A stretch of 63,427 nucleotides of DNA, the filler included, from Cercozoa sp. M6MM (Eukaryota > Protista > Endomyxa: Ascetosporea), in the NCBI GenBank assembly GCA_040357565.1. It is 6 parts of 6 records of this genome, joined end to end, with 100 filler letters (N's around TTAATTAATTAA, not from the genome) between each part and the next. Parts side by side here need not be neighbours in the genome. Positions count along the whole stretch, not along the records: positions 11,189 to 24,299 come from JBDODJ010000366.1; 5 more parts are not named here. One strand, 5' to 3'. Shown piece by piece: positions 1 to 63,427 of the stretch. Every line of letters begins with the position of its first letter. Within the stretch, counting starts at the first letter, position 1. The position numbers and the translations under genes are program-made. The notes beneath the pieces are model-generated. The model saw only the letters and a list, made by a program, of their open reading frames with translations. It did no database searches and was not told where the DNA came from.

Positions 1-2008
1 GGGGGGGGGGTAAAACACAGCGATACAGCAGCGCCGGCGACAGCAATGTCTTGCCGCAATTGCGATCGAGTCTCTCTCTGTACACAGTGTGGACGGTCCA
101 AATGGACGGTTCAAATGGACGGTCCAAATGGACGGTCCAAATGAACGGTTCAAATGGACGGTCCAAGACAGAGTGGTACCTGATTAAGGGCGCGTTCACG
201 TCGCTCCAGTTCGAGTTCGCGCTGTCGCAATTTCGCTTCTTTCTCGGACACTGCCCGGGTTCAAGAGGGTAGGGGGGTAAAGGGGGGGCAAAACTCGCAG
301 TACATTCGGCAGCGGCGGCCGCAGACAGCCTGACCGTGCCGTACTTTTTCTTGCGTTTCTTCTTCTCCTTCTTCTTGCGAGGCGTCTCCTTGCTGTCCGT
401 CTCTGGGGGGGGGGGGGCAAAGTGAGTAAGGGGTAAGTGAGTAAGGGGTATAGAAGAGAGCTACGGGATCGGAAGCTGCGCAAGGTGGCAGCCGAGGCAG
501 CGGCCTCGACCGTCTGATTGCGCTTGCGTCGCTCCGAGGCCAGACGAGACCTGTGTAGTCAAGGATACAACTCTGCCTGACTGTACTGAGGACAGCAGTA
601 ACAACATCCAACAGAAGCTGTACTCTTTGGCACGCTGGATGGCTTTCGTCCACTCCTTCATCTGTGTGTGTGTATGTGTATGTGTGTGTGTGCACTTTTA
701 ACATTGGACAAACGACACAAGCACAAGGTACAGATGAGATGTTGCGTGCACGGAAACTGTGTGTCTTCTGGTGCACTGTGATGCTCAACTCGAGCTCGCT
801 CTTCTGCTGGCACCAATGCACACATCACACACACACGCACACACGCACACTGCAGTTCTCCCTGTGTGGGACAGTAGCAAGCCAGTTCAGTTCAATCTTA
901 CCGGAGTTACAACAGTGGACGGATCGAGCAGCCAGATGCGGCCCGCCCTAAAAATCACCAACACATGGAGAGTGCACAACTACAGGTACGGCTCCTAAAC
1001 TGGACAAAGGAAAACGCACGGTTTTGAGTCGGTGCGCTCCTTGAGCCAGAACAAAAGATCGCCCTTGAGCACTGTCCAAAAGTCCGAAAATACAGCACAG
1101 GTCACGGGCAAAAATAAAGCACATAACTCACACAGAAAGCGCTTCTTCCAGCCGAACAGTTCCTTTTTGAGCAAGGTGCCGGTCCGTTCAGGTTGCAGGC
1201 CAAGCAGCGTGTTGGTTTTCGGCATGTTGCCGTACTGTCGGGAAAAGAGAGGGCAGTTTTCCCCGCACAGACAAAAGCAGAGCGAGCAAGAGGCCTACCG
1301 GCATGAGAACCGAGGTGCCGCTAGTGGCGGCCAGATCGTCATTGTCGGCCAGAACGCACGTGTTGGAGCGACCGCGGTGCTTCCACTCGGCAGCCTCCGG
1401 GAAGGCGGATTCATCGAGTGAGTCACTCGAGTTACTCGGCGAGTCTGACACACACAGCAGTATTGCCCTGCACAGGTACCGACGCTTGCACACAGCACGT
1501 GTACCTGAGACAACAGAGAAGGCACTCTTCGATCGTGCCGAGCGAGACATGAGTTGCTCGCGCTCCTCCAGAGTCAGGCCCTACAGACACCAGACCACCC
1601 TACCATATAGGTCTGCACACAGGCATAGCATGGTCGATACCGTGATGCTCTGGAGTTCGCGCAGGATCTGCGACTGCGCCGCGCCTGCTAGCACGCCGAA
1701 CTGCTGTCTGCACAAACAGATAGACTGCAACACACACACGCACACGTGTACATCCGAACGGCGAAAGGCTACAAGGCATGCCGGTCCATCGCGATGATGG
1801 CACTGCCATTGACGCTGCGCATCACGAGTGCGTCGACCGCTTCCTCCGGGATGCCTCTAGACCTGCGAACACAGAGCCACATCTGTCTTGTCTGAGTCTC
1901 CCTTTGCCGACTGTGTCTCTCTGAGAGAGAAACGGCAGCAGTGTACCTCAGCAGATCGGCGACTTCGGTTGACGACATCTGCGCCATGCCGGTTACGCTT
2001 AACGTCAT
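1..2008 (-). CDS. SAM + PH domain protein, multi-exon, 3' end runs off the window
   Basis: Spliced exons give a SAM-like segment (MAQMSSTEVADLLR..GIPEEAVDALVMRSVNGSAIIAMD..QILRELQSI), a PH domain (RTGTLLKKELFGWKKRF/VLKGDLLFWLKE..GRIWL..HSFRARN..MKEWTKAIQRA), then a Lys-rich stretch and coiled coil (EAKLRQRELELERRERAL). Confidence 0.7.
91..166. repeat. intronic 13-bp minisatellite (GGACGGT[CT]CAAAT)n, about 6 copies
   Basis: Directly visible tandem array inside an intron of the SAM-PH gene. Confidence 0.9.
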
Positions 2009-2595
2009 GTCAGTTGTGGTCGTGATCACTTAGTCTCCGACGCTGAACTCGCTGCCTTCTTGGCTGTGATCTTGTGATGCCGAACAATCGAAATGCTATC
2101 AGCGATGCGCGTTGGCCAACTCTGTGGGAAGCAAACGCCGCTGATGCAATCACAAGGTTTAACTAACCGCCGCTCGCGCTTGCGTAGCAGTGTGTCCACT
2201 CTTTTGTGAAGCTGCCTGCACACCTAAGTGCGAAGCAATCGCGTGCTAAACGGGCGGCTACACTACCATTTGTCCTGCGCGTACCGTCCAATCGTTCATT
2301 TTCAATCTGATCGTTTTTGATCAAAAGCAACTGATCCGCGTTCTGCTGATAGCATTTTGGGTGCGTTTCGGTCGTAAAGAATACTGGTATTGAATTCGCG
2401 AATTGTCTTCCGTTTGGTTCTAAACACAAAGAAGATCGTCAAACATGTTTTTTTTTAAAGTTGCAAGATGCAAGTGCAAGCGCGTGAACCTGTGCAGCGC
2501 TGTGTTACTGGTTTTAGTTTATGCTAGTAGCCAGGCAGGCCATCAGAACACTGCAACGCTACAACTTGAAGAAATTGCAACTTCGATCGCTTTCA

Positions 2596-5001
<2,406 letters not shown>

Positions 5002-5183
5002 CCGTTTCACCGTTTCAACGTCAAGTTATCGTATACTAACCTAACGTAACGGGAGTCGAGTCGAGTGGGAATACGATGAAAAATCAGTGCACAAGAAAGT
5101 CAGCAGCGGCAGCACACGCCACGAATGCGTTGCACGACGCGTGCCGCTCGTGCGTGTCCAAGTAGGCGCACTGGACCTCCGAG

Positions 5184-6921
5184 TCAGCTATGCAAGGCCA
5201 TGAGATACACTAGTGCACCAGTACGTCCAAAAGTACGCGCATCAGTACGGTGTGAGTGTGTGCAACACAAATGAAGTGTACTGGAGGAGAGTCGGCGGAG
5301 TTGCTGCACGAAGTGGCGTGGTGTGCCGCGTGACTCGGCACCAACGAGACAGAACTGCACGGGACGCTGCGTGCTGACTTGGTGCAAGGGCTGTGCCCAC
5401 CTGTGTCGAAAGAGTTTTTGGTATGTCATAGTTTGTGCCAATTGGACCGAGGCTACCCTTCGACAGTCTCGACGAGAACAGCACCGGCAGCGGCATTCTG
5501 CTCGAGTGCTCGCACAAAGTCGGCAGTGGTACTCTGCAGGACCTGCGTGCCATGTCGCTGCAGTCGCTCGACGAAAGCTGAGTCGACACTGTTGTAAATG
5601 TCATCCACACTGTCAGTGTTGACATGACGGATCGTGTCAACAATCCGCGAGAGCTGTCTGTCGTCTAGTGGACCTACCCATGATGGGATAAATACAACTA
5701 TAGAGTACACAGGCAGAAATACAGCACCTGAACACATGTGTCGATGTCGCCACAACTCGCCTCCGCAGGCACTGCGCACCTTGGCACACGTGCCTTTGAC
5801 GTGCACGTTCACTTCGGTCTTCATGCATCGTTCACTGGCAAAGTCTCCCGTCAACAACTCCCCCCACAAGAATGAAGAAACAAAAGAAGACACGTGTGCA
5901 GCAGCAGAATGGCCGGCAGGGAGAGTGAGCGAGCCATCTGTAGCACAGCGGCCACGTTGGATGCATGCGTCCAGCCCACGCACTAAACATGGGAGAATCA
6001 TGCCTCCCCCAGACAATAGTAGTCTATGGTAGTCACTGACTGTGTACCACTGGTATCACAAGAGGTCTCTTGTCCTCACGCCTCGACTCTAGACTAATAC
6101 TGTGCTGACCGATGACGGAGCGGTGCAGAGCGACACCGGCCACAGCAACGGGTTCCAGGAAGAAACTCCCCGTGTCCTGCCAAATGTCCTTATATATATA
6201 TATACCTACGATATACATATTTATGTAGATATATATAAATGTATGTATATCGTATAGATACAGAAACCCGTTGAACCGACCTCAATCAAACAGATCGGAG
6301 CTTCTGGTGACTCTCGCGAGTGATGCAAATCCTTCCAGTTTCGCGTGTCGACCAGGCCATCTGCAGCACGCTAACTCAGTCCAAACAGTCAGAAGAGAGA
6401 ACAAAAGCACTCCCTACCATGCTGCTGGCACAGTTGTTCGAACTCATCGGGCGTGATGCAGAAGATCGGCATTGTGTTCTGCGGCGGCTGCGCTGGCTGC
6501 GTCACCACGCTCTGCAGCTCGTCCACCGACAGTGACACCTGCGACAGCCCACATTTCACATGCACATCTCCATGCGTATTTATAGAAATAAATGTTTAGT
6601 GTGCTCATGTACCTTCACAAGATCCGTGCGGAAAGAAAAAGTGCCGGCGCCACAAATCAGTCGTCGTCGCTTCTCCGACTCGTGCCAGTAGCTGTGCGGA
6701 TCCGCGCGGATGTGGAGAAACGCTCGTGAGCCAAAATTCAGAGCCGCGCGGACGAGCATCCCGACATGGCGCGCATCCTCTGCAGCGCTAGCCAGGATCG
6801 GCGTGTTCCCTGGGCATACATACACTGTCAAAAATAAAGAAAAAACGTGGGGAAACGACGCACGAAAACGCAGCGAATCGCCGAGTCTTCTGGCCACAAA
6901 GATAGCCGTCTTTGTGTCCAT
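5184..6921 (-). CDS. hypothetical protein, multi-exon
   Basis: Series of GC-rich exon-like blocks flanked by AG/GT, from MDTKTAIFVARRLG to ..VERLQRHGTQVLQSTTADFVRALEQ..; no family recognised; 3' end approximate. Confidence 0.55.
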
Positions 6922-7062
6922 AGACCGTTAAACACAGAATTAAGTCTACTCGAGTGCGCACGCACTCTATTAATGCTGCCTAGAAATCCTTGAAATACGT
7001 TAAATTGAACTGACTGGCGGGAGAGTCCCACGCCTACTGACATTCCCAAGGAGGCTGATGGC

Positions 7063-10000
7063 TTATAAATGCGACATCTCGGCTTGAGGCCAGGCAGGAA
7101 GTTCGCCTTGCGAAGTCAGCTCATGTCCAAACATTCTGTAACAACACCAATACCACAGCACACAGCAAAGTTGTATTCTACTGCAGACAGTTTGAAAGTA
7201 CCCCAGAAGGTCCAGAACAACGCCGTTGGACCAACCGAAGCCGTGTTGCGCTTCGTACTCACCTCCAACACCGTCTATGCGTTGGCAATCCACAGGTTAC
7301 TTCAGCGGCTTGAGTTCAAACTGTAGGGGGCAGAAACTACGCTGTCCCAGGCGCGTTGCGTCCATTTTCTCGTGCATCTGGCCGTCTCTTTTGAAAGCAA
7401 CTGCGATCAACACTCGTACCGATGCAAACAGACGAGGAAACAGAAAGCACAATACCGTGGTTACTTCGAACCCAGCGCGAAGCGAGTGCCAGAGCTACAG
7501 TCAAGTTGGAGAGTAAAGAAAAGTGTAAACACAAGCAGAACGAAAAAGCACCGAACTGACGCGACTTGGGTGTGTCAATTTGCAGTGCTGCTTCTACGAG
7601 CAGGTGCTGTCTGTACACATACATAGGACGCTCAGGAAAATTCGTCCAACAACGCAAGGTACAAGGGAGCCCAGGCATTCGGAAAGTCCCATTGCTGTCC
7701 AGTTTCCTGCAGTCGATCGGTCCAGCGAAAGTAGTGCACGAAAAGGCAGCAACATCAGCTGTACCGTGTTATGGAACAGTGTAGTGGCAACACCAGCTTC
7801 TTGCACCAGTCTCTAAGTTTCAGTTTGCGCAAGTCAAGCCCAACTTTGAGTCACTTTTCAAAAAATAAGCTTCAGTTTTAATTTACCGAAGAAAGCAACT
7901 CGTCCAACACTCGGTCCGGATCGAGATTCTGCACACAAGACAATTGGTCAAAAACCCTTCCAAACCACAAAACCCTTCCGAACCAGGAGTAAAGCACCTC
8001 AGAATGGCACCCGTGCCACAAAGGCAAAAAACTCGCAATCGACGCTGGTCTGTCGATTCGCTTGCCATCCGCGCGGATGTCTTGCCACTGCAATTGATCA
8101 AAACTGAGTAGATTTCGATCCTTGGAGAGCTGGATTACAAATGCGCCATTAAACATGGTTTCAACGGCAGAAACGCGTTCTTTTCGTTTGCGTCGCCAGA
8201 ACGAGGTTTGTGCAGGTGCGACACTACCAGTTTTTTTTAATCAGAGGGAAGGGTTCGAAAAGAGCGAAACCACACATTTGAGAGAACTCGGCGAGAACCT
8301 GTTCGCTTCGACAGAGAAATACTTGCAGTTCTGCAAAGAATCAAACGTGTCCATACAGTACTAAACTACAGCACACCTTACCAACAGGCACCACATCGGC
8401 GGTCTCAATTGTGGCCAGATCGGTTAGGTCCGTATTCCAACTGCACACTCGCACAGTCATAAATTTACTTTCACCACAATCAGGTTTCACCCAACTCTAG
8501 GAAAATACCGGCCCGAAAAGTCCCAACCTGATTCGGCACCCGCCTGCGTATACTGGAGTACAATAACGACACTGTTTGTGTCGTGTAGTACCTGCAGGTG
8601 CATATAGACTCGTTCTTTGTTGTCGCTGTCTAAAGCAGTTTCGACATCTTCTGCGTGCGACTCTGGGCGCGGGTCAAATGTGCCACTGCTCAGCAGTCGA
8701 GGATATCGATGAAACGAGCAACCTGTGAGTGTATACCGAATGCGACCGTAGTGTTGCATCTTGTGTCCTGTAGACAAAAACACACACACACACACAGCGA
8801 TCAAACACACACCCAAGTAGCCTTCATCAATCACCGTTGACATCGATTGTTCTGCCGCCGTTGGCATCACTTGCGTACCTGTTCGGTAGGAAAGATTCCA
8901 AGGGTAGGTCAAGGAAGTAAGGAAAGCCCAAATATAACGAACACTACCAGAACTGCATCTCTTTGACCAGTTGCGGAAATACGGCAGTCACGAATTCTCG
9001 TTTCTGCTGCGTTTCGTCCAAAGCATCGTACACGAGTTTCGCCATCTCACTCAGCAAAGGGGGCTGCGAACGGTTGCTGAGGTAGGTGCGCGCACCATTG
9101 GGCACTGAGGTTTCGCCACAGTTCATTAAATAATCAAGAAACGATGAATGAAAGAAGTTTAAAAACAAAACTACCATAGTCGAAACGATCGACGAAATCG
9201 GCGAGATTCTCGACCAACTGGCGCGCCGCCTCGACTGAGTGAAAGTTCAGTCGCGGGAACAACACGTAAAATGCAGAGTCAGTTAACTGATACCCAGACC
9301 AGAACGAATCAGTCCACGAATGATCCACGTGGTGTCCCTAATTATAGTTCAGTCACGCATACCATAGGAGAGAGGGAGCTAAAAAGCCCAGTGTACCAGT
9401 AGAACAACTCGCGGAAACGTTCGCCAGGCACTGTGATGAATGCGTGTTTCGTCGGCAGCAACGAAAAGCGTGAGGGCATTTCTCTCACCTGAGGCGACAC
9501 CTTGCGAGACAACGTCCGCCTATTTCACGAGAAAGAGAGAGAGGGAGAGTGTTCCTACAGTCTCGCAGTATCAGTGTCAGTACCACAGCGAGTGCAGCTC
9601 TTCGGCGAATCGCTGGTAGCGTACGTCACGAATGGCGGCAACAAAAGCAGTCGGCGGCAGTGCCGTGAATCCCGGCGGAGCTGCAGGCAGCAGTTCAACA
9701 CTCTCGCTAGTGTCCAGGTAGAAGTTGTCCTGTCAGTCACCATCACATACGTAATGTTACACCCTTCCATCCAGTTGATTCAGTTAGAGAACCATACCTC
9801 AACAAAGCCCACGACTTCTTCATTCGACGGTTCGTGGGGCAGCTGTTCGAACGCTCTCAGGACATCTTGCGGCGACTTGCGCAACGGTAAATCCACGAAA
9901 CTGAGTCACATTCCCCCCTGTCATAAACATCAGCATCGGACTGATCCAATGTTTACGTTTTTGAGTCGTTGAACATGCCTGTGTGGTGCACAGCCTCAAG

Positions 10001-10252
10001 GATCGCATTGTTGCAGTGCACAGAACACGAGTCTTCGAGTCGTGGGATTTCCTGCGGCAAGTGAAGAAATAAATTGATCCCAAGCATGAAACAGCTCATC
10101 GATACGATCACTATGTCTTCATCGAGCACGAACTCCGACCTTGAGGACAGCCAGACCACCAGGAGTGAAGGAAGCACCACGAAACACGCGAAAAGCAGCG
10201 CAAACAGCGAGATCTCTCGCTGCAGGCGCAACTTCATCACCGAGTCGAGCAT
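7063..10252 (-). CDS. TREH: trehalase (GH37) with N-terminal signal anchor
   Basis: DSKTFVD, VPGERFRELFYWDT, VPNGARTYLSNRSQPPLL, PRPES, AGAESGWDFSGR, GGEYEAQHGFGWSNGVVL; hydrophobic SLFALLFACFVVLPSLLVVWL near the N-terminus. Confidence 0.95.
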
Positions 10253-10597
10253 TTTACAAATTGTGCGCCACTGCCCAACAGCACGCACAAGATTCGTGAC
10301 GCTTAATATGCAGTGTGTTCGAGTGCCTTTTCTGCGTGATCGCCGCGCGTGCGTGACCCTGGCCTCAGGCGAGTGGTGAAGCGTTTGACTGATTTTGATC
10401 AGTGATTGATGCTGGGTCGTTGCATGTCAAGAGATGGAGTGTTTTCCCTCGTGCAACCAATCACTTCGTTTCGTTAGATCTGCAGTGCGCACAAGTGGGT
10501 TCTTGGATTTAACACCTGTGCAGGGCCGAGCGTTAGTCTGACAACTCTGGGACCCTATCTGGAGTAGCTTTCACTTTCAATCGTGCTGACGCATCGA

Positions 10598-10996
10598 ATG
10601 GGCGTGTGTGCTTCTCGGAGCGAGCATGTCACCGACGGTGATGCTGGCAGGCACTGCGACACTAGTGTTGCCATTTGCACCTACCAAGATGACCATGCTA
10701 ACAAAGACGACGTCGATGTTTCGATGCCAAGCTTCCTTCGCTTTTGTAACATCAGCACACTACATTGCTTCCTGTTTCTCGTATCTAGTCATCGTTTCGA
10801 TGCTGCACCGGTGTAGTGCGAGACAACACAGTGTCCGGCCAGTTTGTGTCGCCTTTCTTTGCTGGTGACACTGACCTTCCGAACCAGGGCAACACGCCGG
10901 TGATTTACGCCGACTGGACTGCCAGTGGTCGGGCTCTGCGCTGCATCGAACGCACCGTTGCTACGTACCAAAGTTACTCGTGTGTGTGTGTGTGTA

Positions 10997-11029
<33 letters not shown>

Positions 11030-11042
11030 GTGTGTGTGTGCA

Positions 11043-11088
<46 letters not shown>
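10598..11088 (+). CDS. class V aminotransferase / cysteine desulfurase-like protein, 5' fragment cut by contig end
   Basis: IYADWTASGRALRCIE motif typical of this PLP-enzyme subfamily; N-terminal MGVCAS (possible myristoylation). Confidence 0.7.
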
Positions 11089-11188
11089 NNNNNNNNNNNN
11101 NNNNNNNNNNNNNNNNNNNNNNNNNNNNNNNNTTAATTAATTAANNNNNNNNNNNNNNNNNNNNNNNNNNNNNNNNNNNNNNNNNNNN
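11089..11188. other. artificial contig spacer (N-TTAATTAATTAA-N)
   Basis: Identical 100-nt spacer with a stop-codon linker; also at 24300-24399, 29447-29546, 47854-47953, 60020-60119. Confidence 0.97.
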
Positions 11189-11236
<48 letters not shown>

Positions 11237-11318
11237 CACACACAACACACACACAACACACACACACACACACAACACACACACACACACACAACACACA
11301 CACACACAGGCAAGGAAA

Positions 11319-14300
11319 CCTCCAGGAAGTCGACACCGTAGTTGTTGTGCTCGTCAATACCCTGTCAACGCAGCAAGTGCATACGAGAACAGAGACAGAA
11401 ACAACACACCGTCGCGATCGTCAGCACGTTCGGGTCGAAAATGATGTCGCACGCTGGCATGCCCACCTGCAATGGGATCAAAACGTACAGGAACAAGAGA
11501 AAAAAACACGTAAGATGAAAGGTACGAGAGGCGACGTGAGAATGCGGAAGGCACGTTGACAGATGCGTACCTGTACGCATCACCCGGCATCGGCATGACG
11601 CAGGCACACTTGGTGCAAACGCACCTTATCGTAGGCAGAGGCAGCCTGGCCTTCCTCATCGAACGCCATCACCACTGCACAAGCACACACGAGACACGTC
11701 CACCCACAGGACAGAACGTAGAACGCGCGTTTGGGACAACCGCACCGACAGCACAGCCAAAGGCGCGGAGACTAAACACAAGACGTGCACAACACAGGCA
11801 CACAATGAACCAATATGAGATGGTACCGACGAGCCTGACGAATAAACTCCTCGACACCGACCTGCGCACGCAGTAAAAAGCAGATACGATACAAAACAAA
11901 CAAGATGGGGGGGGGGACGCGGGAGACCTTGAGCGAGATCGAGTTGACAACGGAACGGCCCTATGATAGCGTTGTTTTCGTTCTTTCAAACAGGCAGGCG
12001 CAGAGCCAGGCACAAGACAGACTAACCTGGAGGCACTTGAGGCCAGCAATGACGACATCAAAGCGCGAGGAGTCCACGACCTAGTCATGGGATAACATTT
12101 CCAGTAGCCAAGAGGAAGGACAGAGGGTACCACAGGAACACGAGCGACGTCGGGTTCCGACATTAGCCTGTGTTGAGCAACATAGTCGCATACACTAATG
12201 AGCAGATTAAGAAAAGGCTACAAGTTCAAGAAACGCGTCATGGCAGACTTGCCGTCTACGAGACCGTCGTCCACCTGTGAAGGGAAAGTGAAGGCTAAGG
12301 GTTCGACGGCCAGGTAATGACAATGAAGGTATACATTGACGTCGAGCATTTGTGCACCAGCATCGATCTGCTTGGCAGCCACTGCCACGGCGTCTTGGAA
12401 GCTGCGCAACGTGGGGTCGCGATAAGCGACACAAGTTGGCAGGCCATATTGAATCTGTACCGACCATCACAGACCATTTTCTTGAAGCGACGACTGCCGG
12501 CAATGTTGCAGCGTTCTGGACACAAAAGCAGCAGTAGACATTGAGAAACTGAGGGTGCCACTGTTGAGCCGACTGATACCACCGATGTTGACAAAGTTCA
12601 GTGTCGGAGTGTGATGCAGCATCTCGAGACCGCTCGTACGCAGGTAGGGATCCACCGCCGTTGGCAGCTCGCGCAGTGCCACACCCTACAGCGCACTCCC
12701 AGAGAACAATACAGCCACGCCATTTCCTTCCTCATCCAAGAGAACGGTACCGAAGCCAGAAGTTTCTTCGCCTTATCAGCCATGGCACCGATGTGCTCGG
12801 GCGAGGTACCACAACACCCACCGAGCATGTTGACACATCGTGCATCCACAAAGGTGCGCACTTCCTGTCAGACACATGCGGTGGAACACACACACACACA
12901 TACACACACACACACACACACACATACACACACATACACACACACGAGATAGTACAATGCTAGGAAGGGCACACCTCAGCAAAGGCAGTTGGCAATTGGT
13001 CGTACTCTCCCATCAGGTTCGGCAGACTGTGGACACATGCATGCACACACACACACCTACGCGGGCAGATCGAATGCTACCCGGCGTTCGGGTACGCGTG
13101 CACATAGCAGTTCGCCAGTGTGGACTGTCCACAGACACACACAATTGGTACGCCAGCACAGAAATGTAGGACTGAGAAGAAGCTACAAGACGTTCGGCGT
13201 AGGGACGCATGTCCTCGGCACCAAGAGCGCAGTTCAAACCGATGCAGAAAGGACGAGAGTGCTACATACAGTCACACACAATCTGTATAACAAGCACAGT
13301 AGCCTGGTATACCATGACAGAGGTCCAGAATGCCTCGATCGTCTGGCCTGACAGCGTGCGACCACTCCTGTCAAAACAAGAATGATGACGATGTGGCGGT
13401 AGGTTTGTCTAAATGCGGTGTGAGGTGTACTTGTCGACGATGGTGCCAGAAATAAACAGCGGCTTGCGCTCACCGCGTTGCTACAACGCAACCTCTCGGA
13501 GTCCGTCAAGAGTGAAAGTAGTTTGGGAACAAAGGAAGTAGGAAACGCACCTCGGCGACGTCGTTGATGGCGAGAAGCGCGGCCTTGGCGTTCAGCGTGT
13601 CGAAGATGGTCTCGACCAGCAGCACATCCGCACCTCCTGCACGGCATTGTAACAACGCGTGGCGTGCATATAGAAGCAGGGCGTACCCTCGTATAGAGCG
13701 TCAACTTGGACCTTGTAGGCCTCATAGGCCTCGTCGAACGTCATGCCGCGAGCACCTACACCCGGAACAGCTACAGCTTCATCAAGGTGATTTTAATGGT
13801 TTGAGTACCAGGGTCCTCGACGGACGGCGAAATCGACAGCGTGCGGTTCATCGGACCAATGCTACCAGCCACCTACGCGACGGCAGCCTCAACTCTAGCG
13901 TCCGCGGAGAACGATGACTAGTGGGTGAAAGCAAATTACCAGGCGACGGTTGCCATCCTCTTGCTCGGCAATGTCACAGGCCTACTCCACAGTGCAGGAT
14001 ACCACAGACAGCAGACAAACAAACGAAAACGGCACCTCACGGGCGACTTTGCAAGCAGCGAGGTTAATCTCCACGGCCTCGTCGTTGCCCATGCCTTAAA
14101 GGTACGCAGACAACACCAGCGCTAAACCCACAAGACAACGGTCAGACGCACAAAGGTGTGTACCATAGTCAGCGAGCGAAATGCACTGCGCGTTGAACGT
14201 GTCCGTTTCGACTGCAAACACACTCACTTCTGTCTGCAGAAGTCTCATCCTCGTTAAGGTGGCATACCCATGTCAGCGCCACCACGCAGGTAGGCCAAGT

Positions 14301-14789
14301 GGATTTCACGAATGATGTCTGGCTTGGTGATCGGAAGCAGATCATTGTTGCCCTTGAGATCACTGTGCAGCCAACAGCGATATTATACGCAGACAACAGA
14401 TAGAATGGTGCGTTGTACGATGGCCAGTCAGCGAAGCGTTCACCACGGTAATCACTCTCCTCAAGCTTGTGGCGCTGAATCATCGTGCCTGCGGGCACAC
14501 TGCAAGTCAACGATGATGGCGGAGACACGAAATCGCAGTACCCATAGCGCCGTCCAAAATGAGCAACCGGTGCGACATAACTGAGTGCAAGTACTCGAAC
14601 ACCTGCCATAGAATTCAACAAGACCAACGCATGTCTTCGACAAAGGACATGTGAGCAAGTGAGTACCTCGCTGTCCACGGGCTGCACCGGGAACAACTTC
14701 GCCAGTTCCTCCAGATCGTCGCACATCGCCTCCGGTACCCATTGATTCGGCTTGGGGCCATCCTTGCCAGTGTTCACAGTCATCTTCAT
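11319..14789 (-). CDS. MTR: cobalamin-dependent methionine synthase (MetH), Hcy-binding and pterin domains; 3' part lost at contig end
   Basis: [128 protein letters not shown]. Confidence 0.97.
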
Positions 14790-15214
14790 TCTCTACAAAG
14801 AAACGTCGATGGTGACTGCTGACCAATCCGATCAAGGACCAACGACTTGGCAAAAAACATCAGGAATTTCGCAAGTTGGGAAGTATGTCAATCAAAATTA
14901 TGCACAAACACGTAAAAGCCAACAAGCATGCGCTTACACATGCCCGTGCGCATACGGAACAAAATAAAACAGAACAGATTTTTCACGCCAGTGGATTTTG
15001 TGATAGTAAATACCCTCTAATTGTGCTAAACCGCGCTAGACTACTAGTAGACCAGCTTTTACTACCTGACAGTTCATTCAACCGGCTCAAAGCGTCCCTG
15101 AGCAGTACATTCCGTGTTTATCGTTTGCATGTTTGGACGCCCTGAGTCAATTTTGTCTTCGCTGTACTACTGTACACTCACAGAGCGTTTTGGAGATATC
15201 TTCTTGTGCGCACC

Positions 15215-16359
15215 ATGATGCAACCATTACGTAGTGTTGCCCGTAGCGTGGGTCGCAGGCATATCCGTCCTCTGAGCGCGCACAGTGACAATCAAGATAT
15301 AAATGAGAAGGAATTGACGCCCCTCAAAGTTGTGGAGCAGCTCGACCAGTTCATTGTGGGCCAATACGATGCGAAAAAGCAACTTGCCATCGCCCTCCGT
15401 GAGCGCTACCGTCGACAGCAGCTGCCGCGTACCCAGCCAGTTTGTTCTGAGGTGTGGTGTTGCACCGTTGTGCGTTTGTAGAGGACTGGCAACGTGAGAT
15501 TCTGCCGAACAACATTTTGATGTCGGGTCCCACGGTACCGTTCTCATGGCACTTGCTTTCACTTATTCGGCTATGCGTTGTGGTGCAGGGTGTTGGCAAA
15601 ACCGAAATTGCCCGTCGTTTGGCTCGTTTGTCTGACGCGCCGTTCACCAAGGTAGCCACTGCTTGTAGCCACTGCTTGGCTATCTCTGTTTTAGTTTATC
15701 GTGTTGACAGACGGAGGCAACACGGTACACTGAAGTAGGTATCGTCGGCACCGACTTGACCCAGGTGCGCTCATTTTTTCAATCTCTGTCTCTTTGTCTG
15801 GTATCTGTACCCCTTAGTCTACATCTTGTCTTGTGTGGCACAGTGCATCACAGATCTGGCTCACGCTGCCAAGCAGCTTGAAATGTACATCTTGTTCCAA
15901 ACTAACGTGCTCTGGCTGTGAAATTTTGACTGTTTTTGCAGCGAGAAAGCACGTCGTCGCCACAAGAAGGCCATTGAAGACATGGTACAGTAGACACGTT
16001 TTGACATTGCTCTCAAAACACTGCACTGAAACTCAGGTGAACCGAGAGCTCGCCGATGCTTTAACGAATGCAATGAACGGTGATTAAGTCGTGTTTCTTT
16101 TTTCGTTGACCTCTTTCATTTCCTCTCAACAGGCACCTCGTCGGTTCAGCGTCGACACATGCTGGAACGCCGTGAATTAGAGGGTACGCATTGGTCCAAT
16201 TCAATGTACCTTCTTATGACAGAGTTTAGACCACATGGTGACATTGGATCCGCCGCGCGTTTCGCCGGCTTTCGCCGGTGGCGCTCCGCCCTCGCAGAAT
16301 GTACCATTTGTCAACGTGTATATATATACATATATGTATATTATATGTATATATATATA

Positions 16360-16454
<95 letters not shown>

Positions 16455-17874
16455 TATGGGACTGTGTCTATGGACTGCGCTGACGTGTAGAACGGCCCAT
16501 TCCCTGGCATTGACATCTCTGAGTTGTTTGGCGTACGTTTGCTATCTATCTGCTTGTCTCTAATAAACGGTAGTTATTCGCAATCCTGTCGCAGGCACTC
16601 AACATGCAGCGCCGTGGTGTTGAGAACCGCAAGCGAATGAAGGTGTTTTGTGAACATCAATAGTCTCCTGTTTGTTTATGGTTGTCTCTAGGTCAGTGAG
16701 GCTCGTCGCATGTTGGAGCCGTGGGCGTTGCAGCAGCTGGTACTTGTTCTGCATACACTTTTTTGTTCAGTGACTGCTCGGACGACTTCTGGAAATGCGC
16801 AGGTTGACGAAGCTGAGTTGAACCGACGTGCCATTCGCGGTACGCTTCATGGATCGCCGACGATGTTGGTGTGGATGTCATGTGTTATATGTTTTAAACA
16901 GGTGCCGAGCAGCGTGGTGTTGTTTTCGTCGACGAGATCGACAAACTCGCCGAGCAAGGTGCGGCTGAGTCACGTGGTGGTGGCGGCATTGTGAACGCCA
17001 ACCGTCGCGGCGAGGGCGTTCAGAAGGAGTTGCTCACTCTTGTCGAAGGACAGATGGTGCACACGCCGCTGGGCGCCGTTGCAACGGACCACATTCTCTT
17101 CGTTGGCGCTGGCGCTTTTGCTGTACAGCTTTTTGTTTTGTACTCTGCTGTGCACAATGTTACTCGCTTGTGCGTAGTGTTCGAAGCCATCGGATCTGAT
17201 GCCGGAGCTGCAGGGTCGCTTCCCAATTCGCGTTGAGTTGCAGGTGTGTTTAAATTGACCGATGACATCTTTTCATGTGCTTTTTGAGTGTCATAGGCTC
17301 TGACAGTGGAGGATTTCAAGCGCATCCTGACGGACACCAAGTACAACCTGCTCGAGCAGCAACGCCAAATGCTACGAAGTGACGACGTGTCACTTAAATT
17401 CACTGAGTGGTACTCTTCTTACTGGTCACTTTGTGGCTGTGTCTGTACACTGAGAGTGTTTCCAGTGCCATCGATGCCGTGGCCGACGTGACGCATGATC
17501 TCAACACGCACACCAATCTGGCACTTTCTCATTGTGCTTGTGGTCGCCTTGTCGCGTTGTGCACTGTCTGACGTGCTGTGTGGTAGGGTGCTCGTCGTCT
17601 CAGGCAAGTGCTGCAAAAGACTCTTGAAGACAGTATGTTTCCATTGTTTGCTGCCACTGTATGTTTACACAATTACACGCAAATAAAACGCTTTGTTGTG
17701 CTCTAGTCAAATTTTTTGCGACGGAGAAGCGCGGCAGGTGCTTTGCTCGCTCTCTGTGGCGTTTGTCTGTTAGTATTCTGTTTTCGTAGTGAAATTGTGG
17801 TCGACGCGGAACATGTGCGGACCGCTTGTCGCTCTTTGAACAAGGACGCAGACCTGTCCAAGTACGTCATTTAA
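15215..17874 (+). CDS. hslU: HslU (ClpY) ATPase with predicted mitochondrial presequence
   Basis: [92 protein letters not shown]-terminal DLSKYVI*; Arg-rich, acid-free N-terminus. Confidence 0.96.
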
Positions 17875-17989
17875 CGTGCACGTGGCGACGGTATCGTTGC
17901 GATGGATCATGTGACCCCGACGCGATCCTCGCGTCGCGTCGCGTCGCCTTCCGAACGAAGGTGATAATTTACTTACGTTACTCAGTTGT

Positions 17990-18350
17990 TGCGAGATTGC
18001 CAACGCAAGTCTGAGTGAAGGCAACGACTAAAGAAAAGTAAGAATGTAAGGTCGTTCAAGCGAGTGTTCGTCCGACATCTCAAAAACTGAAACGAAAGAT
18101 TAGAGGGTAGAGGTATGCGAAGAACTAGCCTGCTCAAGATAGAGCAAGTCTGTAGTTAGTTAGTTAGAGGAGTCGAGTCTGTAGCTTCGGTGTCAAAAAG
18201 CACGGGTACCGTTTGAGGTAAAAATTTACCAAGGTGGTGGCCCAAATATCTATGTTGCGCTTGACCCACCCTCGCCTAGGACTGGTATAGGGAAACTACA
18301 TAGATGGTTTCTACATAGTTGGTTTCTTAGTCGACTGAACTAACTAACTA
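17990..18350 (+). mobile_element. 3' remnant of a non-LTR retrotransposon with (TAAC)n-like tail
   Basis: Degenerate C-terminal LINE-like peptide (LPTQV..ESKNVRSFKRVFVRHL), 3' motif GACCCACCC..GGGAAACTAC..GGTTTC shared with 38781 and 51530(rev), tail AACTAACTAACTA. Confidence 0.55.
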
Positions 18351-21044
18351 ATAATCGAGAGCACGCGCAACGTGCACATGCTCGTTTTCGGCTGTATCGA
18401 GGCCTGGGGTAAGATCCGCATGCGCACTCGCGTTGCTGCCGCCGCTGTCACTTCTGGCGTCAGTGTCGTTTCTATCTTCACCAAGATGCACAGTGAAAGA
18501 AGCCGGCAACTGTTGCTGCACAGTGGCGTGGTATTGACGCAGTGCTCCAAGCAACGCTCCGTACTCACGGAGCAGTGTCTGCAAGGTAGTAGAACAACGT
18601 GCACCACCGAAATAACTCGAAGCATAAGTGCACGAAACCTCCTTCTGCCTCCGGTGCTCTCGGTAGTGTGCCGACAGTTGTTGCTCTTGCTGTTTCTGTG
18701 TGAATTACAAAAAAAAAAACGACTGTACGTCTATGCGATGCTGAACGCGTGCGCTCGCGTACCAATAGCTGTCGGTTGGCCTGTGCCGTCGCTGTATCAC
18801 GGGCAGTTTTTGCCCTGTCAATGACAGAAAAATACAAGAATGGGAAAGAAGAGCGTAGAAATTTACTCATCGTTAAGCAACTGCAATCGCAGCTCGCTCA
18901 GTGTGTGCTGGTTTGCCTACATACACACACAGGACACATTCAAGTCATCCTTCTTCCGCGTTGCACACGAGCACACCTCATGTTTTTGCTTGAACTGCGC
19001 TTCTTGTGCTTTCAATCTAAGCACCAAAGGTGGTTAAATAACCAATTAACACAAAGAGCAGAATTCAGGTACTGTCGAGCCGTGTTTCGCAAGTATTCCT
19101 CCAGCCCAGCGTGCTCCTTCTCAAGTGCCTTGGTTTTGACCCTCAGTTGAGTGGCCTGCTCGTGAAGTCCGCGGATTTGAGAATCCAACGACGCCAACGT
19201 TTTTTGTTCCTTCACACACAGACATACACAGACATGCGACGAAAGCTAATAACAGGCGTGTTTGGCAACGATTAACTTTACTTGTTCAACCCGATCGACG
19301 TGCGGAGTTAAATCATGCAATTCTTTAGTCAGCTGAAAAAAGTCACCATGCTAATATTAAATGCAAAAACTCTGCACACGGAAAATCTACCTCGCGCAGC
19401 ATCTGCACTTGCTCTTCTTTTCTCTGTGAGTGTGCTTATAACCTCACGCCAGCAAATGTTATTAAAATGAAAAGTACATGAATGCGCGGCTCACGTGTAC
19501 GCACGCGTTGTGACAACTCTCGAACCGACTGAGAACCACAATCATGCAAGATACCAGAGCAGCAAGCAATCACACCAATGAAACAAATATCACCTGCTCA
19601 CGCAAATCGAGATCGCGTCGAATTCGCAGCGGCGAGTGCACCTGAAAAAAGGACGACAGACATAAATTGCGGGACGAGTCAAAAGCGTTGTGGGGACGTG
19701 TAAAGTGTAAACGTATGCACGATAATATACACACCACCCGCGACTTAAGCTCAGCAGTTTTTGCTTCAGCAACCTCCTGTAAGGGAAATACTATATCACA
19801 CTGTGTGTTTAACAAGAGAAGCTAGTGGTACAGCATCATCTTTCACACGACGTAATTGGTCTGCCCTGTCAGCCAGCGTCGCTGTCACCTGTTGCACCTC
19901 GCGTCTGTACAAATGAGAGTCTGCAGGACCTCGAAAATGTGATTTTCAAGATGGTACTGTCGGTCAAACAGTCGTGTTCGCAACGGTGCCAGTTTCTTGT
20001 CCAATTCGGCGTGTTCCTGATCACGAGTACAGTCAAATCACCAAACAAAGAGAAACATGTGCAGAACATACTTGATCCAACGACTCGCGCTGCGGTTGTT
20101 CGGCGTCTCGTTGTCGTTGTAGAGTTTCAACCTGACACCATGACTTGATTTATCCTGTCCTTGACACAAAGATACGTGGGTACCTGTGCGGCAAGGGCTG
20201 CATTTTGTCTGCACATGTTAAACTCTTTTTTTTTTGACAGGACAAAAGCCCACAACTGATGTACCTGTGCAATTCTGCGAGTTCATCCTCGAGTGAGGTT
20301 GCCTCGGCTCGCAATCGCTTGTACACGTCCTACACACACACAAAAAGTGCCCAGGACTGTGGGATTATTTGAAAGTACGACATTGCGTTCTCGAAATTTC
20401 ACGAAATTCAACAGCGCGGACAAATTGCGGCGTGTGACTGTTAAATACAGACAAAGTTGAAAATGCTAAAGGATATTTATACAAGTCTGCACCCGCTGGC
20501 GAAGGTTGCCAGACGTCGTTACAGCTGAAATTGTCGACGCCAATCTTGCGCATTAGGTGGCTACACGGTTGAGTAGGGAAGCACCAAAAAGAGAGGTGAA
20601 ATTACCTTAGACGACGCAGAAAGGCGGTGATACCGACTGAAGATTCGTGTAGCTGTGGGTGCTCCAGCGCACCTAGACGGTGATAACAAATACCAAATTA
20701 CTATTTGAGAATGTGCACGATACTTTGGGCTTTAAAGTTTATTTGCGACCATCTCGCACGTGGTATGCCGAGCAAAGCTTCCAGGAAACAGTCATACACC
20801 TGCGAACAGCACAGAAAAACGCTGCAAAGATACACATGGTCAGAGGATGTTGATACCTTCTCAACAAACTCAGCGGTAGGCTGTTTCAAAAGCTGCGGCG
20901 TCACGTGCGACAGTCCTACGGAAATCATGGATGTCTCATGCAATGATAAGGAAGAAGAAGGCTCAGAGGGAACAAACCAAGCTGTCTCAGCGAGTTGACG
21001 AGCTCGCTCAGTCCGAGCAACGGGAAAGGGTACTTCCCACTCAT
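18348..21044 (-). CDS. NUF2: kinetochore protein Nuf2
   Basis: MSGKYPFPLLGLSELVNSL..LKQPTAEFVEKVYDCFLEALLG..ALEHPQLHESSV..MRKIGVDNFSCNDVWQP..VEFRE (Nuf2 CH domain) followed by long coiled-coil exons; TAG at 18350-18348. Confidence 0.85.
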
Positions 21045-21298
21045 CTGCGCTCTTGGGCACTAAGACCCACGAGAACAATTTCACTTTCACTCCTCACACC
21101 TATTGGCGCACGTGCGTTAAACTCTGCCCAGCTTCGTTGATAAAAACGCCAGTCCAGTTTGGACTGACCACTTGTCCTGCGGATCCTCAAAAGCCAGAAC
21201 ACGCACTAATCGATGGTAGATTAACTTAAACCGCAATAATTCTGTGTTTTAAAGTCAGGATTAGTGCCGCATTCGAGTTTAGCGCTCGCTGCTTTTCG

Positions 21299-22614
21299 AT
21301 GAATCTGTTCTACATTTTTCGGTGCCCGAAAAAGGCGGCACAGAACTTGTGCGACAAACACGTGCGTTGTATTTGTACCTCGCGAACATAACTGCATGTT
21401 GGATGTGAAAGTTTTGTACGTAGGTGGTAAAAATGGTTGTCGAGACAGCTCAGTTACTGTCAATCGCACACCGCGTTCTCGCACAAGAACACCCCGAGTT
21501 GGAACCTGACCAACAGTTTCTGAAGCAGCTCTACAGAGTCTGGCACATCAAACACCCCTCTGCAATATGGGTCCGTCAATCTGCTCCACAGGTAGGTTTT
21601 TAACGGCACTTTATCTCTGTCAGTCGTGTACAACGATATTTTGCTGCACATGCTATAGTACACTTGGGCGTATCGGCACTTTTGTGCCTTACTGGACGAG
21701 TACACGTTGCGGTACGTATGAATACTATTGATGTTCCCATTAGATACGATTTCTTCTAATTTCTGCTGGAGTTCGCAGATATCAAAAGCAGCACGCTTGC
21801 GAACGCTTACGCGCGATTCTTGCGCGGGTAAGGACAATGTGTGTGGATGAAGCTCTCAAATACTGATGCGTTTGATACTTTCGAGGTGTGAATATAGTAC
21901 CTTGTACTGTTCCGCAGGTGCCAGAACCTATCGCAAACGTGACCGCGTGGAGTCCACCTCCCAAAGCAATGCCTGAGCACATCAAGACGCTGCCGCGACT
22001 CACTTCTCTTGCGTAACTTACCTTTCAAAACGAACAACGAACAACACTGTGCGTATGCCTTCACCTGATGTGTTTGATTACTGTATGTTTCATGCGTACA
22101 GTGCATATCGAATGTACTACCGGGAAAAGGCAAAGCATCCTTGGTTTAAGTATGCACGTGGTAGACACCCACCATCGTTTCTGGTAAAGTTGTTGAAGAA
22201 GTTGAAACGCATTCAAGACGTCTCAATAGTCTCTGTGTTTGCAAAAAGGGGTTAAGCCAAACGAAGCTCCGGCAGGTGACAATAGTCACCAGCGATCGCA
22301 AAGCACCGCGAAAGGCAAAAAAGAGAACGAGGCTCAACGAAGACACAGCGGTAGGTCCAGCGAAACCCATAAATGCAACGAAAACCAAGGGTGCAGCGTC
22401 ACTCAAAGGTGCAGCGTCACTCAAGGGTGCAGCGTCACTCAAGGGTGCAGCGTCACCCAAGGTTGCAGCGTCACCCAAGGGTGCAGCGTCACCCAAGGGT
22501 ATAGCGAAAAACAAGCCACAAAAAAAGAGTCACAACAAGGCTCCTCGCGCGACTCAAATGAATCTCCGTCCCCGTAAAAGACGTCGAGTACAGCCTCCAC
22601 ATGTGCCAACGTAA
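21299..22614 (+). CDS. phage/bacterial-type pyrimidine-dimer DNA glycosylase (T4 endonuclease V-like) family protein with H1-like basic tail; 7 exons
   Basis: Exons 21299-21361, 21424-21591, 21659-21711, 21779-21827, 21918-22013, about 22101-22183, about 22249-22614 splice in frame to MNLFYIFRCPKKAAQNLCDKHVVKMVVETAQLLSIAHRVL..LYRVWHIKHPSAIWVRQS..YTWAYRHFCALLDEYTLRYQKQHAC..PPPKAMPEHIK..SLAAYRMYYREKAK..RGRHPPSFL plus a K/R-rich tail. Family assignment is from remembered motif similarity. Confidence 0.85.
22386..22500 (+). repeat. coding 18-bp tandem repeat encoding GAAS[LP]K x6
   Basis: CAAGGGTGCAGCGTCAC[TC] units visible directly. Confidence 0.95.
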
Positions 22615-22833
22615 TTATCACGAGAAGAACATTTTTAAATGAAACGAACTCCCTCAGCCTCGATTTTATGTTTTAATGACGTGACTTGTGTGAGCGGCGC
22701 TCCAGTAAATCTGGTCAAGTCAACCCCACGGGCGCGTGCAGTATCCGTGTGAACACAGCGTGTGTGCGACACATCCAGGAACACGGCAGCGCTGCGTGAG
22801 ACTCTGGTGTTTTGAGGCCAAAGACTAAAGAAA

Positions 22834-24242
22834 ATGGTGGAGAAACGAACGCGTTCGCGCCAAGATTTTCATGAGCCTACCCAGGCCGCTAAGCGAGGTA
22901 TGTTTCTCACCGTATGCGTTGCGCCTTATATCCGGGGTAAAGGCGAAATGTTTTAAAGGCACGGGCTTCGTGCGTGGCGACGAGGCTGCTCACCCCGACG
23001 ACACGCCAGACATCGGTGTGCTTGTTTTGTCCCGCTGCGTGCCCATTTATTGTGTGTGCTTGGCCAAAACGCCCACAGGTTTTGAGGAGAGCGAGGATGA
23101 GTTCATTGAGGAGCAAATCGTATCAATTGTCGCTTAGTACGCACCTTTTCTTTGCCGGTATTTCCAACTTTCTTGGTAGGTCCAAGCGGGTGAGACGATG
23201 GATGATGAGGACGATGAGAAGCGTCCTGAGCAGGTAACTTTGTTTGTAGACCTCACATTGGACCCCAAACGTATCTCCCTGGCCTGCGCAGACGCAAGTT
23301 TGGATGCCCGAAGTCGCGCCGGTCGGCGAGGACGAAGAGCTTGTGGTCGACAACTCCTACTACAAGTGGTACGTGTGTCCTCTCAAGAGACAGAAGAAAC
23401 ACCAGTGGTGCATATGTTCGTTCTGTAGTCTGCACCGTCTGAACACGGACTGGCCGTCGATGTCGTTCGATATTCTTGCCGATGCAGGTGGCGTTGGCCG
23501 TGCCAGGTATGACTACTTCATGCTTCATCTTCATCGGTAACTGATTTCCAACATGGTGATGTGTTGCACATGCAGATTCCCGCACACGCTGTATCTGATG
23601 AGAGGCACCAGCGGTCCCGCTGGCGGTGGTCGCCACGGCCACAAGCTCGAGGTACAGCATTGTTTCTTCTTTGATGCCCGTGTGTGTCCTAGTTTGTATC
23701 AAGAGCTGCTACAGGCTCTCAAACTGAGTGAGCTGCACAAGACCAAGTACGACGATGGCGCGCCCATGGGTGCCTAAATTCCTTTGCACCCGTTTGTGTG
23801 GATAATTCCCATCACATGGAACAGACGAGGACGAGAGCGATGAGGATGTCGATGGCGACCCGGTTGTACCACGTGCTATCTCACGTGTCGATATGCCTTC
23901 TTAATATGCCTGTGTATATAGGTGCAAAACGTGTCGTGGCGTGTGCCTGCATCGGTCAATCGTGTGCGCGTCATGCCGCAGAAACCTGTACCCACAAAGA
24001 TGCTTGCAGTGATTGAAGGTCTGTTTGTATATATATATATATGTGTGTGTGTGTATGTGCTTAGGGCGGTCCGCTGCGTCATGTGGTCGCATGCTGGCTC
24101 TCCAACGGACGCGTCCAAGTTTACGATGTATTCTTGCGTTTAGCTTTTGTCTCGTGCCGTTGTGTTGTATGTCTATGTCTGTACCAACTTAGGGCACAAC
24201 GCACGTGAGTGCGATGGACCGTCCACCTGCCCAGTACACTGT

Positions 24243-24299
<57 letters not shown>
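22834..24299 (+). CDS. GRWD1: glutamate-rich WD repeat protein 1 (Rrb1), 5' part
   Basis: FEESEDEFIEE, VWMP..EELVVDNSYYKCLHRLNTDWPSMSFDIL, FPHTLYLMRGT, LSELHKTK..DEDESDED, VNRVRVMPQ; cut by spacer. Confidence 0.9.
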
Positions 24300-24399
24300 N
24301 NNNNNNNNNNNNNNNNNNNNNNNNNNNNNNNNNNNNNNNNNNNTTAATTAATTAANNNNNNNNNNNNNNNNNNNNNNNNNNNNNNNNNNNNNNNNNNNN

Positions 24400-24742
24400 A
24401 CACACACACACACACACACGCACACACACACACACTCACACACACAGTCAGCCAAGTGATGATACCGCGACGCAGCTTGAACGCGCGATCAATGACCTGA
24501 CCGGGAGCCTCCATCGCCGGCAGTTCAACCGTGTAGCCGAGGCGGCGGTCCTCCTCTTCTTGCAGCACCTCGACTCGCTCTGGCAGGTAGTCCACCGTTT
24601 CTGTCTCTCCGACGGGACTCGACTCGAGCTGTAGAGTGCCCTCACTGACACTCACGTGAGTCTCATCGACTTGCTCGGCGGTGTGGGCCTCGTCGTTTCG
24701 CGTCCACAAGGACGACATCATTGAGAACAAACTCGACAGCAT
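24400..24742 (-). CDS. hypothetical protein, first exon only (cut by contig end)
   Basis: About 98-codon GC-rich exon MLSSLFSMMSSLWTR..FKLRRGIITWLT followed by a (GT)n intron start and the spacer. Confidence 0.55.
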
Positions 24743-25498
24743 TGTGTTGTTTTTTGCTTCTACTCCGGGTAGATCTAGACCTACTCCACACAACACACAA
24801 CTCAAGCGACTCCTCTCTGACGGACAGAAAACACCGAAAGCCCTTAAAATCTCAAAAACTCAAAACCAAAAGCTCAAATCCGCACAGGCACAGCATTTCA
24901 CGAGACGTGCCGCGAGGCACTCCGGTCGCCTTTGTGTACCGTTGTGAGTCGCCTGACAACTGTGGAAAAGCGTTAGAGCCTTGTTTGGGAGAACTCGCTG
25001 CGTGACCTGCTCGACGGCCTTGACCGCATTCGGAAACAAGAAACGCCAGACGCGCCATCTGTCACAAAGTGACCCGATCCGGCCCTTCGAGGAAAAACGC
25101 CCACGGGTCATACACATCGTCCCAGTACACAAACTAGCTTAATAGCATAAAGGCATGGTTCTAGATGTGTTCTCTTCGATGCATTCTCTAAGTTTGCTTT
25201 CTTCCAGTTAGATATAACAAACTTGGTTCCGGCTTGGCGATATGCCGTTTTGCGACTTTGGGAGCTGAATTACGCTGTGACGGACCGAGAAGGCACGGAT
25301 GCAGACTGATGGACAAGAGCTAGGGTCTCGTGTTCATGTGTCGCTTCGCCTGGCAACTACGCAGCCATCCTGCGCCACCTACTCCGACTGCGCAGCCCTC
25401 TGGTCGCGGTCGGTATCTTAGTTGAGGAGAATAAAAGGATATGTCGACAAGCACTTTCTTGAACGCGATGGCCGGGACAAGAACAGCCACGGCACCTT

Positions 25499-27260
25499 TT
25501 ACGCTGCATGCACGCCGTGACGAAGTTCTTCAGTTAGTTGAGCCGCCGCATCTCGAACTGTGGTACGTAAGTCGTCGAGGCGTCCGCGCATTGCGTCCAC
25601 GAACGCGTCCCACTCGCCTTCAAAAGCGGCCAAACGCTCGCCAGTTGCTGCCAATTCCGTCAGGTTGGCGCTCTGCACGATGTCGGTGACGCGCTGGTCC
25701 AAAGCATCCATTTCGGCTTCCTTCTCCTGGTACTTGCGGTTGACCTGATCACGAGCGTCGCTCTCGACGTCACCGACCCGTCGCTCGAGGTCGCGGAACA
25801 CGTCATCCACTCGAGCGTACCACTCAGCACGCGAGTCGTAGGGTAGCGCAGCGACTTCGAGTTCGAGTTCTTCTTCGGACTGGCTCAAGGAGCGGCGGAT
25901 GTCATCTTTGAAGTACCCTCGATATATTTGCAAATTTTCTCGCAGTCTTGACGCTCTGGTTCTGACATTCTGTCATTTACATTCAAGTTTTCCCAAACTA
26001 AAGTTAAACAATCAGCTTTGATAATGTACCAAAAAAGGGTGGATATTCATTTTGACGCAGCCTTCGGTTTCGGCATCGGCCCACAGTATATTGTCAACCT
26101 CGCCGTTTCTAATGGTGTCAAAGTTCAGATTTGCGTCAAACCGGTCGTATTGGATTTGCAGGTCGTCGATCTGGCGAGTCAGGGCTTTAATCCTGTCCTG
26201 CATCTCAAGCAGGGTTTGGACCTACGAAAAAACCCGGGAGTTCAGCAAATTAGTAGCATCAAATAGACACGGACATGAACTTTAGTGGTAGTATTGGGTT
26301 TTTGTACGGAAGAAGTTGAGGCCAGTTGCTGTTCTATCTCTGCACGTTCACGCAAAGCTGCCGCGATTCCTTGCTCAAGTCCATGACTGGCTTGCATCAG
26401 ACCGGCGAGGACAGTTTCCAGTCGATCGAGTTCAAGTGAAGCACGCTTCTCACCAGGTGACCCCGGAGGACACGAACGTTGCAGCAGCGTGCGAGCATCG
26501 TTGAACACGTTCTGCATCAGCTTGATTCTTTCATCAATCCCGAACTGGAGACGTTGTAACACATCTTCGAGATGAAACATGTCTCGGTCCAAGCGTTGGC
26601 GCCAGTCATGCGCTTCCTGCGAAAACAAATTCGGAGCCAAGTGGCAGTTACCCATGACCAAATGCACCTCAAGACCCGGTCCGCGGTTTGGAAATCGTGC
26701 GGTGGTGTGACCGGGCGGGAATGCGCTGTTAACAACTGCAGTGCGTAGATGCTGGCGTCGTTTCCGGGCAGTTTGGCGCAGGCAGGACTTGTCAGCGCTT
26801 TTTGCACAATGGCAAGCTAAAAACACAGGTCATGTGCACGTTTAACGTCACTCACTCGCAATTGCTTCAATTCAAGCTGGTGCGGTCGTACCACGGAGGA
26901 GAAATCCTTGCCGTCGATTACAGAGTTGACAAGATTCAACTGTTGTTTGCAATAATACTCTTCTTCCGTCCGCATTCCGAGAACCACTCGTCGTGTTAGG
27001 CGCTGCTGCTCTTGCATGGCTGCGCTGTACTGTTGGGCCTGGAGCAGGGAATCCACGCTAACTTTGATACAGCAAGGCGTAAGAGTGAGGGGCGAACACC
27101 CTCGAAGCTTACCAGGTCGCGGTACTCGGCCTCCATAGCAGCGATCTCTTCAGCATTGAACAGACTGCGAAGGTCTATCGATGGCGTCGCTGGCGTTAGC
27201 CTTCTTGCACCGAAGCACGCGACCACGTTGAAGAGAAGCGCTCCAAACAGAAGTTTCATG
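25499..27260 (-). CDS. putative secreted coiled-coil protein of unknown function
   Basis: Signal peptide MKLLFGALLFNVVACFG; about 5 exons with long heptad-rich helices (DWRQRLDRDMFHLEDVLQRLQ.., LEQMQDRIKALTRQIDDLQ.., VNRKYQEKEAEMDALDQRV..). Confidence 0.65.
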
Positions 27261-27566
27261 AGTAGGATGTGATTTTCCAGCAGAAGCCGATACGATAGAG
27301 GTTTTCGCTTCGACACACACACACAGGTGGCTTAGACGGACTTTGGAGGTAAATTGGTAGTCTAAAAAATTCCCAAACTCACACAGAGAGCACGGACGCC
27401 CGTCGCTGGCAGCTTTTTCAGCACTTCGGACTTTCAGCTGACACTTTTTACTGTCTGATGAGGTTTGTAGCGGCGGCGCAAAAATTGCTCCTACTGGAGC
27501 TTTCTTAAACGTTTCTGCAACTGAACGGGAGTTTAGTTCAGTCGACTTTCGACTGTAAACAAGCAC

Positions 27567-27992
27567 ATGACCGCAATCCACCGCCCGCTTAGGGTCGGCC
27601 ATCCAACTCCCCTTTTGAAGGTCCCCTGGACATCGGCCACACAGAGTTTTCTGAGCCTCGCACGACGAACTGCTCCGGGTGTATCTAAATTTACGTTTAT
27701 ACAGTACACACCACTCATCTTCCGGACAGTTTCTATTACTGACAGTACCGTACCGTACAGTAAATTTACTGTTTAGTTCTGAGTCTATTATTGATTGCAG
27801 TCCAGGACTGCACTACAACTGCAGATATCACCACAAGGTATTGCTACGGTTACAATTGGTAACTTCAGTTCGAAATCGTTCTACTATACTTGCACAGTTG
27901 CTACTCGTGCGCACGTGCAGGCACCGCGAGCGGGACGGCAGCTTCCACAGCCTGTAAGGACCAAACACAATCACAAGCCACTTCTCAGATAA
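27567..27992 (+). CDS. possible small two-exon hypothetical gene
   Basis: Two short ORFs separated by an AT-rich GT..AG segment; no homology recognised. Confidence 0.2.
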
Positions 27993-28006
27993 AACCGTCT
28001 GTAGTA

Positions 28007-29395
28007 TTATGATTCCTTTAGACGAAAACGTACTGGGTGGACGGGCGTAGTCGGCGCGAGACCTCGCGGGTCGACCAGATCGTCTTGTTCGTTGGCAATG
28101 CGAGCTTCCTCAATATCAGTCTACCCAAGGTCAAGGAGAGAATCTTTTCGTGTCATGAAGCGAGAAAGCTCAGTATGAAAAATACAGTGGAGGCGCGGGG
28201 CTGCGGTGCGAACATGCGGTCAAAGTCGTACCTGGGTGGTTTCTCCACTGAGTAGAACTGGACCTGCAAAGAGTGTATGATTTTTTTAATCTCGCCCGTA
28301 TGTACTGTACAATAAAGCACTACACAGACAGAACTGAACGGACCGAGGAGGAGTCATCGTCGGTGTCTGCCTGAGTGTCGGCAGTGCTGCTGTGCACGCT
28401 GGCGAGGTCGTCGCCGGAACTGCTGCTGTCGACGTCGTTGTCGGCGCTCTCAGCATTCAGCTGACTGACAGGGTTGGCACTGATTGGGTCAGTACTGTCA
28501 CTGCTCGGAGCAGCCTCCACGGAGGCCACGTGCACCTCGGCCGAGGCACTGCGAGTGACCGCGACTGGAGGAACTTCACCAGTTTGAGCACTCGCCATCG
28601 CTGTTGCAGCCGGATTGCTCGAAACAGCGGCACTGACAGAAGGAGGAGCAACAGATGCTTGTTTCTCTGGGATAGGTTTCTGTCGCGAGCGTCGTCTTTC
28701 CGACAAGGCTACAGACACCGTTGTTTCACAAGGTACTGGAAAGAGGGGAACTAACCTCTGACCGTGGCAATTGTGAGCATCTTGCCGTACTAATTTTATA
28801 AGTATACTGTATCATAGGTGAAGTCTAGTATTGGGTAGACCACAGCAGTACCTCGTTGCTCAAGTGAGCCTGCTGGGCCAGCAGCGAGATGTAAGTCGGC
28901 AGGGTTCGTCGTTCCTGGTGAACAAAAGTCATGCATGCACTCAGTTGAAGTTACATGCAGTGTCAGTGTCTAGAACTGCATGCACCTGGTGCTGTGCGAA
29001 ACTCGGATCCGCAATGGGATGGATGAACTCGAGGTCGGTCGCAAAGTTCAGCAGTTTCTGCCAAACCAAATCTCAGTCGAACACTAGAACAGTTGAAATT
29101 AATGATGAAAACACTGTACCAGTTTCTTCTCGGCCACTTGGCGAAAACGACGAGGCAGTTCGAATGCAACGACGCTTTCGATTTGTTTCTTGCCTTGTTT
29201 GCTCTTGAGCGATTCCATGCGCTGCGTGAATCTTTGCGAGGGCAAACAAGGCAAGTCAGGTCAATGCGCAATTCAGTCGATGTTAAAGCGGGAAAAATCA
29301 CATGAAACAGAGACGCGAGAGTCGATCGAGACTCGCAATGACACGCTGCTTGAACAGTTCGTTGCTCGTGATATGACTAGAGGTTCGCTCTAGTG
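28007..29395 (-). CDS. hypothetical protein, 3' part (5' lost at contig end), Ser/Ala/Asp-rich tail
   Basis: Exons FTQRMESLKSKQGKKQIESVVAFELPRRFRQVAEKKL, LVWQKLLNFATDLEFIHP, ERRTLPTYISLLAQQ, a low-complexity exon, and last exon TDIEEARIANEQ..RLKES*. Confidence 0.55.
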
Positions 29396-29399
29396 CTGT

Positions 29400-29446
<47 letters not shown>

Positions 29447-29546
29447 NNNNNNNNNNNNNNNNNNNNNNNNNNNNNNNNNNNNNNNNNNNNTTAATTAATT
29501 AANNNNNNNNNNNNNNNNNNNNNNNNNNNNNNNNNNNNNNNNNNNN

Positions 29547-30360
29547 AGGGGTAGGGGGTAGGGGGCAGGGTAGGGGGGTAAAGGGGTCGGCACCCTCCAA
29601 CTCGTCCTCGATGATCTTCTTGTGCTGCATGGGCTTGCTGGCATCCAGCACGATGAGGATCAAGTCGCAGGTCCGCGCGGCGCCAATCACCTGGCGACCG
29701 CGACCCTTGCCGTCCTTGGCGCCCTCGATGATTCCCGGCAAGTCCAGCAGCTGCAGGTTGCAGCCCTTGTACTGGAAGGTTCCTGAGATCAAGGGGAGGA
29801 GTAAGGGGTAGGGGTAAGAGGGTAAGGGGGTAAGAAGCCTACCCGGGATGGCAGTGAGCGTAGTGAACTCGTAGTCGGCCGACTCGCTCTCGGTGCCCGT
29901 GATCTTGGTCAGCAGCGTGCTCTTGCCCACGGAGGGAAAGCCGATCATGCCGACGCGTGCGTCGCCCGACTTTGACACGTCAAAGCCCTGCTCGCGCGCG
30001 GGGGGGGGGGGGTACAAGGGTACAAGAGTAAAGAAAAGGTAAAGGGGGTAAGAGAGGGGGCAAAACGGAGCAAACCTCGCCACCGCCGCCGCCGCTGCTC
30101 TTGGAAGCTGCCTCGAGATCCTCGCGCTTCAGCTTGGCCAGCTTGGCCTATGTCAACATCATACACAGACAGGCATACAAATACATTGACGACTGGGACT
30201 ACCTTCAAGCGACCCAGATGACCAGCGGTGGCCTTGTTCTTCTGCGTTCTGGCCATCTCATCCTCGATCTCTGCGCAGCAGCAGCGATGACGCAATCTCA
30301 CACAGCACCCACAAAACTGTGGCAAACACTACCCTTGATTTTCGCCGCGTTACTCGACAT
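29547..30360 (-). CDS. DRG1: developmentally regulated GTP-binding protein (DRG1-type), 5' part
   Basis: [80 protein letters not shown]. Confidence 0.93.
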
Positions 30361-30641
30361 GACTGCGCCTGTTCACTAGTACACTGATCCTAGTCACTCG
30401 CGGCGTCTCGCTACCCGCCGTTAGTCGCCATTTTATTTTTCGCCGTCCATTTGGACCGACAATGGACTGACCAACTCCCAAAGGACCTTGTTTTTCTTGT
30501 TGTCGACCCGTTGCTAGTGCTTAGCACTAAGACGTAGTTACAGTGTTCTTGTGTTGCCTTTTGAAGCAACTTGGGGTCCTGCAGTGAGCGATCATCGTGT
30601 GCCCCATCGATCCGCGCGGACACTCCAGAAAGTCGGATCCG

Positions 30642-31426
30642 ATGCTTGCAGTCCGAACGAAGTTGTCCACTGAGGTACTGCACTGGCGATTATTGCGTGC
30701 CTCTGCTCCACTGGGAATCACTGAGAGCGCAACCTTGGAAATAGGTGAGCGCCAAGTTGGACTCGCTGATCAAGGCGAACGCCGTCGATGCCATTGCAGT
30801 GCTTCCGAACCCACACGATGACTCAACCCTCGTAATTGACAGAGACCTGTACCTTCCGTTTTGATTCGGTCTAAAGAAGTGACTCTCGTGCCTGGTGTGT
30901 TTGTAGCGACCTGCAGGCTGCTGGCAAGAAGTCCTGGCGTGAGGCGCTTGATTCAATTTCCGTCGTTTTGGCAGGTGTGCTTTTGCTTTGCTCGAAATAA
31001 GCTTTGGCCCTTTGGTTCTTTCATTTTCGCATTCTTCCCTTTTCATTGTCGCAAAGACGTGAAACAGCCCTGCTTTGTGTGTCTGGCGACGCCTCATGGC
31101 AGTCTCGGTATGTTCTCTCAGTAGTTCAGTATTATTATGGTTGCTTTGAGAATACACATGATTTCTCACAGGCCAGAGTGCAACAGCAGGCCTCACTTCA
31201 GGCGCTCAACTTAATGTAGGCATCTGCTATGTCTGTGTTTGTGTGTGTACGGTCAGTGGGATTTTCAAAATCTCACAATGAGCTCAGGGAGCCAAAGAGA
31301 CCGCTGTTTTCGGTGACTCGACCAACGTAAGCTATGCTTTACATTCCTTGTTGAACTGATACTTTCTTTACTGCCCTGATGCAGAAAAAAGGCGGTTTCC
31401 TGTCGCGACTGCGCGGCAAGAAACGC

Positions 31427-31460
<34 letters not shown>

Positions 31461-31991
31461 GCAACAACAGCAGCAGCAACGAATGCGCACGAAATGAAGA
31501 ACTACCCGAGTTGAATCCCGACACGGAACGCGCCTTGTCTGGAAGTGATCTGTTGCTGCTGCAGTTTGTGCCACTCGAGGTACTAGCTGTTTGACACTGA
31601 CTTTTCCTCTCCCTCCCCCAGCCTACCCCTCCCCCCTCAGTGTGACGCACGTGCCCGAATGATTCTGTCATCATCGAAACGCACGTTGGTCAAAGCGTGC
31701 GTGCAGAAGGTACTGTCAACACACAGGCTAGTCCTTGCCTGAACAAGTTTGCTCGCTTGAACAGACTGGTTCGTCGAGAGAAACGCCACGAGTGGAACTT
31801 TTCTTTGCCTCCCAAGCGTCCGAGACAGCTGCTGGTGGGTCCCTTTCTCTTGCTTTACCCCCAGCCACTTACTCCCTTTACCCCCCCCCCCATCGAACAG
31901 ACGAGTGGCTTCAGCAACGTCGCGGCTCGGATGATGAAGAACTCCTGTCAGGTACACTAACCTGTCTTACCTGTGCTACCACCTGTGCTAT

Positions 31992-32070
<79 letters not shown>

Positions 32071-34020
32071 TTTCAACAAGTGTGTTTGTGCAGTGTACGA
32101 GAAACTGCAGCGACAGGCAAAGCAAGAGGACGTCTACCGCGGCGCTTCCAGCGGCGAAATCGCCTCGCTGCGTCGCAACCAGGCAGCTTTACCTCCCTCC
32201 CCTGCCCCCTACCTGCTTTACCCCCCCCCCCGCAGGCACTAATCGCAGCGGCTCTGCGAGGCGAGCCGATGAACGAGTCGGAGCAGGCGCGTATCCAGGA
32301 AAAACTCTTCGCCACGCAGTCGCAGTCGGTACATATGGACAGTACATATGGACAGAGGGGTGTTGTGAAATGGACGGTACAAATGAACGAGTACAAAAGC
32401 AGTGCTCTTTGTGCAGGTGGAGGAACTCGTGTCGCAGGTGCAGCAGAAACTGCGACTCGTGCGCATCGTGCTTCCTGGCGATCTGGTAGACCCTTACCCC
32501 CCCCCCCCTCCCATCCCTTCCTTCTCAGCCCTATTCCCTCTTATCCTTCCCCCAGGGCACACTGTCATTCCGTGCGGGCGACTGCGAGACGCTGCTGGCG
32601 CTCAAGTCGACCGTGGCCAAAAAATGCGTCACACGCGGCGTGCTGTCCGAGGAGGTGGCACAACCCGAGTTTCTGGTACCTTCTACTGCTGCGTTTCTCT
32701 GCATTGTTGATGTCGCTGATCGATCGGAGGCTTGTGTGTGTGTTGTCTAGTACCTCAAATCGGCCAAGAAAAAGGGCGGCAAAACCTACAAGGACAACAC
32801 GCTGTATCTGCTCTCTTAATCACTTTATTGCACCCTTAAGTTCTTGCGATTGTGCCTTTTAATGTTGTTGCACCTTTAAATTATAAACAGTCGCGTGGTC
32901 GAAATGGCAGCCGACGTGTTTTTGTGGACGCAGACGCGTGAGGTATCCTTCCTTTAACACTCTTTACCTTCTTTCCCCCATTCACCCCCTCCCCCATTTA
33001 CCCCTCTTCTCGATCGCAGATTCCGCCAGCGATCGAGCTGCGGTTGAAATTCACGCGGCAGATGGGCAAGGGCGTTGGGCCCCATTTTACCCCCCCCCCC
33101 CCCTCTACTCCCATTTACCATTCCCCGTGGTGCAGTTCAAGAAGCACAAGCGCAACGTGCTAGAGAAACGCCGCCTGGTACGGGACCTGTGCTAGGGATA
33201 TAGATGTCCATATGTATGGTACAGATACGGATGTCTCCCTTGGGCAGGTTGGCTACAGCAGTCGCGGCTACAGTAAGGGCGCCTTCACGCAGGCGCAGCT
33301 TGAGGCTATTCAACGCGGCGACGAGTCGAACGAAGCGGCGCCGTCCGTTCCTACGGTACAATTGGACTGTACGTGGACTGTTCTTGTGTGTATATGTGTG
33401 TGTGTGTTTGTAGCACTCGCGCGTGCGTGGCAAGTCGGTGCTACCGGATCTGGTGGTACCGTTTTGGTCCTCTTAAAAATCCATCCTGAATAATCAACTT
33501 TTATAATTGTTTGGACAGGACTTCCCGGAGCAGTTGGACGAGAGTATCGACGAGAATGACGTTGCGCCGCCCGAGGATGCGCCGCCCGAGTTCGACAGTG
33601 TACAAGACTTGCCCGCCTACCCCCTGCCCTCTACCTTTATGTGTATCTGTGCAGGACTGGCTGAGCAGTGATGATTTGTTGGATGAGGATGGTACCCCTG
33701 ACTTGACTTAGCTGACTTAACTCCTCCACTGACTTGACTCAACTGACTCTGACTGGTCTGACTGATGGATTAACTGGACTGACTGAACTGAGCAGAGTCC
33801 GCCCTGGTTAGCGAGGACAGCGACTACGAGTCGGCGCCCGAGCAGCCTTCAGATGTGTGTTCCTTCCTTTTCTTCCTTCTCCTTGTCCCTGTGCCTGGAT
33901 TGCCTCTGTTGCCAGAGTGACATCGAGAAGGACTATGATGCAGCACCTGTGGGTCAATCGGTCCCTCAATCGGTCGCTGTTCCTGTCGACTCTGAATCCG
34001 AGGTGCAACTCCCCTCTCCC

Positions 34021-34064
<44 letters not shown>

Positions 34065-34181
34065 TTGTCCCCTATACACCCCTTCTTTACCCCTTTCCCC
34101 CAGATTGAGGATTTGCCGCCGCCGCCCTTGGGCGACGACTCGTCCGACGAGGAGTTCGTTGCACCGCCCGAGGATCCCTGA
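30642..34181 (+). CDS. large multi-exon adaptor-like protein: poly-Asn, PH-like segment, ubiquitin/RA-like segment, acidic Pro-rich tail
   Basis: About 20 exons splice in frame from MLAVRTKLSTE; contains KKGGFLSRLRGKKR(N)n, VELFFASQASETAADEWLQ, VRIVLPGDLGTLSFRAGDCETLLALKSTVAKK, and ends EDLPPPPLGDDSSDEEFVAPPEDP*. Domain calls tentative. Confidence 0.6.
31426..31480 (+). repeat. coding (AAC)n poly-Asn/Ser tract
   Basis: Direct inspection. Confidence 0.9.
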
Positions 34182-34713
34182 GTCCCCCTGTCCAACTCGG
34201 CTCGTCCTGCCTTCGTTTGTGTCCCCGGTCGACCGTCAACGGAAGACCCACGGCAGTCAATGGCGAGTCGATTGTCGGTCCGAGTCGGTCGAGAAACATA
34301 AACTGAAAACTGAAAGGCAACCCAATCGATCATAAACATTGTTACCGCTGCCCATTGCCTTCAAGCCACTCATTCGGCGATACGCAGTCATTATACTGTA
34401 CTTACAGCACAGAACTGCGTTTTTCACATTTCAGTCTTTCTAGATCCGATTGTCTCAGAATATGACTGACAACGTTTGTTTCAATTTCACAAGCCAGATG
34501 CACGTTCGCTTTATGCAGGACCGTATCTCACTCGACTCGACCGATCATTTTACGGGGACGAGTGGAACTGAACTGTCGTAAAGATTTTAACTTTCGCTGC
34601 CGTGACTAGACCCGACCAGCGTACCCGTACCGACAGAACCAGACTGACCGTGGCCAAATCCCGAAGTTAAACCTGACGTGGACCGCCAGTGGACAAACGA
34701 AGTGAAACGCCGA

Positions 34714-36031
<1,318 letters not shown>

Positions 36032-36458
36032 TTGTCCAGAACAAAAGGTGGACCGCACAAACACAGAGCGAACGCGAATACACAGCTGCTCACGAAGAGC
36101 AAAAACTTCTCATGACGAATTTTTGTACTTTTCACAGCATTCTCGCTCTTCACATCGCTCTTTGGCTGCTCTGCCATCACAGGTTTGGGCAACACGGTGT
36201 GCTCACAGGCCGGGTTGCACTGCTGAGCGTTGATGCTGCCCTGTGGGACTGTATCGGATTCCCACTTTATCGACAGTTGGACCAAGAAACTGGCATTTTT
36301 TCAGGCGCTGTAGCCACCCCAACTATTTCTTGCTGTGGGCTTCATTAAATCCAATATCCTTTCTAGGACGCGGCTGAAACTACAAAAGTACACCTTTGAC
36401 GAAAGGATCCACTCTTTCCGGGTAGGTCATATCGGAAACTGTTGCCCAGTCTGCTCAA

Positions 36459-38547
36459 ATGCTGTTGGTGATCTGGATTGTTTTTCTCTTTTCTCACGAA
36501 ACTTCGATGCTGCAGGCGCTGACGACATTACTGAGCATTTCTGCGATACTTGTAGCCGTTTTTCGAGAACGAACACAGTCAAATATAACGGTGCTTCAAT
36601 TTTGGGTTTTGGGTCAGGAAGATGGTGCACCTCAATCACTTGTCTTGGGTCCTCAGCAAGCAGAGAGCACAATGAGTCAAACTGCACTGCGTTCGGTGCG
36701 ACAAATCGTCCAAACCATTGAGAAGCCAGAGGGTCAGAAAGTGATGGTATTAAACTTAAGTTTAGAATAAGATTTACTGTTAAACTTATATGAAGTGCAT
36801 TTTTGTTTTTAACCGGCAGGTTCGACGAGCAATCGGAAACCGTCAGTTGTAATACTTTGCAGCTGCACTCCAATCCACCAAAGAAATCAATTCCTTTGAC
36901 TTCAGGCCTCGTATCGACCCATTCCTCATGTTGGACGAATTCTGCATGAAAGTTGCCGACCTCGCAGTAATTCAAATATCAATATACCATGGATCCTGTC
37001 TTGCGCGCAAACTTACATGAGTTGCCGTTTACAACCGTATTTACCCTGCCCAGCCAGGTGCTGGGTTTCCTCCGCATCCTCATCGCGGCTTTGAGACCGT
37101 GACCTACATGCTTGAGGGCAGCAACAGTCATCGCGACTTCAAGGTACCAGCTCTCAATCTCTAAAGCACATGTGTTGTATCAATGCTGGCTTACTATGTA
37201 GGGTAATCATGGAATCTTGAATCCTGGAGACTTGCAGTGTACCTAGCCTCTCTTTGTTTCATCATTAAATTTAGTCTGATGATAGCTACTTACCTATGTC
37301 TATTAAATAACAGGGATGACAGCAGGGCGTGGCATCGTAAAGATATCTTCTTTCCCCAGCAATACCAGTAATATTTAACTTAAAGAAACGGTCTGTTTGC
37401 TCATCAGGTGCACTCCGAGATGCCGCATGCGGCTGTACTTTACTGCTACAGTATTGAGAGTAGCAGTGCTGTTCTTAGAAACCTTTGAGTGTAATCTTAC
37501 CTGTAGGACCCGGAAACAGGTCGACTGCGAGGTCTACAGTTGTGGGTCAACCTGCCACGCAACAAAAAGATGATGAAGCCACGATACCAGGTGTGCAATT
37601 CAGCACTACACTGTTTGAAATTTACGGTTAAGTTTATTGTACTGCAGGAACTGAAGTCAGCAGACGTGCCAGAAGTCGTCTCGGAGGATGGACTCGTATA
37701 CATCTTTCTTGCTGACTGGGGACACCTTTGACTTGTTGGAGTAAGCTGAGTGTGTAGAGTCATGTGCGCGTGTTTGCTGGCTCGTCAATGGGCACAAGCG
37801 CAACTGTTCGCACTGTCACACCGATCACTTACTTGCAGGTATAGTTGAAGTTCTTCTTTCGGTTGTTTCGACACAGGAATGTGATGCAACAACAGGTGAC
37901 CTTGCAACCGGGTGGTTTGTTCTCGCAAAACATCGAACAAGACTGGAACGCCTTCCTCTACATCGTGGATGGAGAGGTACTTTGCATTTATCGCTTTCTA
38001 AGTGTCACTCTTATGTGCAAGTAGGTTACTGTGAACAATCGAACAGTTGGGACGCAGCGTGTACCTATCATACACATGTTCACTTGTATAAAGTTACCTT
38101 CATCGTTTGGTTTGCTCGCGACAGGTTGTTGAGTTTGCTCGAGATGGCACCAAAGTCACAGTGTCGTGCGATTCTGCTGCTGCGGTACTGTATTCCTTTT
38201 CGTGTGAGAACCGTCGAAGTCGTTTGGAAGTTGTTTGGCGTTTCTAGGAGAGTGCGAGATTCGTGCTGTGTGCTGGCAAACCATTGGATGAGCCGGTACC
38301 CGCAGGATTCTTGCCATCTCTTGTTATGTTAAGAAGGAGATGACCGCAGGTGGCACAATACGGTCCCTTCGTAATGAGTACGCCGGAACAGCTTGACAAG
38401 ACCATCCATGACTACCAGGTACAGTCATATTTCCGTATCCTTCATTTTCTTCCATTCCGCGGGATTCTGCGTGTTGTTTCCATGCAGACGCAAACAAATG
38501 GCTTTGAGGGAACCCAGCAGTTCCTTCGCGACTTTAATGGCAACTGA
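36459..38547 (+). CDS. pirin (cupin) family protein; internal ATG at 36672
   Basis: [75 protein letters not shown]. Confidence 0.93.
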
Positions 38548-38689
38548 ACCAATGTAAATACACATTTACAATACGAGCATACAGCCAGAATCGGTACCGC
38601 ACGGACAAAGTCGACGCGTGCTTGTCGCACTAAAGTACAGTACTACTAATTTAAAGCGCGCGATCGTACTGTACGCGTGTCGCTTATGT

Positions 38690-38860
38690 CTACGTTAGGG
38701 TAGTCTTAGAAAGTACGGTACCGTAGACAGTCAGTTAGAGTCCTGCCCTAAGAGGGCGGTAGACACGGCCATGGTGTTGTGACCCACCCGCACTGGTGCG
38801 GGGAAACTGCTTGGTTGGTTTCTTGGAAGACAACTAAGTTTAACTAGCTGACAGTCAGTC
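38690..38860 (+). mobile_element. short 3'-end copy of the same retroelement family
   Basis: GACCCACCCGCACTGGTGCGGGGAAACTGCTTGGTTGGTTTC..AACTAAGTTTAACTA aligns with 18263-18350. Confidence 0.55.
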
Positions 38861-38940
38861 GGTTCTGTTCGGCAAGCGATGCTACAGTATACGTATTTCG
38901 ATTCACCTTCTGGTGCTACTTAGGCCGATACTGCTTGAGG

Positions 38941-43171
<4,231 letters not shown>

Positions 43172-43414
43172 TTGTCACTTTTCCGTTTCTCGAGAGGGTA
43201 ACACTCAATGTCGTCCGTCTTACTATACACACAAGATAGCGAGCAAAGGAGTCGAACTGAGCAGACGTTTGAAACACCCTCGTGCTTGCGTAAGGTCAAA
43301 TGCGTCAGTTTAAGCGCAAACTCGCTCGCGAATCTCCGAAGAAACTCAAGCTTGCACAAGTCGCGCAAGCAAAGCGCAGATCGTGGTTCAGATGCACAAC
43401 TGCAGTAAGCACAG

Positions 43415-44988
43415 ATGGCACCACCGCCTACGGCACCGCCTGTAGTTGGCGGTGTGCCAATCACCGGTGCTACGCTTGCGTGCATCAACTTGGCTGTCGG
43501 CACTCTACTATTTCTCTTGCGGCAGCAAGATAAAGTCGTGCTTTTTCGTACGGCGTTTTCGCCTCTCTCCTTGATATTCAATACAGGATAGAGTTGAGAG
43601 GTTTGTACTGTCTTGTACCGCGTACTGTACATTTGCAGTCACTGGAGGTGCAGGTGGCGCTTTTGCCACCCACTGCGCGTTGCGCGCGGCTGCGACGTCG
43701 CCGACAGCTTCGCCTTGGCTCGTGCAAGACAACCAGGTGGGTTCAAATCGTTTTGATAAGCCACTGGCGCTCGGTTTTGGACGTTGAGCATCTTGGTTTA
43801 TGAACACGAGTGTAGACCGCGCTGTTCATCGTTTTGGTGGCAGGCGTCTTATCTGGTGTGCTCTTCTGCTGCTTCGAGAGCATTGCGAAGTTCTGCGTCG
43901 GGGTGATTGTCGGTGTCGTTCTTGGATTGTCTACTTCGGCAGCAGCAGCACAAGTAAGCACTCGCACTCTTTCTGTCTCGAGTTCCTTGTTTCTACAAAA
44001 CGCAAGAGGACGTGTGAAATCAGATCTTTGGCGTGCACAAGACCAGTCTCGCTGTCTTTACGGGTCTGTGGACACTCGGTCTCGTTTGCGCTTGCGTCGC
44101 TCTCCTGTGGTATTCAACTGGTCGCGTATTTTCTTTGGCATCCGCCCTGAAACACAGTGTCCGTGTCCAGGTGGCTGATGAGAAAGGTGTTCCGAACCGT
44201 GTGCATCATCCTCGCGGCCTACCTTATTGCTGCCGGCGCAGAGTTCTGGCTGCTGCAAGGTAAGACACATTGCCGTCAACATTCTCTAAATAGATCTATC
44301 CTGTTGGTATGCCTCAGCGCTGAACAAGGGGGCGGGCGGCAGTTCCACCGATGTGGATGGCTGCCTTTCCGTGGACGCAGTTATCGATGCACTCTTGGTG
44401 GAACAAGCACCAAAAGGCTGGGCATGTTTCGCAGCACTCGCTTTGTGGATTCTGTTAGCATTTGGAATGCTGTACTGGCACATGCGCTCTTCTTCGTCCT
44501 CTCTCTTTAGCCGAAGTGAAAAGAGCAGTGATATCGAGATGCCAGGACCGGGGTACAGGCAGCTTACAGTCACTGCTGTACTTCAAAGATAAACTGCCTC
44601 CTTACCTCGTTTGCGCAGAGGTGGGAATAAGAGTGAACTTGCGAAGGTAGACAGCACTTTCAAACTTCGACGTGCGCGACATGTGGACGAGCTGACGCAT
44701 GAGGAGGATGACGAATTCGAGAATCGCAGCCACAGGAATGCCTACTCCCTGAGCGGTCGTCGTTTTTTCGATTTTGAGTACACCAACCGAGACCCAGCAC
44801 CGGCAACTGAGCAAAAGAAAGAGCAAGCCGAGTCGACAAGTGAAAAAAGTCGATCGCGCTTCAGCGACTTCACCCCGAGAGCGGTATCGATACAGTCTTT
44901 TTTTTTCTGTTTTTGTTTCGCACTCAGCTTCTGATTGGAATAGGTTCTGGCACGATGGCAGCGACGTCGCTCACGTCAATCCCACTAA
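43415..44988 (+). CDS. multi-pass membrane protein, DUF4203/TMEM198-like
   Basis: About 7 Gly-rich hydrophobic segments (LACINLAVGTLLFLL, ALFIVLVAGVLSGVLF, FCVGVIVGVVLG, ILAAYLIAAGAEFW, ALALWILLAFGMLYW) and a charged cytosolic tail. Confidence 0.65.
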
Positions 44989-45382
44989 GCGCGTTCATGC
45001 TGTTAGACGACCCTCAAGAGTCGTCGCCAAGCACGATTCCCAAAAACAAGCTACGGCGCCAGGAGCGCTCCGTAATAATAAATTGATTACAAAACTAAAT
45101 TTATATGGAAAAAAATCCGAACGATAAGATTACAACATAGTCAGTTAAACTGTTAGTGGGTGTTGTTCAACTTTAACTGTTTGTGACTACCAATCGGGCC
45201 GCGTGATGGATTAACACCTGAAGGATACCCCGTTGATCGATACTTCACCCAGTACCGTCCCGAACTACCACCAGTACGCACACGGTACGTCGAATGTAGG
45301 TTCTACGGCTCGGCTCTGCTCTCGAGGTTCCTAGTTTGTCGCGGCACGTGGATGTTCTTTCATTTCGCACCACACGAGTTGT

Positions 45383-46577
45383 TTAGAGGCGTCGCCACGA
45401 GTTCACACGTGTGTAGCGCGACAGCAGAACGAAAAGGCGTCGGAACCACACCCACTGAGACGCGTGTGCCTGTTAACAATCACTTGAGTCTGTTTGCGTT
45501 GAAGCATCGTGTGTTGTACCTGCATGGCTTGCACATTAATAGCAGTGTGCTCATTGGACAGAACGACGTTGCTTTCGCGACTGCAGTGTGTAGATTAAGA
45601 TCAATCATAAGGCACACTCTGACAGTCAGAAAGAGAAGAGTACAGCAGCAAGAGAGCGTCCAATGGAATGCAGTACTTGCGCCAAATCGGGACCTGTGCG
45701 TGTTTGAAAACTTAAAACCATGACACATCGTACCAGCAACAAACATACCGACTCAAGGACATACTTGAGAGAATGCGGCACCAGTTTGACGCCCCTATCA
45801 GCAGACCCACGTATCGTAACAAAGAGTGCAGAAGCGGAGGATACCGGTAGGTAGCAATGTGATTGGGATGGCCACTCACACCGTAGTCATCAAAAGTGAG
45901 AACCATGTCGACTTTATTTCGGAGAGTGTTGTCGATGTGCGACTGTACGGCGTCTCTCACCGCTGCACAAAAAAAAACAGCACACACGTCTCCTCACTTC
46001 TGTTTGCGTATTTTTAAACATACCCGCGGAACTCCATAAAACGGGGCCGTCCTTCATTAATGAGTGGTCCTACTTGTGCCAAGTTGCAGTAAGAAGTGGC
46101 ACCTCCGCTGGTATGACAGAAAATACCAGAACTGTCACGTCACCGGAAACGCCGAGTTTCAGCGCCGCCTTTCGCAACTCTGCCGCGCGCGTTGTGACGC
46201 CTTTAAAAACGACACTCAAACAATTGAGATATCAAAATTCAGAACAACCGACAGACAAAAACAAAACAGAACATTACCGTCGTAGTCACCGTTGCAGAGA
46301 CACAGAATGTTCACCGTTCCTCCTGTAGGTGCAAACGCCATGAATACTGGACACGGACTGACAAGAACAGTCGAACTGTACCCATGAGTTGAATACGTCG
46401 GATTGTCGGTACGAAAAACATGCTTTCGTCATCGGGATGAGCAATCACTAGCAACACATGTCTTGGCTCGGCCTGCTCGAGAAACGCCGACTTCCGCGCG
46501 GAGACGCGCGCATACGACCATCGCGTGCAGATGGCTAGCAGCACAGGCAATATCACTCCTAAAACCCACTTTATCAT
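45383..46577 (-). CDS. PIGL: GlcNAc-PI de-N-acetylase
   Basis: N-terminal TM segment, VLLVIAHPDDESMFFVPTI, LCLCNGDYDG, VLTFDDYGVSGHPNHIA, C-terminal YTRVNSW. Confidence 0.95.
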
Positions 46578-46732
46578 TGTGAAATCTATCTTGGCACACG
46601 GCCAAGCGCAGCTAGCTGCGCGTTGTCGTCAACCGAAACAGAGCGCCGTCTTTTAATTTATTACTAAACAAAAAGTTGGTTTTAGGCATCAGTGAGCAGC
46701 CGTCCACGTGTGTTCATAGTTTCAGCAGTACA

Positions 46733-47111
46733 ATGCGCCTACTGCCACCTCCGCCCATCGACGCAAAGTTCTTGGATCCTCTGACGACTCGTTCGGCCAT
46801 CTTGCGGGTGTCACATTCTGCTGCGTTTCTCTATTCTGATCACAGTCGAGCACTCTTCTTTTTGCCAATAGCCTGAGCGAGCGTCTCTGTGGGACCAAAC
46901 ACAAGATAATGCACAGCATGTAAGTTTCCAGTGCGAGTTTAATGATCACTGGTCTGTCATTTTCTGTTTTTGTTTGAGGAAAGCAGGATTTGTCACTCAC
47001 GTGCCTTGTGATGGCCGAAGCGATGCGTCCACGCGCCGGAGTTGCTCGCACAGCGGCGGACGATGCATTGTTGAATGCTGTACCAACTCTCTCTCTCTCT
47101 CTCTCTCTCTC

Positions 47112-47168
<57 letters not shown>

Positions 47169-47238
47169 CTGTGTGTGTGTGTCTGTGTGTGTGTGTCTGT
47201 GTGTGTGTGTCTGTGTGTGTGTGTGTATGTGTGTGTAT

Positions 47239-47275
<37 letters not shown>

Positions 47276-47790
47276 GTGTGCTGTATTGACAGAGCACGAT
47301 AGAAGAAGAGTCGAAACCACTGCCTGCAAACCTGTTCATGCAGCGCGCCCAGACACGTGCGTTTCTTGCCTTCTTGGTCTTTGCTAAGGGCGCGCAGGCA
47401 AAGCTTGTTGTGTGGGAGGCACAGGCAAGCGCTCAGTGAAGACGGCGCCGTCGTTGAAGATGGCGCGATCCGACGCGTCGACGGAGCAGTCGCGGCGCGC
47501 GCAGAAGAAAGTGCGTGCGCTGGTGCGACGTGCCGCTGCTTCCTTCTGCCCTGTGGTGCGCCACCCTTTTGTCCCCTTAACGAAGCGACCCCTTCTCTGA
47601 CCCTCAACTTTACTATTCCTTTCACTGGTCTGTACAGGTCGGCTTTGCATTGGTTCCAAGGCCAGAAAGCGACTCGGTGGAGCCTGTCGTTCTCCAAGGT
47701 AGTACCTATATTTGAGGGTACCTAGGTACCCTGTACCCTTGCTGTGCAGGAAGACAAACCAAACAGTCGACCTTGTTGCGGTAAAAAAAG
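46733..47790 (+). CDS. hypothetical protein, multi-exon
   Basis: MRLLPPPPIDAKFLDPL.. followed by several in-frame exons with GT-AG introns; 3' end uncertain next to the spacer. Confidence 0.45.
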
Positions 47791-47802
47791 AGATGATCGG
47801 TC

Positions 47803-47853
<51 letters not shown>

Positions 47854-47975
47854 NNNNNNNNNNNNNNNNNNNNNNNNNNNNNNNNNNNNNNNNNNNNTTA
47901 ATTAATTAANNNNNNNNNNNNNNNNNNNNNNNNNNNNNNNNNNNNNNNNNNNNCTTTACCCCCCCCCCCCCGCAG

Positions 47976-51431
<3,456 letters not shown>

Positions 51432-51459
51432 CGTATGCGTAGTGCGGTGCGGTAGTGCT

Positions 51460-52100
51460 ACCTAGTGCTAGAGTTAGTTGGTTAAGTCTTAAATGAAACC
51501 AACTAAGTAGTTCCCCGCCCCTGCAGTTGAGGGTTCGAGCATTCATGCACTCTCGTGGTGCGGTGTTTGGGGATAGTCGAGTTGTAGTATTAGAAGCTTC
51601 CAAGTCTGTTGCACAGGAATCGTGGGAGTGTGCGAATGCCTGCGATGCCGAGTTCCCGATATGTTCCCATGGGTGTTTTTGTAGAGTTCTGACTCTGGGC
51701 CTTCTGAGAGGGCCTTGTGGTTCTTTGTTGTTGCTGTTTCGCGTCTCCTTTTTCAGTTTCTTGCAGTCTCTGTTTATTTTGATCCAGTTTCTCCTGTTGT
51801 GGCTGTTCCTTCCTTTCTTTGCTTATTTGTCTGCGAGTTCGTTGAGATGAATGTGTCGGTGTGATGGTACCCTGATGTCCAGCCAGTCAGTTGCGTCTAC
51901 TTGTTGTATCTCTGCTCTGTTCGAGAGGTATCAGTTGGAGCCTCTGTCTTCCGTATCGACCATGTCTCATGTTCTTTGGGTCTGTTTCGTTTCTGCCGAG
52001 GCTTTTTTTTTATCGCGCTCCGTTCATACGCGTGCCGTTTGAGTAGTTTGCCTATAATAGTTTCCGTGCGTTGCTTATAATAGTGTGTCCCGTTCACAAT
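51460..52100 (-). mobile_element. degenerate non-LTR retrotransposon remnant with RNase H motif
   Basis: Minus strand 51876-51811 reads IRVPSHRHIHLNELADK*AKKG (RNase H VPSHxxxxxNExADxxAKxG with an in-frame stop); A-rich sense strand; 3' end GGGGAACTACTTAGTTGGTTTC..AACCAACTAAC. Confidence 0.7.
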
Positions 52101-52174
52101 GTATCTAATAACAGACTGACCAAACTAGGCGACGCTAGCTACGGACGGGATCGATGGCTACCGCGCCGGCAGGT

Positions 52175-53007
52175 TTATGCAAAATGGGCGTCGCCGGCCT
52201 TGATGAGGGAGTGCACCTGATCGTAGCGCGCGATCCAGACATCGCCGGCATCGAGCGTGGCCGTGCTCTCGTTGCTAAAGCGGTGCTCGCGTACGTCCCG
52301 CAGCATACGGATGAACACGTGCTCGGTAATATCGGGCTCAGTGTGCGCCTTCTTGGGCAGCTTGCTACCCGATAAATCAAACAGGCATGTCAGACGATGT
52401 CACACAAAGAAAAACGAGTGGAAACGCAGGAGGAAGGAACCGGTAGCGCTGTGGCAGGCGGCCCAGCACCGAGTGGTCCATAGTGAGCTCGGTGAGGCGC
52501 GCGTAGTCGGCGAGCAGGTCGAGCTCAGCATCGCACAGGTAGGAGTACCACTCGCCAGTCTCGTCGAGATAGTGCCGCGGATGCCGCAGAAGTTTGCGCA
52601 CTCGTTCGCGCAGGTACGATTTCAACAAAAATCGCACGCGCTGCAGCTCGAGTCGTACAGCCTCGACAATCGTCGCCTGTGCTCACACATATCACAATAG
52701 GGAGCAACATGAGGAGAAACACAGCACAATGGGAGTGCGAGACCTGGTCTTCGTTCACGGTCTTTGTGTCCAAAGCAGCCAACTCTTCCTCGCGCTGATC
52801 GATCGAGTCCTTTAGTGTCCTGTTTGCTCGCCGAATATATAGCGGCAATTACTGGGGCAAAGCGGAGAAATACCTGACGCATTCGACCTCGAAAGGCAAA
52901 ATGTCCGGTGAGCAGCGCTCATTGACCCAGGCCTGCTTGAGCTGCGCATACGCCGCAGCGCACGTCAGCTCTTCTTCCTCCTCCTCCATGTGCGTGCACT
53001 GCGACAT
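52175..53007 (-). CDS. GINS4: GINS complex subunit Sld5
   Basis: LKQAWVNERCSPDILPFE, ELQRVRFLLKSYLRERVRKL, EPDITEHVFIR..LDAGDVWIARYDQV. Confidence 0.92.
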
Positions 53008-53346
53008 GTGGTGGCAGGTACAATACCACTCGCCGGTTCAATGTCATGTTGGAGCCAAAACAACATTGCCCTTACCGGCGGAAATCGCGCACAACAGTAA
53101 TACTAATGTTGCCGGCACAGCTTTGCAACACGTGGCGACCCTGCGTGAACTCTGATCAGTATTATCAAACAAAGAAATGTTGTAGCCGGAGGTGTAGCCA
53201 CTCGCTGATTTTGTTCAGTTGTTTTCCAAACGTCCTGCCGGCGTGTTGCGCTTAACATTAACGGAGGGTTTAAAAAACACGCTGGAGTTCACATTTGACT
53301 TATTCCGCAGAGCCCGGTAGCGATAACGCCCCGAGACCTGAACGAT

Positions 53347-54576
<1,230 letters not shown>

Positions 54577-54791
54577 CTATGCAGTTCAGATGCTACTTAG
54601 TCGTATTTCTGGCCTCGCTTTCCAAGCACAGCTGTCGTAAAAGGCCCAAACCGAACAGCAACGCTCAACTTTCGGCTACGGTTCTCTCCTGTTGGACCAC
54701 ATTCGTATTGTACGGCAAATATTAAAAATCAGTCTCTACGGAAAGGCGTTCTAGTCTCAACAAACAGCATAGGTGCTGTGCGCATACACGC

Positions 54792-57700
54792 ATGAACGAC
54801 TCGCGCGGCCGTAGCCAGGTATATCCTCACACGCGCAAGCAACAATCAAAGAAAAATGTGGTCTATATTTTTGCACTGCAGAAGCGCAAAACGACGCGAA
54901 ATGAGCTAAAGAGTACCCTAATTTGCACGATTTAGAAGTTTAAATTAAAGAAGCTCCATGTTCGCATGTCATTGCAGCCGCTCACTTTGCAACGCGCAAG
55001 TCGAACTCTGCAGCGGCACAGCAGTTGCCAGATGCGGTGGTGCGTGCCCTTGGCGGCTGTCCATTGGGTATTCGAGTCAAGCAGCTTAAGTGTTTCACTA
55101 GATCTGCACATTTCTTGTGTTATCCAGGCGAAAAGGTGCTGCAAGCGAATACACTGAGCGCCCAGATCGCTGCCTTGAAGAAGCTTGCCAATTCGGAGGT
55201 ATCCCGCCATCCGAGCTGTAAAGATATATGCCTGAGCACTGCGATTCTGCGAGTGTACGTCTGTAGGCTAGACTTGAGGTGGCAGCAGCAATCTGTGCAT
55301 CGCCCGAACTGACGCGGCTCCGAAAGTCGGCGGCGCAACTCGCGCGTGACACCAGTCCCTCCGAGTCTGAAGTGTGTCGCATGTGACCTAGCAAACGTAT
55401 GGGCCTGGATTGTACTGTGTGGTAGGTTGGCGTGTGCGTTGACCTGGCACTAGACCGATTGCGTCAGTTGCACGAACCGTGCGACAGTGAGACTGATGTA
55501 CATCTTCTTTCTCTGTATTCTGTATCTGTTATGCCCCCCGCCATATGTCCTCAGGTCAAGCAGCTCGTGCAAGCAGTGTCTCACACCTTGTGTCTCGTGC
55601 CGTGTCTCCCTGTGCACGTTCCCGTTGGTTCTTTGACCTTCTGCTTGCCACTCGTTGTTTTTCTTTAACCTCTATATGTAACAGTGATTGATGCTTTCAC
55701 ACAAGCCCTGCGTGTTCCCTATGGTACTATGTAGTAGATCCAGATACCTGTATCAGTAACTGCCCTTACCTATTTTCTCTTTCAGCCCAAGCGGTACAGG
55801 CAAGTGCAGTGGCACGTGAGCTCTTGCGTGCACTGCAGCAGTACGTGACACGTGCCGAGCCAACCGAGCACCTTTGCGCGCTGTCTCGAGTTCTGTCACA
55901 CATGCTGGTCGCTGGTGTCCTGCACAAGGACTGTCTGACACAGGCGTCTCTGCTGTACACTTCCACCTTCCTGTACACGCAGACTATTTTGAAGTACACT
56001 CTGCTGCAGTCTGGCCACGCTGCACACAGAACCACACTGGCGCGTCGAAATCCTTGACACTCACTCTGATGACGGTGTCAAAACGATCGCCGAGATCAAC
56101 GGTCTCTGCCGACCGTCGCACGTGCCCAATCACGTGTGTCATCTCGCTCTCATGTACGGCACTTCCTATTTGCACACATGTCTTTCCTATTTGCACACGT
56201 GCTTTCGCAGTCGCGGTTGGTTCGGCCGACCGCGCATGTGTTTCAACGAGGCCACCGTGGACGGCATGAGCGAGGCTCTCGATGTGGTCACGGCTCTGTG
56301 TCGCCACTCGGACCCGCACACGCGTCTCTTTGCGGTCAACACGGTAGGCGCTGCCTGTCTCTTTCTGGGGATCTGTTTCTACACTGCTACACTGCGGATG
56401 TTGCTTGATGGGCAGCTGGACGTGCTGCTGCTGCTGCTGGCCAAGGTGCCTCCGCTCTCTTCAGTCTCTTTCAGTCCCATAAGTAGATCCATGTGTTACA
56501 GGAGTCGGAGAAACAAGCGGATCTTGCGGCGAAATTTGCGCGTTTCCAGGCGTCCGTGTTCCAACTGGTACTCTTTTCTGTGTCCACGATGTCAGTCCAC
56601 TGTGTTCGTCCATTGTGTTTATTTGTACGGACCATACCGACCGACCATACCGATCATACTCTGTACGGATGTGCGCAGATCGCGGACAACCTGGAGAACT
56701 CGTTTCGCGCCGTCGCGATTGCGCAGGAGAAGGTGCTGCAGCACTACCTGCGCATCTTTGTGTTGGACGACTTGGCCAGTCTCATTGCCTTCACTGAAAT
56801 CTTTTCGGCCGTGGTACCCATCCCTTTACATGTTATACCTTCCGTATAATCCTTTAACTTAGACCGATGAGAGACATCGCGCCATGTACGTGTTCCTGCT
56901 GAGCACGCAGACGCGGTACCTGCGTCTGGCACGTGCGTCGGCACAGTACGAAGAGTGCGTGCAGCAGTGGGTGCGTCGTATGCCCGTGTCACTCACGGCA
57001 TTGCTGGCGCGTGCCACTGACCCCTTCACGTACACTGATCATTGTACCACCCCTCTTGTTACATGTCGTATAAATGTATAGCTGGGGTGCTGCACGCGCG
57101 TGCATTGAGCATCTCCTGCAGGTACCCGTGTTTGATACACTCTGTATATGCATCTGTGCATATATGCGTGTCTGTGGTCTCGCAGAACGCGTACTACTTG
57201 GACCAGGAGACGTCGGTGAAACTGTCGCAGATTCGCAAGAAGCTTCGCAGTACTGGGCCTTGTGCAGTGACTTGTGCAGTGATTTTCCTTGTGTGTAATT
57301 CACTTTTGGAGTAGAGGGCAAGCAGGTGTCGCCGGAGGAGCAACAGGTGCTCACACACACGCAGCAGGCACTGGCGGCGGCGTCGCAGCTCTGGCTGTCT
57401 GCCTTAGCCGAGGTATTACCTATTTACCTACCCGCCTATCACCTACCTATCCACACCCACCGACCCATCTACCTACCTCCCTACCTACCTGCCTACCTAC
57501 CTATCCTACCTACCTACCTACCTACCTACCTACCTACCTACCTACCTCCCCCTACCTACCTACCTACCCTACCTACGTACCCACTCACCTTCCTCTACCT
57601 ACCTGCTCGATGTGTTGATACAGCTACGAGGAGACACTGCTGCGTTCGATCGCATCTGTGCTGAGTTCCTTCCGGTCGCTGTGCGTGTCGAGAAGCAGGT

Positions 57701-59251
57701 GAGCATAGCTTACCCTCACCCCTTTGCAACCTCCCCCTATTTCACTGTTGGTTGCCTCTGTCGTGTACAGCGACGTGTGAGTGACGAGGCGTGCCAGTGC
57801 CTGTTCGAGCAGGTGCTGCGCACTCTCGAAGGCACGGGCAGTGTCGTCGACGGCGCCGGTGCCAGCATTCGCGTGCTGCGGCATGTGCTGCACTTTGTGC
57901 GCGCCGCCAAGAAACACGCCTTGCTCTCCGAGGAGTTCCTGCATCAGGTATACCCCCTTTACCCGTATCCTTCCCATACCGTTCAGCTATACCCTTCACC
58001 CCTACCCTTTACCCTTTTACACTACCTTTACCTTTTGTGCAGGAGCTGCTGGTGCAACGCAAGGATCTAATGCATGTACTCTCTCCATCTCTCATATTTA
58101 ACTGCAGAGACGGTCGCACCTATGTTGTTGGAGTAGGTCGCTCTGCGTGCTGCCGATGAGGAGACGCGACTCACCTGCATCGACGTATGTTATGAATTAT
58201 CTATGTGGACGTATGTCTTTGTGTATCTGTGTAGGTGTGTCTCTATGTATGTATGTGTGTACATAGGTGTACGTAAAATGTGTGTCTTTGTGTATATGCG
58301 AATAGGTGCTGCTGTCGACATCGCGCACGTCGAGTCCGCCGTCGTTGCTGCAGTGTCAGACTACACTGGCCTGTCTTGAAGCATGGTACTTTTCTCCTCT
58401 TCCCCTTGCTACCCACCTTACTCCCTCTCCCCTGTCCTCAGGTGCTTTGAGAGTGACTCTGGGTCTCGCGACAAGTTGGTTGCGCTGCTGCTGCGCTTTC
58501 TCGCACGTGCGCTCAAGTACTTCCGACCTCGTGAACTACCTACCACTCCGTATATATTGGTATCTGCACTAGACACAAGTCAACGGGCTACGTGGCGAGT
58601 TTCTGTGCACACTTCTTCGCCTTCCTGGTTAAGGAGGCGCAGTTCGAGGCGCCCTTTGAGCGAGTGTACTCTCTTTGTTACCAGCAGGGAAATAGGGGGT
58701 ATAGATTCCCTCTGATCACAGAAGTGTTGTGCTCGAGCTGCTGCACGGTGCCACACACGACGCCAACTTCGACACGGCGCTCTTGCTGTCTGGTAGTTCT
58801 TCTACCCCTTCTCCCTACCCAAGTACGTGTATATACCCATAGAGACCAAGGAGAGCATCGTTGCCAACTTGCTCACGCTGCTGTCCAACGGGTATCATCT
58901 GTCTACTGTGTAATTATAGGAACCTGTTATACCCCCTCGTACCCCCCCCCCTGTTTACCCCTCCGTATATAGCTGGGATCGCGTGCGTCTTCTGAGTTCG
59001 CACACGTTGCAGCGCCTGCCGGTCGAACTGTTTGCGTCTCTCAATGTCGACGACTACGTCCAGTGGTATATTCAAGTATCTACATATACATATCTATATC
59101 TTGTGTATATATTTATGTATTTGTTTGTATATATGCAGGTACTTGGCACTGGCGCGGTCGCCTCGTCCTGCACACTTCAGTAGGCGCTATCCTTCCTGTG
59201 TGTGTGTATGTGTGTGTGTGTGTGTGTGTGTGCGTGTGGGTGTGTGTGTGG

Positions 59252-59282
<31 letters not shown>

Positions 59283-60019
59283 TGTGTGTGTGTGTGTGTT
59301 TAATATTGCTGAAAGCAGGCGGTGCTGCCTGCGGACTCCAGGTGCTGATCGACAAGGCCAAGATCGCGCTCGGTACACACTGTGACTGATCCCTGATCGA
59401 TGCTGATCGATACTGATCAGTGTAGCTCCCGAAACCGTCCTCAGTGAGTTGAAGAAAACCGTCACTGTTCTGCAGGACGGCAATGTGCTGCACTTCCTGG
59501 TACCTGTCTCAATGTGTCCTTCTGCACAGTCACCTGTGCATGTGTGAGATCGACCCTTGCAGAGGCCGGAAGGACGTGTGCACGGACTGCTGGAACTGCT
59601 CGGACTGCTGCAGCTCTCCTCTGAGCAGGTGTGCTAGCTTGCCCCTCTACCCCATGGGCCCCTCTATCACCAATCCACCCCCTTATACCGTCCTCGCTAC
59701 AGACCGTGCAAGCTGTGCGCCTGGCGCGTCAGGTAGCGTCGCAGGCGCTGCGCTTCCACAGCGGCGACGACGCGCAGGTTGACTGCCGCGGCCACTTGGT
59801 CCTCCCGGTTCAGCACACTGGACACGAGCAGGTACCTATCTTCCTTGCCCTACCTACTTGCTACTGTATGGTTGTACTATCAATGTGTCCGCGTGGGCAG
59901 GCCGACGCCGTGTTCTCTGCGAGTACGTGGCATGGCATTCGGTGCGCGTGCGATCTCATGGTGCAGCTGTCGAAGCGACTCTACCACACCGTGGGCGGTA
60001 TCACCCCCCCCCCCCCCCC
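54792..60019 (+). CDS. THADA: THADA/Trm732 armadillo-repeat tRNA-methylation cofactor, 5' part
   Basis: ARM-like helices; DEETRLTCIDVLLSTSRTSSPP..SDSGSRDKLVALLLRFLARA, WDRVRLLSSHTL, LARSPR, HGIRCA parallel conserved THADA segments; cut by spacer. Confidence 0.7.
57420..57605. repeat. intronic (CTAC)n microsatellite
   Basis: Direct inspection. Confidence 0.9.
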
Positions 60020-60120
60020 NNNNNNNNNNNNNNNNNNNNNNNNNNNNNNNNNNNNNNNNNNNNTTAATTAATTAANNNNNNNNNNNNNNNNNNNNNNNNN
60101 NNNNNNNNNNNNNNNNNNNG

Positions 60121-60215
<95 letters not shown>

Positions 60216-60238
60216 CAATATGTTTATATTTTGAGTAG

Positions 60239-60323
60239 GGTAAGCGGATTCGAGAGTCTCTGCTGCCGATGGAAGCCGGTGTCTACCTGCGCTCGCTTTT
60301 TGAGAAGAATGAGCTAGCCTAGT
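60239..60323 (+). CDS. terminal exon of a gene whose 5' part lies beyond the contig start
   Basis: After a (TG)n intron and TAG acceptor: GKRIRESLLPMEAGVYLRSLFEKNELA*. Confidence 0.5.
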
Positions 60324-60536
60324 TCGTTACGTTAACCAACAGCGATCGTGGGTGTATGTTGTGGTCGCTACGACGAGAATCTCATCGTGTTTTCGTCAAA
60401 AAGACTGAACCCAGTCCCGAGCTCGCGTATCATCAAACCAAGATTGCTTTTTTTGGCCAGTGTTGTGGAATTTTTATTCATAAATCGAATCTGAGTGAAG
60501 ATTGAATCAGACTTTGGATTTTGGTATTTTTGGTTT

Positions 60537-63340
60537 TCAGTGCTTTTCTTGTGCCTCTAATTTGATGGCGCTACTTGCACAGCACGTCTCGCTTAAATTA
60601 CAATAGTACATTTGTTTTCTGTGCTGCAACACCGACCCCCAGTGCAACTCAAAATCAGTGATAAGCGGCGTCAACGGCTCTTCCAAAGCACCGGCGGTTG
60701 TGCAAACGACGCCCTTGTTGCCGTCACGGTCCTCCTCATCGACGTCGTCGTCGTCAAAGTCGTGCAAGCGCAACTCCAGATTGAGGTTGCTCATGCCAAG
60801 GTCGGTGGTCACAATTCTGGCCATCGCAACTTGCTGCATCTCGGTGTCCTCCTCCTCCGCGACCTCCTCAAGCTCGTCAATCACCTGCAGGTTCGGTTCG
60901 ACCTCGAATTTCTGGGCGGCGTCGAACATATAAATCTAAAATTGGGGGGAGGCTCCAGTTGGGCACACATTTAAAGGCCACCAGAAATACCTGGAACGTG
61001 TCTGCCGTAGCTTTCTTCTGGGCATTGCGCTCGATGTCAAACATGTCGAAGGCGAGCGTACGCAGCCCCAGGAAGGAGCATTGCGCTGCCATGTGTTTGG
61101 CCGCCTGCATGTAAATCTACACCGGAAGAATAACACACACCAAGTCTGCAGGTTAAGTGAGAGGAGGGGAGTACCTCGCGCGTCTGCTGTCCGTCGGGAC
61201 TGCCGCCGCCTCGCCGGAAAACGCCAAAATCGCTCGGTGCGACTAGGCACTTGATCAGCACCTGATCCAAGCGCTTGTCATTCGCGCCGAACTTGAGTCG
61301 TGTGAGAGGTGCACACGTCAAGCACTCCACCACAGGTGCCACGACTAATCCAGTCACTGCGGTGTGAGGAAGGAAAACACGCACTGAGACAATGTTAGTC
61401 ACGATACTCTTTCGCAGTCGGGAGGGCTCGCTTCCCAAGTACATGGCTCGCACAGGGCGAATGTCGATCTCGCCGTTCGCCAGGTACATGTACTGTCCAT
61501 GCCAGGTGTTCCAGGGTGACAGATAAGACCCAAGTGAAAGTAGACAGTTGCGAGTACGGCACGCTCGGCGCGATGACGTCGCCAGCCGAGCGACTTGACG
61601 ATCAGCACGCACAGCAAGAGCAGGCTGGACGACAGCAGTGTCCACATGGCGAAGATATTTGACTGACCATGCGACATTGGATGACGCGCTGTGGCTAGCG
61701 CCAGGGTCACCAAGAGGTGCGAGAACAGCACAAACTGCAGACAAAGAGACAACATTAGATTGAAAAAAAAACAATGTGATGGGAGTTGCAAAACCAGCTC
61801 CAAGGCATTATCGGAGAGACGTCGATACGGCCACAAGAACAACTGCAGCAGCAGGAACACGGTCGTTACGCCGCCAAAGAGGAACATCATTTGTCCGAGG
61901 TTGCCATAGTCGACGTTCACGAACACGATCACGAGGAGGAGCTGCAGACATATAGACAAAGAATACCAATACCAGACAGATAAAATATCTTTTGCTAAAG
62001 GTACAGTTCGACGCATCAAAACGACAGCCTCCCAGAAGTCCCACCTGGGTCGATAGACCTCAGTAAGAATACCGATCTTTTGATGTGCCTCCAATGTGAA
62101 CAGCGTCTGCGTCATTCGTAAACATGCACACACGTAAATCTACCAACAACAGTACCTGCTTCCAAAGTCGGCGTCGTAGCGCAAAGAAGAGTGAAGCAGG
62201 AATGCCGACTCCTAATGCCTACATAAATTTAATCCCAGGGGGGTCAAAAATAATGAACACTCAGCAGAGAATATCCAAGGATACCAGTCCGATGATGGAC
62301 ATAAAGACACGCGTCGTTTTGTAGGCACCCGACGCACATGACACTGAAGGGTACGCTTTGAGCACTTGCAGGCCGTTCTGAGCACGTAGAAACTAATACC
62401 AAGCTATCACTCACGACTTGTGCACACATGTGTACCAAGCCTGCATCCGTGCAGCCAAACACCACTTGGAACGCGACATCCTGTGATCACATGCACACAG
62501 TACAAATGTGGCGAGTGGATGTCTATACAGACGGAAGGGAGTGAATGAACGCGGGTATACAAGTGTGGCAGCGTAGCTGCCAATGAGCAAGTAAAGCGCC
62601 GTGCGACGGTACTCGGCAACTGTGCGTGCACGTTGCTGCGCATCGTGACGGTTGGCCGAACAGCAGCGCGAGATGCACAGTCGCAGCATCAGCAGCACCG
62701 TCATAATCGCCTACACATAGTCAGATGCTTCCACTTTCTTTCTCTCCGCGGTTACACAATGGTACATAGGTGATCACAGGCGTCATGACAGACACCCAGA
62801 TACGCGTCATTGCGCTAAGTACACACGAAGTCAATTTATTTGTTTTATCAACAAGAGCGGGAGCCTACTTGGCGCGGCCGTAGCACATGCCACCTCCCGA
62901 CAAAGTCAGGATGTCTGCAAGCAGGAGGTTATTAAGCGACAGAAGTGCCGAGGGGATACAAACTGACCCAGCGAGAACAGGCCAAAAACGAGTCGTGGGA
63001 GCCACCCCACCAGCGCCGCATCGAGGGCTCCCGCGAACAGCGTGCTGCACAAACAGTGCAGCTCGTACATGTACAATCCACTATGCAGATTACCACATTT
63101 GCACGTAGTAGAGCAGGATGCGCACGGAGGCATCGTGAATGTGCTTGGCCACGTAGTGCATCAGCTCGATGTACACCAGGTACATGACCAGCACAGTTAC
63201 CACTGAAGTCAACATGCTGTCGATAAAGTTGGTGGACAAATTTAGCACAGAGTACCATTGCCAGCAATGCTGCTGTCGTTTTCACATGGAATGCACTTGC
63301 GTCCCCTGCATGCACCGGTGTAAAGTTCCAGGAGGTGACA

Positions 63341-63400
<60 letters not shown>

Positions 63401-63427
63401 TGTGTATGTGTGTGTGTATGTGTGTGT
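60537..63427 (-). CDS. multi-pass membrane protein of the TRP-like (GxLxxxY..WE..RK) class, 3' part, with long cytosolic tail
   Basis: KIGILTEVYRPRWDFWEAVVLMRR LLLVIVF..LLLQLFLWPYRRLSDNALE; many upstream TM exons; acidic C-terminus. Confidence 0.7.

Follow-up and report, generated by a model that had tools for sequence, protein, structure and literature searches.

A phage-type endonuclease V-like domain encoded by a seven-exon gene with a predicted basic C-terminal tail in the rhizarian Cercozoa sp. M6MM

The genome of Cercozoa sp. M6MM, an organism since named Lemnamoeba sinaloensis and described as a marine rhizarian amoeba (Rhizaria, Apofilosa; PMC13746701), contains a locus that raises a double question: how a protein domain of phage type may have come to lie in a spliced protist gene, and what such a protein might do there. 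The locus was encountered in a stretch of DNA of 63,427 nucleotides, filler included, which is referred to here as the window. An earlier note on this DNA had read it as a relative of T4 endonuclease V, broken up by introns and fused to a tail resembling histone H1, and had suggested that it was an old, domesticated horizontal acquisition. The computational analysis presented here addresses in turn the structure of the gene, the provenance of its conserved domain, the relation of that domain to T4 endonuclease V and the nature of the tail.

Structure of the gene and its genomic setting

Re-derived from the sequence, the gene occupies positions 21299-22614 on the plus strand, as do all the features listed below, and consists of seven exons and six GT-AG introns. 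The spliced frame of 876 nt encodes 291 amino acids and contains one stop codon, the terminal one (22612-22614), while reading of the unspliced DNA meets a stop after 30 codons. From first to last, the introns measure 62, 67, 67, 90, 89 and 65 nt and lie in phases 0, 0, 2, 0, 2 and 0, with a GC content of 37-42% versus 52.5% in the exons. No sequence is common to any of the six, or to the introns and the rest of the 13-kb piece in which the gene resides, which gives no hint of an introner family. For the genome at large, introns are reported to average 82 nt and to number ~13 per gene, with no known source, and simple-sequence repeats to be unusually abundant (PMC13746701).

Support for the splice junctions comes from homology to a second copy of the gene, MES1914494.1 (hypothetical protein MHM6MM_006557 of Cercozoa sp. 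M6MM). The two proteins share 64-67% identity over ~180-200 residues; exons 1 to 6 are matched in order by MES1914494.1 in tblastn, and the alignment is gapless across each junction within the domain. Exon 1 (21299-21361; residues 1-21) is 91% identical to MES1914494.1 residues 1-22, and its start codon opens the N-terminus proper to the family (MNLFY...CDKH). Removal of intron 1 (21362-21423; 42% GC) rebuilds the CDKH/VVKM motif, which is invariant in the family. Exon 2 (21424-21591; residues 22-77) contributes the invariant residues K24, M25, E28 and Q31, with the codon of Glu28 (GAG) at 21442-21444, as well as the H.xHP..W block; a phmmer search with this exon against 1.84 billion representative proteins returned MES1914494.1 as the top match. 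Intron 2 (21592-21658) separates it from exon 3 (21659-21711; residues 78 to ~95), which is 84% identical to MES1914494.1 residues 74-92, and intron 3 (21712-21778) interrupts the codon of an invariant arginine (R91 in the numbering of MES1914494.1).

Exon 4 (21779-21827; residues ~95 to 111) and exon 5 (21918-22012; residues 112 to ~143, including PPPKAMP), which flank intron 4 (21828-21917), are likewise colinear with MES1914494.1 according to tblastn, and across the junction left by intron 5 (22013-22101) the spliced length equals that of MES1914494.1. The conserved domain ends in exon 6 (22102-22183; residues ~143 to 170; AYRMYY...WFKYARG...PPSFL). The weakest junction is that of intron 6 (22184-22248), beyond which exon 7 (22249-22614) encodes the tail, 122 residues of basic and low-complexity sequence, together with the stop codon; were this intron retained, translation would stop at 22255 and yield a 196-aa protein devoid of the tail. 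The intact 291-aa frame and the gapless colinearity with MES1914494.1 corroborate the seven exons, six introns and intact domain proposed in the earlier note, and the motif string quoted there is present in the spliced protein. Both copies begin with the same N-terminus and share the same domain end (PP[AS]FL), and the persistence of two intact copies at ~65% identity points to a long residence under selection.

(AC)n and (TG)n repeats form the two ends of the 13-kb contig that carries the gene, and precisely such contig ends have been reported from the short-read draft of M6MM (PMC13746701). MES1914494.1 would be a paralog if it and the contig derive from one genome, and an ortholog if they derive from two related species. 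The contig also contains an intron-bearing HslU-like gene whose first exon includes an N-terminal extension of ~35 residues. Rfam yielded no match on the 13-kb piece. A 206-aa ORF (14172-14789, minus strand) had no match in Pfam, and its assignment as a methionine-synthase exon was discarded, as it found no support in the PDB.

Phage and bacterial relatives and the origin of the gene

Searches of sequence databases, protein families, PDB entries and folds were conducted exon by exon or with MES1914494.1 as a proxy at 64-67% identity, and the spliced protein itself entered the local comparisons, namely the alignment, the family HMM and the tree. With MES1914494.1 as query, 4,294 proteins were retrieved at E <= 1e-5, and among the best 120 of these it is the sole sequence labelled as eukaryotic, the next best showing ~50% identity. 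Most of the close relatives carry PF03013 in precomputed database annotation. The relatives are encoded at no fewer than 590 viral loci in IMG/VR and at 312 or more loci in bacterial and archaeal genomes (e.g. Moraxella, SAR86), and the neighbouring clusters in the ESM Atlas are 85-100% Uroviricota. A structural search of BFVD gave uncharacterised phage proteins as top matches, and its giant-virus matches were weak (Catovirus, E 0.05; Pithovirus, E 0.97; Foldseek). The range of phages, bacteria and giant viruses attributed to the family in the earlier note thus holds for the first two, with weak support for giant viruses (Catovirus at best).

The affinity is most apparent with PHROG 624, a phage protein family that is matched colinearly by exon 1 (profile positions 1-21, E 1.7e-5) and exon 2 (positions 23-65, E 7.4e-12). 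The match begins at the first position of the profile, and the domain lies at the extreme N-terminus, as the earlier note had it. PHROG 624 is labelled 'DNA binding protein', a name also used in many phage records, and tblastn with exon 2 found matches in 49 phage records at 43-49% identity. In a 44-sequence alignment of the family, the clade displays 16 invariant residues (N2, F4, K24, M25, E28, Q31, L33, A36, Y54, H58, H61, P62, W66, R91, H96 and Y141, in MES1914494.1 numbering), all of which are retained in the spliced protein, along with 18 of the 22 near-invariant columns. The HMM built from this alignment scores 193.7 bits against the spliced protein, over residues 1-175 and profile positions 1-164 of 168. 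Apart from MES1914494.1, nothing exceeds ~52% identity to the spliced protein.

Members of this MNIF...CDKHVVKM clade from phages and bacteria (e.g. WMX18611.1 of Aeromonas phage 1233, or the protein P0104) share the full length of the domain at 40-52% identity. They are, however, intron-less, single-domain proteins of 150-190 aa without a basic tail, whereas the gene in the window has six introns and a 122-residue extension. P0104, a close relative, lies on a T7-like phage contig from IMG/VR and is surrounded by genes for ThyX, MazG, a single-subunit RNA polymerase, a gp2.5-like SSB and a primase/helicase. A literature search found no characterised member of the PHROG 624 clade; one phage paper draws the same fold-based inference for a gene of its own (PMC8265664).

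In a maximum-likelihood tree of 134 sequences, the window protein and MES1914494.1 form a single clade (SH-aLRT 99), the sister of which is a metagenomic protein (support 83). These three are enclosed, together with viral contigs and a bacterial MAG contig, in a larger clade with support of 84. Viral and bacterial labels are intermixed throughout the tree, and its backbone is weakly resolved. The nesting of the eukaryotic pair among viral and bacterial sequences, which is also the outcome of the phylogenetic check proposed in the earlier note, points to one transfer from a phage or bacterium to a eukaryote, followed by intron gain. It fits a single event in which the gene would have passed from a tailed phage, or from a bacterium carrying one, into the eukaryotic lineage. 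The direction of transfer is clear, because the very large donor family belongs overwhelmingly to viruses and bacteria, against two eukaryotic copies found; and all six introns must post-date the transfer, because the donor gene was intron-less. With a second intact copy clustering beside the first inside the viral and bacterial radiation (pair support 99), the old, domesticated acquisition put forward earlier stands as the best reading. A precedent is provided by the co-option of phage lysozymes in bivalves, in which a phage-type gene is reported to have moved into a eukaryote and to have been retained as a host gene, in another protein family, with another function and in another host lineage (PMC5303276).

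Relation to T4 endonuclease V

Membership of the T4 endonuclease V, or Pyr_excise, superfamily is well supported. MES1914494.1 scores 38.4 bits against Pfam PF03013 (Pyr_excise), the cutoff of which is 23, and T4 DenV itself scores 53.3 bits. Taken singly, the exons matched nothing in Pfam and NCBIfam; they fall short of PF03013 one by one because the 81-position model extends over exons 1 to 4. The AlphaFold2 model of MES1914494.1 has pLDDT values above 90 over the domain (residues 1 to ~150), and an exhaustive VIA-align search of this model against 48,161 PDB representatives identified T4 endonuclease V (1enj_A) as an isolated top match, with a Z score of 7.8 against 4.6 for the runner-up. 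The alignment covers 121 of 137 residues at an rmsd of 4.1 Å and spans residues 1-168 of the model.

Other comparisons mark the relation as a distant one. Foldseek, run with the same model against the PDB, found nothing at E <= 0.001. For the pyrimidine-dimer glycosylase (PDG) of a Chlorella virus, Foldseek gave a probability of 0.77 and an E value of 0.56. Neither phmmer with exon 2 nor the family HMM retrieved T4 endonuclease V from the PDB sequences. When hhalign set the family alignment against 20 aligned sequences of the T4 clade, the E value was 0.12, which is not significant, and the comparison with T4 DenV alone gave nothing useful. The earlier assignment to a T4 endonuclease V-related family therefore stands on the Pfam score of MES1914494.1 and on the top fold match, and the profile and structure check proposed alongside it came out divided, positive for PF03013 (with MES1914494.1) and VIA-align and negative for the T4-clade profile and the Foldseek search of the PDB.

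T4 endonuclease V uses the alpha-amine of Thr2 as its nucleophile and Glu23 as a catalytic residue, and contacts DNA through Arg22 and Arg26. D19, H21 and E28 align to T4 D14, H16 and E23, both in MAFFT and in the hhalign alignment, itself weak at E 0.12. Glu28 occurs without exception in the 44-sequence family alignment and is present in the window protein, in agreement with its earlier designation as the counterpart of T4 Glu23. The correspondence does not extend to the remaining T4 residues. Residues M1, T2, R3, I4 and N5 are all invariant in the T4 clade, whereas the window protein begins with MNLF, a free N-terminus that may or may not be able to act as the nucleophile; and the positions of T4 Arg22 and Arg26 are taken by Val27 and by the invariant Gln31 in the window protein (MAFFT and hhalign).

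DenV (structure 1ENJ) and MES1914494.1 hence belong to the same Pfam family, the D-x-H motif and the Glu align, and the domain stands at the N-terminus in DenV as in the window protein, but identity between T4 endonuclease V and the clade of the window protein is 12-16%, and the latter is ~30 residues longer and has invariant His and Trp residues of its own. The possession of this particular set of residues implies that the chemistry or the substrate may differ from those of T4. With the N-terminus and the two arginines of T4 unconserved and the match to the T4-clade profile insignificant, pyrimidine-dimer glycosylase activity on the same lesion and by the same chemistry is inferred for this protein. 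The Chlorella virus enzyme, cv-PDG, offers a parallel for the setting, as a Pyr_excise enzyme that also acts inside a eukaryotic cell, but it is encoded by the virus and belongs to the classical T4-like clade, its structural match is weak (the Foldseek value given above), and the gene in the window is a host gene.

The basic tail and the reading of the whole protein

The C-terminal tail comprises 122 residues, among which K (20), A (20), P (12), R (11) and S (9) are the most notable; basic residues (K+R) number 31 against three acidic ones (D+E), and the pI is 12.0. Immediately after intron 6, the sequence LSQTKLRQVT is in register with LSEAKRKQVT in MES1914494.1 (7 identities in 10; HSP E 0.013). 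A first, NLS-like cluster of K and R follows at 22297-22332 (RKAPRKAKKRTR), in a position equivalent to that of the KRKKKK cluster of MES1914494.1. Next comes an 18-bp tandem repeat of 6.4 copies (22385-22500; Tandem Repeats Finder score 197, 93% matches), which encodes GAAS[LP]K units, and a second NLS-like cluster, RPRKRRR, lies near the C-terminus (22567-22587), where MES1914494.1 has an RLRRSKRL cluster at its own end. The tail of about 120 K/R-rich residues with a terminal RPRKRRR is thus as the earlier note had it, and so are its six repeats, except that one of them opens with V (three GAASLK, then GAASPK, VAASPK and GAASPK). These repeats are a young minisatellite.

The description of the tail as histone-H1-like is apt for its composition, which, as in the C-terminal domain of histone H1, is rich in K, A, P and S, very basic and of low complexity, with S-P-K motifs. 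It does not extend to a linker-histone domain: Pfam found neither this nor any other domain in the tail, the protein lacks the winged-helix globular domain of H1, and the likeness is not shared by MES1914494.1. The extension of the latter has a similar opening sequence and a K/R cluster, but its tail is threonine-rich, 80 aa long, with a pI of 9.5 and without the 18-bp repeat, and the two eukaryotic copies conserve the tail poorly. We therefore read the H1-like composition as limited to the copy in the window and as derived in part from repeat expansion, and the tail as what may be a fast-evolving, disordered extension whose conserved content would amount to one or two NLS-like clusters. Both clusters might serve nuclear import, and chromatin tethering by the tail is a speculation.

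Translation of the tail as modelled is likely, judging from the sequence. The contrary case, in which intron 6 is retained or another acceptor is used, the product of ~196 residues ends at 22255 and the K/A/P-rich frame is an untranslated, A-rich minisatellite region, we deem unlikely. All six reading frames are open through the 18-bp repeat, an ORF of 112 aa overlaps the tail in another frame (22239-22577), the region is indeed A-rich (AT skew 0.31), the homology beyond the junction is short and MES1914494.1 is itself a gene prediction. Yet the tail frame remains open for ~150 codons, past the repeat at both ends, the match of 7 in 10 residues after the junction is in register, the K/R cluster is equally distant from it in both copies, and the donor (GTAAAG) and acceptor (AAG) of intron 6 resemble those of the other five introns. 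Far more improbable is a reading of the whole locus as the silent or decaying remains of a transfer, or as phage or bacterial DNA that contaminates the assembly. Such a view could invoke the overwhelmingly viral or bacterial make-up of the family, but contamination is ruled out by the six canonical spliceosomal introns, which are foreign to phage and bacterial DNA, and against either version stand the intact spliced frame with its full set of invariant residues, the second intact copy and the presence on the same contig of the HslU-like gene, with its introns and extended N-terminus.

A different function for a domain of the same origin is a more serious contender, possible though still the less expected outcome. 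According to it, the domain would not be a pyrimidine-dimer glycosylase, but a DNA-binding protein, or an enzyme for another lesion or substrate, built on the T4 endonuclease V fold and co-opted accordingly. The label of PHROG 624 and of many phage records points in this direction, as do the absence of T4 Thr2/Arg3, Arg22 and Arg26, the invariant residues peculiar to the clade (N2, F4, K24, M25, H58, H61, P62, W66, R91, H96 and Y141) and the marginal values obtained with the T4-clade profile and the Chlorella virus enzyme. On the other hand, the Glu aligned with T4 Glu23 is invariant, the domain begins without exception at residue 1, as a free N-terminal amine would need, the phage copies are located among DNA-metabolism genes and Pfam places the family in Pyr_excise.

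Our preferred reading, to which we attach moderate confidence as a whole, is that the locus is a functional gene in the nucleus of the protist, encoding a two-part protein of phage derivation that acts as a nuclear enzyme on DNA lesions. The host would be a protist and most probably an amoeba of the Rhizaria, and the ancestor a gene of tailed phages or of their bacterial hosts that was presumably acquired once, horizontally, and that would have gained its six spliceosomal introns afterwards. In the product, which is presumably expressed, the N-terminal ~170 residues are predicted to adopt the T4 endonuclease V fold (Pyr_excise superfamily, PHROG 624 clade), and the K/A/P-rich tail of ~120 residues, probably disordered, would direct the protein to the nucleus through its two NLS-like clusters and might also contribute a non-specific affinity for DNA. 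The domain would bind damaged DNA and may act on particular lesions in the manner of a glycosylase/AP-lyase, by way of Glu28 as the counterpart of T4 Glu23.

More specifically, it may be that this rhizarian lineage turned a phage enzyme resembling pyrimidine-dimer glycosylases into a nuclear, chromatin-associated repair factor by means of a C-terminal NLS and an H1-like tail, a proposal that we regard as doubtful in this full form, even if a role in UV repair and an attachment to chromatin are both plausible. The location of the extension has a rationale in that proposal, because the C-terminus is the only end at which an addition keeps the catalytic N-terminus free. If it were true, a eukaryote would be able to remove UV dimers by base excision with a single enzyme, and the gene would put a date on six intron gains within ~0.9 kb, in a lineage unusually rich in introns. 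More generally, the locus looks like a real, domesticated transfer from phage to eukaryote, a process that has seldom been documented, and it bears on the question of intron gain, as all six of its introns are younger than the transfer. Should the enzyme cut UV dimers, it would represent a natural counterpart of T4-type glycosylases fitted for work in the nucleus, and would give a first functional handle on an uncharacterised phage clade of thousands of members.

Contig ends and neighbouring genes

The contig that carries the Pyr_excise-like gene (JBDODJ010000366.1) is punctuated by long dinucleotide arrays, and both of its ends, at positions 11189 and 24299 of the window, fall within them. 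An (AC)62 array occupies 11189-11308 and a (TG)27 array 24245-24299, with (AC)30 at 12886-12945 and (TA)21 adjoining (TG)46 at 16319-16453 lying between them. Contig ends in dinucleotide arrays are the same pattern reported for the short-read draft of Lemnamoeba (M6MM) (PMC13746701), so that this genome, or one closely related to it, may be the source of the window.

The same contig encodes, on the plus strand, an HslU-like AAA+ protease subunit, the first exon of which (15206-15478) matches PDB HslU chains (E 1e-8). The gene continues in an ORF at 15454-15738 that contains a Walker-A-like stretch of 12 residues, and introns interrupt its coding sequence. The first exon also bears an N-terminal extension of some 35 residues that looks like a mitochondrial presequence. 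Downstream of the Pyr_excise-like gene, an apparent gene on the plus strand (22834-23760) starts with an ATG at 22834 and comprises several short exons with GTA-type donors. Only about 220 nt separate it from the stop codon of the Pyr_excise-like gene, which suggests that the genome is compact.

A second reading frame at the tail exon

The exon encoding the basic tail is overlapped in another frame by a second plus-strand ORF of 112 aa with GCSVTQ repeats (22239-22577), for which an alternative AG acceptor at 22228-22229 provides a candidate route of entry. The 18-bp repeat, being in frame, most probably created this ORF as a side effect.

Phage and metagenomic relatives

P0070, a metagenomic relative of 314 aa, harbors two tandem copies of the domain within a single chain. 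The N-terminus of the second of these is not free, which, for this copy at least, speaks against a mechanism that strictly requires the N-terminal amine. The close phage-encoded relative P0104 resides in a T7-like marine phage contig (IMG/VR 3300001589_000253, L242:186-11687), where it is flanked by a ThyX/MazG nucleotide-metabolism block and a single-subunit RNA polymerase gene. By virtue of these neighbours, the clade of P0104 belongs to the early DNA-metabolism module of T7-like marine phages such as this one.
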